Shown here: piece by piece, positions 1 to 64,000 of the stretch
Position numbering within the stretch: position 1 is the first letter of the stretch
Layout: each line of letters starts with the position of its first letter
Origin: a virus
Taxonomy: Duplodnaviria; Caudoviricetes
Virus record (IMG/VR): IMGVR_UViG_2765235998_000001
Span: 24,865 to 88,864 of that record
Strand: one strand, 5' to 3'
Length of the DNA stretch: 64,000 nt
Notes under the pieces: model-generated
Told to the model about the DNA's origin: nothing
The model's database searches: none
What the model saw: only the letters and a program-made list of their open reading frames with translations
Position numbers and translations under genes: made by a program

Positions 1-100
1 CACCCGGAATACGCAGTTTCCGGCCAACCCGGCGCGCGCCCCCACCCGCCACGGTGCCCCCACGCGCCCCCGGGCAGGCCATGGGGAAGGGGACACCCGC

Positions 101-640
101 ATGGGCCGAAACACCGCAGGCGACGCAGCAAGCGCCCTCCGTCTACTCAACAGCGAAGACCTGCGGGAGAACCCCGAACACGGCCCCCGAGAACGCCGCA
201 GCACCAGCAGCACGCCCGGCACCCCCCTGAACGTCGGCATGGTCGACTACCTGGCCCGCACCGTCAGCGAGATCGTCGACCACGCCACCGCCGTCACCCC
301 CGAACCGGCCCCGCTGCCCCGCCAGATCGGCGACCTGTACACCTGGTTTCTGGACCAGACCGCCGAAGCCGACGACGTGCAACGCCGCCGCCGCGACACC
401 CTCATCGAAACCCACGCCCTGGAACACGCCATACGCCTCGGCGAAACCGAAGAGGTCTGCAAGCACCCCTGCCCCCGCTGCGGTTGCTGGGGCTTGGAAT
501 GGGACCACGGGGGTAACCGGGCGCTGTGCCTGAACCGCCGCTGCCGCACCCCAGACGGCAACGCCTCCACCTGGTCCCCGGCCCGGCTCGCCGGGCAGAA
601 GGTCCGGCGTACGGAAATCTGGCGGCGCAACGCAACCTGA
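101..640 (+). CDS. Phage hypothetical protein with C-terminal Zn-ribbon (CPRC...CLNRRC)
   Basis: 179-aa ORF, purine-rich RBS upstream, two Cys pairs. Confidence 0.7.
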   Translation: MGRNTAGDAASALRLLNSEDLRENPEHGPRERRSTSSTPGTPLNVGMVDYLARTVSEIVDHATAVTPEPAPLPRQIGDLYTWFLDQTAEADDVQRRRRDTLIETHALEHAIRLGETEEVCKHPCPRCGCWGLEWDHGGNRALCLNRRCRTPDGNASTWSPARLAGQKVRRTEIWRRNAT

Positions 641-771
641 CCCCCGTCTCGGCGGTCTACCTGACACGACCTACTGCACACACAACGTTCACATCCGGAT
701 CCCTTCGGGGGTCCACCCGTTACGGCCGCCGGAGCTGCGAACTGTGGTCGCCGTCCAGGGGAGGCCGCACG

Positions 772-1038
772 ATGGCCGCAACGCACTACAGCCCGCTCCC
801 GTACACGCCGGGGATTGAGGACCCGGTCAGCTACAAAGAGGCCTCCGCCCTGCTCGCCCGCACCGGTCACCCGGCGTCGAAGGAGACCGTGGCCCGCTGG
901 GTCCGCGAGGCCAACGCGGGTGAGGAGACCGTCCCGGTGGTGAAGGCCGGCCGCACCGACTACGTGTCCTGGACGGCGGTCCTCGAGCTGCACCGTGACC
1001 GGACCGCGGTGAAGCTGAGAGCCTCCTCCAACTGGTAG
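772..1038 (+). CDS. Small HTH DNA-binding protein (excisionase/MerR-like)
   Basis: GGAGG RBS; VSYKEASALLARTGHPASKETVARWV HTH-like segment. Confidence 0.6.
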   Translation: MAATHYSPLPYTPGIEDPVSYKEASALLARTGHPASKETVARWVREANAGEETVPVVKAGRTDYVSWTAVLELHRDRTAVKLRASSNW

Positions 1039-1074
1039 GCCGGTCGCCCGGCCCCGCCCGGACTCCTCTGCCCT

Positions 1075-1121
1075 GAAGCCCCACCCCCGTTGCCGTTAGG
1101 AATCAGCGGCCCGGGGGTTTT
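1075..1121 (+). terminator. Imperfect hairpin plus T-tract, just upstream of conserved promoter P1
   Basis: gaagcccc..ccgttg / cagcgg..gggggtttt. Confidence 0.45.
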
Positions 1122-1144
1122 CTCATGCCCACCCACGCACACCA

Positions 1145-1173
1145 TTGCTATGCCATGGGCTATGGGTTACGGT
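1145..1173 (+). promoter_or_regulatory. Conserved phage promoter P1 (TTGCTA-N17-TACGGT)
   Basis: Sigma70/HrdB-like -35/-10 with 17-bp spacer; near-identical copies at 5896 (+) and 20364-20392 (-). Confidence 0.8.
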
Positions 1174-1242
1174 AGTCGTATCGCAAGGCCAGCAACCCCA
1201 TCGGGGCGCTGACCTCGACTTCTCACCTCACCGGAGCCACCC

Positions 1243-1602
1243 ATGGCCGTGATGACGCACGCCCGCACCCAGGCCACCACCGCCGACTACACCCAGCTCA
1301 GCCCCACCGCGCAGGCCGTCATCGACAAGGCCATGACCGACGCCGACAACGCCACCGACACCCGCACATACACGGCCTCCATGGAGTTCGTGGCCATCGC
1401 CGCCGGCATTCCGCTCCCCGCCTCCCGCGACCTCGCCGTCTGCTCCTGCCTCACCGACGCAGGCGGCTGCGGATGCGGTGCCATCTTCGACACCGCCCTC
1501 CCCGGCCTGGTCGTCACCGCCCCCAACGACCCGGACTGCAACCTCAGCCGCCTCCAGTGCTCGGGATGCGGCCACGACCATCCCCGCCGCATCGCCGACT
1601 GA
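1243..1602 (+). CDS. Hypothetical Cys-rich (Zn-binding) protein
   Basis: GGAG RBS; CSC, CGC and CSGC motifs. Confidence 0.7.
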   Translation: MAVMTHARTQATTADYTQLSPTAQAVIDKAMTDADNATDTRTYTASMEFVAIAAGIPLPASRDLAVCSCLTDAGGCGCGAIFDTALPGLVVTAPNDPDCNLSRLQCSGCGHDHPRRIAD

Positions 1603-1678
1603 CGCACCCACAGACCTCCCGGCGGCGCGTGAAGCCCACACCGCGCCGCCGGGTGAACAACCACCAGGGGAGACCCGC

Positions 1679-2083
1679 ATGCCGAACACCGCCGCGATCC
1701 TGCGCAGAGCAGCCCGCCTCATCACCAACCAAGGACTCCACACCGGGGAACAGTTCGCCGGCATCTACACCGGCCTCGACATCTGCGCCGCCGTCTACAT
1801 CGCCGCCGAGAGCGAGTTCCCCACCGAGTTCTTCAACGACGAGGCCACCTCCATCGCAACGATCGAGGCCAGCCCCACCGCCATGGCCGCCATCAAGGCC
1901 ATCTCGGACGCCCTCGACTCCCCGGTGTGCGAGACCGCCGACCATCCCGACTACATCGAGCACGTCTCGAACTGGGCCAGCACCCGCGGACCGGGCGAGG
2001 AGAACCCGCCGACCGCGAACGAAGTCGTCGGACGCGTCCTGCGCACCGCCGACAAGGCCGACGCCCACCCCAACGCCGCCTGA
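1679..2083 (+). CDS. Actinophage hypothetical protein (DUF6197-like)
   Basis: AILRRAARLI..G..G N-terminus; WAS..R..NEVV..LR C-terminus; GGGGAG RBS. Confidence 0.6.
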   Translation: MPNTAAILRRAARLITNQGLHTGEQFAGIYTGLDICAAVYIAAESEFPTEFFNDEATSIATIEASPTAMAAIKAISDALDSPVCETADHPDYIEHVSNWASTRGPGEENPPTANEVVGRVLRTADKADAHPNAA

Positions 2084-2109
2084 CACCCCCACCCCGGAGA
2101 CCACCCGCC

Positions 2110-2367
2110 ATGAGCATCACCAGCCCCGAGACGACGACCACCAGCCCCGACGACAACCCGTCCTACCGGGACGGCCGCATCGACGGCGAACTCGCCGCCA
2201 TCACCCGCCTGTCCTCCCGCCGCGCCCACGCCCGCGCCTCCATGGCCGCCCAGTACGACCAGGCCTACGCCGACGGCTACATGGACGGCTTCCTCGACCA
2301 GACCGCCGCCAACGCCGCCCACCGCCTCAAGGCGCTCCTCGCAACCAGCCGGAAGGACCCCCAGTGA
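2110..2367 (+). CDS. Hypothetical protein (YxDG repeats)
   Basis: GGAG RBS; SYRDGRIDG and AYADGYMDG. Confidence 0.6.
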   Translation: MSITSPETTTTSPDDNPSYRDGRIDGELAAITRLSSRRAHARASMAAQYDQAYADGYMDGFLDQTAANAAHRLKALLATSRKDPQ

Positions 2368-3026
2368 AAACCCGCATAGCCCAGGCCGCCTTCGCCCTGA
2401 CCCTCACCGCGGCCGCCGTCATCGCCGCCCCCCACCAGGCCCACGCCGCCACCGGCCCGGTCGTCTCCGGCACCGGCTGGAAGCTCCAGGCACCCCGCAT
2501 CACCCACATCGACACGCAACCCCTGACGATCGCGTTCCACGACACAACCAGCCGCACCCGGCTCACCCCCTACGTGAAGAACGTCGCCGCGGAACTCACC
2601 TCGTACGGCATCCCGGTCACCGTCTCCAACCGCATCGTGCCCACCGCCGTCGGCAAGTGCCCGCCCAGACACACCATCAGCTACCGGTGGATCAGCAAGC
2701 CCAACCCCGACAGGCCCAACCAGTCCTTCACCGGCACCTGCTCCCTCAAGGCCGCCACCTACAGCGCCTACGTCTACATCAACAGCGACTACTGGGCGCC
2801 CGGCCGCCGCTTCCACGAGTGGCAGCGCATGAACGTGATCTGGCACGAAAGCGGCCACGCCGTCGGACTCGCCCACCCGACCACGTGCCCCCGCGACAAG
2901 GCCGGCCTCCAGCCCCTCATGTGCGGCAACCCCTACAAGGACCTCCGCGACCGCCGCTTCTCGTCGCAGGACGTGACCGGTCTGCGCCGCCTGGTCCTCA
3001 ACCGCGCCTACTACCCGCCGGCATGA
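2364..3026 (+). CDS. Secreted metzincin Zn-metalloprotease (matrixin/M10-like)
   Basis: Signal peptide ending AHA; HESGHAVGLAH (HExxHxxGxxH) and Met-turn PLMCG. Confidence 0.8.
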   Translation: MKTRIAQAAFALTLTAAAVIAAPHQAHAATGPVVSGTGWKLQAPRITHIDTQPLTIAFHDTTSRTRLTPYVKNVAAELTSYGIPVTVSNRIVPTAVGKCPPRHTISYRWISKPNPDRPNQSFTGTCSLKAATYSAYVYINSDYWAPGRRFHEWQRMNVIWHESGHAVGLAHPTTCPRDKAGLQPLMCGNPYKDLRDRRFSSQDVTGLRRLVLNRAYYPPA

Positions 3027-3154
3027 CCTGGCCCGACGCCATCGCCCTCGCCATCGGCGTCACCACCCTCTACCTCCTCACCCGACACCAGCACCGGAGC
3101 ACCACCCACCAGCACGACACAACACCGCAGCAGCAGGACGGAGAACGACCATGA
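3023..3154 (+). CDS. Small membrane protein
   Basis: ATGA overlaps at both ends; one hydrophobic helix. Confidence 0.5.
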   Translation: MTWPDAIALAIGVTTLYLLTRHQHRSTTHQHDTTPQQQDGERP

Positions 3155-3915
3155 GCAGGACACGCACCGCCGCCAAAACCGCCGACACCACCCCCAGCAC
3201 CCCGGCGAAGAAGACGGCCGCCGCGCGCAAGACCACCACGTCCGCCTCCCGTCCCGCCGCCCGCAAGCGCACCACCCGCAAGCCCGCCAACAACCGTCCC
3301 AAGCTGTCCCTGGTCAAGCCCCGCCCCGAACTCCCCACCCGCGACCTGCCCTTCATGACCGACACCCAGGGCTACGCCACCCTCGCCGCCCTCATGGTCG
3401 GCATCACCACCGTCCACATCCGCGACTGGCGCGACCACCGTGACGGCACCTGCACCCGGAAGCTTCGCGACGGCAGCACCCTCCACTACAACTTCGACAC
3501 CCGCACTCTCACCTGGCAGGCCGTCTGCCGCATGGGCGCCGTCCACCAGTACCGGCTCGCCACCCGCTCCGGAGCCTGCGCCGCCCGCCTCCACGCCGAC
3601 GCCTGCACCGAGCTCCACGCAGACCTCGCCACCATCCCTGCCCTCACCGCGGACGAACTCGCCGACCTCGGCCTCCTCCACACCCCCACCTGGGCGCAGA
3701 ACGTCCCCGGCGACGACCCGATCACCGAGACCATCCCCGTCCCCATCCCAACCCCGGACCCGGAACCGCGCGTCCTGGCCGACACCCTCGCCCACTCCGA
3801 CACCGGCACCGCCGAAACCCAGCCCATGTCCAAGGACGCCATCGCCGAAGGCCTCGCCGCCCGCGCCGCAGCCGCCGACACCGAGACCGCGATGGAGCAC
3901 CCCGACCATGCCTGA
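3151..3915 (+). CDS. Hypothetical protein with Lys/Thr/Ala-rich basic N-terminus
   Basis: 254-aa ORF in coupled operon. Confidence 0.65.
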   Translation: MSRTRTAAKTADTTPSTPAKKTAAARKTTTSASRPAARKRTTRKPANNRPKLSLVKPRPELPTRDLPFMTDTQGYATLAALMVGITTVHIRDWRDHRDGTCTRKLRDGSTLHYNFDTRTLTWQAVCRMGAVHQYRLATRSGACAARLHADACTELHADLATIPALTADELADLGLLHTPTWAQNVPGDDPITETIPVPIPTPDPEPRVLADTLAHSDTGTAETQPMSKDAIAEGLAARAAAADTETAMEHPDHA

Positions 3916-4132
3916 GCACACGCCCGGGTACGTCGCCGCCCTCGCCGCCCAACTCCGCGGCGCCGAGGACGAACTCCAGGAACTCCGCGGCTTCAAGACC
4001 GCCGTCACCAACTTCCTCCGCAACCCCGCCATCGCCCTCGACATCCGCCAGAACCTCGCCCGAGACCTCAACCTCCAGAACCTCGCCCAAGCCCTCAACC
4101 TCCCCCAACCCGCCCCGGAGAAGACACCGTGA
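3908..4132 (+). CDS. Hypothetical protein
   Basis: Overlaps neighbours; GC3-biased codons. Confidence 0.6.
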   Translation: MPEHTPGYVAALAAQLRGAEDELQELRGFKTAVTNFLRNPAIALDIRQNLARDLNLQNLAQALNLPQPAPEKTP

Positions 4133-4500
4133 ACCGATCCAAGGCCAAAGGCACCAGCGCCGAAACAGCCGTCGTCCGCTTCCTCCGCACCATCGGCTTC
4201 ATACAAGCCGAACGCCGCACCCTCAACGGCATCCTCGACCGCGGCGACATCACCGGCATCCCCGGCGTCGTCATCGAGGTCAAGAACTGCGCCCGGCAGG
4301 AACTCGCCGCCTGGGTCGCCGAAGCCGAACGCGAACGGGACAACGACCGAGCCAGCCTCGGCGTCGTCTGGCACAAGCGACGCGGCAAGACCGACCCCGC
4401 CGACTGGTTCGTCACCATGAGCGGCGCCCAGTTCGCCAGCCTCCTCCGCGAACAGCAGGGCCTGCCCGCACTGCCGGACACCGACGACGAAGCCGCGTGA
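4129..4500 (+). CDS. Holliday junction resolvase, archaeal Hjc-type (PD-(D/E)xK)
   Basis: SKAKGTSAE...DRGDI...VIEVKN motif pattern. Confidence 0.8.
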   Translation: MNRSKAKGTSAETAVVRFLRTIGFIQAERRTLNGILDRGDITGIPGVVIEVKNCARQELAAWVAEAERERDNDRASLGVVWHKRRGKTDPADWFVTMSGAQFASLLREQQGLPALPDTDDEAA

Positions 4501-4549
4501 CAGACCACACCACCACCCCGCCCAAGCCGACCCTCCCCGGAGCCCCCGA

Positions 4550-5017
4550 ATGACCACCGCCACCCGCCACGCCATAACGGCTGCCGCGCCCGTAGACGAC
4601 TGGGCCCGGTACGGATCCTGCCGCCAAACCGACCCCGAGATCTTCTTCCCGGTCGGCACATCCGGCCCCGCCCTGAAGCAGACCGAACAGGCCAAGGAGA
4701 TCTGCACCCGGTGCCCGGTCCGCCAGGAATGTTTGTCGTGGGCGTTGGAGAGCGGCCAGGAGATCGGCGTGTGGGGCGGGTTGTCGGAGTGGGAGCGCGG
4801 CGAGTTGTCGGGGCGGGAGCGGCAGTACCGGACGTCGTCGGATGACCGGCCGGCCTGGCAGGTGATCGTGGATACGCGGCTTGACGAGTATCGGGAGTTG
4901 GAGGCGGCTGGGTTGTCGGCGTGGGAGATCGGTCAGCGGATGCGGACGAACGCGCACACCATCAACCGGGTCCGTGAGGCACTGGCGACGGAGAAGAAGC
5001 AGGCGGTGTCGGCATGA
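4550..5017 (+). CDS. whiB: WhiB-family transcriptional regulator with C-terminal HTH-like extension
   Basis: Four conserved Cys (SC..DPEIFFP, ICTRCPV..EC) and GVWGG motif. Confidence 0.92.
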   Translation: MTTATRHAITAAAPVDDWARYGSCRQTDPEIFFPVGTSGPALKQTEQAKEICTRCPVRQECLSWALESGQEIGVWGGLSEWERGELSGRERQYRTSSDDRPAWQVIVDTRLDEYRELEAAGLSAWEIGQRMRTNAHTINRVREALATEKKQAVSA

Positions 5018-5826
5018 GCGCCCTGAGTGTGGAGCAGCGTGGCGACCTCATCGAGCGGATGCTTCCCGAAGCCGCGAACCTGGCCGTCCTGGTCCACGGC
5101 GACGGCGGCCCCGAGGACATCGCTGCGGTCCTGGAACGGCTGGACGACACGGAGAAGAACGCCCTCATCGTCGTCCTGGCCGGGATGGTCGACCCGGACC
5201 AGTCCGTGGGCAAGGGCCTGTCCTGGACCGCGGTGACGAAGAACGGTGCTCTGCCGATGCCGGCGTGGCTGGAGCAGAAGCCGCTGCGCGAGCACGCTCC
5301 GGAGGCTGCGGAGGAGCTGGAGGAGGACTTCGTGGACTGGGCTGCCGTGGCCAAGTTCGTGAAGGGCTTCCGGGTGGAGATGACGGATGCGGACTTCCTG
5401 GCCGCTGTGCAGCGGTGCGTTGCTGCTGGGATGGCTTTGAGCGATGTGGATGAGCTGCGTCGTTGGCCGGCGAAGACCGCGGAGAACTGGGTGAACCGGC
5501 TGCGGAAGCGGTACCAGCGTGCGGGCCGGGAGTTCCCGAGTCTGGCTCCGCCGGTGACGGCTCGGGAGTTCACGGAGGAGGAGGTCATCGAGATCCGTAC
5601 GCGGTCTGCGGGCGGTGCGACGGACCTGGAGATTGCGATGTCGTTCGACTGCAAGCGGGATCTGGTGGCGGCGATCTGCCGTGGGCGCCGGTATCCGCAC
5701 TTTGGTGGGCCGGTGCGTGAGGGGCGGGGTGCGAGGGGGTTGCAGGCGTCGCGGGACTTCATGTGTGGGCATGGGTCTGGTTCGCAGTTGGGGGTGAAGC
5801 GGCATCGGTTGAGTACGGCGGCGTGA
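5014..5826 (+). CDS. Phage DNA-binding protein with C-terminal HTH
   Basis: FTEEEVIEIR..ATDLEIAMSFDCKRDLVAAICRG. Confidence 0.6.
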   Translation: MSALSVEQRGDLIERMLPEAANLAVLVHGDGGPEDIAAVLERLDDTEKNALIVVLAGMVDPDQSVGKGLSWTAVTKNGALPMPAWLEQKPLREHAPEAAEELEEDFVDWAAVAKFVKGFRVEMTDADFLAAVQRCVAAGMALSDVDELRRWPAKTAENWVNRLRKRYQRAGREFPSLAPPVTAREFTEEEVIEIRTRSAGGATDLEIAMSFDCKRDLVAAICRGRRYPHFGGPVREGRGARGLQASRDFMCGHGSGSQLGVKRHRLSTAA

Positions 5827-5841
5827 CGTCGCGCGCGCATC

Positions 5842-5873
5842 AAGGGGTCTGGCCTTCGGGTTGGGCCCCTTTT
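5842..5873 (+). terminator. Intrinsic terminator (UUCG loop) upstream of promoter P2
   Basis: aaggggtctggcc-ttcg-ggttgggcccct-ttt. Confidence 0.8.
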
Positions 5874-5895
5874 CGTATGCCGTGCCGCCGCACCA

Positions 5896-5924
5896 TTGCT
5901 ATGCCATGGGATATGGGTTATGTT
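5896..5924 (+). promoter_or_regulatory. Conserved phage promoter P2 (TTGCTA-N17-TATGTT)
   Basis: Near-identical to P1 and P3. Confidence 0.8.
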
Positions 5925-5959
5925 GGCAGTACCGCACCACACCACCCCCGGGGGAACCC

Positions 5960-6148
5960 ATGACCGAGCTGCGCCTACTCGACGCCGACGGCTACACCGT
6001 CCCGGGCAGCATCCGCACCACCACCCCGGACACCGACGCCGCGGTCCGCGCCGACCTCAAGCAGCTCGCCGCCGAACACGCCGCCCAGTGGGCCGACTTC
6101 GGCTACCGGGCCGCCGACTACCGCGTTCTCAACGACCCGCCCGCCTGA
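5960..6148 (+). CDS. Hypothetical protein
   Basis: First gene after P2; GGGGGA RBS. Confidence 0.65.
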   Translation: MTELRLLDADGYTVPGSIRTTTPDTDAAVRADLKQLAAEHAAQWADFGYRAADYRVLNDPPA

Positions 6149-6163
6149 GTACTGGAGAACTGC

Positions 6164-6628
6164 ATGACCGACCAGCCGGCCGCCAAGAAGGCCACCATCA
6201 CCCTCGACAACGCCAGTAGGGACCGCCAGTTCCCGGCCTACCAGCTCAGCATCAACGCCATGGACGGCGAGGACAGCGGCCACGGATACCGGCTGATGGG
6301 CCCCAAGTACCTGGGCCGCAGCAAGAACCTCCGCACCGTCGAGCTGTCTCAGCGGGACGCCGACGAGATCCGGGCCATCCTCGACGAGGTCTTCCCCACC
6401 GAGGTCGTCGTGAGCTGCGCGGACGTGGAGTTGGACAGCGGCGAGAACCTGCACGACCTCGGCGTCGGCAACTACCTGGAGCTGGACCGCCTGACGGCGG
6501 GCATGCAGCCGGGTACGTGGCGACTCATCGCATACGGGGACGACGAAACCGCGCGCTTGCGCCGCTTGTCGGACAAGGAGATCCGGGCTGCGCGGAACGC
6601 TGAGGCGTCTGCCCGCATGTACGAGTGA
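6164..6628 (+). CDS. Hypothetical protein
   Basis: 154 aa; GGAG RBS. Confidence 0.65.
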   Translation: MTDQPAAKKATITLDNASRDRQFPAYQLSINAMDGEDSGHGYRLMGPKYLGRSKNLRTVELSQRDADEIRAILDEVFPTEVVVSCADVELDSGENLHDLGVGNYLELDRLTAGMQPGTWRLIAYGDDETARLRRLSDKEIRAARNAEASARMYE

Positions 6629-6777
6629 CCACTCCCTGACCCCGGTCCCCTCGCCCCCCTTCGGGGACCGTCCGGCCGCGCACCCCCCTTGCGCGGCACC
6701 GCCGCCCGCCCCACACCCCCCTCGGGGCGGGCGGCGGACCACCCCACACCCGCACCAGCCGAAAGGCCAACCTCACC

Positions 6778-7638
6778 GTGACCGTGTACGCCCTCAAGCA
6801 CCCCGACGGCCGCTGGCTCTACCACCTGCCCAAGCCCAAGGACTTCCCGTTCAACGTGACCGGCGTGTTCGCGGACGGGCAGCCCATGGGCAAGCTGCCG
6901 GGCGACTGGTGGGCAGTCTCCTTCGAGGCGAGCCGGCTGACCGTGACCGGGCAGCCGCGCCCCAAGACCCTCAGCTACACGCTGAAGGCCGCGGACGCCG
7001 AGTCGGTCCGCTACCCGGCCACCCTGACCGTCGACGCGTACAACGAGCGTCGCGAGGACGAAGAGAACCTGTGGGAGTTCTACAGCGCGGTCTGTGAGGA
7101 CCAGCCGGCCGTGGAGCACGTCTACGACGGCCCCGTCATGGTCCTGGAGGGCCGGGAGCCCCCGACTCCCGAAGAACTGCCCTGGCAGGCCGACCTCCCG
7201 CACATGCTCGGGTCCCGCCCTGAGTACCTGCACCTGTTCCCCGGCCGCATCAACGGCTTCCGCGACCACGTCCAGCAGGCCATCAAGAAGATGCCGGGCG
7301 TGCAGTACTGCTTCGACAACTACCAGAACTACACGGGCCTCCACGTCACGGTAAGGGTGCCGTTTGAGAAGCCCCAAACGCGGTGGCAGGCAGACCTCAG
7401 CCGCCGCACCAGCAAGCCGCTGAAGACCGGCCGGAACGTTGCCGTCCTCGTCACCAGGGAACTTCGCCTGCCTGTCCCGGCATCGATCTCCGCCCCGAAC
7501 TACGAGATGGCCGTGGACGACTGGCACGAGCAGGCCGAGTTCTGGGTGTCCGTGGTCCGGAACGCCTCTGTGGCGGCCTGCAACGCCTGCGGGGGCACCG
7601 GGCACGTCCCGGACGGCGCCGAGCAGTACAGCCGCTGA
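6778..7638 (+). CDS. Hypothetical phage protein with C-terminal CxxCxGxG
   Basis: 286 aa; ACNACGGTG. Confidence 0.7.
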   Translation: MTVYALKHPDGRWLYHLPKPKDFPFNVTGVFADGQPMGKLPGDWWAVSFEASRLTVTGQPRPKTLSYTLKAADAESVRYPATLTVDAYNERREDEENLWEFYSAVCEDQPAVEHVYDGPVMVLEGREPPTPEELPWQADLPHMLGSRPEYLHLFPGRINGFRDHVQQAIKKMPGVQYCFDNYQNYTGLHVTVRVPFEKPQTRWQADLSRRTSKPLKTGRNVAVLVTRELRLPVPASISAPNYEMAVDDWHEQAEFWVSVVRNASVAACNACGGTGHVPDGAEQYSR

Positions 7639-7736
7639 TGGCCGCCCTCCTGTTGTGGCCGTTGGCCGTTCTCGAGCTCGCCCCGCGCATCCTCGCCCGC
7701 CTGCACACCGCCCTCACCCCGAAGGACCGCCCATGA
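7638..7736 (+). CDS. Small hydrophobic protein
   Basis: TGATG and ATGA coupling to neighbours. Confidence 0.4.
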   Translation: MAALLLWPLAVLELAPRILARLHTALTPKDRP

Positions 7737-8248
7737 CCGACACGACCCTGACCGCCCTGCATGCGGCGCGTCTGCACGCCGATGAGTCCTGGGCGCTGTT
7801 CGCCCTCCAGAAGGCAATACCCGCCGACACCAAGCCGGAGTGGCAGGAGACGGCTACGGACGGGGGTGTGGTGCTGTCCGGTCGGGTGACGGGCCGGCGG
7901 GCGGTGTGGGCGTTGGACCGGTTCGCCCGCGACTTCTACCTGAACCTGAAGAACCTAGGGGACGTACGCCCGCAGTTCGACATCACCCAGCCCGGGCGCA
8001 CGGTGTTGGTGTGGCGGTATGGCGGGGTGTGGGTGGAGCTGTGGCACCCGGAGACGGCCGTGGACGCCCCGAAGGCCGCTGAGCCCGTACACGACGCTCC
8101 TGCGCCGCCTGTGACCGTCCAGGCCACCCCCGAACCCACGCCTGAGCCTGCGGCGCCTGTCCGCTCGCCTGTCCGCTCGCTCATCAGCCGCGCATCCGGC
8201 CGGCTCCCCTACACCCACACCCGACGCAAGGAGACCCCAGCAGCATGA
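7733..8248 (+). CDS. Hypothetical protein
   Basis: AAGGA RBS; coupled. Confidence 0.65.
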   Translation: MTDTTLTALHAARLHADESWALFALQKAIPADTKPEWQETATDGGVVLSGRVTGRRAVWALDRFARDFYLNLKNLGDVRPQFDITQPGRTVLVWRYGGVWVELWHPETAVDAPKAAEPVHDAPAPPVTVQATPEPTPEPAAPVRSPVRSLISRASGRLPYTHTRRKETPAA

Positions 8249-8649
8249 CCACCACACCCGAAACCGAGACCGACACCCGGATCGCTGAGACCCCGGAGCA
8301 GCTGCTCCACGACCTCGGCGAGCTCCACACCCGCACCCTCGTATCCCCGCTCCCGAAGCACCCCGCCGCGATGGGCTGGCAAGCCACCACCGCATCGATG
8401 GCGGCCGGCTTCGCCCGCGCCCTCCACGCCCTGAACGAGACCAGCCCGGCCAAGGCGCAGGAGATCACCACCTGGTTCCAGGGGCCGTTCGAGGAAGGCC
8501 CGGATCCGGAGGAGCACACCGACTGGCTCGAGCGGTACGTGGCCCAGGGCCCGGAGCTGCTGGAGCAGTGGGTTGAGGACGGCCGCCGCATGGCCGCCGA
8601 ATCCGCGAAGAACACCGACGCCTGGGAGAAGGAGCACAAGACCGCATGA
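8245..8649 (+). CDS. Hypothetical protein
   Basis: AAGGAG RBS; coupled. Confidence 0.65.
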   Translation: MTTTPETETDTRIAETPEQLLHDLGELHTRTLVSPLPKHPAAMGWQATTASMAAGFARALHALNETSPAKAQEITTWFQGPFEEGPDPEEHTDWLERYVAQGPELLEQWVEDGRRMAAESAKNTDAWEKEHKTA

Positions 8650-9203
8650 GCATCTACCACCCGCCCGTCGCCGAACACGAGACCGTCGTGGCGGCCGCCC
8701 TGCACGTCGTCCAGGCCACGCACTACAGCCGGGCCGACGACCCGCACGAGGACGCCTCCTACGAGTACGCCGTCGAGCAGCTCGCCCTCGCCGCCCGCGC
8801 ACTCGCCGAGGCGGTGGAGCGCAAGCCGGCCGACGAACAGCCCATCGGCTGGACCAAGGGACGCGAGGCCGAGCCGACGGTCGTGGCCATCTGCGGGTCC
8901 ACCAAGTTCATGGCGGAGATGACCGAGGCCGACCTTCACGAGACTGCGGCCGGGAACATCGTCGTCAAGCCGGGCTGCAACATGAAGGAGGAGCACCCTC
9001 TGTGGGCGGATCCGCTCGAGGCGGAGCGTCTGAAGGGCCGCCTGGACCAGCTGCATCGGGCCAAGATTCGGCTCGCTGACGAGGTCCTGGTGGTGGGGGA
9101 CTACATCGGGACGTCCACTACGTCGGAGATCCGGTACGCGCGGTCTCTGGGGAAGCCGGTGCGGTTCACGCACCCGCAGGTAGACCCGGACGGTGGCCAG
9201 TGA
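8646..9203 (+). CDS. Protein with C-terminal nucleoside 2-deoxyribosyltransferase/DUF4406-like domain
   Basis: VVAICGSTKF...LHRAKIRLADEVLVV..YIGTSTTSEIRYARSLGKPV. Confidence 0.6.
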   Translation: MSIYHPPVAEHETVVAAALHVVQATHYSRADDPHEDASYEYAVEQLALAARALAEAVERKPADEQPIGWTKGREAEPTVVAICGSTKFMAEMTEADLHETAAGNIVVKPGCNMKEEHPLWADPLEAERLKGRLDQLHRAKIRLADEVLVVGDYIGTSTTSEIRYARSLGKPVRFTHPQVDPDGGQ

Positions 9204-9769
9204 GCGTGATGGCCTTGATGCCGACCGACGCCGAGCTGGACGTGCGTGTGGAGCAGGAGGAGGACCTGGCGGGCGGGCTCGCGGCCGCGGTCCTGTCGGA
9301 GGACGGCGAGTACCGGTACCTGCTGACCCGGGTGTGGGACCGGAAGCGCAAGCCGATGGTCGTCGTGATGCTCAACCCGTCCACGGCGGACGCCTTCGTG
9401 GACGATCCGACGATACGGCGCCTGGCCGGCCCGAACGGGTTCGCGCGGCGGCACCGTGCGGGCGGAATCGTCGTGGTCAATCTGTTCGCCGTCCGCTCTA
9501 CGGACCCGCGCGCCCTGCTCCACCACGAGGATCCGGTCGGCCGGTACAACGACGCGTTCATCCGCCAGGCCACCGACATGGCCGGCACGGTGGTGTGCGC
9601 GTGGGGCGCCGCCGGAGTCCAAGACGGGCGCGGCCCGCAGGTCGTGAAGGCGCTCAAGGCCCGCAGGGTGCCGCTGGCGTGCCTGGGGATGACGTCCACC
9701 GGGCAGCCCCGGCATCCGCTGTATCTGCCGGGTGCTGCGGCCCTCGAGCCGTACGGGCTGGCGTCGTGA
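9200..9769 (+). CDS. DUF1643-family protein
   Basis: YRYLLTRVW, MLNPSTADA..DDPTIRR, VNLFA.RSTDP, CAWG, PRHPLY. Confidence 0.85.
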   Translation: MSVMALMPTDAELDVRVEQEEDLAGGLAAAVLSEDGEYRYLLTRVWDRKRKPMVVVMLNPSTADAFVDDPTIRRLAGPNGFARRHRAGGIVVVNLFAVRSTDPRALLHHEDPVGRYNDAFIRQATDMAGTVVCAWGAAGVQDGRGPQVVKALKARRVPLACLGMTSTGQPRHPLYLPGAAALEPYGLAS

Positions 9770-10101
9770 CCGCCCCGGTTCAGGTGGGCCCGTCGCCGCA
9801 GGGTGGCGGGCCCGATCCGTCTCCGGCTCTGAACCTCTTCCCGCAGCACCTCGAGCTGCTACGTCTCTCTGCCAATGGCCGCAGCACCCCAGAGATTGCT
9901 GAGGCGTTGTTCCTGTCCCGGCACACGGTCAACGACTACTGGCGGGAGATCTACCGCCGGTTGGGGGCGAAGAACCGGGAGAACGCGGTGGCCATCGCTC
10001 TGGTGCGGGGTCTAGTGAGGCCGGATGAGGTGGAGTTGCGGGCGCCGCGCCGCCGTTACGAGTCGCCGAAGGCTGGGCTGACGCCTCGCCGAACGCCCTG
10101 A
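9766..10101 (+). CDS. Stand-alone LuxR-type HTH protein
   Basis: GRSTPEIAEALFLSRHTVNDYWREIYRRLGAKNRENAV. Confidence 0.8.
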   Translation: MTAPVQVGPSPQGGGPDPSPALNLFPQHLELLRLSANGRSTPEIAEALFLSRHTVNDYWREIYRRLGAKNRENAVAIALVRGLVRPDEVELRAPRRRYESPKAGLTPRRTP

Positions 10102-10108
10102 GGTGCCA

Positions 10109-10129
10109 CGTTTTCGCAGGTCGCACCCG
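10109..10129 (-). repeat. Dispersed 21-bp motif CGGGYGCGACCTGCGRAAACG, copy 1
   Basis: Other copies at 24229-24249 (-) and 39423-39443 (+). Confidence 0.75.
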
Positions 10130-10173
10130 TACGAGCCGGTAACCCCAGTCATGTCACGCCCCGGGAGGGCGCC

Positions 10174-10431
10174 ATGCCTCGCATTCCACCCCTGGTCGCC
10201 GACGCCCTCCTGGCCGGCGCCATAGCCCTGACCATCGCCGTCGTGTGGATCTACACGGTCGGCCCGATCAGTCCGGCCGCGGTCGTTATCTGCGCGGGCG
10301 CGGCCGTCATCGCCTCCCTCGCCGTGGAAGCCGCCGTCCGGGAGATACGCCGCCGCAGGAGGGCCCCGATCATCCGCCGCTGGACCACCACCCGCCACCG
10401 CAAACCCCGACTCCCTGGAGGAGCACCGTGA
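10174..10431 (+). CDS. Small two-TM membrane protein
   Basis: Two hydrophobic helices, basic tail; GGAGGG RBS. Confidence 0.6.
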   Translation: MPRIPPLVADALLAGAIALTIAVVWIYTVGPISPAAVVICAGAAVIASLAVEAAVREIRRRRRAPIIRRWTTTRHRKPRLPGGAP

Positions 10432-11153
10432 AGCACCGAACCGAAACGACACCGCCACGCCTGACCGCGGACCAGCTCCGCCAGTTGATCGCCGCCGAAA
10501 AGGCGGGCGTCAGGCCGCCGTGCTTTCTGTGCGGGGAGCCCGTCCTGGACCAGAAGTTCCTGCTCGGCACCGAGGACGAGAACGACCGGCTGCTCGTCAA
10601 CTCGCCGTGCTTGCACGCCATGGCCTACGGGGCGGAGCTCGCCGTGCAGGTCGAGGCCCAGATGCGGATGGAGGCAGCAACCGAAGCGACCGAGCCCGTG
10701 GATACGTGCCGGCCGGTCGTGGTCGACGGGGAGACGATCCGCGTCCGCGGTACCGGCGAACTGTCCCCCGAGGGGCAGGAGGCGTTGGCTGCGCTGGTGC
10801 GCGTCGCGAAGACCACGTTCGAGGCGGAGGCCCCGGAGATGGTCGGGGAGTTGCAGAACCGACTGCGCCTGGCGCACCAGGCCCGCCGGGCGAAGGCGCA
10901 CCAGCTGGACGAGATCCGCCGGGCTCTGTGTGATGCGGGGTTCATGGAGGACGACGACCCGTACAGCCACGCCGATTTGGCGGATGTGGTCCGGCAGGCG
11001 GGCGAGTTGGTGGGGCCGTTGCTGGCGGAGGTGAAGGCGGCCCGCAAGTTCGCGGCGGAGATGCGGGACTTCTGTTCCCCGCACGGCGTGTCCGTCGACT
11101 ATGCGGACCAGCTCGAGGCCGCCATGGACCGGGCGAAGAGGAGGGCGGCGTGA
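10428..11153 (+). CDS. Hypothetical mosaic phage protein
   Basis: GGAGGAG RBS; GTGA coupling. Confidence 0.65.
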   Translation: MKHRTETTPPRLTADQLRQLIAAEKAGVRPPCFLCGEPVLDQKFLLGTEDENDRLLVNSPCLHAMAYGAELAVQVEAQMRMEAATEATEPVDTCRPVVVDGETIRVRGTGELSPEGQEALAALVRVAKTTFEAEAPEMVGELQNRLRLAHQARRAKAHQLDEIRRALCDAGFMEDDDPYSHADLADVVRQAGELVGPLLAEVKAARKFAAEMRDFCSPHGVSVDYADQLEAAMDRAKRRAA

Positions 11154-11578
11154 GCGAGACGGGCGAGCTGGACAAGACGCGCCGCTACCTGCGCCCCGTA
11201 CGCGCCACGATCATCTCCGATGACCCGGCTGGCGTGCATCTGGCCGTGTACTCGTGGCTGGAGATGTTCGACGCATGGGTGACCGGCCCGGGGATCTGCG
11301 GGGAGTCGATGCAGCAGGGCCCCCTCCCCGAAGGTACGGCGGTGACGTGCGCGTCGTGTCTGGCGTATCAGCCGAAGTACGAGCGGTATCTGGCGCCCGG
11401 CTACCGGCCCGGGGACGACGACCCCGAGGTGCTGCGGGCCAAGCTCGAGCGGATCCGTGCCGAGGTGCGCATGCTGTGCGACTGCTGCGGGGACAACCGG
11501 GAGCGCATGGGCCGCATCCGGGCCGAGCTGGGCCTGAGTACGGAGGGCTACGTCCGTGAGGCCGGTGAGGGCGAGTGA
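11150..11578 (+). CDS. Hypothetical protein (Cys motifs)
   Basis: Coupled ORF. Confidence 0.6.
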   Translation: MSETGELDKTRRYLRPVRATIISDDPAGVHLAVYSWLEMFDAWVTGPGICGESMQQGPLPEGTAVTCASCLAYQPKYERYLAPGYRPGDDDPEVLRAKLERIRAEVRMLCDCCGDNRERMGRIRAELGLSTEGYVREAGEGE

Positions 11579-11973
11579 GCGTGTGGGGCACGATCTTCGA
11601 CCTCGAGGACAATCCGCCGTACCGGTACGAGGGCTCGCACGTTCTGCCGTCCGTGGACGGACCGCGAGATCCCGGCTGCCCCGTGCAGCTGGCGGAAGTC
11701 CCGTCACACATCACCCGGGACGGGCGTGACGACCAGCCTGAGGATGGGGCGCCGTGGCCGTGGCTGCGGGCCTCTCTGGGCCGGGAGGACGCCGTGCTGG
11801 ACCGGTCGCAGGTTCAGGGCCTGTGGGAGGCCATGGGCGCCTGGCTCGAGCAGACCAAGCCCCCACCACCCCCGGCCCGGCATGTCGGTGGCGGGGCGAA
11901 CGCGGAGGACTGCCCGGGCTGCAAGGGCACCAACCCGCCGTACCCGTTCATCTGCCCCGGGGAGGACCGGTGA
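11575..11973 (+). CDS. Hypothetical protein with C-terminal NAEDCPGC..PYPFIC module
   Basis: Coupled ORF. Confidence 0.6.
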   Translation: MSVWGTIFDLEDNPPYRYEGSHVLPSVDGPRDPGCPVQLAEVPSHITRDGRDDQPEDGAPWPWLRASLGREDAVLDRSQVQGLWEAMGAWLEQTKPPPPPARHVGGGANAEDCPGCKGTNPPYPFICPGEDR

Positions 11974-12617
11974 GCGGGCCGGGGCGGGCGCCGGTGGAGT
12001 GGGCGGACAGGGAGCGCCGCAACGCCAGGAAGGGGGTACGGCGGAAGGTCCTGGCCTGGGCCGGCCTGAACCCTGCGGCGAAGCGCGCGGACGACCTGAT
12101 GGTCCGGGCGCGGCATGGTGCGGTGGGCGAGGAGTGGACTGCCGCGCTGCTCGCGCAACTCCCGGCGGGCTGGACGGTGTTCCACGGACGGAAGCTGTCC
12201 GGCTTCAGCAACGACTACGACCACGTCCTCATCTCCCCCTGCGGGACCGCGGTGGTGACGCTGGATTCGAAGCGCTGGCATGCCGGCCTCGAGACGGTAC
12301 TGGTGCGGGGCCGGGTGTGTTGCGGTCGGGAGGACCGGCATAAGCAGGTCACGGCGGTGGCCCGGTATGCGGGCCGGTTGGAGCGGGCGTTGAATCTGCC
12401 GGGGGTTCAGGTGTTGCCGCTGCTGGTGGTTCACGGGTCGCGGGTGCGGGGCGGTTTCCTGTCGGCGCGTGTGCCCGGCTGGGAGGGTGTGGTGCATGTG
12501 CTGGGCCCGGAGTATCTGGTGCCGACGCTGGTCGCGGCTCCGCGGGGGGTGCATGTGGGGCGTGCTGCTGCGCTGGTCGCGCATGTGGACCGGGTTCTTC
12601 CGGCCGGGCCGGGGTGA
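11970..12617 (+). CDS. NERD-domain nuclease-related protein
   Basis: GAVGEEWTA..L..GWTVFH..DYDHVLISP..VVTLDSKRW. Confidence 0.8.
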   Translation: MSGPGRAPVEWADRERRNARKGVRRKVLAWAGLNPAAKRADDLMVRARHGAVGEEWTAALLAQLPAGWTVFHGRKLSGFSNDYDHVLISPCGTAVVTLDSKRWHAGLETVLVRGRVCCGREDRHKQVTAVARYAGRLERALNLPGVQVLPLLVVHGSRVRGGFLSARVPGWEGVVHVLGPEYLVPTLVAAPRGVHVGRAAALVAHVDRVLPAGPG

Positions 12618-12890
12618 GGCGTACGGTGGGCGGGCGTTACCGCCTGGGGGGCACCCGTTGTGCGGGCCGTCAGTCTTCGGACTGGCGGCCCGCTTTCGTG
12701 CGTTCCGGGCCCGGGCGCAGTGATGCCCCGGTCTCGACGGGGGTTTGCGAGGCCGGGGCGTACGGCAAGTGTGGCATGCGGGACTGACAGTGGGCTGTGA
12801 TGCGGGGCCGACCGGTCCTCCGCCGACAGAGGACCGGCCACCATGCCCGGCACGCCTACCCCGTCTTGCCGTTCTGGCACGCGGAGTTGG

Positions 12891-12943
12891 GCGTGGGGTC
12901 TGGGGTGCGCCGCTTCCCCTCGGGCACACTCCAGGCCCCACGC
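12891..12943. terminator. Long hairpin between convergent transcription units
   Basis: gcgtggggtctggggtg / cactccaggccccacgc, 11 nt beyond the peptide gene stop. Confidence 0.7.
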
Positions 12944-12954
12944 ATTTACCGTGG

Positions 12955-13242
12955 CTATCCCCAGGTGGTGTCGAGGGGTGTGAGCAGGTTGCCGACGGTG
13001 TCGGTGACGGGCTGCACGATGGGGGTGGTGTCGATGGGCGGGGTTCCCCAGGTGGTGTCGTTCGCGGTGTCGGGGGCACCCCACGTGGTGTCCGGGGGTC
13101 CGGTGATCAGGTCGGCGGCCAGGGCCGTTCCGGTGGCGGCTGCGGCGGCGAGGCTGAGGCCAGCGGCGATACGGCGCAGGCGGCTCAGGCGGCGTAGTGG
13201 GGCGGTGGCGGGTCGGGTGGCTCGGTGTCGTCCTTGGCTCAC
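12955..13242 (-). CDS. Secreted pre-propeptide with three DTTWG repeats (candidate signalling peptide precursor)
   Basis: GGAGG RBS; basic N-region, hydrophobic core and ALA cleavage site; DTTWG x3, the last ending at the stop codon. Confidence 0.8.
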   Translation of the reverse strand: MSQGRHRATRPATAPLRRLSRLRRIAAGLSLAAAAATGTALAADLITGPPDTTWGAPDTANDTTWGTPPIDTTPIVQPVTDTVGNLLTPLDTTWG

Positions 13243-13520
13243 GGGTGTCCTCCGGTGGTTGGTTGTCGTGAAAAAGATAGTGGGGCGTCTGGCCCGGTTC
13301 TCGTGCTCCCGTCCGCCTGCTGCGATCCCTCAACTGCGGTCCCGTTTCCTGGCAGTGGACGGGTGCAGTGCGAGAGAAGGAGGGGGGAGTACGAGCGTCG
13401 GGGGACGCCCCATGAGGATGCTGCCGTAGGCTGATTTCACTCTCAACGGTTATCGGATGCTTGTTTGTGCATTGCTTCTTCGTGCAGTGCGCCGCCTTGT
13501 TTTGACGGGGGATCATAGCG

Positions 13521-14612
13521 TTGGCCATGGATTGCACAGGCGGTGACAGACCTGTTCTGTCGCAGGGCGCGGTGGACGCATTCGCGCTGATCGCAGCGGG
13601 TTTGCCGGTCCCGGAGGGGGATCAGGATTGCGTCAACGAATTGATCACCTGGGGATACGTGGTGATCGATTCCGAGCACGGAAACAGACCAGTGGCACTC
13701 GACCCGGACGACGTCTCCCGCCGGCTCCTCGAACAGGAACTGCGTGAAGCGAACCGGCGCGTCCAGAAGATGACGGTTCTTCCGTCGATCACGCAGCAAT
13801 TGGCGGGCCCTTTCCAGCGGGCCAAGTTGCGTGCGGGCGGGGGATCCGAGTACATCGCGGACGCGGCCGTGGTCAATGCCCGCCTGGACGATGTGGTGGG
13901 CTCGGCGGAGTGGGAGATCCTCGCCGCGCAACCGGGCGGGCCGCGTACGGAGGTTCAGCTGAACCGTTCCGTCGAACGCGACACCGCCGCCTTGGAGCGG
14001 GGGGTCGCGAAGCGGACGCTGTACCGGGCGACGGTCCGCGACAATGCGATCACCTGCCAGTACGCGCGCACCATGACCACCCGCCCGACGGGCAAGTCGG
14101 CTGAGTTCCGTACGCTGGTCGGCCCGTTCGAGCGGGCCATCATCGTCGACCGGCGGGTGGCGTTCATCTCCAACCACCTGGTGGCCGGCGCCCCCGAGCA
14201 TGCGGCCTGGCAGGTCACCGACCCCGGTGTGATCGCCTACATGGTCGCGGAGTTCGACGCGAAGTGGCGGCGCGCGGACCCGTGGCACGGGGAACTCGCC
14301 CGCCGCGGCCGGGAGGAAGTCGACACGGTGTCCGGGCCGGCCGCGGTCCGCACCACGCCACGCCAGCGGGAGATCCTGCGGGACATTGTGGTGGGGCGTG
14401 CTCAGCAGGCGACGGCGCAGCGGTTGGGGATTTCGTTGCGGACGCTGGGTGTGGAGATCGCGGAGTTGAAGTCGTTGTTCGACGCGGAGAGTCTGCCGGA
14501 GCTGGCATTCCGGTGGGCGTTGTCTCCGGACCGGCTGGTCGACGACACCGACCACACCACCGACGTGGGCGGGGCGGGGGCAGAGGGCGAGGGCGAGGAA
14601 GCGGCGGCCTGA
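13521..14612 (+). CDS. TrmB/PLD-like ligand-domain plus LuxR-type HTH transcriptional regulator
   Basis: AEWEILAAQPGG..RGVAKRTLY..FERAIIVDRRVAFI; C-terminal TPRQREILRDIVVG..ATAQRLGISLRTL..IAELK. Confidence 0.8.
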   Translation: MAMDCTGGDRPVLSQGAVDAFALIAAGLPVPEGDQDCVNELITWGYVVIDSEHGNRPVALDPDDVSRRLLEQELREANRRVQKMTVLPSITQQLAGPFQRAKLRAGGGSEYIADAAVVNARLDDVVGSAEWEILAAQPGGPRTEVQLNRSVERDTAALERGVAKRTLYRATVRDNAITCQYARTMTTRPTGKSAEFRTLVGPFERAIIVDRRVAFISNHLVAGAPEHAAWQVTDPGVIAYMVAEFDAKWRRADPWHGELARRGREEVDTVSGPAAVRTTPRQREILRDIVVGRAQQATAQRLGISLRTLGVEIAELKSLFDAESLPELAFRWALSPDRLVDDTDHTTDVGGAGAEGEGEEAAA

Positions 14613-14650
14613 GAGGCCTGGTGGCCGCCAGGCGGGCGTGTAGGCAGGTT

Positions 14651-15118
14651 CTACTGCCCGTTGCCGAACGTGCCGCCCGGCCCGCTGGTGCCGTGGGCCT
14701 GCTGGGCGCGAGCCGACTCCACCGCCGCATCCAGCAGCACCCCCAGCGTGTCCTCCAGCAAGCCCGTGAACCCTGCCTTCAGCGGCTGGTGGAACAGCGC
14801 CTCGAGTTGGTCCCGGTCGCGGGTGGCCTGCGCGCCGAGGAAGCGCATGGCGAGGCTGATGTGCGGGGGCAGGTCGTCCAGGTCGGTGCCCGCGTACGGG
14901 TCGAAGATGGCGAGGCCGTAGCGGGGGCCGCCGGGCGGCTGGTAGCGGATGGGCCAGATCGCGGTTTCGGCGAGGGACTGCCACAGCCGGTAGGTGCGGT
15001 CGGGTCCTTTGCGGGTGATGGCGGTGAGCTCGGCGGCCGCGGCCTGCGGGCGGTCGTGCAGGGCGTGGTGTATCGCTGCCCGCAGGTGGCGGTCGTCGTC
15101 AACGAAGTGCTGTGCCAT
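14651..15118 (-). CDS. Hypothetical protein
   Basis: 155 aa; last gene of leftward operon. Confidence 0.6.
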   Translation of the reverse strand: MAQHFVDDDRHLRAAIHHALHDRPQAAAAELTAITRKGPDRTYRLWQSLAETAIWPIRYQPPGGPRYGLAIFDPYAGTDLDDLPPHISLAMRFLGAQATRDRDQLEALFHQPLKAGFTGLLEDTLGVLLDAAVESARAQQAHGTSGPGGTFGNGQ

Positions 15119-15584
15119 GCGGGTCAGTCTGCCGGGCGTAGGGGCGGCGGCGCAGGCCTCCGCGGGGTCCGAAGTCGATGATCTCGCACGGCTGGTCGGC
15201 GTCCGGGTTGTCGTAGAGCAGGATGCATGAGCCGTCCTTGCTGCCGTAGAACTGGGCGTCCGGTCGGTCGGGCTGGTAGATGTGCCGGGCCAGGCACTGG
15301 TTGCCGGTGGTGAAGTCGACCTTGTCGGGGCAGAGGCGTTGCCGCATGGAGCGGAAGGCGTCGGCTTGGGAGGGCCACCATTCCATCCAGCGGCGTTCGT
15401 TCCACTCGTCTTCGTTCTTCACCGCGTTCCAGATCCCGTACAGGATCTTTCCGCGGCCGGGCTGGAAGCTCTCCATGATGCTCAACGTGTTCTCCGTGGG
15501 GATGGGGATGGTCTGCTGCCCGGCGAGCGGCTCCGGGGCGGGCTGTGAGAGACGCTGCTCCACGGCCTTGAGGCTCAGCGTCAC
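15099..15584 (-). CDS. Hypothetical protein
   Basis: 161 aa; GGAGGG RBS. Confidence 0.65.
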   Translation of the reverse strand: MTLSLKAVEQRLSQPAPEPLAGQQTIPIPTENTLSIMESFQPGRGKILYGIWNAVKNEDEWNERRWMEWWPSQADAFRSMRQRLCPDKVDFTTGNQCLARHIYQPDRPDAQFYGSKDGSCILLYDNPDADQPCEIIDFGPRGGLRRRPYARQTDPHGTALR

Positions 15585-16381
15585 ATGCCCTCCAGGGGCA
15601 GTTCCGCCTGGACGTCAGTGTTCCCGGCCGCCTGCCACTTTTCCCGGTAGCGGCGCGCATCGTAGGAGCACTCCTGGCGGGCGTGGAATATCGCCGAGTC
15701 GTCGCCGAGGTCGGGCCGCCACAGGTTCGGGCCCGGGAAGCGGGCGGCCTGCATGCGGGCGGTTATGGCCTCTCCGCAGGACAGGCAGTGCCCGGCCGGA
15801 ATCGCCATCAGTTCCTCGGTCAGGACCATCTGGGCGCGGACCTTGTCCTCGGTCAGTTCGTGGGAGCAGGGCGGGAGTTCGCCGCAGGCCTTGCAGACGG
15901 CGTAGTGCTCGGGCAGCACGTCCCATCGGAAGGAAGCGCGGCCGCGCAGGTGTACGGGCTTGGCCTGGGGCTTGCCGTCGGGGCGCAGGACGACGCTGAC
16001 GGGCCGGTCTCGCCATGTCTCTTGGGTGGGCCGGTCGTCGCGGCGGCGGGGGTCCAGGGGGTGGGCGTCCAGGTGGAGGCTTTGCCAGCGGTCCAGTTCG
16101 TCGGCGAAGGCCTGGTGCCACTTCTCGCCCCACAGGTCCGGGGGAATCTCGCGGACCTCTACCACCCGGTATGGAGAGCGCTGGAAGACGACCAGGGTGT
16201 CCGGCTCGAGGGTGACGATCTGTTCGTCCCGCGTGCGGTCGGCGATGCGGTCGTCGCGGCGCCGCTGCGCGCTGGAGGATTGCCCGTACCGGGAGGGTCC
16301 GAGGCGGGGGAAGGTGACCGCGAAGCCGGTCTTGGTCGGGGTGCGCGGGCTCCAGTACTCCCGCCCGTTGATGGTGACCAT
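15581..16381 (-). CDS. Hypothetical protein with Zn-binding motifs (CKAC, CLSC, H..EC)
   Basis: 266 aa. Confidence 0.7.
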   Translation of the reverse strand: MVTINGREYWSPRTPTKTGFAVTFPRLGPSRYGQSSSAQRRRDDRIADRTRDEQIVTLEPDTLVVFQRSPYRVVEVREIPPDLWGEKWHQAFADELDRWQSLHLDAHPLDPRRRDDRPTQETWRDRPVSVVLRPDGKPQAKPVHLRGRASFRWDVLPEHYAVCKACGELPPCSHELTEDKVRAQMVLTEELMAIPAGHCLSCGEAITARMQAARFPGPNLWRPDLGDDSAIFHARQECSYDARRYREKWQAAGNTDVQAELPLEGM

Positions 16382-16383
16382 GG

Positions 16384-16821
16384 TCAGTCTTCCTTCGTGG
16401 CGGGGATGACGGTGAACTGGCCAGCGTCTTCGCGGATGGTGTCGCCGAACAGGGCCGGGATCCGCTTATCGCCGACGATGACGGTCAGGCCGATCGTCTC
16501 GAGGCGGCCGTTGACGGTGCCGGTGCGCATCTTGGACGGCTCGCACCACTCGAAGATGCTGGTCAGGTTCTCCGGGGTGAGGACGCGCTCGTCGGGCGCG
16601 TAGTCGATGTGGGGCATGCCGGCCATGACCATGGCACCGCAGTACGAGCAGTGGAACTGGCCGATCGGGGCGCCGACCAGCTGCTGCGGCTCCCACGGCC
16701 AGGGACAGCGCTCGCCCATCTCGTTGAGGGGGGCGCTGATGTGGAGGTCGCGGGTGAGGTCGATCTCCTTGGCGTCCTTCGGGTCGATGTCGGTCCAGGC
16801 CTGAACGAGCTTCGCGGTCAC
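16384..16821 (-). CDS. Hypothetical protein (ERCPWPW..HCSYCG module)
   Basis: AAGGAG RBS; GTGA coupling. Confidence 0.65.
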   Translation of the reverse strand: MTAKLVQAWTDIDPKDAKEIDLTRDLHISAPLNEMGERCPWPWEPQQLVGAPIGQFHCSYCGAMVMAGMPHIDYAPDERVLTPENLTSIFEWCEPSKMRTGTVNGRLETIGLTVIVGDKRIPALFGDTIREDAGQFTVIPATKED

Positions 16822-17498
16822 GTGGTGGGCTCCTTGTTCTCGAGGGCGTTGCGTACGGTCTCCATGGCGGCATCCCAGCCGTTCTCCCACTCCCCGGGAA
16901 TAGCCGTGTCGCTGGGGGGTCCGGCCTCGGCGGCGTCCAGGACGCGCTTCTTGGCTTCGGTGAAGGTGCCGGAGGCGATCTCGATGGCGTGCACGGCGAG
17001 GTTCCGGACACCGCGCAGGATCTTGATGTGCTCGGCGACCTCCTCCATCGTGAGGGGGCGTTCGAGGGCGTCCCAGATCCGCATCTCCGCAACGTCTGCC
17101 ATGTCGGCGGGGACCGCGGTGTCCTTGCGGGCGCGTTCGGCTTCCTTCTGCCAGGCGGCGGCGAGCTTCTGCATTGCGGCCAGGCGCGGTTCGGCCTCGG
17201 CGAGTTTAGCGGCGCGGGCCTGCTCAAGCTCGCGGGTCAGTCGCTTGACTTCGGCCTCGGCCGCCTCGGTCTGTTGCTCCAGGTGGGCCAGGCGGGCACG
17301 TCCGGACTTGGTGCAGGCCTTGAGCGCGAAGTGTTCGGCTTCTTCGGCCCAATCGATCAGGTTGGGCCAGGTCAGGGTGGGGCTGGCTTTGAGGACGCGG
17401 GCGAGTTCGTCGTGCCAGTGCGCCAGGTGCTCCTCCGGCATCCGAGCGGGCTGGTCGGTCACGAGGTGCTGGGAGCAGGTCGGCGGCTGGTCGGTCAC
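16818..17498 (-). CDS. Hypothetical coiled-coil protein
   Basis: GGAGG RBS. Confidence 0.6.
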   Translation of the reverse strand: MTDQPPTCSQHLVTDQPARMPEEHLAHWHDELARVLKASPTLTWPNLIDWAEEAEHFALKACTKSGRARLAHLEQQTEAAEAEVKRLTRELEQARAAKLAEAEPRLAAMQKLAAAWQKEAERARKDTAVPADMADVAEMRIWDALERPLTMEEVAEHIKILRGVRNLAVHAIEIASGTFTEAKKRVLDAAEAGPPSDTAIPGEWENGWDAAMETVRNALENKEPTT

Positions 17499-17500
17499 TG

Positions 17501-17935
17501 CTACCTCCCGAAGATCGAGTCGTATATGGATTCGACGCGTTCGCGTATCCGCCGGTCTTCGACATGGTCCGGGGCGACGCATTCGTCTCGGCCGCAGCCG
17601 GCTCTCACGCGCCCTTCGGGGTCTCTGCCGTGCCGGATGAGGAAAGCGATGCGGTAGGCGGACCAGGCTCGCTTTTGGTAGCGGAAGACGGGGCAGCCAT
17701 TGCTGTTGCGGTGTCCCTTCCAGAGGGCATGGCCGTCGGGGGCGAGGGTGACGCGCTGCCAGAACATGTCTTCGGGGCTTGCTGCGGGTTTCCTGCCGCC
17801 GACTCCCGTGTTTGGGATGTGGAGGGCTTTTCGGGCGGCGGCGACGTGGCGGCGGTGGATGTCGAGTTGTTGGGCTATGTGGGTGTTCGAGTGTCCGTTG
17901 TGGAGGAGGTGGGCGATGTCGGAGCGGACTTTCAC
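17501..17935 (-). CDS. HTH plus HNH-like (His-Cys box) endonuclease-related protein
   Basis: N-terminal HTH; FWQRV..WKG..G..AYRIAF..CGRDECVAPDHV. Confidence 0.7.
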   Translation of the reverse strand: MKVRSDIAHLLHNGHSNTHIAQQLDIHRRHVAAARKALHIPNTGVGGRKPAASPEDMFWQRVTLAPDGHALWKGHRNSNGCPVFRYQKRAWSAYRIAFLIRHGRDPEGRVRAGCGRDECVAPDHVEDRRIRERVESIYDSIFGR

Positions 17936-17954
17936 GGGATTGGGTCTCCTTTCG

Positions 17955-18197
17955 TTAGAGGCTTTCCAGGGTCGGGGCGAAGTAGAAGAGCTCGAGGGCG
18001 GTTTGGCCGGGGATGGTGTCGGGGGCGGGTGGCACGGGTGCGGGCTTGAGCCGGGGCATGGCGCGGGCGCGGCGGCGCTGCTTCGGCGGGATCAGGCCGC
18101 GGTCCCGACCGCACTTCTCGCCGAACCCCCGCAGCTGGGACTCCTCGCTGGTCAGGCGCCGGGGGCAGAACCGGCAGCTGGTGCGCCGCTCCGTCAC
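17955..18197 (-). CDS. DUF6011-like Zn-finger protein
   Basis: CRFCPRRLTSEESQLRGFGEKC. Confidence 0.7.
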   Translation of the reverse strand: MTERRTSCRFCPRRLTSEESQLRGFGEKCGRDRGLIPPKQRRRARAMPRLKPAPVPPAPDTIPGQTALELFYFAPTLESL

Positions 18198-18475
18198 GTT
18201 GGCCTCCTCCTGCGGAGGTTGCGGACGGGCATGACGTCCGCCGTCCCGTCGGCGCGCTGAATACAGACGTTGCGGGGGCCCAACTTGCCCGTGGTGACGT
18301 GGGGGAGGTCGAGTGTGCGGTGGCCAGCGACGGGCCCGTAGCGGACGACGACGTGCACGGGCTGCCAGTCGCGGGGGCCGCGGTTCTCCCAGTACAGGGC
18401 CGGCGGCTCCGGGGTGGTGGCCTGTGTGGGGATGTCCAGGGCGAGCTGCTGCGTGCCGGTCCGGCCGCTAGCCAT
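18194..18475 (-). CDS. Hypothetical protein
   Basis: Coupled; GPRNVCIQRADGT..PVRNLRR. Confidence 0.6.
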   Translation of the reverse strand: MASGRTGTQQLALDIPTQATTPEPPALYWENRGPRDWQPVHVVVRYGPVAGHRTLDLPHVTTGKLGPRNVCIQRADGTADVMPVRNLRRRRPT

Positions 18476-19011
18476 CAGGCATCCTGGCCGGTAGCGGCCG
18501 GGAAGACGTCCGGGTGCGCGGTCTTCCAGTCCAGCCAGCGCTTCGGGTAGATGCCGTGGTCGAGGTCCATTACCTGCTCCAGGGACAGCGGCCCGGGGTG
18601 CTTGGCGTACTCGTGCTCGCCGCCGCGCACCTTGGGCCCGGTGGGCACGAACAGAGGCCCGTACTGCCAGGTGACGACTCGGTAGCCCCAGTCGTCGGGC
18701 CCGTACTTCACGAACACGCGGGTGACGACGCGCCCTTCGACGTCGAGGGGGCGCTTCAGCATGCGCTGGCGTTCCCGGTCGCCGAGGAAGTAGTGGATGT
18801 ACTCGTCGATGTACGAGGCGAGCATGGCGGCTTCGGTGTCGGTGGGTCGCTCCTGGCTGCCCCAGCTGTAGGGGCCGGTGTCGACGTCGATCCATGCGGC
18901 GATGTACTTCCACTCCGGGTTGAAGCTGGAGACGACGGGGATGCGCAGTGCGGTGAGCGGGTCGTCCTGGTTGGCGTCGGTGCCGAACGGCCATGCGGTG
19001 GTCTTGGGCAC
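18475..19011 (-). CDS. Hypothetical protein
   Basis: AAGGAGG RBS. Confidence 0.65.
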   Translation of the reverse strand: MPKTTAWPFGTDANQDDPLTALRIPVVSSFNPEWKYIAAWIDVDTGPYSWGSQERPTDTEAAMLASYIDEYIHYFLGDRERQRMLKRPLDVEGRVVTRVFVKYGPDDWGYRVVTWQYGPLFVPTGPKVRGGEHEYAKHPGPLSLEQVMDLDHGIYPKRWLDWKTAHPDVFPAATGQDA

Positions 19012-19013
19012 GG

Positions 19014-19802
19014 TCAGGCCTCCTTGGCGGGCGAGATGCCGCAGTCCGGCGCGCATAGTTCGTGGTCGCCTTCTGCGTGGGCCATCAGCCGCTCGTGCGT
19101 GGTGCACGGCTCACCGCCCGGCTCGCAGCCCCCGACGCTGCACGGGGTGGCCACGTACTCGGCCTCGTTCGCCTTCCGCTGGAAGCGCTCCATGAGCCGG
19201 AAGGCCGCGTCGGCGTGCCCGTTGAGGTTCTTGGCGGTGTAGACGGCGCCGGCTTCGTCGCAGATGTCGGCGACCTCGCGCAGGATGTCGGGCCGGTCGA
19301 TGGGCGGCGGCAGCACGGCCAGCACCGCGTCCACGTCTTCCGTGGCATCGAAGTCGTTGCGCAGGTGCAGTTCGTGGAGCACCCGGGCGAGCTCTAGGCG
19401 TACCTCGGCGGGCTGTCCGGTGGGCGACGCGGCAGCAGCCGGCAGTTCGGCGAGGATTCCCGCGACGGCGCGGCACACGCGGTCGTGTTGCCCCGGGAAT
19501 GTCGGGGTGTGGGGGCCGGGGATGGCTACGGCGTCCCAGAGGGCGTCGGCCTGCTGGACGGTGAGGCCGTGCGTCTGTCCGGTGGGCGGCGCGGCGGTCG
19601 GGGTCTCCTCGTCGTCGCCGTCCTCGATCCGCTGGATCACGGCCCGCATCTCGTCCGCCCACTCGGCGGGCACGTGGATGGGCACGTTGTCGCTGCGGCA
19701 CGGTTCGGTGGCGAGGTGGCCGTGGTTGTCGCCGCGCCAGCACCACCAGCCGACCTGCGACAGCTGCTCGTCGGCGGCCTGCGGAGTCTGGTTGTGGGTC
19801 AT
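19014..19802 (-). CDS. Hypothetical mosaic protein
   Basis: 262 aa. Confidence 0.65.
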   Translation of the reverse strand: MTHNQTPQAADEQLSQVGWWCWRGDNHGHLATEPCRSDNVPIHVPAEWADEMRAVIQRIEDGDDEETPTAAPPTGQTHGLTVQQADALWDAVAIPGPHTPTFPGQHDRVCRAVAGILAELPAAAASPTGQPAEVRLELARVLHELHLRNDFDATEDVDAVLAVLPPPIDRPDILREVADICDEAGAVYTAKNLNGHADAAFRLMERFQRKANEAEYVATPCSVGGCEPGGEPCTTHERLMAHAEGDHELCAPDCGISPAKEA

Positions 19803-19993
19803 GGTCGCAGTTCCCCTCGGTGCTGGAGCTCGGTGCGGAAGAGGTGGGCGACGGCGGGCAGTTCGTCACCGGGCTGCGCCGGACGGAAGCGGGCGGCCTG
19901 AGCGGCGTGGGTGTTGGCGAGGCTGAGGGCGGTCTGGAGAACCTCGGTGGGCTCCTCGCGGAACGGCCGGCCTGTGGGCTGCGGGTTGGTCAC
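19799..19993 (-). CDS. Hypothetical protein
   Basis: GGAGG RBS; ATGA coupling. Confidence 0.55.
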   Translation of the reverse strand: MTNPQPTGRPFREEPTEVLQTALSLANTHAAQAARFRPAQPGDELPAVAHLFRTELQHRGELRP

Positions 19994-20088
19994 GGGCGTC
20001 GCCTCCAGGGGCGGTTGAGGGCGTGGTTCAGGCTCTCGCAGGTGCGGGCATGACGTTGCCCCCGCCCAGTCGGGGCGGGGGCGGGGGG

Positions 20089-20325
20089 TTAGGCGGGGAG
20101 GATTTCGGTGTGCTGGGTCCATCCCTTCATGTAGCGAGTGACGGCGTGGTCGGTGGTGACGTAGGCGCGGAGGCCAGGGTGGGGGGAGGTGAGGTTTTCG
20201 GTGAATTCGATGTAGTCGGGGTGGATGGTGGTGCCGACGGTGCCGGTCTTGATGAACTTGGTGGTGCCCTGGGGGGTGGTGCGGGTGATGCGGATGGTGG
20301 TGCCGGGGGTGAGGTTGGTGGTCAT
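20089..20325 (-). CDS. Hypothetical protein, first gene after P3
   Basis: Leader resembles the one after P2; hairpin follows the stop. Confidence 0.65.
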   Translation of the reverse strand: MTTNLTPGTTIRITRTTPQGTTKFIKTGTVGTTIHPDYIEFTENLTSPHPGLRAYVTTDHAVTRYMKGWTQHTEILPA

Positions 20326-20363
20326 GGGTGCCCCCAGGGGTTGTGGTGCGGTGTGGTGGTTCC

Positions 20364-20392
20364 ACCGTAACCCATAGTTCATGGCATAGCAA
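20364..20392 (-). promoter_or_regulatory. Conserved phage promoter P3 (TTGCTA-N17-TACGGT)
   Basis: Reverse-complement copy of P1/P2. Confidence 0.8.
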
Positions 20393-20458
20393 TGGCGTGA
20401 CGGCATTCCCGCACCCCGTAACCCCCACCTACGCCCACGCGTTGACCCAGACGTGACG

Positions 20459-20495
20459 AAGGGCCCGGCCGGAATCCACTCCCGACCGGGCCCTT
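20459..20495 (-). terminator. Hairpin upstream of P3
   Basis: aagggcccggccgg / ccgaccgggccctt. Confidence 0.6.
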
Positions 20496-20568
20496 GCCAC
20501 ACCCCGCCCCCTACCAACCGGCCCCACACCGGTGCACCCTGGACGGCAGTCGACAACCAGGGCGGTGG

Positions 20569-20694
20569 ATGCCGGTGAACTGTCCCAACTGTGGCGGCCA
20601 GGCTCAGCAGGGCCCGGATGGGTCGTGGTCGTGTCCTCAGTGCGGTCCGATCTCGGGTTCGACACCCGGTCCGCGGGTAGGGTCGCCGTCGTGA
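20569..20694 (+). CDS. Tiny Zn-ribbon protein (CPNC..CPQC)
   Basis: 41 aa; two CxxC; coupled to next gene. Confidence 0.5.
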   Translation: MPVNCPNCGGQAQQGPDGSWSCPQCGPISGSTPGPRVGSPS

Positions 20695-20936
20695 CCCGCC
20701 CCGTGAAGCCCGCCGCGTCCAGACTGCCGGATCAGAGCCCGGTGCAGACTGCTGCTGCCGCAGCCGCGTTCCTCGCCGGCCAGGAGATCACCACGACGGA
20801 CTGCCGGGAGTGCGGCACGCAGACTTCCGGGGTGAACGGCCGGTATTCCTGCGGCGTTTGCGGGTGGTCTAACCACTGGTCAGAGGGCCACACGGTGTTG
20901 CCGCCCGCGAGCGAGGATCCCGACTTCAAGCCGTGA
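20691..20936 (+). CDS. Small Zn-ribbon protein (CREC..CGVC)
   Basis: 81 aa; two CxxC. Confidence 0.6.
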   Translation: MTRPVKPAASRLPDQSPVQTAAAAAAFLAGQEITTTDCRECGTQTSGVNGRYSCGVCGWSNHWSEGHTVLPPASEDPDFKP

Positions 20937-20950
20937 GGAACTGGTGCGGA

Positions 20951-21223
20951 CTACTCGGCCCGCGCATACCGGCCCTCCGGATAGTCGCCGAACAAGTGGA
21001 TGCCCTTTTCTGTCTCCGAGCGTTCCGGTGATGTAGAAGTGGCCGGCCAGTGGCTGATGACGTGCTCGGCGTCGACCAGGACGTAGTCGTGGTAGCCGTC
21101 GAAGTCGCCAGGGGAGTCGGCGATGCCGATGTGGATGGGTGCGTCTTCGGGGAGGTGGGCGATGGCTTCCCGAAGCTTGCGCGCGGTCCAGACGGTCGGC
21201 TTGTGGTCAAGGTTGTCGGGCAT
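20951..21223 (-). CDS. Hypothetical protein (DUF6225-like)
   Basis: VWTARKLREAIAHLPEDAPIHIGIAD.PG..DYPEGRY. Confidence 0.6.
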   Translation of the reverse strand: MPDNLDHKPTVWTARKLREAIAHLPEDAPIHIGIADSPGDFDGYHDYVLVDAEHVISHWPATSTSPERSETEKGIHLFGDYPEGRYARAE

Positions 21224-21284
21224 GCTGGGAGGCTATCCACTCGTGCCGTGGTGCGGGTGCATCTGTGACGCCTGACGCGAAGCA

Positions 21285-21311
21285 ACCCCCGGTCGGATAG
21301 CGACCGGGGGT
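21285..21311. terminator. Perfect hairpin
   Basis: acccccggtcg-gatag-cgaccgggggt. Confidence 0.7.
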
Positions 21312-21328
21312 CCTCCAGCAGGGCGGCG

Positions 21329-21562
21329 CTACGGGCTTGCTGGTGGCCGCAGCCTGTAGTGGGGGCAGCGGTCCGGGTCGCCCCAGGACGTCTTGTGGGC
21401 CACGGTCGATCCGCACCAGGGGCACGGGAGAACGGGATACTGCGCGCTGCCTTCGACGCCGCAGTGGCCGACGTCCCCGAACTCGGTGCTGGAGTACACG
21501 GCGATGGCGGGCCGGCCGCAGGTGCACAACTCGCCGGTCTCCGCCAGACGCTGCTCGCTCAT
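21329..21562 (-). CDS. Small Cys-rich protein
   Basis: GGAGGGG RBS; CTC, CPWC, CPHY. Confidence 0.6.
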   Translation of the reverse strand: MSEQRLAETGELCTCGRPAIAVYSSTEFGDVGHCGVEGSAQYPVLPCPWCGSTVAHKTSWGDPDRCPHYRLRPPASP

Positions 21563-21578
21563 CAGCCCCTCCGGGACG

Positions 21579-22166
21579 TCAGTGGATGTCGGGAACGTAC
21601 AGGCCGGCGGCCGCCCCGATCTGCACGACATCCATCGTGGGCTGCAACGCGGACGGCTTCCACCCGGTGGCCTCCTGGATAAAGCCGCCACTGTTCGCCA
21701 CCGTGGCATTCCACCCACGGTCCACCACGGGTAGCCGCAGCCAGTTCAGCCGCTCCCCAGTCTCCTCGTTCACCGGGTGCGTGAAGTGCGTCAGGAAGTT
21801 CTCCGGCGGCACGTCCCCGAACAGCTTCACCAGCTGGGGGTCTGGTGGGGTGGTCAGCGTGTGAGGAGCCCACTCGTAGATGCCGGTGATCTCGGGCAAG
21901 GTGACGGTCCAGTAGATCTGAACTTCGCCCGGCCGAAAAAGGTCCGGCCACTTCCGGTGGTCGCTGTTCGCGTTCCCGTCAGCCCACAGCCGCCACAGAT
22001 CAGCGGCGCTGATCTCGTCTGGCGAGTAGTCGTCCGCGATGCCGGCACCGCTCGGCTCGGCGAGCAGAACGAGTTCGACGGTCTGGGTGTATCGGCTCTC
22101 ACGATTGGAGAACGTCCACTTGGTGCCGGGCGGGTAGGGCTGCACGGTGTTCTTGGCGCGGGGCAT
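21579..22166 (-). CDS. Hypothetical protein
   Basis: 195 aa starting MPRAKNTVQ. Confidence 0.6.
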   Translation of the reverse strand: MPRAKNTVQPYPPGTKWTFSNRESRYTQTVELVLLAEPSGAGIADDYSPDEISAADLWRLWADGNANSDHRKWPDLFRPGEVQIYWTVTLPEITGIYEWAPHTLTTPPDPQLVKLFGDVPPENFLTHFTHPVNEETGERLNWLRLPVVDRGWNATVANSGGFIQEATGWKPSALQPTMDVVQIGAAAGLYVPDIH

Positions 22167-22262
22167 GAAGGCAGTCTTCCAGCCGGCACCGACAACCGGG
22201 CCGTCTTCCGGTGGGCCCGCGCGCGGGGCACAGTAGCGGTGGGCTTCGGAGGGGGATGCCGG

Positions 22263-22427
22263 GTGAACTTCGTCTTCTCGTGCGGCTGGTGCGGCGAGGA
22301 CTGCGTGGTCTGGGGCCAGCCCATCATGTCCTGGTGGTCGCAGAAGTACTGGGTGGATGACTTCGACTGCTGGAACTGCGGGACGACCTGCACCCCACAC
22401 GACCCGCCCTGGACTGAAGCCGACTGA
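22263..22427 (+). CDS. Small Trp/Cys-rich Zn-ribbon protein
   Basis: GGAGGGG RBS; CGWC..CWNC. Confidence 0.5.
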   Translation: MNFVFSCGWCGEDCVVWGQPIMSWWSQKYWVDDFDCWNCGTTCTPHDPPWTEAD

Positions 22428-22430
22428 CGC

Positions 22431-22461
22431 CGGCGCCCCCAGACCGGATCCGGGGGCGCCG
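22431..22461. terminator. Hairpin between convergent genes
   Basis: cggcgccccc / gggggcgccg. Confidence 0.7.
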
Positions 22462-22467
22462 CGCGCG

Positions 22468-23397
22468 TCAGGGATACTGCGCCATGTCGACAAACCGTCC
22501 GTAGTGTCCCTGGTACGCCACGACGATGTTGGCGGCAGGACCGTGGCGATGCTTGGCCACGAACAGGTCGGCCTCGCCGACGCGCGGGGTGTCCCTCTCG
22601 TACGCGTCGTCACGGTGCAGCAGGATCAGCGTGTCGGAAGCGAAGGTGATGGCCCCGGATTCCCGCAGATCGTCCAGGCGTGGCCGCTTGTCCGCTCGCT
22701 GCTCGGGGCTCCGGTTCAGATGGGATGTGGCGACGACGGGAATGTTCAGCTCACGCGCCATCGTCTTCAGATCACGCACCACGTCTCCCACCTCACGCTC
22801 TCGCAGGTCGCTGCGCTTCTCGGGGCGAACGTCCTGAATGCCGTCGATGGCCACCAGGCGGACGTCCCGTTTCTCCACCATCTCGGCCGTCTCCAGTTGG
22901 ATACGCCGCATGTCGGCGCGGGGGATGTCCCTGATGGACAGAGGCGCCGCCACGACCGTGGGCAGTCGCCGGACGAGGCGTGCCCAGTCCTCCTCGGTCA
23001 TGGTCCCGGCGCGCATGTGGTGAATGGCGATGCGAGACTCTGCGGCCACCACCCGGCGGGTGAAGGACTGGCGGTTCTCCTCCAGCGTGAAGACCAGGGT
23101 GGGGATGCCGTTCTTGATGGCGTTGTGGCGGCAGATGTCCGACAGGAAGGTGGTCCGGCCCACGGCCGGCCTGGAGGCCACCACGGTCAGAGAGCCGGGC
23201 TCCAGGCCCCGCGTCAGGTAGTCGAGTTCCTCGAAACCTGTACCGAGCCCGGTCAACGTGTCGCCGCCCCCCTGCGCCACGGTCTCCAAGGTGTCCACCA
23301 GGCCTTCGCAGATGTCACCGATGAGGTCTGAGGCTTCCGCACCGGCTTCCTCGGTGGCGCCCGCCTGTTCCGTGATCGCTTCTTTTGCTTCAGCCAC
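22468..23397 (-). CDS. DnaB-like helicase, C-terminal domain only, variant Walker A (GRTT)
   Basis: TGFEELD..GLEPGSLTVVASRPAVGRTT..LKTMARELNIPVV..RPRLDDLRESGAI..VAKHRHGP. Confidence 0.88.
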   Translation of the reverse strand: MAEAKEAITEQAGATEEAGAEASDLIGDICEGLVDTLETVAQGGGDTLTGLGTGFEELDYLTRGLEPGSLTVVASRPAVGRTTFLSDICRHNAIKNGIPTLVFTLEENRQSFTRRVVAAESRIAIHHMRAGTMTEEDWARLVRRLPTVVAAPLSIRDIPRADMRRIQLETAEMVEKRDVRLVAIDGIQDVRPEKRSDLREREVGDVVRDLKTMARELNIPVVATSHLNRSPEQRADKRPRLDDLRESGAITFASDTLILLHRDDAYERDTPRVGEADLFVAKHRHGPAANIVVAYQGHYGRFVDMAQYP

Positions 23398-24730
23398 GTC
23401 GTCCCCCTGTCTTCACGATGCCCTGGCGCGCGACGGCAGACACACGCTTGGGCTCCTGGTTGATCACCACTGCTGGTACTGGCCTCTGCTGATCGCGGCA
23501 CTCTTTGCACAGCCCATCGTCCAGGGCGGGACCGACAAGCTTGATCGGGACTCCGCCGCACACGGGGCCCACGCAGGTGCCGCGCTGGATTCCGTCAGCC
23601 GGGGCCCTACGCGCCGCTGGAACAGCCGCAGCAGTGCGCGTGGGCTCCGGTGCCGCCTTCTCCCGCTCGCGGTCCGCACGCCGGTCCACAGCCCGCATCT
23701 CGCATGACGTGCACGGCATGCCGCTGTCTACGTTCGTCCGTTCATCGCAGCGGGGGTCCCGGCACTCGGCGTCGTGCTTCAGCATCGTCACCAGCACGCC
23801 GACGGGCTTCTCGAGCGGGCCGGCCTGCTCCTTGCTGCTGTAGTACCGGTCCCACTTCGGCATCAACCGGTACGTGACCAGCTGCTCCACCGTCCGCCCG
23901 TCCGGGCTGTCGGGGTTCGTGGCGGCCAGCACTGCATCCACCAGAGACTTCGGGAGGCCCTTCGGCACCAGAGCCTTCAGCGGAGCGGGCAGGGCCGCTA
24001 CGAAGGCGTCGTACTGGCGGCGTTCCTCTCGGGAGAATGGGGGCTTCGTCTTGCCGGACGCGGCGGAGCCGCCAGACCTCGAGGTCCTACTACCTGCAGA
24101 AGGCCTGCGGCCGTCAGGAACAGGTTTTTCGTCTTCTTCAGTCTTCTCTCCCACAGTCTTCTTAAAGAGTGCGGGGTCACCCGACTGTCGGGAATCCCTA
24201 CACTCGGGGCCCACCTGCTGTTCTGTGTCGTTTCCGCAGGTCGCGCCCGAGTGCGGGTTTTCCGGCACTCGGGGAACGGCGACGCTGGGCGTCCGCTGGC
24301 GGCCCTTCGGCTGCAACTTGGCCCGCCGCTTGGCCGCGTTCGCCACAGCAGTCTTGGTGGGTTCGATGACCTGCACGACACGTACGCCGGGCTCTTTGGC
24401 CGCTTCAGCCAGCAGGGCCTGAATCTCTGCGTCTGTGGCCGGCGTGTCGTACACGCAGACCTCCGTTGACCACTGGTTGTTCTCGGACGCCATCAGGCGG
24501 ATCTTCACCACGTACCGGGCCGCCTGGAGCAGCCCCATGGCGTTGGCCATGGCGTCGCGGCCGTACCCGTATTTGGCGCCGATCTCGGCCAGGGTGATGT
24601 CCCACCCGTCACGGTGACGGAGCAGGATGGTCAGCAGCGCGAGCGCCATGAAGTCCAGCTGGACTGCGTTGTCGACGGTCTCGTTGGGAACGGCGGCGTA
24701 TTTCGGCGGCCGCCCGGAGCGCTTCCTCAC
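23390..24730 (-). CDS. Phage/plasmid replication initiator (N-terminal winged HTH)
   Basis: YAAVPNETVD..LDFMALALL..LLRHRDGWDIT..GRDAM; directly upstream of dnaB-like gene; internal repeats. Confidence 0.75.
   Translation of the reverse strand: MRKRSGRPPKYAAVPNETVDNAVQLDFMALALLTILLRHRDGWDITLAEIGAKYGYGRDAMANAMGLLQAARYVVKIRLMASENNQWSTEVCVYDTPATDAEIQALLAEAAKEPGVRVVQVIEPTKTAVANAAKRRAKLQPKGRQRTPSVAVPRVPENPHSGATCGNDTEQQVGPECRDSRQSGDPALFKKTVGEKTEEDEKPVPDGRRPSAGSRTSRSGGSAASGKTKPPFSREERRQYDAFVAALPAPLKALVPKGLPKSLVDAVLAATNPDSPDGRTVEQLVTYRLMPKWDRYYSSKEQAGPLEKPVGVLVTMLKHDAECRDPRCDERTNVDSGMPCTSCEMRAVDRRADREREKAAPEPTRTAAAVPAARRAPADGIQRGTCVGPVCGGVPIKLVGPALDDGLCKECRDQQRPVPAVVINQEPKRVSAVARQGIVKTGGRRG
24120..24275 (-). 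repeat. Putative origin: CCCG-N4/5-CGG iteron-like units plus adjacent A/G-rich tract inside rep
   Basis: GAGTGCGGG at 24167 and 24249; CACTCGGGG at 24201 and 24266; T/C-rich tract at 24124-24165 on the + strand. Confidence 0.55.
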
Positions 24731-24801
24731 CGCGCACCGCCGTGGGAGTGGTCACGTGGGTGACTACTTGGCACCGTGCGAAGTGCCGCTAGCATGGGCA
24801 T
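24727..24801 (-). CDS. Putative 24-aa leader peptide coupled to rep
   Basis: ATG to TGA, overlapping the rep GTG start (GTGA). Confidence 0.35.
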   Translation of the reverse strand: MPMLAALRTVPSSHPRDHSHGGAR

Positions 24802-24837
24802 GAAGCCTCGCTCTTTGACGTGGTGGAGCTTCTGAAT

Positions 24838-24950
24838 CCAGCGGCTGCAAATCCGCTGGTGCTGCTTGGACGGCCTGGCACCTGAGTGAGCTGCGAACTC
24901 TCTCTGCTGGGCCGTCTTGCGTTTCCGGGTGCCGTGGCTGCGATCACGGC
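24838..24950 (-). promoter_or_regulatory. Structured rep leader (two hairpins with related loops)
   Basis: ccagcgg-ctgcaaat-ccgctgg; gccgtg-gctgcgat-cacggc; gacggcc/ggccgtc pairing. Confidence 0.45.
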
Positions 24951-24966
24951 GGTCGGAGCGCGACCG

Positions 24967-25224
24967 TTAGTGCTTGTTCGGGCCTCGGCCACCACGTGGC
25001 GGGCCTGCCTTGAAGTACGCCAGGAAGACACCCCGTTCCATGGTTCGGGCGTTGCCGACCATGACGTAGGGGTGCCTGTCGGGTTCATCCCCGAACGGCC
25101 AGTCTTTGGCCTTGCGGGCGATGTACCGGAGGCCGTCTGGGGTGATGCTCTCCACCAGGCCCTCATCGATCAGGAGCTGAGCCCCTGTGGTGAAGGTGAC
25201 GAAGGCGGGTTCTTTCGGGGTCAC
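24967..25224 (-). CDS. Small DNA-binding protein (HTH/excisionase-like)
   Basis: VTFTTGAQLL..SITPDGLRYIAR..DWPFG. Confidence 0.6.
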   Translation of the reverse strand: MTPKEPAFVTFTTGAQLLIDEGLVESITPDGLRYIARKAKDWPFGDEPDRHPYVMVGNARTMERGVFLAYFKAGPPRGGRGPNKH

Positions 25225-25245
25225 TGGCGATCACCAGCACCCTCG

Positions 25246-25266
25246 AACTTCGATGTTCTCGAAGTT
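25246..25266. promoter_or_regulatory. Perfect 8-bp inverted repeat (putative operator)
   Basis: AACTTCGA-tgttc-TCGAAGTT upstream of the rep operon. Confidence 0.5.
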
Positions 25267-25429
25267 GTCGCTACGCTCGGCACGTACGGATCCTTCTTCC
25301 TCAAGGTGGGGTCTCTGTACAGCCGGTACGCATTCGCAGTGCGCCGGCGTGGGAACGGTCGACGGTCTTACCCACCGATCGGCCGTTTCTGCTGTTCAGG
25401 GCGGTGAACGCATCCCCGTCACTCTCCTC

Positions 25430-26635
25430 TCACGCCGCGAGGGCGCTGATCGATGCGACGGTCTCCGCCGCAGTCTGGTTACCGGCGTACCGAGGCGCGG
25501 AGAGCATCCCCGCCACCCGATCCATCCGCTTCACAATCCACGAAATCTGGTCCTCCACAGGCAACGACAAGACCGGCGCCAGGGCATCGGCCGCACCCTC
25601 GACGTCGTCAAGCTGCACCCGAGCCGTAGCCAGATAGATGTGCGCCAGCCGCTCATCATCCAGCGACCGCTCCGCCACCGGACCGGACTGCCACAGCGCG
25701 ATCGCCTCGAGGGCCTCGCTCTGCGCGCGTTCCGCGTCGTGCCCGCCCTCCAGCCAGATCAAAGACGATCCGGCGTAGTAGGACTGCTTCGCCCTCGAGA
25801 ACCCGAACAGACCCTCCAGGGAGTCCGGCCGGCGGATCCGCTCCCGAGCAGACTCGGCAGCATCCAGCGCGGCGTTCGCCGCCCTCGAGTCCCCGAGATT
25901 GGCCAGACACTGGGCCTCACCACAGCGCAACCGGGCTTCCCCGGTTCCCTGCCCGTGGCCCACCCACTGGTAGCCGTCCCGCACGTACTCCAACGCCCGC
26001 CCGTAATCGCCCTGGAACCGGGCAATCAGCGACTTCGTGCCGGCCACCCACGCCGCCAGCTCCGCATCCCCGGCGAGTTCCGCGCACCGGCCCGCCGCAG
26101 TGGCGTGCTCGATCGCTTCGTCCGCGTCACCCATGTCGAGCAGCGCGTACGACAGAACCCCGGACAGGCGTCCCGCCGTGAGGTACAGGTCGGAACGGTC
26201 CTGCGTGCGGTGGTGCCCCGACCGTAGGCGTTCGAAGGCTTCACCGCGCAGGGCGTGCGCCCGGTCCATCATCGGCCCCGGGGGAGACGCCAGGTAGTCG
26301 ACGGCCGTGGCCGACACGCCTTCCTGAAGCTCCGTGATGTCCAGATCCGCCAGGGCGGTCAGATCTCGCGACATGGCCAAGGCTGCCGCGCGGGTGCGGT
26401 GCACGGCCGCGGCCTCCCGCCGCTCCTGGTCCTCCCGCTGCCACTGCTCAACCAGCGCACCGTTCGCACCGGTCGCCTCGTCCGCAGCCTCCGCCACGCA
26501 CAAAGGTGTCGGCCGGCGGCCGGTCTCGAAGTTGTGCAGCGACGTGCGGTCATAGCGGACACGCTGCGCCAGGTCCGCGAGGGACATGTGGGCAGCCAAC
26601 CGCCACTCACGGAGGAGTTCCGGGAAGGTCGTCAT
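25430..26635 (-). CDS. XRE-family HTH regulator with C-terminal TPR-like helical domain
   Basis: FPELLREWRLAAHMSLADLAQRVRYDRTSLHNFETGRR followed by Ala-rich TPR-like repeats. Confidence 0.8.
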   Translation of the reverse strand: MTTFPELLREWRLAAHMSLADLAQRVRYDRTSLHNFETGRRPTPLCVAEAADEATGANGALVEQWQREDQERREAAAVHRTRAAALAMSRDLTALADLDITELQEGVSATAVDYLASPPGPMMDRAHALRGEAFERLRSGHHRTQDRSDLYLTAGRLSGVLSYALLDMGDADEAIEHATAAGRCAELAGDAELAAWVAGTKSLIARFQGDYGRALEYVRDGYQWVGHGQGTGEARLRCGEAQCLANLGDSRAANAALDAAESARERIRRPDSLEGLFGFSRAKQSYYAGSSLIWLEGGHDAERAQSEALEAIALWQSGPVAERSLDDERLAHIYLATARVQLDDVEGAADALAPVLSLPVEDQISWIVKRMDRVAGMLSAPRYAGNQTAAETVASISALAA

Positions 26636-26816
26636 GCCGTGAGTCTTCCTCCTCTCCGCTCGTACCGGCAGGGCCGGGAGCCCTGTTCGCCGCGTTTGTC
26701 TGTTGGCAAATCCGTGTCGGCCTGATTGCCAACAGCAGCCTCAACTCCAGTGGGTGCGACCGGTGCTGGCATGGAGTCAGCACTGATCCACGTCCCTTGG
26801 AGAGACTGCCGTGACG

Positions 26817-27110
26817 TCACGAGTCGTCGCCCCCTTCCGCCTTGCGCCGTTCGTCGCGCTTGGCGAAGTGGACGCCGTGCTGCGGCTTCCGGGCCTCGAA
26901 GTACGCCTCCACCGGCTCCCAAGGGAGCTGGTAGTAGCGGCCGACCTTCTTCCACTCCCCCTTGGGGACGGGGAAGTCCGGGTCGTTGTGGGCGAGCTGC
27001 TGGACTCGCTGCTTGCTGAGATCAACGCGTCTGGCGATCTCGGCGAGCGTCACCATCTCTGGCGCCCTCCCTTCCTCGGTCTTCTTCGGCACATCTCCAT
27101 CTTGCCCCAT
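26817..27110 (-). CDS. Small HTH regulator divergent from transfer operon (AlpA-like; TraR/Kor role inferred)
   Basis: MVTLAEIARRVDLSKQRVQQLAHNDPDFP. Confidence 0.7.
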   Translation of the reverse strand: MGQDGDVPKKTEEGRAPEMVTLAEIARRVDLSKQRVQQLAHNDPDFPVPKGEWKKVGRYYQLPWEPVEAYFEARKPQHGVHFAKRDERRKAEGGDDS

Positions 27111-27263
27111 GATGTTGACCCAAGTCTATATCAGTGGTCTACTGGACATACAGCACGACCCCGGGCCAGCTTTCGCCGGACCGGGGTCGCGTGTCCGGAG
27201 CGGTGTTGGAGCACCGCAAGGGACTTGGAACCGCCCTACCTGCCACAACAGGAGGTTGATCCC

Positions 27264-27668
27264 GTGAAGAAGGATCGCACAGCAACCCTTTCCAGGGCAC
27301 CGCACCTCGGCGACTTCGTCCACCAGGACGTCATCCCGATGCCGGGCCGGCTTGCGGTGGACTACTACGACTGGGACCTGCACCTCGGGTTCAGCGTCCC
27401 CCTCAACGAGGTCACCGCCGGCACCCTCGTCACCGCCACCGGCACGATCGCCGCGGTGGTCCGCCTGTCCGGCGGCCGCGCGATGGCCGTCATCACGACC
27501 GCCGACGGCAACAGCGCGCACGTCCTGCTGAACGCGGACATCGTCCGCATGGTGACCCCGGCCCTGTACCGCGGGAACCGGCTGAACGTTCGCGGCACCG
27601 TCACCCGCACCACCGTCTCTCAGCCCGCCGGGATCGTCGCGGGCGGCGTGAACGTGGAGATCGTCTGA
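27264..27668 (+). CDS. OB-fold nucleic-acid-binding protein
   Basis: AGGAGG RBS; VTATGTI..AMAVITT..GNRLNVRGTV. Confidence 0.6.
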   Translation: MKKDRTATLSRAPHLGDFVHQDVIPMPGRLAVDYYDWDLHLGFSVPLNEVTAGTLVTATGTIAAVVRLSGGRAMAVITTADGNSAHVLLNADIVRMVTPALYRGNRLNVRGTVTRTTVSQPAGIVAGGVNVEIV

Positions 27669-27997
27669 TGGCTACCACCACCCCGACCCCGGCCCGTACC
27701 TCTCGTTACCACTACGCGGCGATGCGTCGCGCTGAGGACGCGGCCCGCAGCCTGTCCGTTCGGCACTCCATCGTCGGCTTTCTCGGCTCGGAGCCGGCCA
27801 CCGACATCGCCGACATGGCGGCCGTACGCGACTCCTACTACCGACTGGCCGCCGCCCACCGCGTAGCCGCGCGGAAGCGGGAGCGGGCCGAGAACCGGAC
27901 GCTGGCCTGGGCTGCGTTCCGGGAGGGCCCGGCCGCATACATCGGCTGCACCGTCCGCTCCTGGGCGTACCGCATTCGTGGGGCGGTGTCCCGCTGA
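27668..27997 (+). CDS. Hypothetical protein
   Basis: TGATG coupling. Confidence 0.6.
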   Translation: MATTTPTPARTSRYHYAAMRRAEDAARSLSVRHSIVGFLGSEPATDIADMAAVRDSYYRLAAAHRVAARKRERAENRTLAWAAFREGPAAYIGCTVRSWAYRIRGAVSR

Positions 27998-28176
27998 TGG
28001 CCGCGGTGATGCCGGACCGTACGGTCCTCGAACGCTTCCCCGCTGGCGGCCCCCGCGGCTCCTGGCCCGCCGAGGAGTTCGCCGCCGACCGCCGCATGGC
28101 CGGCGAGCCCGCCGAGGTCGTCATGGACCTCGCCACGGACAGCTTCTTCGTCATCATCCGAGGCGGTGCCCGATGA
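27997..28176 (+). CDS. Small Streptomyces mobile-element protein
   Basis: VLERFPAGGPRGSWPAEEFAA..EVVMDLATDSFFV; coupled at both ends. Confidence 0.65.
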   Translation: MAAVMPDRTVLERFPAGGPRGSWPAEEFAADRRMAGEPAEVVMDLATDSFFVIIRGGAR

Positions 28177-28559
28177 GCGAGCCGACCCCCGAGACCCCGG
28201 ACACCCCCAACTCGCCGGAGCAGGCCGCGCTGGAGCTCTACCACCAGCTCGTCAACCTGTCCCCGGACAACGGCGACCGCGCACTTCTCATCAGCGTCCG
28301 CCTCCCCAACGCCCAGCTCGTCGGCGACGTGTGGCTGTCCGCCGAGGATGTCGAGCAGCTCATCGACGGCACGCTGACGATCGCCCAGCACCGCATGGCC
28401 TACGGGGACCCCGAGCCCGCCGCGGCCCCGCTTCAGCGCGACGAGGACGACGTCGACCCCTGGCCGCGCCTGTCGCAGAACGACATCACCGACGACGCCG
28501 TGGAAGACCTGGCCGCCGAGTTCCAGGCGTTCCTGAAGTCCGAAGGCGGCCAGGCATGA
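28173..28559 (+). CDS. Hypothetical acidic protein
   Basis: ATGA coupling. Confidence 0.6.
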   Translation: MSEPTPETPDTPNSPEQAALELYHQLVNLSPDNGDRALLISVRLPNAQLVGDVWLSAEDVEQLIDGTLTIAQHRMAYGDPEPAAAPLQRDEDDVDPWPRLSQNDITDDAVEDLAAEFQAFLKSEGGQA

Positions 28560-28957
28560 CCAGCACCAACCCGGTCCACACCGCCGGCAACGCGGTCCCG
28601 CCGCTGGGCGGGGAGCTGGAGGGCCTGTTCGAGGACCTGGCCGCCGTCCACGACGTGGGCGTCGACCAGATCCTCTCCGGCCTCCGCCACATCGCCCTCA
28701 ACCGGCACACCGTCGACCGCACCCAAACCCTCATCGCCGTCCTCGCCGGCGGCGCCGACAGCCTCAACATCGTCGCCCTCATCGGACAGATCATCGCCCG
28801 CCTCGCCGACGCCGACACCAACCCCGCCCTCCACACCCTCCCGCTGGACCAGCAGAAGCAGGCCCGCCGCGAAGGCCAGAACACCGCCCACTGGCACACC
28901 GACCCCGACCTCGCCCAAACCGCATCCGAAACCAGCGCCGCCATCACCGGCAACTAA
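28556..28957 (+). CDS. Hypothetical protein
   Basis: ATGA coupling. Confidence 0.6.
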   Translation: MTSTNPVHTAGNAVPPLGGELEGLFEDLAAVHDVGVDQILSGLRHIALNRHTVDRTQTLIAVLAGGADSLNIVALIGQIIARLADADTNPALHTLPLDQQKQARREGQNTAHWHTDPDLAQTASETSAAITGN

Positions 28958-28973
28958 CCCGAGAGGACCCCTC

Positions 28974-29213
28974 ATGACCGCCACCACCGGACTCGCCACC
29001 ATCACCGGCGCCGAGGCCTACGCCAAGGCCGTGGAACACGCCGAGCAGGGCGAAAAGCACATCGGCATCGACTCCCGCATCGCCGAGCAGCACTTCGCCG
29101 CCGCTACCGCATACGCCACGATCGCGCGCGCCGAGCGTTCCGCCAGCAACGGCGCCCGGCCCGGCTGCTACCCCGACGGCGGCTGGAAGCAGCACACCCA
29201 CCCCAACGACTAA
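28974..29213 (+). CDS. Hypothetical protein
   Basis: GAGGA RBS; followed by hairpin. Confidence 0.6.
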   Translation: MTATTGLATITGAEAYAKAVEHAEQGEKHIGIDSRIAEQHFAAATAYATIARAERSASNGARPGCYPDGGWKQHTHPND

Positions 29214-29319
29214 CCACCCACCCCGGGCCTCTGGCCCGGCTCGAGTCCGCCCCACCACCCCCCCCAGTGGGGCGGGCCCGAGCCAGCCCAGCACCCACCA
29301 ACCACCGGAAGGACCCGCC

Positions 29320-29580
29320 GTGCTGTTCCTCATCCTCATCGCCCTCCTCTCCCCACTCATCGCCTGGTCTCTCTGGATCGCCTACGCACCCCCCAAGACC
29401 ACCAAGACCCCCACCACCGGCCCGGAATTCGCCACCGCCCACGGCAACGACTCCAGCACCTGGACCGCCGCCGACTTCGAAGCCGAGTTCGTCTTCGCCG
29501 AGATCGACGTCCAGGCCGCCTGGACGATCGCCCACCCCAAAAAGACCCCCCAGGCCACCGACATCAAGCCCGCCGCCTGA
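29320..29580 (+). CDS. Small membrane protein
   Basis: N-terminal TM helix. Confidence 0.55.
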   Translation: MLFLILIALLSPLIAWSLWIAYAPPKTTKTPTTGPEFATAHGNDSSTWTAADFEAEFVFAEIDVQAAWTIAHPKKTPQATDIKPAA

Positions 29581-29624
29581 CCACCCGCCAGTCACCCCCA
29601 CCCGATCCCAGGAAGGACCCGCCC

Positions 29625-30827
29625 ATGCTCTCCACAGTGCAGAACGCGGCCGAGCAGATGCCCTGGCAGGCATGGGCCGCCCTCCTCGCCCTCACCACCC
29701 TCGCCATCGGCCAAATCCTTGGCCGCCGCACCCGCCCCGACACCAACCGCAAGCCCCGCGACAAGGCCAAGCAGCGCACCCTCATCGGCCTCCTCGGCAT
29801 GGGCCTCGTCGCCCTCCTCGGCTTCGGGCTCTCCGCCAACACCTCGATCGTCTTCGCCCAGGCTCGACTCCACATGGTCGCCCCCTGGACCCTCACCGTC
29901 GGCCTCGCCCTCGAGGGCATCGTCCTCGGCCTCACCGTGTACTCCTGGGCCTTCGAGGACAAGGGCACCGCGCGCGCCGCATACCTCCTCGTCTTCGCGC
30001 AGGCCATCGGCGCCGTCGAGGTCGTCCGCTTCCAGCACGAGGACATCGGCACCGCAGCCGTCCGCATCGTCGGCCCCGTGATGCTCGCCTACGGCCTTCA
30101 CAAGCTCCTCGGTCTCGAGACGAAGCTCAAGAAGATCGAGATCAAGTCCGACAGCATCCTGGCCCGCTGGTGGCGCGACCGCCTCAAGCGCCTCGAGAGC
30201 AAGCTCGGCATCGGATCCCGCGGCGCCGACGCCCAGGCCATCAGCCGCCGCAACGCCCAAGACCGCCTCGTCACCCTCGCCACCCTCGGCAAGCCCTGGT
30301 GGGCCATCGGCACGTTCGGCACCCGCCGCTACGAGAAGGCCCTCATGCGCGCCGGCGACGCCTCCTTCCACGGACTCAACGACACCCTCGACGAACTCGG
30401 CACGGAGATGCGGATCACCACCCGCATCGACCGCATGGGCGCCTTCAAGAACCTCCCGAACCGGACCGAGGACTACACCCTGCGCTCCCTGCGCCCCGCT
30501 GTAGGCCCGCAGGGCGCACCGGACGCTGCGCCCGACGACATAAGCGGTCTGACCAGCGAGGGCGCACCAGGGCGCACCCCAGGGCCCACCACGGGCGCGC
30601 CCGAGGCGACCCCCGGCGAGGCGCAGGCGAGCAAGAGGCCCGAGGCAGGCGATGGCGACCGTCGCAGGCTCGCCTTCGACCTCTACTTCGACCTCCGCGG
30701 CACCGGATCCGCCCCCTCCCAGAACGCCTTCGAGCAGGCCTGGCGGAAGGCCGGATACGGGCTGAAGACCGACGACATCCGCGCCCTCTACAAGGACATC
30801 CACACCAAAGTCACCGGCAACAACTGA
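29625..30827 (+). CDS. Multi-TM spread (Spd/SpdB2-like) protein with Pro-rich linker and C-terminal domain
   Basis: 4-5 TM helices; located in transfer operon. Confidence 0.6.
   Translation: MLSTVQNAAEQMPWQAWAALLALTTLAIGQILGRRTRPDTNRKPRDKAKQRTLIGLLGMGLVALLGFGLSANTSIVFAQARLHMVAPWTLTVGLALEGIVLGLTVYSWAFEDKGTARAAYLLVFAQAIGAVEVVRFQHEDIGTAAVRIVGPVMLAYGLHKLLGLETKLKKIEIKSDSILARWWRDRLKRLESKLGIGSRGADAQAISRRNAQDRLVTLATLGKPWWAIGTFGTRRYEKALMRAGDASFHGLNDTLDELGTEMRITTRIDRMGAFKNLPNRTEDYTLRSLRPAVGPQGAPDAAPDDISGLTSEGAPGRTPGPTTGAPEATPGEAQASKRPEAGDGDRRRLAFDLYFDLRGTGSAPSQNAFEQAWRKAGYGLKTDDIRALYKDIHTKVTGNN
30511..30601 (+). repeat. AGGGCGCACC direct repeats (clt/TRS candidate)
   Basis: Exact at 30511, 30559, 30569; variants at 30581 and 30592. 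Confidence 0.5.
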
Positions 30828-30864
30828 TCCCCGAACCAACCAGACCAGGAGAGAGACAGAACCC

Positions 30865-31419
30865 ATGGACATCAACGCTCTGTTCGAGAAGAACGGGATG
30901 CGCGACTTCACCGCCGAGCAGCGCGACACGTTCATGAACGACGGGCAGCAGATCCGGCAGATGCAGCGCATCGTCCAGGCCCGCCTCACCCAGATCAGCC
31001 TCGACGGCGACCGCCCCGGCGCCGCGGGCCGGCGGGCCCGGAAGATGGCGAAGAAGTTCGGCAAGCTCGCTCACCTGCTGGAACAGGCCGCCGCGCAGTG
31101 CGAGGCCATCAACACCGCCTACGTCCACGACATCCTCGAGCTGCCCGACAGGCGCCTGAAGGCCATCGCGGCCAAGGAGAACCGGCGTCAGCGTCTCGGG
31201 ATCGCGGCGTCCGGTGTGCAGGAGCAGATCGCGGGCTCCCTGAACACCAGCGTGAACACCTTCCACGGCATCGGAGCGACGAATCCGCAGGTCACGCCGC
31301 TGGCGCAGGCCCCGCAGTACCACACGGCCACCCCGTCCTACGCCTACCCGGCCCCGCCCGCCCACCAGCCCACGAGCAGCATCGCCGACCTCTTCCCGAA
31401 CATCGGGGAGACCGGGTGA
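30865..31419 (+). CDS. Plasmid transfer protein, TraA-like
   Basis: DGDRPGAAGRRARKMAKKF..AAAQCEA..AY pattern resembles Streptomyces plasmid TraA. Confidence 0.55.
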   Translation: MDINALFEKNGMRDFTAEQRDTFMNDGQQIRQMQRIVQARLTQISLDGDRPGAAGRRARKMAKKFGKLAHLLEQAAAQCEAINTAYVHDILELPDRRLKAIAAKENRRQRLGIAASGVQEQIAGSLNTSVNTFHGIGATNPQVTPLAQAPQYHTATPSYAYPAPPAHQPTSSIADLFPNIGETG

Positions 31420-31640
31420 ACGCGCAGCAGAAGGCCGCCCAGACGCGCCTCGCGAACCAGGCCGCCCACTACAACACCGCCCAAGCCAAGGCGGCCGAAC
31501 AAGGGCCGATGCACCTCATCACGTTCTGGACCAGCGTGTGCCGCAAGCTCGCCAAGGACGCGTTGGAGAACGGCGACCCATCGGTCGCGAACCGGCTCGC
31601 CTCCGTCCTCAATGACTTCTACCAACGTCACATCCAGTGA
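31416..31640 (+). CDS. Hypothetical protein
   Basis: GTGA coupling. Confidence 0.6.
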   Translation: MNAQQKAAQTRLANQAAHYNTAQAKAAEQGPMHLITFWTSVCRKLAKDALENGDPSVANRLASVLNDFYQRHIQ

Positions 31641-31686
31641 CCATCGTCATCATCATCACCCCCCGAAAACGAGGTGATGACGGCCC

Positions 31687-31713
31687 CAACGCGCGTGCGC
31701 AACGCGCGTGCGC
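31687..31713. repeat. Tandem 13-bp repeat CAACGCGCGTGCG x2
   Basis: Intergenic; seen directly. Confidence 0.6.
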
Positions 31714-31761
31714 GAGGGTCCCCGATCCGACTACAGCCTGTCAACCCCGAAAGGAGGAGGA

Positions 31762-33909
31762 ATGAGCAGCAACGACGACCAGACCACCGGCAGCAACGTC
31801 TTCCCGTTCCCCCGGATCGGGTTCACCCTCACCCCCACCACCGGCCCGGCCGGCACCCCGGACACGGCCGGCGCGAGCACGACCACGGCCCCCGACTGGG
31901 ACGCCGTCACCGTCACCAACAGCGGCCGCCGCAGCCCCCTCGACGCCCTGAACGCGCTCCCCGACCCCGGCCTCACCGCCCCCCTCGTCCCCTACACGGC
32001 GCCCCCCGCCCCCGGCACCGTCCCGGACACCTTCCGCGGCGAACCCGCACCCGACCTCGTCGGCCCCCGCATCGGCGCACTGTCCCTGGCCGCCTGCCTG
32101 GCCGTCGCGGTGGCCGCCCTGCGCGGCACCCACACCGTCCTGTCGACCTGGTGGGAGAACCGTCAGGCCCGGGCCGCGGAGAGTGCCCCGCTGCGGGAGG
32201 CCCGCGCCAAGCACCAGGCGGCCATGCAGGCCATCGGCGACAAGGCGGCCGAGCAGCGCGCCAAGGCAGCCTCCAAGGTGCCCTCGAGTTCGGAGTTCGG
32301 GCGGAAGACGCTGGGCGGGGGAGGACGCTCCGGAGGATCCGGCAGTTCCGGGCGTTCCGGTGGCTCGGGCAAGAGCGGCGGGAGCGGCAGTGGCGGATCG
32401 TCAGGGCGGAAGCCGTCCGGCCGCTCCGGGTCCGGCAACAGCTCCTCGAGTGGCCGCGGATCGTCCGGGCACGCGTCTGGTGGCCGCGGCAAGACGCCCT
32501 CGAAGACGCCGACCACACCCGGCAGCAAGAAGACCCCCACCAACACCAGCCAGCGCAAAAACACATCGGGCAAGACGGCGCCCGGTCGCGGCAAATCCCC
32601 CAGCAGTTCGTCGACCAGCCCGGCGATGGAGCGCGGCCGCCGACGCCAGGACCGCACCGACAAACGCCAGGCCGCCCGCCTCAAGCGGAAAGCAGACCGG
32701 CAGGCCGCACGCCTGAAGGACCAGGCCAAGGACCACGCCGCCGACCGCACCCGCAAGGAAGCCGCCAAGGACGCCCGCCGGGAAGCCCGCGCCAAGGCGC
32801 GCACCGCACGCACGGAGGACAAGAGGGCCAAGAAGGAAGAGAAGAAGGCCGCCCCCGGGTCGCTGGGCAACGCGGTCCGGAAGGAAGCCGCGCGCCGCCT
32901 GAAGAAGCGCCGCAAGACGCTCACCCCCATCCTCAGCAAGGCCAAGACGCCGAAAACCCCCAAGGCCGCAGGCAAGGACACCGCGGACAAGGCCAGCTCC
33001 CCAAAGGGCACGAAGCCCGGAGCGGGCAAGCCGGGCACCGCAGGCACCAAGCCGCCGAAGAAGAGGACCAGCCGGATTCGCTGGGGCAAGCGCGCCAGCA
33101 AGCGCAAGGGCCGCCGCACCCCAGGCGCCGGCGGATGGCGCTTCCCCGGAAGCACGCCAGGTCCCGGCACCACCAGCACGCCCCCGCCCGGTGGTGGCCG
33201 TACGCGGCGCAGCCCCTTCGAGAGCGCCGCCCACACCGCGCCCACCACCTACACCGTCACCAGCGACCACGTCCCCGGCAGCCGCGCCAAGCGGTGGGAG
33301 CCCGACGGCCTGACCACCGGCGCCCCCGCGCTCCCCGCGACCGGGCCGGCCGCCCTCGACGCGGCCCCCACCACCGCGTTCCCGCGGCCCGGCACCACCC
33401 GCCCCAAGGAGGCCCGCCCCATGCCCCCCACACCCGCACGCCAAGACCCGCGCCTCGTCAAAGCCCGCCACCAGGCCGCCCGCACCGGCCAGCAAGTCAT
33501 CGCCCAAGCCCGCCACATGGACGCCCAGCACGAAACAGAGATCACCCTCGACGACGCCCTCGACGAATACGGCGACTTCAAGGACGACGGCTTCAAAACC
33601 CACGACCAGGCATCCAAGCTCGCCGCCCGCGGACGCAAACTCCAAGGCGTCCTCGCCCTGTTCGCCGAAGAACTCGCCACCGACCACAACGTCGTCGGCG
33701 CCCTGTTCTCCGCCGCGATGGCCCGCATGTCCGAGTCCATGGACCTCCTGGCCCGCATGTCCGACGAAATGCAGATTTCCTCCCTTGAGGCCGCCGAACT
33801 GGCGGAGGCCGCGGACAACGACCTCAACGACGCCTACCGGCCCATCACCCAGGCCACCGCCGACGCCGGCCTGGCCACCCCCTCCGCGCCTATCCACAAC
33901 CAGAGCTGA
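31762..33909 (+). CDS. Large transfer-associated membrane protein (TM, Gly/Ser linker, Lys/Arg-rich region, helical C-terminus)
   Basis: AAGGAGGAGG RBS; upstream of FtsK ATPase. Confidence 0.7.
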   Translation: MSSNDDQTTGSNVFPFPRIGFTLTPTTGPAGTPDTAGASTTTAPDWDAVTVTNSGRRSPLDALNALPDPGLTAPLVPYTAPPAPGTVPDTFRGEPAPDLVGPRIGALSLAACLAVAVAALRGTHTVLSTWWENRQARAAESAPLREARAKHQAAMQAIGDKAAEQRAKAASKVPSSSEFGRKTLGGGGRSGGSGSSGRSGGSGKSGGSGSGGSSGRKPSGRSGSGNSSSSGRGSSGHASGGRGKTPSKTPTTPGSKKTPTNTSQRKNTSGKTAPGRGKSPSSSSTSPAMERGRRRQDRTDKRQAARLKRKADRQAARLKDQAKDHAADRTRKEAAKDARREARAKARTARTEDKRAKKEEKKAAPGSLGNAVRKEAARRLKKRRKTLTPILSKAKTPKTPKAAGKDTADKASSPKGTKPGAGKPGTAGTKPPKKRTSRIRWGKRASKRKGRRTPGAGGWRFPGSTPGPGTTSTPPPGGGRTRRSPFESAAHTAPTTYTVTSDHVPGSRAKRWEPDGLTTGAPALPATGPAALDAAPTTAFPRPGTTRPKEARPMPPTPARQDPRLVKARHQAARTGQQVIAQARHMDAQHETEITLDDALDEYGDFKDDGFKTHDQASKLAARGRKLQGVLALFAEELATDHNVVGALFSAAMARMSESMDLLARMSDEMQISSLEAAELAEAADNDLNDAYRPITQATADAGLATPSAPIHNQS

Positions 33910-33920
33910 AGGAGACAGCC

Positions 33921-34409
33921 ATGAGCGACGGAACCGCCATCGAACCGACCTCCGTACAGACCGCAGCCGAAGCCGGCGGCAGTGCACCCGTCCCCGCGGG
34001 TGGGGAGGCGGAGCGGCCCACCTGGTCCGGCGCCATCTTCGGCATCCTCAACTTCGTCACCCTCGCCCTAAGGATCATGGCCCTCGCCGCCGCGGCCGCC
34101 ATCCTCAAAGAGCAACTGCACCTCCTCAAGGCGCGCATGCACCAGGACGCGCAGCGCGCCCGGCGCCTCGCCGGGCACCTCGCCCAGGCTGGTGCCGACG
34201 CCCACTTCCAGGCGCAGGCCTTCGAGGTTGCTGCCGCCTTCGACCGCGTCGCCGAGGCCTCCGGTGAAGTGGCGAACGCCGCCGACGGTATGGAAGCCGA
34301 CGCCAACGGTGTCCGCGACGCCCACCAGGCCGAGTACGGCGGCATCTACGAAGCCGTGCAGGCCTCCCCCTACGCCCAGCCCAAGCCCGGCTTCAACCGC
34401 GTCCGCTAA
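33921..34409 (+). CDS. Transfer-associated helical protein
   Basis: AAGGAG RBS; long amphipathic helices. Confidence 0.65.
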   Translation: MSDGTAIEPTSVQTAAEAGGSAPVPAGGEAERPTWSGAIFGILNFVTLALRIMALAAAAAILKEQLHLLKARMHQDAQRARRLAGHLAQAGADAHFQAQAFEVAAAFDRVAEASGEVANAADGMEADANGVRDAHQAEYGGIYEAVQASPYAQPKPGFNRVR

Positions 34410-34441
34410 CCCACCCCAACCCTGCTGAAGGAGGAACCATC

Positions 34442-36739
34442 GTGGCCGTCACCCAGACGACACCCGCCCCCGCCGCCGACGGCCCCCGCCTCGTTCCCGC
34501 CCGCTCCATCCGCCGCCGCGCCCGCCTGGAGCGCCTCACCTACGGTGCTGCCGCCCTCGGTATCACCATCGCCCCCCACAACCCCGACTGGTGGCCCGCC
34601 CACCTCGGCGCCGCAGGCCTCGCCGCCGGAACCCTCTGGCGCCTCTTCGACAAGTGGGGCCAGACCCCCCTCGGCCAGCCCCACGCAGGCTTCCTCAAGA
34701 CCTGCCAGAAAGCCCTCCCGGTCCTCACCGGCGCCGGCATCTACCTCACCAACCTCCTCATGCCCGGCACCCCGTGGTGGGAGTACGCCGACGGCGCCGC
34801 CTGGGCCGCCCTGATGGGCCTCACCACGCCCCTCACCCACGCCGCGAACCTCCTCGCCCTCGTCCCCACCCCCGACCCGGAGACGCCCGAGCTCGAGGCC
34901 GCAGCCCCCGCACAACCCGCGAACTTCGCCGAGTACCGGGCCATGCAGTGGACGGCCTCCGACGCCGGCCGCGACACCCAACTCACAGGCGTCCGCCAGT
35001 ACTGCGACAACCAGGGCCGCCCCCTGCCCGACTTCGACGCCATCGTCGTCGCCCAGCAGGGCAAGCCCGTCCCCACCCCCAACCCCACCACCCTGGCCGC
35101 CGCCTTCGACATGCCCGAAGGCACCGTCACCCTCCACCCCATCGACGGCTCCGGACCCGGCCGCAAACTCCTCACCGCACGCCCCACCGAACACGCCACC
35201 CAGGCCATCCAGAACAACGACCCCGTCCACCAGATCTGGAACCAGAAGATCGCCACCCCCGGCGGCGGCGCCCCCGGCATGCTCCTCACCAGCTACCGCG
35301 CAGAGCCCAACCGCATCGCCCTGCGCGTCGAAGCCCCCGAAGACCAGCTCATCCAGCTCAACCAGAAACTCATCGCCCGAGGCTTCGGCTACAAGGACAC
35401 CAGCCTCGTCATGGTCGAAACCGACAGCCTCGGCGACGGCCTCATCTCCCTCTACAAGGAGCACCCCCTGCTGAACGTCCGCGAAGCCACCCGCGAAGAC
35501 CTCACCATGGCCCCCGACGGCACCATCGCACTCGGTCAGCAGCCCGACGCCCGCACCGGCCGCGTCCCCCTCTACGACCCGCAGATGGGCGCCATCACCG
35601 ACCTGTACGTCGGCGCCCCCGGAGCCGGAAAGTCCGTCACCCTGCTCCACGTCATCGCCGCCGAACGCCTCTCCGGCATCGTCTCCATCGTCGCCGACGC
35701 CCAGGACGGCATGTCCCTTCCCGAGGTCGACGGGCGCGTCTTCCACTTCGGCAAGGGCATCGCCGCCACCGCCGCGACCCTCGCCGCCGCCAACGACCTC
35801 GGCAAATACCGGGAGAAGATCAGCGCCGAGAACGGCTGGGGCTCCTTCGAGATCGGCAACCCCTGGCCGCTCGTCAACGTCACCCTCGACGAACTGAACC
35901 GCATCCTGTCCGCCGACGCCGTCGTACCCCGCCCCTTCCGCAAGTGGGTCACCGGCCTCGTCGGAGACACCCAGTCCACCGGCCGCAAGCTCGGCCTCGG
36001 CATCCGCTTCGCCGCCCAGTCCATCCACCTCGCCGACCTCGGCGACAAGGACCGCATCCGCGCCAACGCCAAGAACGGCACCGTCTGGCTCGGCCGCACC
36101 AACTCCTCCACCACCCAGCACATGGCCCGCGACGGCGTCCTGCCCCCCGGCGTCGAAATCGCCCCCATCCCCCGCTACTTCGGAACCGGCGGCAACAACG
36201 CCATCGACGCCGCGTTCGAAGGCAAGGAAGCCAAGCACGGCCCGATCACCGCGGGCATGGCCAACATCATCAACGGCGGCAGCCTCTTCACTAACCGCAC
36301 CTGGTTCGCCCGCAAGGAGAACAAGACCTACCCGCACCTCATCAACCTCATGGAATCCAGCCCCATCCCGTGGCTGACCGAGCAGGAGGTCGTCGTCTTC
36401 GGGATCTCCTACCAGCGGTGGCTGGCCTTCGCCGAGGCACTCCTGGCCGGAGAAGGCGAAGAGGGAATCCAGGAGGCCGTGGACGCGCACCAGGGCGTCG
36501 TGGGCAAGCAGGCCGCGTTCCTCGCCGACGACGACGAAGACGACCAGCCGTCCGCCGGCTCCATCAAGGACCGCATCCTCGACCTCCTCGCCGACGGCCA
36601 GCCCTGGCCCCTCAAAGACGTCCGCCACCGCCTCGACGACGTCGCCCCCGGCAGCGTCAACAACGCCATGACCGAACTCCGCGAAGCCGGCCACGTCCAG
36701 CCTGCCGGATCCCGCGGCACCTACCAGATCACCAACTAA
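34442..36739 (+). CDS. FtsK/SpoIIIE-family conjugative DNA translocase (TraB-type)
   Basis: N-terminal TMs; Walker A GAPGAGKS; Walker B VTLDE; GRKLG..FAAQ; C-terminal winged helix. Confidence 0.82.
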   Translation: MAVTQTTPAPAADGPRLVPARSIRRRARLERLTYGAAALGITIAPHNPDWWPAHLGAAGLAAGTLWRLFDKWGQTPLGQPHAGFLKTCQKALPVLTGAGIYLTNLLMPGTPWWEYADGAAWAALMGLTTPLTHAANLLALVPTPDPETPELEAAAPAQPANFAEYRAMQWTASDAGRDTQLTGVRQYCDNQGRPLPDFDAIVVAQQGKPVPTPNPTTLAAAFDMPEGTVTLHPIDGSGPGRKLLTARPTEHATQAIQNNDPVHQIWNQKIATPGGGAPGMLLTSYRAEPNRIALRVEAPEDQLIQLNQKLIARGFGYKDTSLVMVETDSLGDGLISLYKEHPLLNVREATREDLTMAPDGTIALGQQPDARTGRVPLYDPQMGAITDLYVGAPGAGKSVTLLHVIAAERLSGIVSIVADAQDGMSLPEVDGRVFHFGKGIAATAATLAAANDLGKYREKISAENGWGSFEIGNPWPLVNVTLDELNRILSADAVVPRPFRKWVTGLVGDTQSTGRKLGLGIRFAAQSIHLADLGDKDRIRANAKNGTVWLGRTNSSTTQHMARDGVLPPGVEIAPIPRYFGTGGNNAIDAAFEGKEAKHGPITAGMANIINGGSLFTNRTWFARKENKTYPHLINLMESSPIPWLTEQEVVVFGISYQRWLAFAEALLAGEGEEGIQEAVDAHQGVVGKQAAFLADDDEDDQPSAGSIKDRILDLLADGQPWPLKDVRHRLDDVAPGSVNNAMTELREAGHVQPAGSRGTYQITN

Positions 36740-36764
36740 CCCCGCCCCGAAGGAGCACCCGCCC

Positions 36765-37331
36765 GTGACCACCCAGCCCGGCCACCGCCCCGCCGCCACC
36801 CCGGCCGGGCCCCACACCCCCGACACCCTCCACCGCGCCGCCCAGATCGCCGCAGCCGTCGACGCCGTCTACGAACAGCCCACCGCCATTCGCATCAACG
36901 ACCCCGACATCCCCTCCTGGCAGGACGGGCCCCGCATCGGCACCACACCAGCCATCACCAACCAGCCCGGCGCACGACGACCCGCCATGAGCCAGCGCGC
37001 CGTCGACCTCAACACCACGATCCTCTCCAGCAGCGTCCTCGTCGCATCCCTCGGAGGAGCAACCTGCGCCGTCCTCTGGGCCTCCAGCGTCGCCAACTCC
37101 ACGGTCATCCAGTGGATCTGCGGCTGCGCCGTAGCCGTCCCCGCCGCCCTCGCCGTCGCCGCTCTCGCCTTCAAGAGCTTCATGAAAAGCGCCAAGGACG
37201 TCGTCCAGGCCGCCCCGCCCCAGATCAACCAGTACTACACCGGCTACGTCGACCAGCGCTCCACCCACCAGAACACCCAGACCCGCGGCGTCATCGCCGT
37301 CACCAAGAACACCCCCGAACTTCCCCGCTAA
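36765..37331 (+). CDS. Two-TM spread (Spd-like) protein
   Basis: Two TMs; QINQYYTGYVDQRS tail; directly after traB. Confidence 0.6.
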   Translation: MTTQPGHRPAATPAGPHTPDTLHRAAQIAAAVDAVYEQPTAIRINDPDIPSWQDGPRIGTTPAITNQPGARRPAMSQRAVDLNTTILSSSVLVASLGGATCAVLWASSVANSTVIQWICGCAVAVPAALAVAALAFKSFMKSAKDVVQAAPPQINQYYTGYVDQRSTHQNTQTRGVIAVTKNTPELPR

Positions 37332-37346
37332 CCCCAGGAGCCCGCC

Positions 37347-38024
37347 ATGGCCGCCACCCACACCCCGACCCGCCGCACCCGCAACACCCGCACACGCCGC
37401 CGCACCCGGCGCTTACCCCGCCTCGGCGGCTGGTGGATCGCCGTCATCCTCTCCGTCATCGCCGTCGCCAGGACCTGGCCCCTTTACACCGGCGCCGTCA
37501 CCGCCCTCATAGCTGTAGCCGCCGTCATCGCCGTCGTACGCCCCCGACGACTCGCCCGCCCCCTCGGCTGGGCCACCACCCTCATCCACATCATCAACAC
37601 CTACCGCACCCGCATGCCCGCCCCCGGACACCGCACCCTCGACGCCTTCCTCGCCATGAACCCCACCCAGTTCGAACACGCCATCACCGCCCTCGCCCGC
37701 GAAGACCGCAACGTCACCTACGCCCAGCAAGTCGGCCAAGCCAACGACCGCGGCGCCGACGTACTCATCCAAGTCCGCGGCCGCCGCATCCTCATCCAGT
37801 GCAAACACCACCAACCCGGCCACAACGTCAGCTCCGAAACCATCCAGATCACCAACGGCGTCTACCGCGACATCCACCACTGCGACGCCGCCATCATCGT
37901 CACCACCGCCGGCTTCACCGCATCCGCCATCGCCACCAACACGATGCTTCCCGCACCCATCCGGCTCGTCGACGGCCACGCCCTCACCACCTGGGCCAAC
38001 AACGGCACCCCACCCTGGACATGA
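37347..38024 (+). CDS. Membrane-anchored Mrr-like restriction endonuclease (contains a TTA codon)
   Basis: MNPTQFEHAITAL..VGQANDRGADV..ILIQCKH..IIVTTAGFT; two N-terminal TMs. Confidence 0.85.
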   Translation: MAATHTPTRRTRNTRTRRRTRRLPRLGGWWIAVILSVIAVARTWPLYTGAVTALIAVAAVIAVVRPRRLARPLGWATTLIHIINTYRTRMPAPGHRTLDAFLAMNPTQFEHAITALAREDRNVTYAQQVGQANDRGADVLIQVRGRRILIQCKHHQPGHNVSSETIQITNGVYRDIHHCDAAIIVTTAGFTASAIATNTMLPAPIRLVDGHALTTWANNGTPPWT

Positions 38025-38135
38025 CCCCCACGCGGGGGAAGAGGAAGCCACCTCAGACAAACCGCCGAATCTACGGCAGCATCAACACCACAGCCCGGGA
38101 ACAAGGCAGTCCCCCCGCCCCAACGCCCAGGCCCA

Positions 38136-38179
38136 CGGCCCCACCACCCGGCAACCCCCCGTCCGGGCAGGTGGGGCCG
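38136..38179 (+). terminator. Hairpin after transfer operon
   Basis: cggccccacc-acccgg / ccggg-ca-ggtggggccg. Confidence 0.55.
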
Positions 38180-38202
38180 ACCCCTATCCCGGGAGGCCAG
38201 CC

Positions 38203-38661
38203 GTGAACCGCCCTCACCGCAAGCTGAAACTCAACAACCGCACGACAACACCCCAACCAGTCACGATCGCCGAATGGGACGTGACACCCGGCCTCCACGA
38301 ATGGATCGAAAGCGAGATCAAGCAGCGAGAAGACACGGCCGCCCCACTGGTAGGTCTCGGGACGTGCCCCGACTGGGGCCACTGCCAACCCGACTGCACA
38401 CACCCGGTCGCCACCAACAACGCCACCGACATCCTGCGCCGCTGCACCGCCGACCGGAAGATCCTCGCCGCACACCCCTACACAACGCGCGTCATCAACC
38501 CGGCCTACGGCCCCCACTCCGCCGGATTCGGCTGCGAGACCTGCCACGACTGGGACGGCGTCCCCGAAGGACGCGGCAACTGCGCCACCATCCTCGCCCT
38601 CGCCGAAGCCTACGGACTCGAACCACCAGGCGAACAAGACGTCGAGATCATCCCCGGCTGA
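38203..38661 (+). CDS. DUF6221-like protein
   Basis: ILRRCTADRKILAAH..CETC..CATILALAEAYG. Confidence 0.7.
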   Translation: MNRPHRKLKLNNRTTTPQPVTIAEWDVTPGLHEWIESEIKQREDTAAPLVGLGTCPDWGHCQPDCTHPVATNNATDILRRCTADRKILAAHPYTTRVINPAYGPHSAGFGCETCHDWDGVPEGRGNCATILALAEAYGLEPPGEQDVEIIPG

Positions 38662-38730
38662 CCAGCAGATCGAAGCCCGGACCGGTCCACGCCGGATTCG
38701 CGCGCGTGAGGCGCAGAGAGGGAGCAGGGC

Positions 38731-39408
38731 ATGCCTGACCTGTACGGATGGATCGTGGAGCAGATCACGGCTCAGGAGGTGGTTGCCCGGGCGGCAACGG
38801 ACGGCCCGTGGAGTCTGCATCCCTGCCGGACCGATGAGCCGGGCGTTCTTGAGGTTCGCCATGGGGAGCAGCGCGGGACTGACATTGTCACGGATGCCTA
38901 CACGGCGGACGCCTGGCATATCGCCGTGAACGGGCCGAACGTCGCACTGCGCCGGTGCGCTGCCGACCGGAAGCTCCTCGCCCTGCACAAGCCGCGCGGC
39001 GTGGACTGGGATGCCGAAGGCCGCGACTGGGCCGGGAACCCGTACGTGTGTGAGGGGTGCGGGCAGGAGGGCATCTGCCAGGACTGGGTGACCGAGCACG
39101 CCAACGACTGCCCCGTCCTCCTGGCGATAGCTGAGGGGTACGGGCTGACGGAGACGGAGCGGGCGGTCCTGGACAGGCCGCGGTGGGAGCCGGCCCGGTC
39201 TTGCGGGCCGTCGGTGCTCGGGGAAGCCGTGGCGAGGGCGTGGGAGACGGCGGTACGTGCGTCCCTTCAGGCTTCCGGTGTCTCCAGGGAGGCCTTCGTG
39301 CTCAGTGATTCGGTGGAGCCGAGTCCGAAGGAGAAGGCTTTGAGCATCCTTGAGCCCGAGCTGCGGACTATTCGGCTGTACCGGCCGGCCGAGGGCCCTA
39401 AGCCCTAA
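38731..39408 (+). CDS. DUF6221-like protein (paralogue)
   Basis: HIAVNGP..ALRRCAADRKLLALH..CEGC..CPVLLAIAEGYG. Confidence 0.7.
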   Translation: MPDLYGWIVEQITAQEVVARAATDGPWSLHPCRTDEPGVLEVRHGEQRGTDIVTDAYTADAWHIAVNGPNVALRRCAADRKLLALHKPRGVDWDAEGRDWAGNPYVCEGCGQEGICQDWVTEHANDCPVLLAIAEGYGLTETERAVLDRPRWEPARSCGPSVLGEAVARAWETAVRASLQASGVSREAFVLSDSVEPSPKEKALSILEPELRTIRLYRPAEGPKP

Positions 39409-39461
39409 GTTACCGGCTGGTTCGGGTGCGACCTGCGGAAACGCGGGCCCCGAAGCCCCAC

Positions 39462-39659
39462 TCAGTCCATGAACGAGCCGTCCCGACGCACCTGATGCCG
39501 CGACAAGACGTGCTTGCACTGCGGGCAATGCCGGATCGTCCCCCGCTTCACGAACAGGCTGATCCCGCACGTCATCAAATGCCCGAACCCCGCCGCCAGG
39601 CTCTGGCCGGCCCGGCTCAGCCCCGGCATCGTGCACGTACGACAGTCACGGCAACCCAT
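39462..39659 (-). CDS. Small Cys-rich protein
   Basis: GAGGGGGG RBS; CRDCRTC..CPQC. Confidence 0.55.
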   Translation of the reverse strand: MGCRDCRTCTMPGLSRAGQSLAAGFGHLMTCGISLFVKRGTIRHCPQCKHVLSRHQVRRDGSFMD

Positions 39660-39810
39660 CGTGTCCCCCCTCAGAGATCAAGAGCCACAGAGTACGCACG
39701 GGGCTTCCGGTCGTCACCGGCCCGTACAAGCCCGGGACTTGATCGGAACACACCCGTCACAGACGGGCACACTGGGGGAGAGGGGAGTTCCGTTCCAACC
39801 CAAGGAGGTG

Positions 39811-39998
39811 ATGAGCACTGTGCCAAAGCGCCAGAAGCCTCGCGGCTTCGCTTCCAAGGCACAGTGGTTAGGCGATACTTCTTCGCCAACCCGCGACTGA
39901 GGGCCCGCTTCGCCCACCAGAAGGCCCACGCCACGAAGGGCGGGCCCGTGGCCCGCTACCGCCGTCTACCGATGCGCAAGGGCGTCCGACGCCGCTGA
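39811..39998 (+). pseudogene. Frameshifted small basic phage protein (F.SKAQW/RYFFAN type)
   Basis: AAGGAGG RBS; GFASKAQW in one frame continues as RYFFANPRLR... in another across TTAGG at 39868-39872. Confidence 0.55.
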
Positions 39999-40027
39999 AC
40001 CGCGCAAGCCCCCGCCCACCCACTCGC

Positions 40028-40135
40028 TCAGTCCAGCCTGAACAAACCCCAGACGACCAAGCCGGACACGGCCAAAGCCGCCACACCGATGGCCACCGTG
40101 AGAGCTGCTGTGGTGACGAAGTCCCGCAAGCTCAC
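40028..40135 (-). CDS. Small membrane peptide
   Basis: GTGA coupling; single TM. Confidence 0.45.
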   Translation of the reverse strand: MSLRDFVTTAALTVAIGVAALAVSGLVVWGLFRLD

Positions 40136-40335
40136 GCCTCGTCCCACCACTCCAGGCCCGGAACGAGCCGGATCCCGTCGAACTCCTCGGCAGGCTTGAA
40201 GAACCCGCAGCCCGGGACCTCGCACTTCCAGCCCAGCCGCATCGGATCCTTCACCAGCAGATGCTGATGCTCATCCGCCCACTCACCAAGCAGCGGACCG
40301 TATGCGAAGACCATGCTGTCCAGTCGGAGATTCAC
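40132..40335 (-). CDS. Hypothetical protein
   Basis: GAGGGAGG RBS; coupled. Confidence 0.5.
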   Translation of the reverse strand: MNLRLDSMVFAYGPLLGEWADEHQHLLVKDPMRLGWKCEVPGCGFFKPAEEFDGIRLVPGLEWWDEA

Positions 40336-40664
40336 GACTGCCCTCCCTCGCACCGGTGCACGCGGTACAGGACCTGCCCGCCCCACGTCTCCACCGTCTG
40401 CGTATCGCCCCGGCAGTCCTTCACCAGGCACGCCCGGCTGGCCCGCCTGACCGGCCGCCGCGGTTCCTCATCTGTGAGGCCCAGCTCCCGCTCGAGACGC
40501 TCGATCCTCGCGTAGTCGGGGCGCGGCCGATCAGGCATCAGACGATCCACCACAATCCATGGCGCCCGAGTGAAGAGTGGCGCACCCGGCTGGCGCCCTA
40601 CCCAGGTGAAGAACAATGCGCAACCGGCGCTGAACACCCACACCACAACAGGGATCTCAGGCAC
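40332..40664 (-). CDS. Hypothetical membrane protein
   Basis: AAGGAGG RBS; RPRPDYARIERLERELG. Confidence 0.55.
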   Translation of the reverse strand: MPEIPVVVWVFSAGCALFFTWVGRQPGAPLFTRAPWIVVDRLMPDRPRPDYARIERLERELGLTDEEPRRPVRRASRACLVKDCRGDTQTVETWGGQVLYRVHRCEGGQS

Positions 40665-40705
40665 GGGGCCTCCTTCACATCCTTGGCGTGCCGCCAGTAT
40701 CCCGC

Positions 40706-42412
40706 TTACGCCGCCTTGGCCTGCCCCTGCTTCGGATCGGCCTGGTCGTCGACCGGCTCGCCGTCCGCCGGGTCCTCCAACGCCCCCTCGCCGTCGGCCG
40801 CCGGATCGTCCTGCGAGTCCGGCCCACCCGTGTTGAACGGGTCGCCGGCCGGGATCGGATTCGCGGCCTGCTTGTCGTCCCGGATCCGGGCGACCTCCTT
40901 CAGGACCTCTTCCTCATCCCACTCCGGGCGCAGCGTCTTCACCTTCATATAGGTGGAGATCGCCCCCGCCGTCTCCAAGAACGACAACGTCCGCCCCACC
41001 GCCTCCGGGTCCGGCTGCACCGCCTGCGGCCACGTCGCGGTCAGCTCCGCCGCAGGGTCCACGCCCTTCGCCTTGCAGTGCACGACATCCACCATCATCG
41101 TCGCCGTCACCAGATCCAGCAGCGCCGGCCGCTGATACAGGATCTTCGTCCCCCGCGTGGTCAGGGACTCCTCCTTACGCGCCACGACCTCTGTCGCGGT
41201 CGCGGCCACCGTTCCTTCATCCCCGAACGACTGGGCGGAGTAGCCGGCACTCGAGAGGATCTGCTTGCGCAGCGCGCTGCACGTCCGCTCATGCTCATCC
41301 ACCCTGATGTTGAACTGGTTCATCGCCAGCGCGGTCGCACCCGATCCGTCGTCCAGCATGTTCAGCTGCACGAACACCTCACGGTCCAGGTCGAACATGC
41401 CGCCCGTGCCCGGCCCGTCGGTCTCCAGCATCGACTGCGGCAGCATGATCCGCGCCTTACCCAACCGCAGATCCCGCATCCACGACGTCCACGCCTCGTC
41501 CAGCGCCCCCAGCAGCGGCTCAATCCCCGCAAAATCCGAGCGCCCGAACGGGACCGCCTCCGGGATGTGCCCCCACCCACGGTTGGGGCGAATGTTCGGC
41601 AGATAGGCGACCAGCAGCCGGTCAACCTGCGTATCCACCATCCCCTTGTCGTTCACCCGGCCGGCCAGCCCCTCCGTCTCCGGGTGATCGGCCAACGCCA
41701 TCGACATGCCCAGGACGTCCGCATCACCCTTGTACAGCCCGTACTCGATGCTGCCGGGCTCGTGCCGCTCCAGCAGCCGCCACACCTCCGACCCTCCGGT
41801 CGGAGAGTCCAGCTGCCGCCACACGGTCGCCGCCGCGAGGATCCCCCACTTCCACTCCGGGATCACTGCATCCGGGCCGAGAATGTCCCACCACGGGCGC
41901 GGCCGCAGGCTGACATCCCACACCACCCGCACATACACCCCTGACAGGGCCGACGCCAGCTCTGTGCCCTCCCGCATCGTCGCGTGTCCGCGGTCGTCCA
42001 GGTACCGCTTGATCTGCTCCGTCGTCGACTTCGCCAGCCCCGTGTCCTCCGTGGAGTCCGTATCGACCGTCACCGACGGGATGTCCGTCCACAGCAGGTT
42101 CGCGGAGAGCTCGGCCACGTCCGCGGCGATCGGCACATGCAGCTTCGCCTGCGGCTGACCCGGCGTCACCGGCTCCCCCCAGAACATCCGCGCCAACCCG
42201 CCCACAATCCCGCCCCGGTACTGGGACGGCTTGTTCAGGTCGAAGAACTCCCGCGCCCGCGGATTCTGTGCGTACGAGCCGGGCCCGCCGTACACCTGCG
42301 CCAGGTGGGCGGTGTCTCCGCCGTACCAGGCCCGCCACACATCCATATCAGCGAACGGCTCCGCGAACTGGACCGGGGGCCAGGGGGTCTTCCCAGACGG
42401 CGGCAGCGGCAT
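40706..42412 (-). CDS. Portal protein (SPP1 gp6/A118-like)
   Basis: KLHVPIAADVAELSANLL..FGRSDFAGI..LDEAWTSWMRDLRLGK; follows terL. Confidence 0.88.
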   Translation of the reverse strand: MPLPPSGKTPWPPVQFAEPFADMDVWRAWYGGDTAHLAQVYGGPGSYAQNPRAREFFDLNKPSQYRGGIVGGLARMFWGEPVTPGQPQAKLHVPIAADVAELSANLLWTDIPSVTVDTDSTEDTGLAKSTTEQIKRYLDDRGHATMREGTELASALSGVYVRVVWDVSLRPRPWWDILGPDAVIPEWKWGILAAATVWRQLDSPTGGSEVWRLLERHEPGSIEYGLYKGDADVLGMSMALADHPETEGLAGRVNDKGMVDTQVDRLLVAYLPNIRPNRGWGHIPEAVPFGRSDFAGIEPLLGALDEAWTSWMRDLRLGKARIMLPQSMLETDGPGTGGMFDLDREVFVQLNMLDDGSGATALAMNQFNIRVDEHERTCSALRKQILSSAGYSAQSFGDEGTVAATATEVVARKEESLTTRGTKILYQRPALLDLVTATMMVDVVHCKAKGVDPAAELTATWPQAVQPDPEAVGRTLSFLETAGAISTYMKVKTLRPEWDEEEVLKEVARIRDDKQAANPIPAGDPFNTGGPDSQDDPAADGEGALEDPADGEPVDDQADPKQGQAKAA

Positions 42413-42438
42413 GACAGTCTCCTTCGAGGGGTTGAGGG

Positions 42439-43698
42439 TCAGGCGGCGAGCGCGAGATGCCGCTGCCACAAAGCACGAGTGGTGAAGATCCCGTAGCGCA
42501 GGGCGTCCACCCCGTGGTCGGCGACCTTCAAGGGCTGCTCGATACCGCGCAGGGAGGCCTGGTCGTCCCAGCTGTAGCCGCCGATCTCCTGGATCAGCGC
42601 CTCACAGGACTTGTGGACGAGGAGCTTGTTCGCGGCCAGGATGCTCGAGACGGTGCGGATTCCGTCCATGACGTCGTTCTTCGCCGGCGTCGGGGTGAGC
42701 TTGTCCCGCTTCAACTGCGCACTGAACGAGGCCGCTGACGGGTCGACGGTAATGAACTGCGGGCGCACCGCGCCGATCCCGGGCACATCCTGCAGCCAGC
42801 CCCGCAGCCGCTCGCTGTACTCGGTGTCCGTGAGCTGCTTACGGGTCTGCCGCGCCTCGTAGCGCCACTCCGCGGCCGCATACAGCTTGCGGTCCCGGCC
42901 CAGACCCAACAGGACAGCGTGGAACGGGTTACTCGTGCCGTAGTCCACGCCCAGCGAGATCCACCGGTGGATGCCCTCGGACGGCAGGTCGGTGACGATG
43001 TGCCGGTCCCGGTCCCACGCGTCGTAGATCGCGCCTTCAGCGGCCACCCACTCGCCCAGGATGAACCGGCGGTAGAACAAGCCCTCATGAGAGGCCTTCT
43101 GGTCGGCCACGTAGTCGGGGTCGAGGAAGGGGTTGTCGTCGATGGTGAAGGAGAACCTGCGCACAGGCTTACGGCCGGACTGGGATAGCCAGTCCCGCAT
43201 GAACCAGTGGGCGGGATTGTCGGGGTTGGTGGTGCAGAACAGCTGGGCGCCGCGCACCGACATCCGGCCGTAGAGCTGCTCGAAGAACACCTGCGGAATG
43301 AGGGTGACCTCATCCACGTAGGCACCGCACACCGTCATGCCGCGGATCTTCGGCTCGGACTTGGCGTCGTTCGCGCCGATCACATGCACGGTCCGGCCCA
43401 GGATGACCGCGGTCGGGGCGCCGGGCGTGTAGTGGATGAGCTTGGCGATGTCCCCGAACAGCGCCTCGTCCTGCATCGGCAGAAAAAGGTTCCTATGGAT
43501 GGTCTGCGCCGTCTTGCCGATCATCACGAGCTCGCCCGTGGACGGCGCATTCGCAATGAAGATCAGCCACTTCAGGAGGGAAGCGATCGTCTTCCCCGAC
43601 CGGATCGCGCCCTCCCAGCAGCAGATCTTCACCGTCGACTCGGCGACAGACCGGATCTGCTTCCGGGACAACGGCAGCGACTCCAGCGTGGTGGTCAC
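42439..43698 (-). CDS. terL: Terminase large subunit (PBSX-like)
   Basis: EGAIRSGKT; AYVDEVT; TTNP; LGVDYGTSNP; DHGVDALRY. Confidence 0.93.
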   Translation of the reverse strand: MTTTLESLPLSRKQIRSVAESTVKICCWEGAIRSGKTIASLLKWLIFIANAPSTGELVMIGKTAQTIHRNLFLPMQDEALFGDIAKLIHYTPGAPTAVILGRTVHVIGANDAKSEPKIRGMTVCGAYVDEVTLIPQVFFEQLYGRMSVRGAQLFCTTNPDNPAHWFMRDWLSQSGRKPVRRFSFTIDDNPFLDPDYVADQKASHEGLFYRRFILGEWVAAEGAIYDAWDRDRHIVTDLPSEGIHRWISLGVDYGTSNPFHAVLLGLGRDRKLYAAAEWRYEARQTRKQLTDTEYSERLRGWLQDVPGIGAVRPQFITVDPSAASFSAQLKRDKLTPTPAKNDVMDGIRTVSSILAANKLLVHKSCEALIQEIGGYSWDDQASLRGIEQPLKVADHGVDALRYGIFTTRALWQRHLALAA

Positions 43699-43701
43699 GG
43701 G

Positions 43702-44226
43702 CTACGCCTCGCCGTCACCCTCGACGGCCTGCTCATCCTCGGTGCGCGTGAACGCCACCAGCGCCTCACCCAGCGACCCGAGCATCGACTTGGCCGAGTC
43801 CAGGTTCGACGCCTCCACCGCCGGCACCAGCTTCAGCGACCGGTCCACCGCCATCGCCGCCGTTGACATCAGCGCACGCTTCTCCGACGCCGGCGCCTCA
43901 TCGAAGACGTGCTCCTCGTACGAGTTCTCCTTGCCGCCGAAGGAGTAGACGGTCGTCTCCTCCCACAGCTGGCGGCGCAGCCTCTCCGCGTCGGACAGCA
44001 GGTCCTCGGCAAGGATCGACCGGCGTTCCGCCATGTCGGCCAGGCGCGCCTCGGTCGCCGCCTGGATCTTCGACCGGTCGAAGGTGAGACCCAGGAACTC
44101 GGCGGTGCGGGACACCATCACGGGCGGTTTGTCGATCTCGCGGGCGATTCTGTTACGGCCGTAGCCGAGGTCGTGCAGCTCGCGGATCCGGTCGTGGAAC
44201 TCCTCAGGCAGGGGCTGGGGCATCAT
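43702..44226 (-). CDS. terS: Terminase small subunit (HTH)
   Basis: IRELHDLGYGRNRIAREID; directly upstream of terL. Confidence 0.75.
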   Translation of the reverse strand: MMPQPLPEEFHDRIRELHDLGYGRNRIAREIDKPPVMVSRTAEFLGLTFDRSKIQAATEARLADMAERRSILAEDLLSDAERLRRQLWEETTVYSFGGKENSYEEHVFDEAPASEKRALMSTAAMAVDRSLKLVPAVEASNLDSAKSMLGSLGEALVAFTRTEDEQAVEGDGEA

Positions 44227-45134
44227 GCGGTCCTTCGGGCTTGGGCGGGGACAGAGGCGCGGTGGGCGGCGCGGGCGCGCTGCTGCAGCAGGACGGGCAG
44301 CGCGGTGCCGGTGGTGTTGACGGTCCAGCGGGGATGCCACGGGATTACGACGCACCGGCAGTGCGGATGTCTGGGGGGCCCGGGGATTGCGGTGAGGAAC
44401 ACGGTCCGCTCGGGGGCCAGGGAGAGTCCGCCGGGGAAGCGGCCGCCGAGCCGGATGGAGCGGCCCGCGTAGGCGGCGCAGGCGGGGCAGGCCCCGGGTT
44501 CGGCCACCCACAGCATCCGCACCCCCGGGCCGAGATAGCGGGCCACGACCACAGCGGCGTGCGCGGACGCGGAGGTGACAGCGACAGCGACGCCGGCGGT
44601 GATGCGGGTGACCGCGCGGCGGGCGCGCGTGAACACGGACTTCAGTCCGGCCAGCCCGTACGCGGTGAGCCCCGCGGTCGTCAGGAGCGCCAGCGCGTGC
44701 GCGTGCTCTTCCTGCACGGCGGCGGGGATGCCGCCCGCGGCCCGATCAGCCGCTACGCCGGTCTCCGCAGCGATGGGGGGAGGGGCAACACCACGCAGCA
44801 TTCCGACGATCCTGGAAGCGTGCTGAATGCCCATGGACGCCGCGGTGAACGCGGCGCGCTGCGCTTCGGCCATGGCGTAGGCGCCCTGGCCGTGGAAGGC
44901 GGCCTGCAGGGCTTTGCGGATGTGCTCGATGAGCGCGGCGAGTTCGGCGGGCGGGGGGATGTGCTGGGTTGTGGTGGTGGCCATCGCCCAGCGGAGGGTG
45001 GCGTCTTGCTGTGCGTCGGCCAGGGCCTTGGACAGCGGGCGGGCGGCGGCTGCGGCGTGGCGGTGTTCGAGGGCCCGCAGCAGGGCGGGCTGGCGTTGCG
45101 CGGCGTCGGCGACGTTCTTGGAGGACTCCACCAC
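44223..45134 (-). CDS. Minor capsid/head morphogenesis protein (Mu gpF-like)
   Basis: WVAEPGACPAC..PPRHPHCRC. Confidence 0.75.
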   Translation of the reverse strand: MVESSKNVADAAQRQPALLRALEHRHAAAAARPLSKALADAQQDATLRWAMATTTTQHIPPPAELAALIEHIRKALQAAFHGQGAYAMAEAQRAAFTAASMGIQHASRIVGMLRGVAPPPIAAETGVAADRAAGGIPAAVQEEHAHALALLTTAGLTAYGLAGLKSVFTRARRAVTRITAGVAVAVTSASAHAAVVVARYLGPGVRMLWVAEPGACPACAAYAGRSIRLGGRFPGGLSLAPERTVFLTAIPGPPRHPHCRCVVIPWHPRWTVNTTGTALPVLLQQRARAAHRASVPAQARRTA

Positions 45135-45156
45135 ACCACCCCCTCTAGATCCGTGG

Positions 45157-45190
45157 AATCAAAGGCTCTCTTGCGTATCTGCCTTTGATT
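45157..45190. promoter_or_regulatory. Perfect 10-bp inverted repeat in divergent late control region
   Basis: AATCAAAGGC-N14-GCCTTTGATT; TAGCAT -10-like box at 45217. Confidence 0.65.
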
Positions 45191-45290
45191 GTGCAGCATA
45201 GACCCAGGGTTTGGGTTAGCATCCATGCCAGACGTGGGCGGCCAAGGTGCCGCGATCAACCACGTCCAGGCAGCCCAAGGAGGCTCTGAG

Positions 45291-46097
45291 ATGTCGACCC
45301 CCGCCCAGCCCGGAACGCCCACGACGGACCCCGGCAACCAGCCGGCCACCCCGCCCGCGCCCCAGGCACCCGCACCGACTCCGCCAGAGCCGGCCGCACC
45401 CGCAGCCCCGGCAACACCCCCCGCTACTCCCGCCGAACCCGCTCCGGCCACCGAGCCGCCGACCGAACCCAAGGCCAAGGCGCCCAAGTTCGAAGGCGAC
45501 TTCGACCCGGCCCGCTTCGAGAAGCTGGTCGAGAACCTCCGCAGCGACGTCGAAGCCCAGAAGCAGAAGACGACCGCCGCAGAGCAGAAGGCCGCAGAGC
45601 AGCAGGCCGACCTCCTCAAGAAGGTCGCCGCCGCTTTCGGACTCGACACCGGCGAGGAGAAGCCGCCCACCCCCGAAGAGCTCACCAAGAAGCTGAGCGA
45701 AGAGCAGTCCCGGACCAAGGAGTTCGAGGACCGCGCCCGCCAGACCGAGGTGGAGCTCGCCGTCTACAAGTCGGCTGGGGCGCACGGCGGCGACCCCGAC
45801 AGCCTCCTGGACTCCCGGGGCTTCGCCCAGGCCATCGCCAAGCTCGACCCGGCCGCTCCTGACTTCGCTGCCAGCGTGGAGCAGGCGGTCAAGCAGGCGG
45901 TGGAGGCGAACCCGAAGCTCGCCGCGAAAGCAGCCGAGCCGGCCAAGCCCGCAGTCCCCGCGGGCGGTGCGCCGATGGACGGGGCCCCGGGTTCGAAGCG
46001 GCAGCTGGGTGCGGAGGACGTCGCGCGGATGACCCCCGAACAGATCACCAAGGCCGTCGAAGAAGGACGCCTCACGTCCTATCTGGGTGGCCGGTAG
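45291..46097 (+). CDS. Capsid scaffolding protein
   Basis: AAGGAGG RBS; Pro-rich N-terminus; LLDSRGF; precedes capsid gene. Confidence 0.8.
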   Translation: MSTPAQPGTPTTDPGNQPATPPAPQAPAPTPPEPAAPAAPATPPATPAEPAPATEPPTEPKAKAPKFEGDFDPARFEKLVENLRSDVEAQKQKTTAAEQKAAEQQADLLKKVAAAFGLDTGEEKPPTPEELTKKLSEEQSRTKEFEDRARQTEVELAVYKSAGAHGGDPDSLLDSRGFAQAIAKLDPAAPDFAASVEQAVKQAVEANPKLAAKAAEPAKPAVPAGGAPMDGAPGSKRQLGAEDVARMTPEQITKAVEEGRLTSYLGGR

Positions 46098-46112
46098 GCA
46101 TTAGGAGCCTCC

Positions 46113-46973
46113 GTGTCGATCAACAACTTCAAGCCGGAGATCTGGTCTGCCCAGGTTCTGACGGCTCTTCGCAGCAGCCTCGTTTACGCCCAGCCGCAGC
46201 TCGTCAACCGCAACTACGAGGGCGAGATCAGCTCTCGCGGCCAGTCGGTGCACATCACCACCATCGGTGACCCGACGATCTTCGACTACGACGCGGGCGA
46301 CACCATCAACTACGAGGACGTCGAGACCGCGGGCACCGACCTGGTCATCGACCAGGGCAAGGCTTTCGCGTTCAAGTTGGACGACGTCGACAAGGCGCAG
46401 GCCCTGCTGAACCCGATGGCGCAGATGGCGACCAACGCCGCCTACGGGCTGCGAGACAAGGCCGACGCGTACGTCGCCTCCCTCTACACCGGGGTGGCTG
46501 CCGCGAACACGGTGGGCTCCACCGGCGCACCGATCGACACGTACACCACCCCGACCGACGCGTACAGCAAGGTCCTCGTCCCCCTGCGGACCAAGCTGAA
46601 CCGGGCCAACGTCCCCATGGAGGGCCGCTACGTCGTAGCGAGCCCCGAGTTCATCGGCTCCATGCTCAACGACGACCGCTTCATCCGCGCCGACGCGAGC
46701 GCCACCACCGAGGGACTGCGCAACGGCTTCGTCGGCCGCGCCGCCGGCTTCGACATCCTCGAGTCGAACAACACGCCCAACCCGTCCGGTGACACGCAGG
46801 TCATCCAGGCCGGCTACCCCGGGGCGATCACGTACGCGGAGCAGATCATCGAGACCGAGGCGCTGCGCCTGCAGAACACCATCGCCGACGCCATCCGCGG
46901 CCTCCACGTCTACGGCGCCAAGCTGCTGCGCCCCACCGGGATCGCCGTCGCGTTCGTCAACCCGGCCGCCTAG
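46113..46973 (+). CDS. Major capsid protein (P22 coat-like)
   Basis: FKPEIWS..VNRNYEGEI..GQSVHI..RGLHVYGAKLLRP. Confidence 0.9.
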   Translation: MSINNFKPEIWSAQVLTALRSSLVYAQPQLVNRNYEGEISSRGQSVHITTIGDPTIFDYDAGDTINYEDVETAGTDLVIDQGKAFAFKLDDVDKAQALLNPMAQMATNAAYGLRDKADAYVASLYTGVAAANTVGSTGAPIDTYTTPTDAYSKVLVPLRTKLNRANVPMEGRYVVASPEFIGSMLNDDRFIRADASATTEGLRNGFVGRAAGFDILESNNTPNPSGDTQVIQAGYPGAITYAEQIIETEALRLQNTIADAIRGLHVYGAKLLRPTGIAVAFVNPAA

Positions 46974-47025
46974 CCCTCCCAGGGCACCGACACCTCTCGT
47001 GCGCTGATCCCCTAGGAGGCCTCTC

Positions 47026-47403
47026 ATGGCGCGCACCGCCGTCACCTACACCGCTCTCACCCCCAACGGCCACACGTCCGACGTCGCCGGCACCACCATC
47101 GACGCGACCCTGGTCACCAACGGCGTCATCATCAACGACGTCGACCCCGAGCGCACCGTGCTCCGCGTCGCGAACACCGCGACCGGCGCGAAGAACGTCA
47201 TCGTCCGCACCGGATCCGGCAGCCAGTCGTGGATGGCCGGCCAGGGCGACCTCACCGTCGCCGTGGGCGCGAACACCGGCAAGGAGTTCGTCGGCCCCTT
47301 CACCTCCGCCCGCTTCCAGCAGCGGGGCACGAAGCTGTACGTCGACTTCGAGTCCGGGTTCCTGGGCACCATCACCGTCTTCAAGCTCCCCAAGGCGTAC
47401 TGA
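47026..47403 (+). CDS. Putative capsid decoration/structural protein
   Basis: After capsid gene; beta-rich. Confidence 0.6.
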   Translation: MARTAVTYTALTPNGHTSDVAGTTIDATLVTNGVIINDVDPERTVLRVANTATGAKNVIVRTGSGSQSWMAGQGDLTVAVGANTGKEFVGPFTSARFQQRGTKLYVDFESGFLGTITVFKLPKAY

Positions 47404-47405
47404 CC

Positions 47406-47999
47406 ATGGCGGCGCGCGAATACGAAGGCACCGGTGGGCTACGGCTCACCCTCGAGGACCCGCTGTCCCCCGAGATGGCCAAGCAGGTTGCCGCCGGGCA
47501 CTTGCACCCCGTCGACGGCAAGCCCACCGATGTGGAGGCCGGCGACAAGTCGCTGGTCGTCGTGCACGGCTCGGAGGCCGACACCGTCAACCGGGTCGGC
47601 GACCACCGCCGCGCACCCGGGGAGCGGCCGGGCGAGGACGCCCTGCCGGGCGAGTGGGCCACCTACGCGGTCGCCCTGGGCCTGAACGCGGGCCAGGCCT
47701 GCACCCTGACGCTCACCCAGCTGCAGGAGTGGGTGGACGCGCACGAGTCGGCGCTCGGCGAGGGCCAGGACGCCCCCGTGCCGAACACCGACCCCGAGAC
47801 CCCGGTGGAGCCCCTCCCGGACCGGCCCGCGAAGTCCGCGGCCGTCGCCGAGTGGCGGCAGTACGCCATCGCCCTCGGCATGGACCCCGACCAGGCCAAG
47901 GACGCCACCAAGTCCGACTGCCAGGACTACGCCCAGGTCGTCGAGGACGCCCGCGACACCGCGCAGCCCAGCGAGGACGAGACCGGGGGCCAGGAGTAG
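47406..47999 (+). CDS. Structural-region protein with two RP..A...EW..YA.ALG repeats
   Basis: EWATYAVALGL and EWRQYAIALGM. Confidence 0.65.
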   Translation: MAAREYEGTGGLRLTLEDPLSPEMAKQVAAGHLHPVDGKPTDVEAGDKSLVVVHGSEADTVNRVGDHRRAPGERPGEDALPGEWATYAVALGLNAGQACTLTLTQLQEWVDAHESALGEGQDAPVPNTDPETPVEPLPDRPAKSAAVAEWRQYAIALGMDPDQAKDATKSDCQDYAQVVEDARDTAQPSEDETGGQE

Positions 48000-48001
48000 T
48001 C

Positions 48002-48385
48002 ATGGCGCACGCGACGATCAGCGACCTCGAGGCGTGGCTCGCCCCCGAGCCCGCCCCGGCGAACGCGTGGCGGCTCCTCGAGCAGGCCTCCGACGCGATC
48101 GACGGCGCGCTGACCGGCGCCATGTACAGCCCCGAAGACCCCGAAGTCCAAGCCGTCCTCACCAAGGCGTGCGTACGGCAGGCCCAGTTCATGATGGACC
48201 GCGACGACGAGACGGGCGCCAACTCCGACGTACAGTCCATGACGGTCGGGCAGCGCTCCATCACCCGCCGCGCCCCCAACAACACCAGCAGCAGCGGCGG
48301 TTCCGGGGTGCCGGTGGGCAGGCAGGCTGCCCTCGTCCTGCGCAACGCCGGGCTGCTGACCATGTGGCCGCTGGTGACCGGCTGA
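48002..48385 (+). CDS. Head-to-tail adaptor
   Basis: AHATISDL..RLLEQASDAID..ACVRQAQF; position. Confidence 0.75.
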   Translation: MAHATISDLEAWLAPEPAPANAWRLLEQASDAIDGALTGAMYSPEDPEVQAVLTKACVRQAQFMMDRDDETGANSDVQSMTVGQRSITRRAPNNTSSSGGSGVPVGRQAALVLRNAGLLTMWPLVTG

Positions 48386-48726
48386 TGCCCGGGCCCATCG
48401 GACGCCAGTCCGTCACCGTGCTGGACGCCCCCCTCATAGGCGGCGACTACAACACCCAGGTCCGCGACTGGGACCACCCGACCCAGACGGTCGTGTCCGG
48501 CTGCACGGTCGACTACACCACCGCCTCCCGCACCCGGCAGGCGGGCGACCAGACCACTACCCGCGCCCAACTCTTCATGCCCCCACGGGCGATGACGGTC
48601 GTGAGTGGGATGCGCGTGGCGTGGGACGGCCGCACCTGGGACGTCGACGGTGTGCCCGCTACCCCGGAGAGCGCAGGCCCGCTGTCCGGTCAGGTCATCT
48701 CCCTGCTGGAGGTGAAGGGCGCATGA
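48385..48726 (+). CDS. Head-to-tail stopper
   Basis: DYNTQVRDWDHP..RVAWDGRTWDVDG; position. Confidence 0.75.
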   Translation: MPGPIGRQSVTVLDAPLIGGDYNTQVRDWDHPTQTVVSGCTVDYTTASRTRQAGDQTTTRAQLFMPPRAMTVVSGMRVAWDGRTWDVDGVPATPESAGPLSGQVISLLEVKGA

Positions 48727-49058
48727 GCAGCGACGTCATCATCACGGTGGACCTGGACGAGGACGCCATCCACAACCTGCCGCTCTCCCGCGAAGTGCAG
48801 GACGACCTCGCCCAGCGCATGGACCGCGTCGTGGACGTAGCCAAGGCCACCGCCCCGGTCCTCACCGGCGCCTACCGGGACTCCATCCACCGCGTGGAAG
48901 AGCCCGACCCGGACGGCACCGTCAACGTCGACGCCACCGTCGACTACGCCTACTACGTCGAACACGGCACCCGACAGGTCGACCGCAACGGCCACTCCAT
49001 CCACCGCCCCCACTACACGCTCTCGCACGCCCTGGACGCGGCAGGGGGCGATCACTGA
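48723..49058 (+). CDS. HK97 gp10-like neck protein
   Basis: APVLTGAYRDSI..YAYYVEHGT. Confidence 0.8.
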   Translation: MSSDVIITVDLDEDAIHNLPLSREVQDDLAQRMDRVVDVAKATAPVLTGAYRDSIHRVEEPDPDGTVNVDATVDYAYYVEHGTRQVDRNGHSIHRPHYTLSHALDAAGGDH

Positions 49059-49324
49059 TGAAGGAGACCACCGCCATGGCTGACCCCGCAGACCTGGTCA
49101 CGCTGAAGCTCATCTTCTGGCACAAGGGCAAGCAGCCCGGCGACACCGTCCAGGTCCGCCGGGACGAAGTCCGCTCCTGGTACGGGTTCGCCGAACTCGT
49201 CGACGACGTCGAACCGGCGAAGGCCGACGAGAGCGCGGACACCGGCGCGCAGAAGACCCCCGACAAGGCCGACGACACCAGCACGCCCGCGAAGGCCCCG
49301 GCCAAGACGAGCACGGCCAAGTAG
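49058..49324 (+). CDS. Hypothetical protein
   Basis: Coupled ORF in structural operon. Confidence 0.6.
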   Translation: MKETTAMADPADLVTLKLIFWHKGKQPGDTVQVRRDEVRSWYGFAELVDDVEPAKADESADTGAQKTPDKADDTSTPAKAPAKTSTAK

Positions 49325-49326
49325 CG

Positions 49327-49767
49327 ATGACGACGCCGGTTCTCCCCGACAGCAAGCAGATCGCCATCGATCTGCTGCAGAGCGCGCTCGGTAGTACCGC
49401 GCGTGTCGTCGGTGAGCTCCCGGACTCGGCCGGCTTCGACGCCGAGCTTCCCCTGGTGCGGATCCTGCGCATCGGCGGCACCGCCGGACTGCGCGGCTGG
49501 GCCGATCCCTCGGCGATCGACCGGCCCCGCTTCTCCGTCGACTGCTACGCGCTCGCCAAGCCCGCCCTCGGCGCGGCCATGCGCCTCGCCCTCAGGGTGC
49601 GCGGCGAGTGGGAGCTCCTGCCCGGGCAGGCCACCGCCGACGGGATCGTCACCGCCACGTCCGAGGAGACCGGACCACAGGACCGGCCCGAAGAACCCAA
49701 CACCGGGGTTCGCCGGGTCGGCATGACCCTGGGGATGAGCGTTCGCCCACCCCGAACCGTGAGCTAG
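49327..49767 (+). CDS. Tail terminator
   Basis: LPLVRILRIGG..DRPRFSVDCYA; precedes tail tube. Confidence 0.75.
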   Translation: MTTPVLPDSKQIAIDLLQSALGSTARVVGELPDSAGFDAELPLVRILRIGGTAGLRGWADPSAIDRPRFSVDCYALAKPALGAAMRLALRVRGEWELLPGQATADGIVTATSEETGPQDRPEEPNTGVRRVGMTLGMSVRPPRTVS

Positions 49768-49777
49768 GAGGCCCGTC

Positions 49778-50365
49778 GTGGGCAACGCAGACAACATCAA
49801 GATTGGCGTGAAGGGCCGCGCCTACGTCGCCGACGTCGGCACGACCTTCCCCACCAGCCCCTTCGTCGCCTGGGGAACCGGCTGGGCCGACCTCGGCTAC
49901 ATGCACCCCGACGGTCTCGAGGAGGCCCTCGGCGAGGACCGCACCGAGATCAACGCCTGGGGTGAGGAAGCCCCGGTGAAGACCCGCGTCAAGTCCCGCG
50001 ACGGCTCCTTCAAGATGAACTTCCTGGAGACGACAGCGGAGATGCTGTCGCTCTACTACGCCGTCCTCATCTCCGACATGACCTCGGTGCCGGCCGTGGT
50101 CGGGCCGCCGGCGACCGGCCAGTACCTGTCCTTCGGGACCGGGCAGGCATCCCCGGGCATCGAGAAGGCCCTGGGGATCGACATCATCGAGGGCGACGAG
50201 ATCGAACGCATCATGATTGCCCGCGTCGACGTGTCCGACCGCGGCAACCGCAAGCGTTCCGCGGACGACGCCAGCGGCTACGAGCTCACCTTCAAGCCGC
50301 TCGCCGCCCCCTCCGGCGGCCAGGCCGTCCAGCGCTTCATCACCAACATCGCCCTCCCGGCGTAA
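49778..50365 (+). CDS. Major tail (tube) protein
   Basis: WADLGYMHPDGL..INAWG..MNFLET..GYELTF. Confidence 0.85.
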   Translation: MGNADNIKIGVKGRAYVADVGTTFPTSPFVAWGTGWADLGYMHPDGLEEALGEDRTEINAWGEEAPVKTRVKSRDGSFKMNFLETTAEMLSLYYAVLISDMTSVPAVVGPPATGQYLSFGTGQASPGIEKALGIDIIEGDEIERIMIARVDVSDRGNRKRSADDASGYELTFKPLAAPSGGQAVQRFITNIALPA

Positions 50366-50483
50366 CCCCCTGAACTGGTGGTCCGCCGCGCTCACATCCC
50401 TGGGCGGGGGCGGCGCCGGCGGACCACCACCCCACCCCTCAGCTCCCCGCCCTGAGCCCCTGCCCTAGAAGAGAGAACCCGCC

Positions 50484-50897
50484 GTGTCCAAGCCCAACCG
50501 CAAGGTCGTCCGCCTCCAGCAGATGCGCGCCCAGCGCCAGGCCGCCGCGAAGGTCCAGTTCGTCGACATCGTCTTCGACAACGAACAAGGCCTCGAGGAG
50601 ACCTGCACCTTCCCCGTCCAGGACGACTGGCCGCTGGAAGTCATCGAGGAAGTCGAGGAGAAGGGCGGCAACGCCAACCTCAACGTCCTGCGCGAACTCG
50701 CCACTCCCAAGGAGGCGTTCGACAGGCTGGTGAAGGTCGCCAAGCTCACCGTCGGTGAACTCAAGGACCTCATCAGCGAGATGGACGGCGAGGCGGGCAC
50801 CAGCCAGGGGGAAGGCTCTGGCTCCTCGCCCTCCTCCGAGAGCACGCCGGAGCCGTCCGAGCCGACCTCCAGCGCTACTACCCCGGCCGCCGCCTAG
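50484..50897 (+). CDS. Tail assembly chaperone (G)
   Basis: Between tube and TMP genes; ends QGEGSGSSPSSEST. Confidence 0.85.
   Translation: MSKPNRKVVRLQQMRAQRQAAAKVQFVDIVFDNEQGLEETCTFPVQDDWPLEVIEEVEEKGGNANLNVLRELATPKEAFDRLVKVAKLTVGELKDLISEMDGEAGTSQGEGSGSSPSSESTPEPSEPTSSATTPAAA
50807..50813 (+). other. -1 programmed frameshift site GGGGGAA
   Basis: -1 frame is open from the site (RLWLLALLREHAGAVRADLQRYY...) to the stop at 51340. Confidence 0.85.
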
Positions 50898-51340
50898 AGG
50901 AGTTCTGGGCCATGTCCTGGGGTGAAGGAACCATGAACTGGGCCGAGCTCCGCGACCTGGTCACCAACCTGCCCGAGGACTCCGCCACGAAGGCCGCCTA
51001 CGCGGGCGACAGGGACGGCCACCGGTGGAAGCAGGACACCTACCTGCAAGCCACCACGGTCAACCTGCTGCAGCTCATCGCGGCCACCCTGTGGAAGGCC
51101 CACCTCAAGGGCGACCCGCCGGAGATGACACCGGTCCAGCCGCCCAAGCTCGCCGCGGACGAGGAACGCGACCAGCTCGCCGAAGCACGCACGGCCCGCA
51201 ACCGGGCGCTGCTGGACAGCCTGCGCCCGCAGCAGGACCCGGCCGTCACCGCGGCGAAACAGGCAGAGATCGAGCAGTGGCTGGCCAGGATCCGCGAACT
51301 AGAGCAGGCCAAGGCCGCACAGCCGCAACCGCAGTCGTAG
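50810..51340 (+). CDS. Tail assembly chaperone GT extension (frameshift product)
   Basis: ADLQRYY..L..LPEDSAT motif typical of actinophage GT. Confidence 0.8.
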   Translation, partial: GRLWLLALLREHAGAVRADLQRYYPGRRLEEFWAMSWGEGTMNWAELRDLVTNLPEDSATKAAYAGDRDGHRWKQDTYLQATTVNLLQLIAATLWKAHLKGDPPEMTPVQPPKLAADEERDQLAEARTARNRALLDSLRPQQDPAVTAAKQAEIEQWLARIRELEQAKAAQPQPQS

Positions 51341-51356
51341 AAGAGGGGAGGGCAGC

Positions 51357-54300
51357 ATGGCCGAAGCCACCGTCGTCGGCTCCACCCGGGTCAGTCTGAT
51401 CCCGGACATGAGCCAGTTCGGCGACCGGCTCCGTATCGAGCTGCCCTCCGCGATCCGCGAACCCGCCAAAGCCGCCGGCGATCTCGCCGGGGACACGATC
51501 CGTACCGCCATCCTCAAGAAGCTCGCCAAGCCGATCGGCGTGAAGGTCACCGCGTCCCTGGACGATGCGGCCGCCAAGACGTCCCTGCGTGCCCTCACCC
51601 AGGACCGCACGGTCAAGGTGGTCGCCGACCTCGACGACAAGGCCGCCAAGACGGGCCTGGACCGGCTCACTGTGGGCCGCAAGGTCACCATCACCGCCGA
51701 AGTCGACGACACCGCCGCGAAGTCGAAGCTGGGGGCGCTGTCCGGGCAGCACACCGTCGACATCCTCCCGAAGATCCAGCAGGCCGCCTACCGGCAAGCC
51801 GAACAGCAGATCGCCCGCCTGGTCCAGGACCGCGTCGTCAACATCCGCGCCAGCGTGGACACCCGCGTGGCGGCGAACGAGATCCGCAACTTGATCCAGC
51901 GGCGGGTAGTCCGGATCGGCGCGGACGTCGACACCCGCGTCGCTGCCGCCGACCTCGCCAACCTCACCCAGCGGCGCACCGTCCGTATCAACGCCGACGT
52001 CGACACCGCGGCCGCGGCCACCCGGCTGGCAGCGCTGACCCGGGACCGCTCCGTCAACGTCCGTATCCGCACCCTCGGCCTGGGCGCCCTCACCGGATCC
52101 CTGGGGTCCCTCGGCTCCTCCGGCTCGAGCAGCAGTGGCGGCATCGCCTCCCTGGCCGCGACGGTGCTGAAGTTCACCACGCTCGCAGCGACCGCCCTGC
52201 CCACCATCGCCTCCCTCGCCCAGGCCCTGGCGCAGATGGGCCCCCTCGCGGCCACGGCCGCACCCGCGGTCGCCGCGCTCGGCGGCGCGTTCGCCGCGTT
52301 CAAGGTCGGCACCATGGGCGTCGGGGACGCCATCAAGGCCGCCTTCAACCCGGTCGCCTCCGAGGCCACCAAGGCGGCCACGGCCACCCGGCAGGTGGAG
52401 AACGCGCAGCGCTCCCTCACCCGCGCCCAGCAGTCCCTCAAGGACGCCCAGGTCCAGGCCGCCGACCGGGTCAAGCAGGCCAACCAGCAAGTCGCCACTG
52501 CCGAACGCGACCTCACCGCCGCACAGCGCGATGCACGCCAGGCCCAGCAGGACCTCAACGCGGCCCGCCACCAGGCCGTCCGTGACCTGCAGGACATGAA
52601 CAACCAGCTCAAGGACTCCCGCCTCGACGAGGAAGGCGCCACCCTCGCCGTCCAGCAGGCCGAGGAAGACCTCGCCCGCACCCGCTCCGACCCGACCGCC
52701 ACCCAGCTGCAGATCCAGCAGGCCGAACTCGCCAAGGAGCGGGCGGTGCAGTCCCTGGACGAGCAGCGCCTGGCCACCAATCGGCTCGAGAAGGACACCG
52801 CGGCCGCGAACAAGGCCGGCGTCGAGGGCAGCAAGACGGTTCTGCAGGCCAAGCAGCAGGTGTCCAACGCGGATCAGCAGGTCGCCGACCGGCAGCGTGC
52901 CCTCGTTCAGGCGCAGGCCGATGTGGTCAAGGCGCAGGTGGAGGGGCAGCGGCAGATCGCCGACGCCCAGCAGGCCGTTGCCGATGCCGCCCGCAGTGTG
53001 GCCGATGCTCAGCAGAAGGCCACCACGCAGGTCTCCGCTCTGGATACGGCGCTGTCGAAGCTGTCGCCGAACGCGCGGGCGTTCGTCGGCCAGTTGCAGG
53101 CGATGGCCCCGGCGTGGCGGGACATGAAGCTCGACGTGCAGGACCGTCTGTTCTCCGGTGTCGCCACCCGGCTCGGCACGGTGGGTGCCCAGGTTCTGCC
53201 GACGGTGCGCCGCGGCCTGATCGGCGCCGCCGGCGAGCTCAACCTCATGGGCAAGAACGCGCTGACCGCCGTATCGAACCTGCAGAAGACCGGGCAGCTC
53301 AAGCAGATCTTCGACGGCGTGACGACATCCCTGGGGAACGTGTCCCGCATCCCCGGCCAGATGGTCACCGGGTTCGCCCAGCTCAGCATCGCCGCGCAGC
53401 CCGCGTTCGACCGCATCACCGCCGGCGCCGCAAGCGTCGTCGACAAGGTGATGGGCAAGCTCGCGGCCGGCATGAAGGACGGCAGCCTCACCGACGCCAT
53501 CAACACCGCCCTCGATGTCGCCCTCCAGTTCGGCCAGGTCCTGGGGGACATCGGCGGCATCCTCGCCGGGGTCTTCAAGGCGGCATCCGCGGCGGGCGGA
53601 GACTTCTTCGGGACGATCGGCGCCGCCCTCGCGGAGATCCGCCGCATCATCGAACTCCCCGAAGTCCAGGCAGCCCTCACCCAGATCTTCAAAGCCCTCA
53701 ACGCAGTCGCGACGCTCATCGCGGGCACCCTCGGGTCGGTCATCCAGGCAGTGCTGCCGCTGCTGGCCGTGCTCGCCCCCATCGTCAAGGAACTCGCCGA
53801 GAAGTTCGGGCCCGTCATTGCGCAGGTTCTGGGCGCGCTCGGCAAAGCCCTCATGCCGGTCATCGACGCGCTGCTGCCCGTCCTCCTCAACGTCGGCGGC
53901 ATCCTGGTCGGTCTGGTCACCGGCCTGATGCCGCTCCTGCAGCCCCTCGGCAACCTGATCGGGGCGATCGTCACCGCCCTCGCCCCCGTGGTCTCAGCCC
54001 TGGGGGCACAGTTGGTGCCGGTCGTTGCCTCGCTGGCGCAGGGCCTGGCCCCGGTGATCGGATCCCTGGTCCCGGCCGTGCAGAGCCTGGGCCAGTTCAT
54101 CGGCCAACTCGCGCCGCTGTTCCCGCAGATCCTGCTGGCCATGATGCCGCTGCTGCCGCCCCTGGCCCAGCTGACGGTGTCCCTGCTGACGCTGGCCCTG
54201 CAGGTCATCACCCCGCTGATGCCGCTGATCGTGATGCTGGCGGGCCTGCTCACCAAATCCCTCGCCACGGCGATCGGCACGCTGGTCCCGGTCATCGTCA

Positions 54301-57167
54301 CCGTCATCGGCTGGATCAAGGGTTTCGTCGATGCGGTCACCGCGGCCGTGAAGTGGATCGTCGACAAGTTCAAAGCCCTGTTCGACATCCTCCTCGGGCA
54401 TTCGATCATCCCGGACATTGTGCTCGGCGCGATCTCCTGGTTCTCCCGCCTGTGGAAGCGCCTCGGTGAGATCGTCGGCGCACTCAAGGACGGCATCGTC
54501 AAACGCTTCGGGCAGGTCAAGGACACCTCCAGCAAGATCTGGAGTGGGTTCTGGGGCAACGTCACCTCGACGGCGTCCAACTCCTGGAAGGACATGCGGC
54601 GCGGCTGGGACACCTTCGCGGACTCCCTGACCGCCTCCTTCAAGCTCGTCGTCAAGGGTCTCGGGAAGATCTGGGGCGGCCTCGCCGACTACGTCAAGAC
54701 GCCCATCAAGTTCTGGATCGACACCGTCTACAACAAGGGCGTCACCAAAGTCTGGAACGCCACCGCGGGCAAAATCCCCGGCATCCCGGACCTGAAGCCC
54801 ATCGGCCTGCCCAAGGGCTTCGCCCGCGGCGGCATCAACACCGGCCGGGCCCGGGGCGGCGTCCTGCCCGGCTGGTCGACCTGGCGCGACGGAGACGACC
54901 AGCTGGTGCCGATGCGGCGCGGCGAGGGCGTCTACGTGTCCGAGGTGATGCGCGACCCCTATGAGCGCCAGCGCCTGTACGCGCTGAACGCGGCCGCGAT
55001 GCGCGGCCAGCACCCCTCCACCGTGCGCGCCCAGTACGGGTTCGCCGGCGGCGGCATCTTCGGCGACATCGGCTCCGCCATCGGCAGCGCCGGATCATCC
55101 ATTGCCAGCGGTGTGGGCGGGGTCCTGAAGAAGGGCACCGACGCCGTCCGCGGCACCCTCGGCGACCTGGCCGCCAAGGCGTTCAAGCCCATCAAGAAGG
55201 GCATCACCGGCGCCCTGGGCTCCAACGTGAACACCTACCCGGGGATGATCGGCGCCGCACCGCTGTACATGATCGACAAGGCGATCGACTACATCCGCGG
55301 CAAGGACATCCCCGACGCGTCCGGGCAGTGGATCAAACCGGTCAACGTGCCCTACGGCACCCGGTTCGGCGTGAAGGGCTCCATGTGGAGCAGCGGCCGT
55401 CACACCGGCCTGGACTTCCCCGCCCCCGTCGGCCGGAAAGTCGTCGCCGTCGACAACGGCACCGTCAAGTCCGCCACCAACGGCGGCCCCTACGGCAAGC
55501 ACGTCATGGTCAACCACGGCGGCGGCCTGCAGTCCCTGTACGCGCACATGTCGGCGATCGCCGCGAAGGTCGGCGACGGCATCCAGCAGGGCGGCCGGAT
55601 CGGCAGTGTGGGCGCGACCGGCAACGTCACCGGACCCCACCTGCACCTCGAGGCCCGCCTCAACGGCAAGTCGATCGACCCCATGCCCTACCTCACCGGC
55701 GGCGGCACGGGAGACGGCGGCTCCGGCGTGCAGCGCTGGAAGGGCGTCGTCACCCAGGCCCTGGGACAGGTCCACCAGTCCCTCGGCCTCGTCAACACCA
55801 CCCTCAGGCGGATGAACCAGGAGTCCGGCGGCAACCCCAAAGCGGTCAACCGCACCGACTCCAACTGGAAAGCCGGCCACCCGAGCGTCGGGCTGATGCA
55901 GGTCATCGAGGGGACGTTCAAGGCGTACGCCGGGAAGTACCGCAAGACCGGCCCGTTCATGTACGGCGTCAGCGTCGACCCACTCGCCAACATCTACGCC
56001 TCCATGAAGTACGCCCTGGCCAACTACGGCAGCCTCGCCGCCGCATACAACCGGCCCGGCGGCTACGCCCGCGGCGGTATCCTCGGCGGCGGCATCCGCA
56101 TCGGGCGCGGCCTGCCCCGCGGCTACGCCACCGGCGGCGTCATCAAGGTCGGCGGCAAACGCATCGACACCGGACCCCTTGCCGCATCCGTGGGCTCTGA
56201 TTTCCTCAAGCAGCTCACCGGCACCGCCGCGCAGATCGACGCCGCGATGTCGAAGGTGGCCACCGCCGTCAAGAACGCCTTCAAGGGCGTCAAGACGACC
56301 CTCGATGACCGGCTGCTGGCCAGCATCAAAAAGTCCAACGCCCACCTGGACCTGCTCGCGAAGCAGCGCGACGCCATCGCCGCGAAGATCACGCAGGCGA
56401 ACACGCTGGCTGCGGACTCCACCACCCAGGCCGGCCAGTTCGCGGCCCTCACCAGTCTCCCCAACGGCGGCAACACCTTCGATGCGGGCGGCATCCTGTC
56501 CGGGCTGAATGTGCGCCTGGGGCAGATCAAGGCGTTCGGCGCGAACCTGAAGATCCTCGGGCAGCGCGGGCTGTCCAAGACGCTCCTGCAGCAGATCATC
56601 GCCGCGGGCCCGGACGGCGGCGCCTCCTACGCGCAGGCGCTGGTGGACGCCACACCGCAGCAGATGAAGGACATCAACGCCACCCAGGCGGCCATCACAT
56701 CGGCGTCCAGCACGTACGGCAAGGACGCCGCGGACGCCATGTACGACGCCGGTTCCCAGTCCGGGAAGGGCTACCTGGCCGGTCTGAAGGCGCAGGAGAC
56801 GGCGATCACCAAAGCGATGGCTGACCTGGCAAAGAAGATTCAGAAGACTCTCAAGGTAGAGCTGAAAATCAGCAGCCCATCGCGGATCACCAGGGCACTC
56901 GGGCGCTTCACCGGTCTGGGCTTCGCCTACGGCGTCAAGGACGCTGTTCCGCAGGCCGCTGCCGCTGCAGCCCGCATGGCCGCTGTGGTGCGCGCCTCCG
57001 CCGCCGCGACGACCTCCCGCATCGAAAGCAGCACTACGTCCGCCACCTACGGCGACCGCGTCCTCAACTACCAAGCCACGGTGCGGGAGCAGGCCTCCCG
57101 GGCGTCCATCCTCGCCGCCCTCGCTCTCGAGGACTCGCTGCACCGGCCCGTCGTCGTGGGAGGCTGA
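51357..57167 (+). CDS. Tape measure protein with M23 peptidase and lytic transglycosylase domains
   Basis: 1936 aa; HTGLDF..YAHM..TGPHLH (M23); QESGGNPKAVN..GLMQ (SLT). Confidence 0.92.
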   Translation: MAEATVVGSTRVSLIPDMSQFGDRLRIELPSAIREPAKAAGDLAGDTIRTAILKKLAKPIGVKVTASLDDAAAKTSLRALTQDRTVKVVADLDDKAAKTGLDRLTVGRKVTITAEVDDTAAKSKLGALSGQHTVDILPKIQQAAYRQAEQQIARLVQDRVVNIRASVDTRVAANEIRNLIQRRVVRIGADVDTRVAAADLANLTQRRTVRINADVDTAAAATRLAALTRDRSVNVRIRTLGLGALTGSLGSLGSSGSSSSGGIASLAATVLKFTTLAATALPTIASLAQALAQMGPLAATAAPAVAALGGAFAAFKVGTMGVGDAIKAAFNPVASEATKAATATRQVENAQRSLTRAQQSLKDAQVQAADRVKQANQQVATAERDLTAAQRDARQAQQDLNAARHQAVRDLQDMNNQLKDSRLDEEGATLAVQQAEEDLARTRSDPTATQLQIQQAELAKERAVQSLDEQRLATNRLEKDTAAANKAGVEGSKTVLQAKQQVSNADQQVADRQRALVQAQADVVKAQVEGQRQIADAQQAVADAARSVADAQQKATTQVSALDTALSKLSPNARAFVGQLQAMAPAWRDMKLDVQDRLFSGVATRLGTVGAQVLPTVRRGLIGAAGELNLMGKNALTAVSNLQKTGQLKQIFDGVTTSLGNVSRIPGQMVTGFAQLSIAAQPAFDRITAGAASVVDKVMGKLAAGMKDGSLTDAINTALDVALQFGQVLGDIGGILAGVFKAASAAGGDFFGTIGAALAEIRRIIELPEVQAALTQIFKALNAVATLIAGTLGSVIQAVLPLLAVLAPIVKELAEKFGPVIAQVLGALGKALMPVIDALLPVLLNVGGILVGLVTGLMPLLQPLGNLIGAIVTALAPVVSALGAQLVPVVASLAQGLAPVIGSLVPAVQSLGQFIGQLAPLFPQILLAMMPLLPPLAQLTVSLLTLALQVITPLMPLIVMLAGLLTKSLATAIGTLVPVIVTVIGWIKGFVDAVTAAVKWIVDKFKALFDILLGHSIIPDIVLGAISWFSRLWKRLGEIVGALKDGIVKRFGQVKDTSSKIWSGFWGNVTSTASNSWKDMRRGWDTFADSLTASFKLVVKGLGKIWGGLADYVKTPIKFWIDTVYNKGVTKVWNATAGKIPGIPDLKPIGLPKGFARGGINTGRARGGVLPGWSTWRDGDDQLVPMRRGEGVYVSEVMRDPYERQRLYALNAAAMRGQHPSTVRAQYGFAGGGIFGDIGSAIGSAGSSIASGVGGVLKKGTDAVRGTLGDLAAKAFKPIKKGITGALGSNVNTYPGMIGAAPLYMIDKAIDYIRGKDIPDASGQWIKPVNVPYGTRFGVKGSMWSSGRHTGLDFPAPVGRKVVAVDNGTVKSATNGGPYGKHVMVNHGGGLQSLYAHMSAIAAKVGDGIQQGGRIGSVGATGNVTGPHLHLEARLNGKSIDPMPYLTGGGTGDGGSGVQRWKGVVTQALGQVHQSLGLVNTTLRRMNQESGGNPKAVNRTDSNWKAGHPSVGLMQVIEGTFKAYAGKYRKTGPFMYGVSVDPLANIYASMKYALANYGSLAAAYNRPGGYARGGILGGGIRIGRGLPRGYATGGVIKVGGKRIDTGPLAASVGSDFLKQLTGTAAQIDAAMSKVATAVKNAFKGVKTTLDDRLLASIKKSNAHLDLLAKQRDAIAAKITQANTLAADSTTQAGQFAALTSLPNGGNTFDAGGILSGLNVRLGQIKAFGANLKILGQRGLSKTLLQQIIAAGPDGGASYAQALVDATPQQMKDINATQAAITSASSTYGKDAADAMYDAGSQSGKGYLAGLKAQETAITKAMADLAKKIQKTLKVELKISSPSRITRALGRFTGLGFAYGVKDAVPQAAAAAARMAAVVRASAAATTSRIESSTTSATYGDRVLNYQATVREQASRASILAALALEDSLHRPVVVGG

Positions 57168-57169
57168 CC

Positions 57170-58105
57170 GTGCCCATCCTCGTCCCCGCAGCCGCGGTCC
57201 CGCCGCCGGTCGTCGTGCCGTGGCCCACCCGCGTCAACGAGATGCCGCAGGTGTGGTTCACCGACCCCGCCGGGCTGACCACGAAGTTCAACGACTGGGC
57301 CAACGGCTGGGTGTTGCAGCCCGGCGCCAAGGGCCTGGACATGCCCGGCTACGACTTCAGCCAGGACCAGAGCCCCGGCATCGACGGCTACGCGATCCGT
57401 CAGGTCCGCGCCCAGGGCAAGGAGATCGCCCTCCCGGTCGCGTTCTGGGCGGACGACTCCCGTACCGCCTACCTCGCCCGCCGGCGCGGACTAATCCGCT
57501 CCCTGAACCCCAAGCGGGGCGAGGGCACCCTGACCGTCACCCAGTCCGACGGGGCCGCCCGCACCATCGGCGCCCGCTACAGCGCAGGCCTCGAGGGCGA
57601 TGAGTCCCTGGACGCGGCCGGCGCCCGCTGGTGCATGGGCGTCCTCACCTTCGCCTGTCCCAGCCCTTTTTGGCTCGGCCCCGAGGTGACCACCGAGTGG
57701 CGGGCCGCCGTCTCCGGCACCTTCTTCCCCGTCCTCCCGCTCGTCGTCGGCAACAGCCAGGTCCTCGGCAGCGTGACGGTCGACAACGACGGCGACGACG
57801 ACGCGTTCCCCGTCTGGACCATCACCGGACCGGCCACCGCCGTCAGTCTCACCAACGTCACCACCGGCGACGTCCTCGTCCTCGCCCACACCATCACGGT
57901 CGGCGACACGATCGTCATCGACACCCGGGAACGCCAGCAGACCGCCCTGCTGAACGGGGCCACGAACCTGTGGGGCGACCTGTCCGACGCCTCCACCATG
58001 TGGGCGCTCGAGCCCGGCATCAACGACCTCACGTTGACGGTGTCCGGTTCCACCAGCAACACCCGCGTCCGCATGACCTACCAGCCCCGCTACCTGGCCG
58101 CCTGA
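57170..58105 (+). CDS. Distal tail protein (Dit)
   Basis: After TMP; GLDMP..CPSPFW..NDGDDDAFPVWTITGP. Confidence 0.82.
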   Translation: MPILVPAAAVPPPVVVPWPTRVNEMPQVWFTDPAGLTTKFNDWANGWVLQPGAKGLDMPGYDFSQDQSPGIDGYAIRQVRAQGKEIALPVAFWADDSRTAYLARRRGLIRSLNPKRGEGTLTVTQSDGAARTIGARYSAGLEGDESLDAAGARWCMGVLTFACPSPFWLGPEVTTEWRAAVSGTFFPVLPLVVGNSQVLGSVTVDNDGDDDAFPVWTITGPATAVSLTNVTTGDVLVLAHTITVGDTIVIDTRERQQTALLNGATNLWGDLSDASTMWALEPGINDLTLTVSGSTSNTRVRMTYQPRYLAA

Positions 58106-58121
58106 GAGGAGGCACACCCCT

Positions 58122-59294
58122 ATGGACGGCAGTGCACTGCGTGTGTACGTACGCGACAGCGGCCTGCACCGGCTCGGGCAGATCGCCGAGTACACGCAGC
58201 TGACCGTGATTCCCCGCTTCAATGCGGTCGGCGCCTACACCCTCGAGGTGTCCGCCGACTCCGACAAAGCCCCCCTGCTGGTGGAGGGCAATGGGCTGAT
58301 CATCCGCACCGGTTCCGGGGACACGATCATGTCCGGGCCGATCCGCACCGTCGACTGGTCCCGCTCCGCGTCCGACGGCGGCTCCGGGAAACTCACCGTC
58401 GGCGGCGTCGACGACACCGCGCTGCTCGCCCAGTACACGTGCTGGCCCAGCCCGGCCGCCGTCATCGGCTCGCAGACGGCCTCTGTGTACAAGCTGACCG
58501 CCATCGCCGCGGAGACCGGCATGCGCACCCTCGTCAACGTCAACGCCGGGCCCGGGGCGCTGGCCTCCCGCAAGAACCCCCTTCTCACCCTGTCCGCGGA
58601 CGGCGGGCGGGGCGGCACCATCACCCGGCAGGTAAACCAGTTCGACAACCTCCTGAACGTCCTCGCCGACATCGGCAACACCGCCGGCCTCGGCTTCAAG
58701 GTGGTGCAGATCGGGGCCAGTCTCCAGTTCCAGATCTACCAGCCGGCCATACAAAGCGCGGCCCGGTTCGCGTTCGCGCTGGGCAACCTCACCGACGCCT
58801 CCTACTCCACCACCCCGCCCACGTGCACGCGGGCCATCGTCGTCGCGGGCGGCGGCACCTCCCCGCGGGTGTGCAAAACCTACGACCGCACCGACCCGCT
58901 GTTCCCCGGCCTGGTCATCGAGCAGTTCGTCGACCAGACCGGCGTGGACACCGCCAGCGTCGACCTTGCCGCGCAGATGGACCAGGCCGGCGCCGAAGCC
59001 CTCACCAACGGCGCCGGACAGGGCAGCCTGTCCATCTCCCCGATCGACATCCCGCAGCTGCGCTACGGCCGCGACTACAGCGTCGGCGACACCGTGGCCG
59101 CCGACGTGCGCGGCGACTGGTACACGGACGTCGTCCGCGAGGTCACCCTCACCTCCACCGCAGCGGACGCCACCACCGTCAAAGCCACCCTCGGCGGCGA
59201 CTCCACCGGCACCTCCACCGTCGCCCGGATCTACGCCTACATCGCCCAGGTCAAGAAGGACGTCGGGCGCCTGAAGACACGAAAGGCGGCCTGA
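58122..59294 (+). CDS. Baseplate hub / Gp37-like minor tail protein
   Basis: PRFNAVGAYTL..IEQFVDQ..YGRDYSVGDTV. Confidence 0.8.
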   Translation: MDGSALRVYVRDSGLHRLGQIAEYTQLTVIPRFNAVGAYTLEVSADSDKAPLLVEGNGLIIRTGSGDTIMSGPIRTVDWSRSASDGGSGKLTVGGVDDTALLAQYTCWPSPAAVIGSQTASVYKLTAIAAETGMRTLVNVNAGPGALASRKNPLLTLSADGGRGGTITRQVNQFDNLLNVLADIGNTAGLGFKVVQIGASLQFQIYQPAIQSAARFAFALGNLTDASYSTTPPTCTRAIVVAGGGTSPRVCKTYDRTDPLFPGLVIEQFVDQTGVDTASVDLAAQMDQAGAEALTNGAGQGSLSISPIDIPQLRYGRDYSVGDTVAADVRGDWYTDVVREVTLTSTAADATTVKATLGGDSTGTSTVARIYAYIAQVKKDVGRLKTRKAA

Positions 59295-59295
59295 C

Positions 59296-60309
59296 ATGGC
59301 TGAATTCTCCGCGCCGTTCGACGGCTCGCCCATCGCAACGGAACTCCAGTGGTCCCGCAACGCCCGCCAGTGGGGCTCCGACGGCGTCCACACCAACGAC
59401 CCCGCCTCCACCGCGCTGAAGGTCGCCGGGTCGGGCACCACCACCGTCTCCGTCCAGCCTGGCATGGCCTTCGTCAACGGCTTCTACTACCACCTCGACG
59501 CGGTCAAGAACCTGAACGTGCCCGCCAATGCGGGCGGCACGGCCCGCGTCGACCTGGTGGTGCTGCGCGCAGACCAGGCCGCCAACGCCGTCAACGCCTT
59601 CTACAAGACAGGCGGCGCCACACCCCCGCCGCTCACCCAGGCCGAAGACGGCGTGTGGGAGATCCCCCTCGCCCAGTGCACGGTCGCCGCCGCCTCCACC
59701 ACGGTCACCGCGGCGAACGTTGCGGACCGCCGCTACCTCACCGGCCGCAGCGTCCTGCCGTCCATCGCCGGGGCCCGCCCGCCGAGCCTGAAGAACCAAC
59801 TGCTCGTCGAGGACGGCAGCCTGTACGTCGGCGACGGGGCGACATGGCGGTGGATCGCCTCCCAGGGCGTCAGCGACTCCACCTACACGCCCGTGTGGAC
59901 GGCCGGCGACTCCACCATCAACTGGGGCTCCGGCAGCCAGAACATCGGCCGCTACCAGGTCTCCAACAAGCGTGTCGATCTGACCATCCATCTGGTGCCC
60001 AGCGGTAACCCGCCCGCCTACGACTCGCCGATCGAGGTGTCCCTGCCGCCGGGGCTGCCCGCGACCAGCGCGGTGCGGTCGCTTTTCAAGTGGAACTACA
60101 CCTCGGACAACGGTGAAGGGTCAGCGATCGGTGTCGCGATGGTCTTCCCGACCGAATCCCTGTCCAAGATCGCGCGGCTGCGTTACTCGATGACGCAGGG
60201 CACTTCGTCCACGGTCGTCCCCAACTCGTTCTCGATGTTCACCAATCAGCCGTTCAACATCCGCACCAACGATGTCCTCACCATCGACGGCTCCTACTGG
60301 CTCGCCTGA
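59296..60309 (+). CDS. Minor tail / baseplate upper protein
   Basis: VQPGMAFVNG..RVDLVVLR..WEIPLA..VADRR. Confidence 0.78.
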   Translation: MAEFSAPFDGSPIATELQWSRNARQWGSDGVHTNDPASTALKVAGSGTTTVSVQPGMAFVNGFYYHLDAVKNLNVPANAGGTARVDLVVLRADQAANAVNAFYKTGGATPPPLTQAEDGVWEIPLAQCTVAAASTTVTAANVADRRYLTGRSVLPSIAGARPPSLKNQLLVEDGSLYVGDGATWRWIASQGVSDSTYTPVWTAGDSTINWGSGSQNIGRYQVSNKRVDLTIHLVPSGNPPAYDSPIEVSLPPGLPATSAVRSLFKWNYTSDNGEGSAIGVAMVFPTESLSKIARLRYSMTQGTSSTVVPNSFSMFTNQPFNIRTNDVLTIDGSYWLA

Positions 60310-60329
60310 GCCTGAAAGAAGGAAACACA

Positions 60330-63300
60330 ATGGCCAGGCACCCTTTCGGAGGCTCCCCCTCCGATTACGCCATGGAGAAGGTCGGCAACCAGCTCCTGCT
60401 GCGGCCCACCGCCGTCGGCACCGTCTGGGACGCCCTGACCGACGGCACCCAGCTCACCGACCTCACCGACCTGACCGGCAACCCCATCACCACCGTCACC
60501 GCCGACAGCGACGGCGCCGTCGCCTTCTTCGGCCCCGACGGAGTCACCAGCCTGTACGTCGACTTCGGATACGGGCGCCGCTACGCCATGGCCACGATCG
60601 ACACCGGCGCCGTCCTGGCCGGCTTCATGGCCCAGGGCGGCACCCCGGGCGGCTGGGCCCAGCTGGACGGCTCCGGCCACATCGACCCCACCCAGATTCC
60701 CGCCCAGCTCGACTGGCTCAACGTCCGCACCTACGGGGCGGTCGGGGACGGGACCCACGACGACACCGCCGCCATTCAGGCAGCCATCGACGCCTGCCCC
60801 GAGGGCGGCGTCGTCTACCTCCCGGCCGGCGTGTACAAGACGACCGCCACCCTGGACCTCCTCAGCGGCGTCACCCTGCAGGGAACCCACTCCAACCTGA
60901 TGATCGGGCCGGGGATGACGACGGCGGACTCCGCCTGCTACATCCAGCCCGCCACCCCCTTCACCGGCACCAGCGTCCTGAAGATCATCGGCGACGATGA
61001 CGGCACCCACCCGGCCCTGTCCTCCGAGCAGCGGCTGCACAACCTGATGCTGGACGGCTCCCAGCTCACCGGCACCTCCATCGACGGCATCTTCGCCAAG
61101 GGCAACGTGCAGAACGTCCGCATGCGGGACGTGACGATCCGGCAGATGCCCAACAACGGCATCGTCACCGCCTCCAACACCGCGGGGAAGTACCCGTTCT
61201 CCTGGCGCCTGTACCAGGTGATGATCGACGGCTGCCACGCCAACGGCTTCCTGTTCTCCCTGATGACGGACCTGACCGCGGTCGACTGCCAGGCCATCGG
61301 ATGCTGGGCGCACGGCTGGGTCCTGTCGAACCTGCCCAACTCGCATCTGACGAACTGCCGGGCCGAATGGTGCGGGAACTACGGCTACTACGTCACCGGA
61401 TCGTGGGGCACCGGCGCCGGCTCCGGGGGAGCGGTGTTCACCGGCTGCTCCACCGACCGCAACGGCTGGGACGGCGTCCGCATCGACGCCACCGGCAACG
61501 GGCCGCTGCAGTTCACCGGGCTGATGACCCGCCGCGACGGCCGCAACGGCGGCGCGGGCGGAGGGAACTACGCGGGCGTGCGGGTCGCGGCCGCGACCAT
61601 GCCGGTGCTGATGTCGAACGTCACCTGCTTCCCCGGCGTCGACGACGACGGCACCCAGACCAACAGCCCGCAGTACGGCATCTCCGTCACCGGCTCCTCC
61701 ACTCGTGTCCAGGTCGCCGACGCCTACCTGCACGCCGCGACGAAGGGCCTCAACGACGACACCACCAGCACCGTCATCCTCGGCAACAACATCACCTACG
61801 CCACCGGCCTGACCAGCGCGCCGGTGCGCACCCCGCAGGCCGGTGGCCTGGACTGGCTCAACGCCAAGGCGTACGGGGCGCGGGCCAATGGCACCACCGA
61901 CGACACCACCGCCCTGCAGGCCGCCCTGAATGCGTGCCCGTCCGGCGGCACCGTCTACCTGCCCGCGGGCACCTACGCCACCACCGCACCCCTGACGGTG
62001 CCGCCCGGCGTCACCTTGCGCGGTGCTCACGGCGACCACTTCGACAACCTCACCGGCTGGACGCAGACTGCCGCCCGCATCAAGCCGCTCGCCACGTTCT
62101 CCGGCGTCGCCGCGATCCTCATCCTCGATGCCCCGCTCGGCGGGTACGCCGCCAAGAGCTGCGAGCAGCGCCTGTACGACCTGACCCTGGACGGCACCGC
62201 GCTGCCCGGCGGGAACGCGGTCGACGGCATCCAGGCGCAGGGCACGATCCGCGGGATGGTCTTCGAACACCTGTCGATCAAGAAGTTCGGCGGGCATGGG
62301 ATCTTCTTCACCTACAACTCCGGTGCCCCCGCCGGGCTGCCGCAGTCCCCGTACTCCAACCGGCTGCGCCGCATCGTCGCCTCCGACTGCGGCGGCAACA
62401 CCTTCTCCTTCAACAACATGACTGACTCGACGCTCATGGACGTCGAATCGATCGGCTCCGCCGGGTACGGCTTCTTCCTGTCCGGCTGCGGGAACAGCAC
62501 CCTGCTCGCCTGCCGGGCCGAATGGAACCTGCGCGGCTTTCACATCGTGCCCGGCAACGCCCAGCTGTCCCTGATGGGCTGCTCCACCGACCGCAACACA
62601 CAGAACGGCATCCTCGTCACCGGCGGCAGTGCGGGCGCCACCGTCGTCATCACCAACGCCCGCCTGAACCGCGACGGCCGCAACGGGGGAAGCGGCGGCG
62701 GGAACTACGCCGGCCTCAACGTCGACACCACGCCCGCCTTCGTCAGTGCAACCGACGTGAGTGTCCTGACCGGCATCGACGACGACAGCACCGGCACCCG
62801 CAGCCCGCAGTACGGAGTGTCCGTCACCGGAAGCACCTACGTCGCCGTGCACAGCGGCATCCTCAACGGCAACACGGCCGGCTGGCGTGACGCAGGCGGC
62901 AACACCCGCCTGCAGCGCGGCCTCAACGTCCGCGAAATCGTCGGCGACCCCGCAGCCCCCACCAGCACCCTCGACGGCGGCGGCACCCTCGACGGCATCA
63001 CCGGCAGCCTGTCCGTGGTCGGCCGCGCCCTCGGCGTGCCCCGCCCCGCCGACCACGCCCTGACCGCCTGGACCCAGGACCCCGCGACGATCGGCAACGG
63101 CTCCGCGGGCGTGAGCGGCACCGTGTACCTGGCCGCCGTGTACGTCCCGAAGTACGCCACGCTGACCAAGCTCATGTGGGGCATCAACACGGCCGGCTCC
63201 GGCGCCACGGCCGGACAGAACTTCGTCGGCCTCTACAGCGCGGCCGGAACACGGCTCGCCTCCGTCGGCGTGGACGCGCGCGTGACGGGCACCGGCCCGT

Positions 63301-63545
63301 TCACGGAGACCATCAACGTGGACGTCACGCCCGGCCTGTACTGGGTGGCGTTCCTCCTGGTGGCATCGACGATGCCGCAGATCTACCGCGGCGGCACCCT
63401 GTCCGGCGGCCTGCACGGCGCGAACACCTCCGGTGCGACTGCCCGCTTCGCGACGAACGGCACCGGGCAGACCAGCCTCCCCGCGACCATCACACCCGCG
63501 TCGAACGCGTTGACCAACCTCACGTTCTGGGGAGCGGTCGGCTGA
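60330..63545 (+). CDS. Tailspike with two tandem pectate-lyase-like beta-helix domains
   Basis: NVRTYGAVGDGTHDDTAAIQAAI and NAKAYGARANGTTDDTTALQAAL. Confidence 0.85.
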   Translation: MARHPFGGSPSDYAMEKVGNQLLLRPTAVGTVWDALTDGTQLTDLTDLTGNPITTVTADSDGAVAFFGPDGVTSLYVDFGYGRRYAMATIDTGAVLAGFMAQGGTPGGWAQLDGSGHIDPTQIPAQLDWLNVRTYGAVGDGTHDDTAAIQAAIDACPEGGVVYLPAGVYKTTATLDLLSGVTLQGTHSNLMIGPGMTTADSACYIQPATPFTGTSVLKIIGDDDGTHPALSSEQRLHNLMLDGSQLTGTSIDGIFAKGNVQNVRMRDVTIRQMPNNGIVTASNTAGKYPFSWRLYQVMIDGCHANGFLFSLMTDLTAVDCQAIGCWAHGWVLSNLPNSHLTNCRAEWCGNYGYYVTGSWGTGAGSGGAVFTGCSTDRNGWDGVRIDATGNGPLQFTGLMTRRDGRNGGAGGGNYAGVRVAAATMPVLMSNVTCFPGVDDDGTQTNSPQYGISVTGSSTRVQVADAYLHAATKGLNDDTTSTVILGNNITYATGLTSAPVRTPQAGGLDWLNAKAYGARANGTTDDTTALQAALNACPSGGTVYLPAGTYATTAPLTVPPGVTLRGAHGDHFDNLTGWTQTAARIKPLATFSGVAAILILDAPLGGYAAKSCEQRLYDLTLDGTALPGGNAVDGIQAQGTIRGMVFEHLSIKKFGGHGIFFTYNSGAPAGLPQSPYSNRLRRIVASDCGGNTFSFNNMTDSTLMDVESIGSAGYGFFLSGCGNSTLLACRAEWNLRGFHIVPGNAQLSLMGCSTDRNTQNGILVTGGSAGATVVITNARLNRDGRNGGSGGGNYAGLNVDTTPAFVSATDVSVLTGIDDDSTGTRSPQYGVSVTGSTYVAVHSGILNGNTAGWRDAGGNTRLQRGLNVREIVGDPAAPTSTLDGGGTLDGITGSLSVVGRALGVPRPADHALTAWTQDPATIGNGSAGVSGTVYLAAVYVPKYATLTKLMWGINTAGSGATAGQNFVGLYSAAGTRLASVGVDARVTGTGPFTETINVDVTPGLYWVAFLLVASTMPQIYRGGTLSGGLHGANTSGATARFATNGTGQTSLPATITPASNALTNLTFWGAVG

Positions 63546-63823
63546 TGCCCCTTATCGTCGGCGCCGGCACCCCGGGTGTGATCACCACGGTGGTGTCGGC
63601 CGCACCCGGCTGGAAGGTCGACGCCTACGCACCCCGCGGCACCGACATCTCCAGCGTGCCCACGCCGTCGCACGTGGTGGCGTGGGCGCTTATCGCCACC
63701 GAACTCGCCCCGGGCGGGGCTGTGGTGGAGCCGGTGTTCGTGGCGGGGGGACGGACGTGGACACCGGATCAGTTCCGGGCCGCCTACGGAGCGGCCATCG
63801 AACTCAAGATCGCACCGCTATGA
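63545..63823 (+). CDS. Hypothetical protein
   Basis: TGATG coupling to tailspike gene. Confidence 0.6.
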   Translation: MPLIVGAGTPGVITTVVSAAPGWKVDAYAPRGTDISSVPTPSHVVAWALIATELAPGGAVVEPVFVAGGRTWTPDQFRAAYGAAIELKIAPL

Positions 63824-64000
63824 GGCGAGGGACCGACGCGGCGTGCACGTCAGACAGGAAGCACGGCCTCCACGGCGGTGCTTCCCTCGAGCCGCTCGAC
63901 CGCGGTCTTCAGGGCGTGCCCGTCGGGACGGTTCCACCAATCCCCGTGACGGACGATCGTGGCACCGGCCAGGCCGCGCAGGACATGCGGACCGGACGCG

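Follow-up and report, generated by a model that had tools for sequence, protein, structure and literature searches.

A candidate peptide signalling pair on a Streptomyces phage-plasmid: a pro-peptide with repeated DTTWG and a divergent TrmB-like/LuxR regulator

A divergent gene pair and its control region

The DNA belongs to an element of 88.6 kb, a circular siphophage-plasmid of Streptomyces, and the window (the whole stretch of 64,000 nucleotides that was analysed) carries two head-to-head genes, 278 bp apart, one for a small pro-peptide predicted to be secreted and one for a regulator (Table 1). The pair is flanked on one side by a plus-strand gene run ending in a NERD-domain gene (11754-12617) and on the other by a minus-strand gene run that begins at 15118. 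Searches of nine neighbouring ORFs with Pfam and ten with PHROGs return NERD, HNH, and unknowns. A preliminary description of this DNA held that no RiPP-modifying enzyme is nearby, and none is present among these nine to ten neighbours, which cover the neighbourhood in part. No kinase, exporter or modifying enzyme was found as a conserved partner in the neighbourhoods read. Neither an isoprenyl transferase gene nor a two-component sensor occurs among the immediate neighbours scanned with Pfam and PHROGs or in the annotated relatives, in which the pair differs from ComQXPA-type pheromone systems.

Table 1. Features of the gene pair, in window coordinates
Feature	Coordinates	Strand	Basis
Secreted pro-peptide gene (predicted), 95 aa	12955..13242	-	ORF list; GTG start, TAG stop
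Predicted signal peptide, residues 1-42	13117..13242	-	manual reading of translation
DTTWG copy 1	13078..13092	-	sequence
DTTWG copy 2	13045..13059	-	sequence
DTTWG copy 3, exact C-terminus	12958..12972	-	sequence
Hairpin directly 3' of peptide gene, likely terminator	12891..12943 (about)	-	fold -42.8 kcal/mol
Shared intergenic control region	13243..13520	.	alignments of 14 and 18 loci
Box A (GGGGCGTC), inverted copy of part of box B	13283..13290	.	found with box B in the window and 27 loci
Box B (CGGGGGACGCCCC)	13399..13411	.	invariant in 18/18 aligned loci
Two adjacent TGC..GCA hairpins/palindromes, then T-run	13458..13502	+	directly 5' of regulator RBS
Regulator gene, 363 aa	13521..14612	+	ORF
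Winged helix-turn-helix (residues ~15-59) and long helix (62-104), TrmB/TrmBL2-like	13563..13835	+	AF2, Foldseek
PLD-like alpha/beta domain (residues ~106-255), proposed peptide-binding domain	13836..14285	+	VIA-align
LuxR/GerE-type helix-turn-helix (residues ~275-340)	14343..14540	+	Pfam, structural matches

The peptide gene has a GGAGGA Shine-Dalgarno sequence about 6 nt 5' of its start codon, and its stop codon occupies 12955-12957. The third-position GC content of the frame (GC3 = 0.83) is consistent with coding DNA in a window of 69.5% GC. By manual reading, the predicted signal peptide comprises a basic n-region with RR pairs and an 18-residue hydrophobic stretch rich in Ala, Gly and Leu, with a predicted cleavage site at A-L-A, after residue 42. 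The translated pro-peptide is Pro/Thr-rich and unstructured in appearance, and the 95-residue product has degenerate DTA, DTTP and DTVG units in addition to its three DTTWG copies. The hairpin that follows the stop codon (z = -3.37; one of 200 shuffles folds equally well) is the likely terminator of the gene. The main ones among these features had been pointed out in the preliminary description: direct reading and folding confirm the ORF with its ribosome-binding site, signal peptide and 3' hairpin, the three identical pentapeptides with the last at the C-terminus are exact in the sequence, and the degenerate units are present. No family in Pfam, NCBIfam or PHROGs was found for the peptide. 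In the whole 11-Mb host genome there are five stop-to-stop frames ending in D..WG, and only the DTTWG frame has at least two copies. Counterparts of the small divergent ORF are annotated as CDSs in 10 of the 10 plasmid and phage records that have such an ORF annotated.

Blocks within the intergenic region are conserved better than the flanking genes in the alignments of 14 and 18 loci. In the window and in all 27 phage-plasmid-type loci having both boxes, box A precedes box B by 114-124 nt, and the distance from box B to the regulator start is 142-146 nt across 26 aligned sequences, except for 135 nt in locus L057. Box B has no exact copy elsewhere in the window; with up to two mismatches there are eight, against 19.5 expected, so that no excess marks a regulon, and this search yielded no regulator target outside the intergenic region. 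The consensus fold of the leader between box B and the start codon has two hairpins, with double-sided changes in 4 of 17 pairs and a covariation term of -0.36, and a terminator-like site is called at 13467-13492, within the TGC..GCA hairpin pair; this pair is either an RNA structure or a set of palindromic operators. Between boxes A and B, RNAalifold leaves only an invariant long-range stem with no covariation, and an Rfam search of 12600-13700 gave only two sub-threshold chance matches. A conserved intergenic micro-ORF was considered from the 18-locus alignment and rejected, because neither its start nor its stop is conserved.

A regulator with a PLD-like domain between two types of DNA-binding domain

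The TTG start of the regulator sits inside a motif, TTGGCCAT, that is conserved in the aligned relatives. Searching 1.84 billion proteins gave homologues in 508 cluster representatives at E<=1e-30. PHROGs, Pfam and NCBIfam recognize only a weak C-terminal helix-turn-helix (Pfam GerE, E 0.0013, 18.7 bits, below the 23.5 cut-off); Pfam and NCBIfam return no TrmB sequence-family match, and the likeness to TrmB lies at the level of the fold only.

In the AF2 model (mean pLDDT 79.6) the predicted fold resembles archaeal TrmB and TrmBL2 in its N-terminal winged helix, long dimerisation-type helix and PLD-like domain. Foldseek matches it to TrmBL2 (5bpi/5bpd, E 5e-12) and TrmB (3qph, E 1.3e-8), and the whole chains align with Z of 17.4 and 14.8, at high rmsd (15.1 and 11.8). 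The PLD-like domain aligns with NucT over 137 residues (VIA-align Z 17.5, rmsd 2.7). Enzymes of the Phospholipase D / Nuc superfamily have the catalytic motif H-x-K-x4-D; this is incomplete here, with H227 and D234 conserved at the right spacing and Ala at the lysine position of the window protein. The model lacks the sugar-binding barrel of TrmB, and residue ~255 is followed by a low-confidence linker and then the LuxR-type helix-turn-helix. The regulator differs from TrmB in having a LuxR-type domain in place of the barrel, in being bacterial and carried on mobile elements, and in its proposed ligand, a peptide.

The C-terminal domain is a four-helix structure that aligns with RhlR, TraR, GerE and phage VqmA over 64-69 residues (Z 10.5-11.2, rmsd 1.2-2.1), with values of 11.2 for VqmA-DPO, 11.2 for RhlR and 10.8 for TraR. 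There is no Autoind_bind match in Pfam, and RhlR, TraR and QscR align only at residues ~274-339. VqmA of vibriophage VP882 provides a precedent for a phage-borne receptor of a diffusible signal. The regulator differs from LuxR-type receptors in three respects: its predicted sensing domain has neither a PAS fold nor the one that binds acyl-homoserine lactones, a further DNA-binding domain lies at its N-terminus, and its proposed signal is gene-encoded. No TPR was matched by Pfam, and no TPR protein is among the structural matches listed. Matches to BFVD viral structures are to single PLD or helix-turn-helix domains, with no full-length relative.

The model describes DNA-binding domains joined to a PLD-like domain of a non-DNA-binding kind. 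AF2, Foldseek and structural alignment agree with the earlier assignment of a TrmB/PLD-like domain and a LuxR helix-turn-helix. The PLD-like domain had also been called a ligand domain; the domain itself is present in the model, and the label "ligand" stands by analogy only. In TrmB, sugar binding by the PLD-like domain depends on a second subdomain, which the model of the window regulator is missing, and TrmBL2, the closest structural relative, has no known ligand. Among 71 peptide-linked regulators, 21 positions are conserved at 90% or more, of which 15 fall in the PLD-like domain, and the conserved positions of that domain include R142, R160, R197, R205 and R211.

Distribution and diversity of D-x-x-W peptides

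Loci of regulator homologues were surveyed for a signal-peptide frame with a hydrophobic stretch, no more than 1.2 kb from the regulator and ending in D-x-x-W plus zero to two residues. Such a frame is present at 78 of 120 loci: 46 of 59 in the set of plasmids, phages, genome contigs and viral contigs, 23 of 29 in a 401-genome family sample, 6 of 29 in a phylum sample, and 3 of 3 in an enlarged chromosomal set. The same rule applied to the whole 11-Mb host genome finds 15 frames (0.0055 per 4 kb), three of which adjoin three of that genome's four regulator loci (paralogues). Adjacency of D-x-x-W frames to the regulator is far above chance, and the expectation that regulator homologues would have conserved peptide ORFs with covarying cores beside them is strongly borne out.

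Among the loci are plasmids of ~90 kb, phage Chymera, prophages, and a chromosomal slot beside dnaK-hspR, whose members are core chromosomal with no phage around. In the temperate phage Chymera (34.7 kb), which has the core DPGWG (DTAWG is the pSAM1-type core), the pair adjoins the integrase and the immunity repressor, in the lysogeny region. The system had been described as one of phages; it does occur on a phage-plasmid and in phages, but it is not phage-specific and belongs to a genus-wide Streptomyces family that includes chromosomal members. The orientation of the two genes is divergent or convergent, not co-directional. Some family members do not fit a one-to-one pairing of peptide and regulator: there are tandem arrays of up to five to seven regulators with one detected peptide, and a clade of eight near-identical regulators lacks a peptide gene and keeps the conserved residues. 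One locus, L032, has lost the C-terminal copy.

The survey yielded 72 distinct peptides with 30 different cores. All share the signal-peptide layout, of which the hydrophobic stretch was demanded by the detection rule, and the relatives have in common with the DTTWG peptide that their last copy is C-terminal. The rule imposed a copy that ends the peptide or is followed by no more than two residues, and did not demand internal copies. Two to four copies occur in 54 of the 72 peptides, 44 of which have the same D..W core in every copy, with differing spacers; the remaining 18 of the 72 have a single core, at the very C-terminus after a non-conserved spacer. The short core is the unit under selection. 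As read from these sequences, what is conserved in the core is D-x-x-W, although the search rule itself accounts in part for the constancy of D and W among the matches. The residue after W is G, A, N, T, D, Q, E or none, so that the active unit may be DTTW rather than the pentapeptide DTTWG, which was first proposed as the unit.

In a quick tree the cores follow the regulator clades, with a DTTWG clade, a DTAWG/DTGWG/DTWWG clade and a DVGWG clade, and there are within-clade switches to DSTWG and, on a long branch of 0.74, to DTHWG. Since neighbouring genes are co-inherited, this tracking alone is not proof of recognition. Regulators that are 76-83% identical have different cores (DSKW/DSTW, DYAW/DIWW, DLSW/DLAW, DWHW/DWGW and DIRW/DFQW), and core turnover is thus fast between close regulators. 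There is only a weak trend for the receptor domain to change with the peptide: the PLD-like share of overall divergence is 0.98 for core-different and 0.83 for core-same pairs (15 and 18 pairs), a comparison confounded by locus type.

A proposed two-gene signalling module

The best reading of the locus, and in our judgement a probable one, is a two-gene signalling module in which an exported and processed peptide would be sensed by the neighbouring regulator. This reading takes as its starting point what is established directly, namely the pair of genes with its anatomy, the class of fold to which the regulator belongs, the wide conservation, the concerted identity of the repeats and the divergence of the cores. 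The small gene would encode a pre-pro-peptide that leaves the cell by the general secretion route, its signal peptide being removed after residue 42. Extracellular proteases would then cut the pro-peptide of ~53 residues into up to three short D-T-T-W(-G) peptides; the last copy would require only one cut because it is the C-terminus, and the C-terminal part would be the mature signal, judging by its position and conservation. The level of peptide would rise with the density of cells carrying the element, and uptake would be through a host oligopeptide permease; the host genome has 14 SBP_bac_5 binding-protein genes, a possible although not specific import route. Inside the cell the peptide would bind the conserved, Arg-rich PLD-like domain of the TrmB-like/LuxR regulator, and binding would alter occupancy of the conserved intergenic boxes and probably of promoters elsewhere on the element. 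As a result the pair would be expressed, and functions of induction, maintenance or transfer would operate, in step with the density of the element. We infer export, cleavage sites, uptake, binding, and the sign and output of regulation as parts of this model. The preliminary description had likewise proposed that DTTWG is taken back up and sensed to control lysis, dormancy or transfer, steps that are hypothetical here too. For the model speak the adjacency, the repeats kept alike within a peptide, the clade-wise cores with their fast turnover, the position of the Chymera pair, the conserved PLD-like domain, and the want of any other conserved partner in the neighbourhoods read. Against it count the members outside one-to-one pairing, the ligand properties of TrmB and TrmBL2, the weakness of the trend in domain divergence, and the single occurrence of box B in the window.

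The logic would be best read as that of arbitrium and RRNPP systems built from non-homologous parts. As in arbitrium (AimP-AimR-AimX of Bacillus SPbeta-like phages), a gene for a small pro-peptide, here with a predicted secretion signal, lies beside a transcription factor gene in a temperate phage, the last few residues at the C-terminus are the presumed signal, and the peptide sequence varies between related phages; the Chymera pair also lies by the integrase and repressor. Unlike arbitrium, the candidate receptor is a TrmB/PLD-like protein with a LuxR helix-turn-helix and not a TPR protein, the genes are divergent or convergent rather than co-directional, there are up to four core copies per precursor, the host is of the Actinomycetota, the family also has chromosomal members, and no aimX-like output was identified for the D-x-x-W pair. 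With RRNPP systems (Rap-Phr, NprR-NprX, PlcR-PapR, PrgX and Rgg-SHP) it shares a pro-peptide gene with a proposed intracellular receptor; the receptor is not homologous to those of Bacillota, and the D-x-x-W signature differs from the known peptides. The characterization as "analogous but non-homologous" to RRNPP, made before this analysis, is a fair one, since the regulator is not a TPR protein. PMC10075063 describes, for RRNPP, similar pherotype-like diversification of peptide and receptor and carriage by chromosomes, plasmids and phages, and presents actinobacterial signals as typically enzyme-made small molecules.

A literature search, with most subscription journals outside its coverage, found neither D-x-x-W peptides nor this class of regulator described. 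To our knowledge, peptide quorum sensing with intracellular receptors, including phage arbitrium, has been described only in Bacillota, and there only with receptors of the TPR type; if the pair signals, this logic would have arisen twice, the second time with unrelated components. Decisions that actinophages and phage-plasmids make according to density would also become directly testable, by way of a peptide of four to five residues and one regulator.

Alternatively, the regulator could control transcription of the secreted peptide without the peptide being its ligand. The peptide would then have an extracellular role, in which it could be sensed by a membrane receptor whose gene lies elsewhere or could affect nearby hyphae, competitors or incoming phages, and the regulator would answer another cue or, like the chromatin-type TrmBL2, none. 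Simple coupling of regulator and target fits the pair and its strongly conserved intergenic region, the lack of a known ligand for TrmBL2, the best structural match, is in keeping with it, and the multi-regulator arrays with one peptide and the peptide-less regulators argue against strict pairing. We nevertheless consider this account unlikely: no conserved candidate membrane sensor adjoins the pair in the neighbourhoods read, conservation of the regulator is highest in the PLD-like domain, which is hard to explain without a partner, and the rapid change of cores between regulators of 76-83% identity suggests specificity toward a co-evolving partner, the regulator being the only constant neighbour.

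The small protein might instead be an exported structural or surface factor, for superinfection exclusion or cell-wall binding for example, with D-x-x-W as binding repeats and a link to the regulator through shared ancestry only. Temperate phages often place exclusion genes beside lysogeny-region regulators, and the composition of the window pro-peptide would suit such a role. However, 18 peptides have only one core, at the very C-terminus, spacers are wholly unconserved whereas cores stay identical within a peptide, and the members beside dnaK-hspR have no phage around; this account is quite improbable. Least probable is that the small protein gives rise to a ribosomally synthesized and modified peptide, Trp-modified for instance, whose cores are each processed by enzymes encoded elsewhere under a pathway regulator: repeated identical cores and an invariant Trp are traits of several multi-core natural-product precursors and of Trp-prenylated ComX, but no modifying enzyme is conserved next to the pair on plasmids, phages or chromosomes, Chymera has only the pair in its lysogeny region, and precursors that undergo modification in the cytoplasm do not typically carry a secretion signal peptide.

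The two-gene module with a sensed peptide can be extended, tentatively and as something possible rather than probable, to a D-x-x-W peptide language across the genus Streptomyces, with exported precursors and cytoplasmic TrmB/PLD-like-LuxR receptors. The hypervariable, pherotype-like locus beside dnaK-hspR would carry the chromosomal version, and temperate phages and phage-plasmids would use dialects of their own (here DTTWG, in three copies per precursor) that count carriers: a dialect would gauge how many neighbours already have the element and so set induction, maintenance or transfer. Regulators without a peptide gene would eavesdrop. Were this true, no earlier family of ribosomal peptides for quorum sensing would be known in Actinomycetota, arbitrium would have a counterpart outside RRNPP, and the many natural peptide-regulator variants could serve as orthogonal switches for engineering antibiotic producers.

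Signalling by the pair might also be relevant to peptides that act in the development of Streptomyces and in its control of antibiotics. The BldK permease is, according to PMC9640686, the presumed importer of an unidentified peptide signal. If the genus-wide language exists, D-x-x-W peptides would be candidates for that signal, a link that is speculative. DTTWG as the BldK signal, reportedly of 655 Da in the original study, is rejected by mass, since standard residue masses give ~578 Da for DTTWG and ~521 Da for DTTW. In S. coelicolor, SCO3664-3666 may be the dnaK-adjacent locus, a lead that depends on the numbering of the dnaK operon. The lead also draws on a LuxR-family size table (PMC3282765) and a mutant list (PMC6585502).

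Peptide gene, regulator and the element that carries them

The preliminary description had proposed a small gene for a secreted peptide with a repeated DTTWG unit. Direct reading of window positions 12700-14900, together with the ORF list, confirms a 95-residue frame in which all three DTTWG copies lie exactly where they were placed, the third being followed at once by the stop codon. The ribosome-binding site (GGAGGA, ~6 nt upstream of a GTG start) and the downstream hairpin (strong, 3' of the stop, -42.8 kcal/mol, z -3.4) are likewise borne out, and third-position GC of the ORF is 0.83. The encoded protein begins with a basic N-terminus and an Ala/Gly/Leu-rich hydrophobic stretch, with an A-L-A site after residue 42. 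Pro, Thr and Asp abound in the 53 residues past this site, which also hold the DTTWG copies. On the low-coordinate side of the peptide gene is a gene with a NERD (nuclease-related) domain, and annotations of several related plasmids show the same neighbour.

Features of the regulator-peptide locus in the window and of related loci elsewhere
Feature	Location	Coordinates	Strand	Remark
Weak metzincin-like ORF	window	2364-3026		early region
NERD domain gene	window	11754-12617		
Peptide gene	window	12955-13242	-	
DTTWG, first copy	window	13078-13092	-	
DTTWG, second copy	window	13045-13059	-	
DTTWG, third copy	window	12958-12972	-	
Shared intergenic DNA	window	13243-13520		
Box A	window	13283-13290		inverted partner of box B at 114-124 nt
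Box B	window	13399-13411		13 nt, invariant in 18/18 loci
Two TGC..GCA hairpins or palindromes plus T-run	window	13458-13502		ahead of ribosome-binding site
Regulator gene	window	13521-14612	+	363 residues
Regulator and divergent peptide	C19	64701-66074		outside window
Tandem regulator array	C7	228940-234231		outside window
Frame ending RRDSAWGC	L023	2104-2373		
Frame ending RRDSAWGC	L040	2611-2712		
Metzincin-type metalloprotease gene	L025	974-1753	-	
DVGWG/DAGWG group locus	L066	8-2233		
dnaK-adjacent locus	L134	7782-8839		
dnaK-adjacent locus	L135	8461-9680		
dnaK-adjacent locus	L136	8774-9950		

The window corresponds to positions 24865-88864 of contig C18, which belongs to an 11-Mb Streptomyces-type genome. 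Its last 249 bases repeat its first 249, and it is therefore a circular replicon of ~88.6 kb, similar in size to a set of 88-94-kb Streptomyces plasmids with the same regulator. Its genes include a complete siphophage structural set (portal, large terminase, major head protein, tape measure of 1936 aa, tail proteins); being both circular and equipped with phage structural genes, it is thus a siphophage-plasmid.

The regulator is divergent from the peptide gene, and its TTG start lies within a motif conserved among relatives. Pfam reports only a weak GerE helix-turn-helix (residues 279-329), and searches of NCBIfam and PHROGs gave nothing beyond this. An AlphaFold2 model built on a 25-sequence alignment (mean pLDDT 79.6, pTM 0.46) has a winged helix (~15-59), a 40-residue helix (62-104), an alpha/beta domain (~106-255), a disordered linker after ~255, and a four-helix HTH (280-339). 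The top Foldseek matches are TrmBL2 (E 5e-12) and TrmB (E 1.3e-8), then PLD-fold nucleases; an independent aligner matches residues 106-255 to NucT (Z 17.5) and the HTH to the LuxR-type HTHs of RhlR, TraR, GerE and phage VqmA (Z ~11). TPR proteins are absent among the structural matches listed. By these comparisons of the model, the original assignment to a TrmB/PLD-like plus LuxR architecture was right, and the regulator is not an RRNPP receptor. The spacing of H227 and D234 is that of the PLD catalytic motif; its lysine is missing, and an enzymatic role is therefore unlikely.

Conservation of the pair

Regulator and peptide almost certainly form a real, conserved functional module. A tblastn search with the regulator matched 104 plasmid records and the temperate phage Chymera; a small divergent ORF is annotated at 10 of 13 fetched plasmid and phage loci, and all ten encode a signal peptide and two or three D-x-x-W-G copies, the last at the C-terminus. 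Two collection scans contributed a further 22 loci from genomes and 23 viral ones. A sample of 401 genomes of the host family has a homologue (E<=1e-30) in 106, the figure for one genus group being 95/134, and added 29 further loci; in a phylum sample, matches occur in 10/10 genomes of the same family versus 6/390 from all other families.

Pairing was scored by a single fixed rule accepting stop-to-stop frames of at least 35 residues that end in D-x-x-W plus 0-2 residues, have upstream of that end a basic residue and then a stretch of 11 or more hydrophobic or small residues, and lie no more than 1.2 kb from the regulator match. The preliminary description had proposed looking for a conserved peptide ORF beside regulator homologues, and a fitting frame is present at 78 of 120 loci: 46/59 from plasmids, phages, genome contigs and viral contigs, 23/29 from the family sample, 6/29 from the phylum sample, and 3/3 enlarged chromosomal loci. 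As a control, the same rule applied to the whole 11-Mb host genome returned 15 frames (0.0055 per 4 kb), three of which are real-looking peptides: that of the window and one each on contigs C19 and C7, both divergent from a regulator paralogue a few hundred bases away. The C19 and C7 loci are further members of the family on the host chromosome. The C19 peptide has a single core and ends DPIWG; on C7, five regulator paralogues stand in tandem with one peptide, ending DTVWD, at the array end.

The misses include one clade of eight near-identical regulators, in which an XRE-type gene stands where the peptide gene is expected. This clade spans different species, in which large plasmids or chromosomes carry it; at the two sister loci inspected of the eight (L023 and L040), an intergenic frame without a signal peptide ends RRDSAWGC. 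The frame may be a relic, and the clade may consist of peptide-less 'solo' receptors. Other misses have an insertion sequence upstream (one locus), a truncated regulator (L031), a peptide lacking its C-terminal copy (L032) or a contig end (L071, L073), and at tandem regulator arrays the 1.5-kb flanks may stop short of the peptide. Just outside the rule are L101/L102, ending E-H-Q-W-T, and L091, whose four-copy peptide is extended at the C-terminus. Five weak phylum matches (L116-L120) are probably not members of the regulator family.

Diversity of the peptide cores

The loci yield 72 distinct peptides, with one (18), two (26), three (25) or four (3) cores. More than one core occurs in 54 peptides; 44 of these repeat a single D..W core unchanged, and the spacers between the copies are unrelated. 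C-terminal cores come in 30 forms, including DTTW, DTAW, DVGW, DTGW, DSAW, DWGW, DTWW, DSTW and DTHW along with numerous singletons. W is usually followed by G, otherwise by N, T, D, Q, A or E or by nothing, eight of the 72 ending on W itself (for example L047, L070, L085 and L103); what stays constant is therefore D-x-x-W rather than DxxWG. The Chymera protein has a predicted signal-peptidase site, A-Q-A, immediately before its first DPGWG.

Co-variation of core and regulator, also suggested at the outset, was found: in a quick maximum-likelihood phylogeny covering 54 regulators the cores group by regulator clade, a match that is no proof of recognition because linked genes share history. Cores also switch within clades (DSTWG; DTHWG on a long branch), and nearest-neighbour pairs include five cases of 76-83% identical regulators with different cores. 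A domain-level test of regulator divergence against core change gave a weak trend. In three complete Streptomyces genomes the pair adjoins dnaK-grpE-dnaJ-hspR, with additional regulator paralogues in tandem; the flanking genes are 80-92% identical, the regulators only 34-40% to one another, and the cores differ (DHSWT, DLNWG, DLAWT). Judged from the sequences, this variation looks like pherotype-type diversification.

The divergent layout (59 loci) is typical of phages and plasmids and mostly has several cores; the convergent layout (19 loci, gap 48-348 bp) is that of the chromosomal loci, the three enlarged ones beside dnaK among them. A single-core DVGWG/DAGWG group (L066, L050, L051) directly adjoins gyrA and a DUF3566 gene, and its ~54-kb 'viral' contigs start exactly at the peptide gene; this module may mark a prophage edge or be part of the host side.

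Putative control region and proposed signalling

Among phage-plasmid relatives the shared intergenic DNA is better conserved than the flanking genes. Box B is single in the window and lies 142-146 nt (135 in L057) from the regulator start codon in 26 aligned sequences. In our reading this is a control region through which the regulator works; its elements may represent a set of operators or a leader RNA with structure, and covariation in the hairpin/stem alignments is weak.

We lean towards the peptide being the ligand of the neighbouring regulator. Across 71 peptide-linked regulators, 21 positions are conserved at 90% or more; the PLD-like domain contains 15 of these, including five arginines, two aspartates and one glutamate, a pattern that would fit a pocket for the peptide's constant Asp, Trp and carboxylate. 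The best-supported reading, itself partly supported, is a signalling pair with arbitrium/RRNPP logic. Of the peptide communication first proposed, the gene pair, regulator fold class, conservation and diversification pattern are shown; its biochemistry (export, cutting, uptake and binding) we infer. If the peptide is the ligand, the pro-peptide and intracellular-receptor logic would be alike, but its components would not be homologous and the phylum would be a new one. Full-text literature searches found no paper on D-x-x-W peptides or this regulator class; actinobacterial signals are typically enzyme-made small molecules, according to a passage of an RRNPP survey (PMC10075063).

The pro-peptide would be exported and cleaved into a short C-terminal peptide (in the window, three copies per precursor); taken up by cells, this would bind the neighbouring regulator and so alter transcription from the control region common to both genes and from elsewhere. 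Fourteen genes for oligopeptide-type binding proteins are present in the host, so that an uptake route exists, although this evidence is not specific. The Chymera pair adjoins an integrase and a repressor, a position that suggests the lysis-lysogeny region. In one relative (L025), a secreted metzincin-type metalloprotease gene directly follows the peptide gene; it and the weak metzincin-like ORF of the window are possible candidates for processing enzymes.
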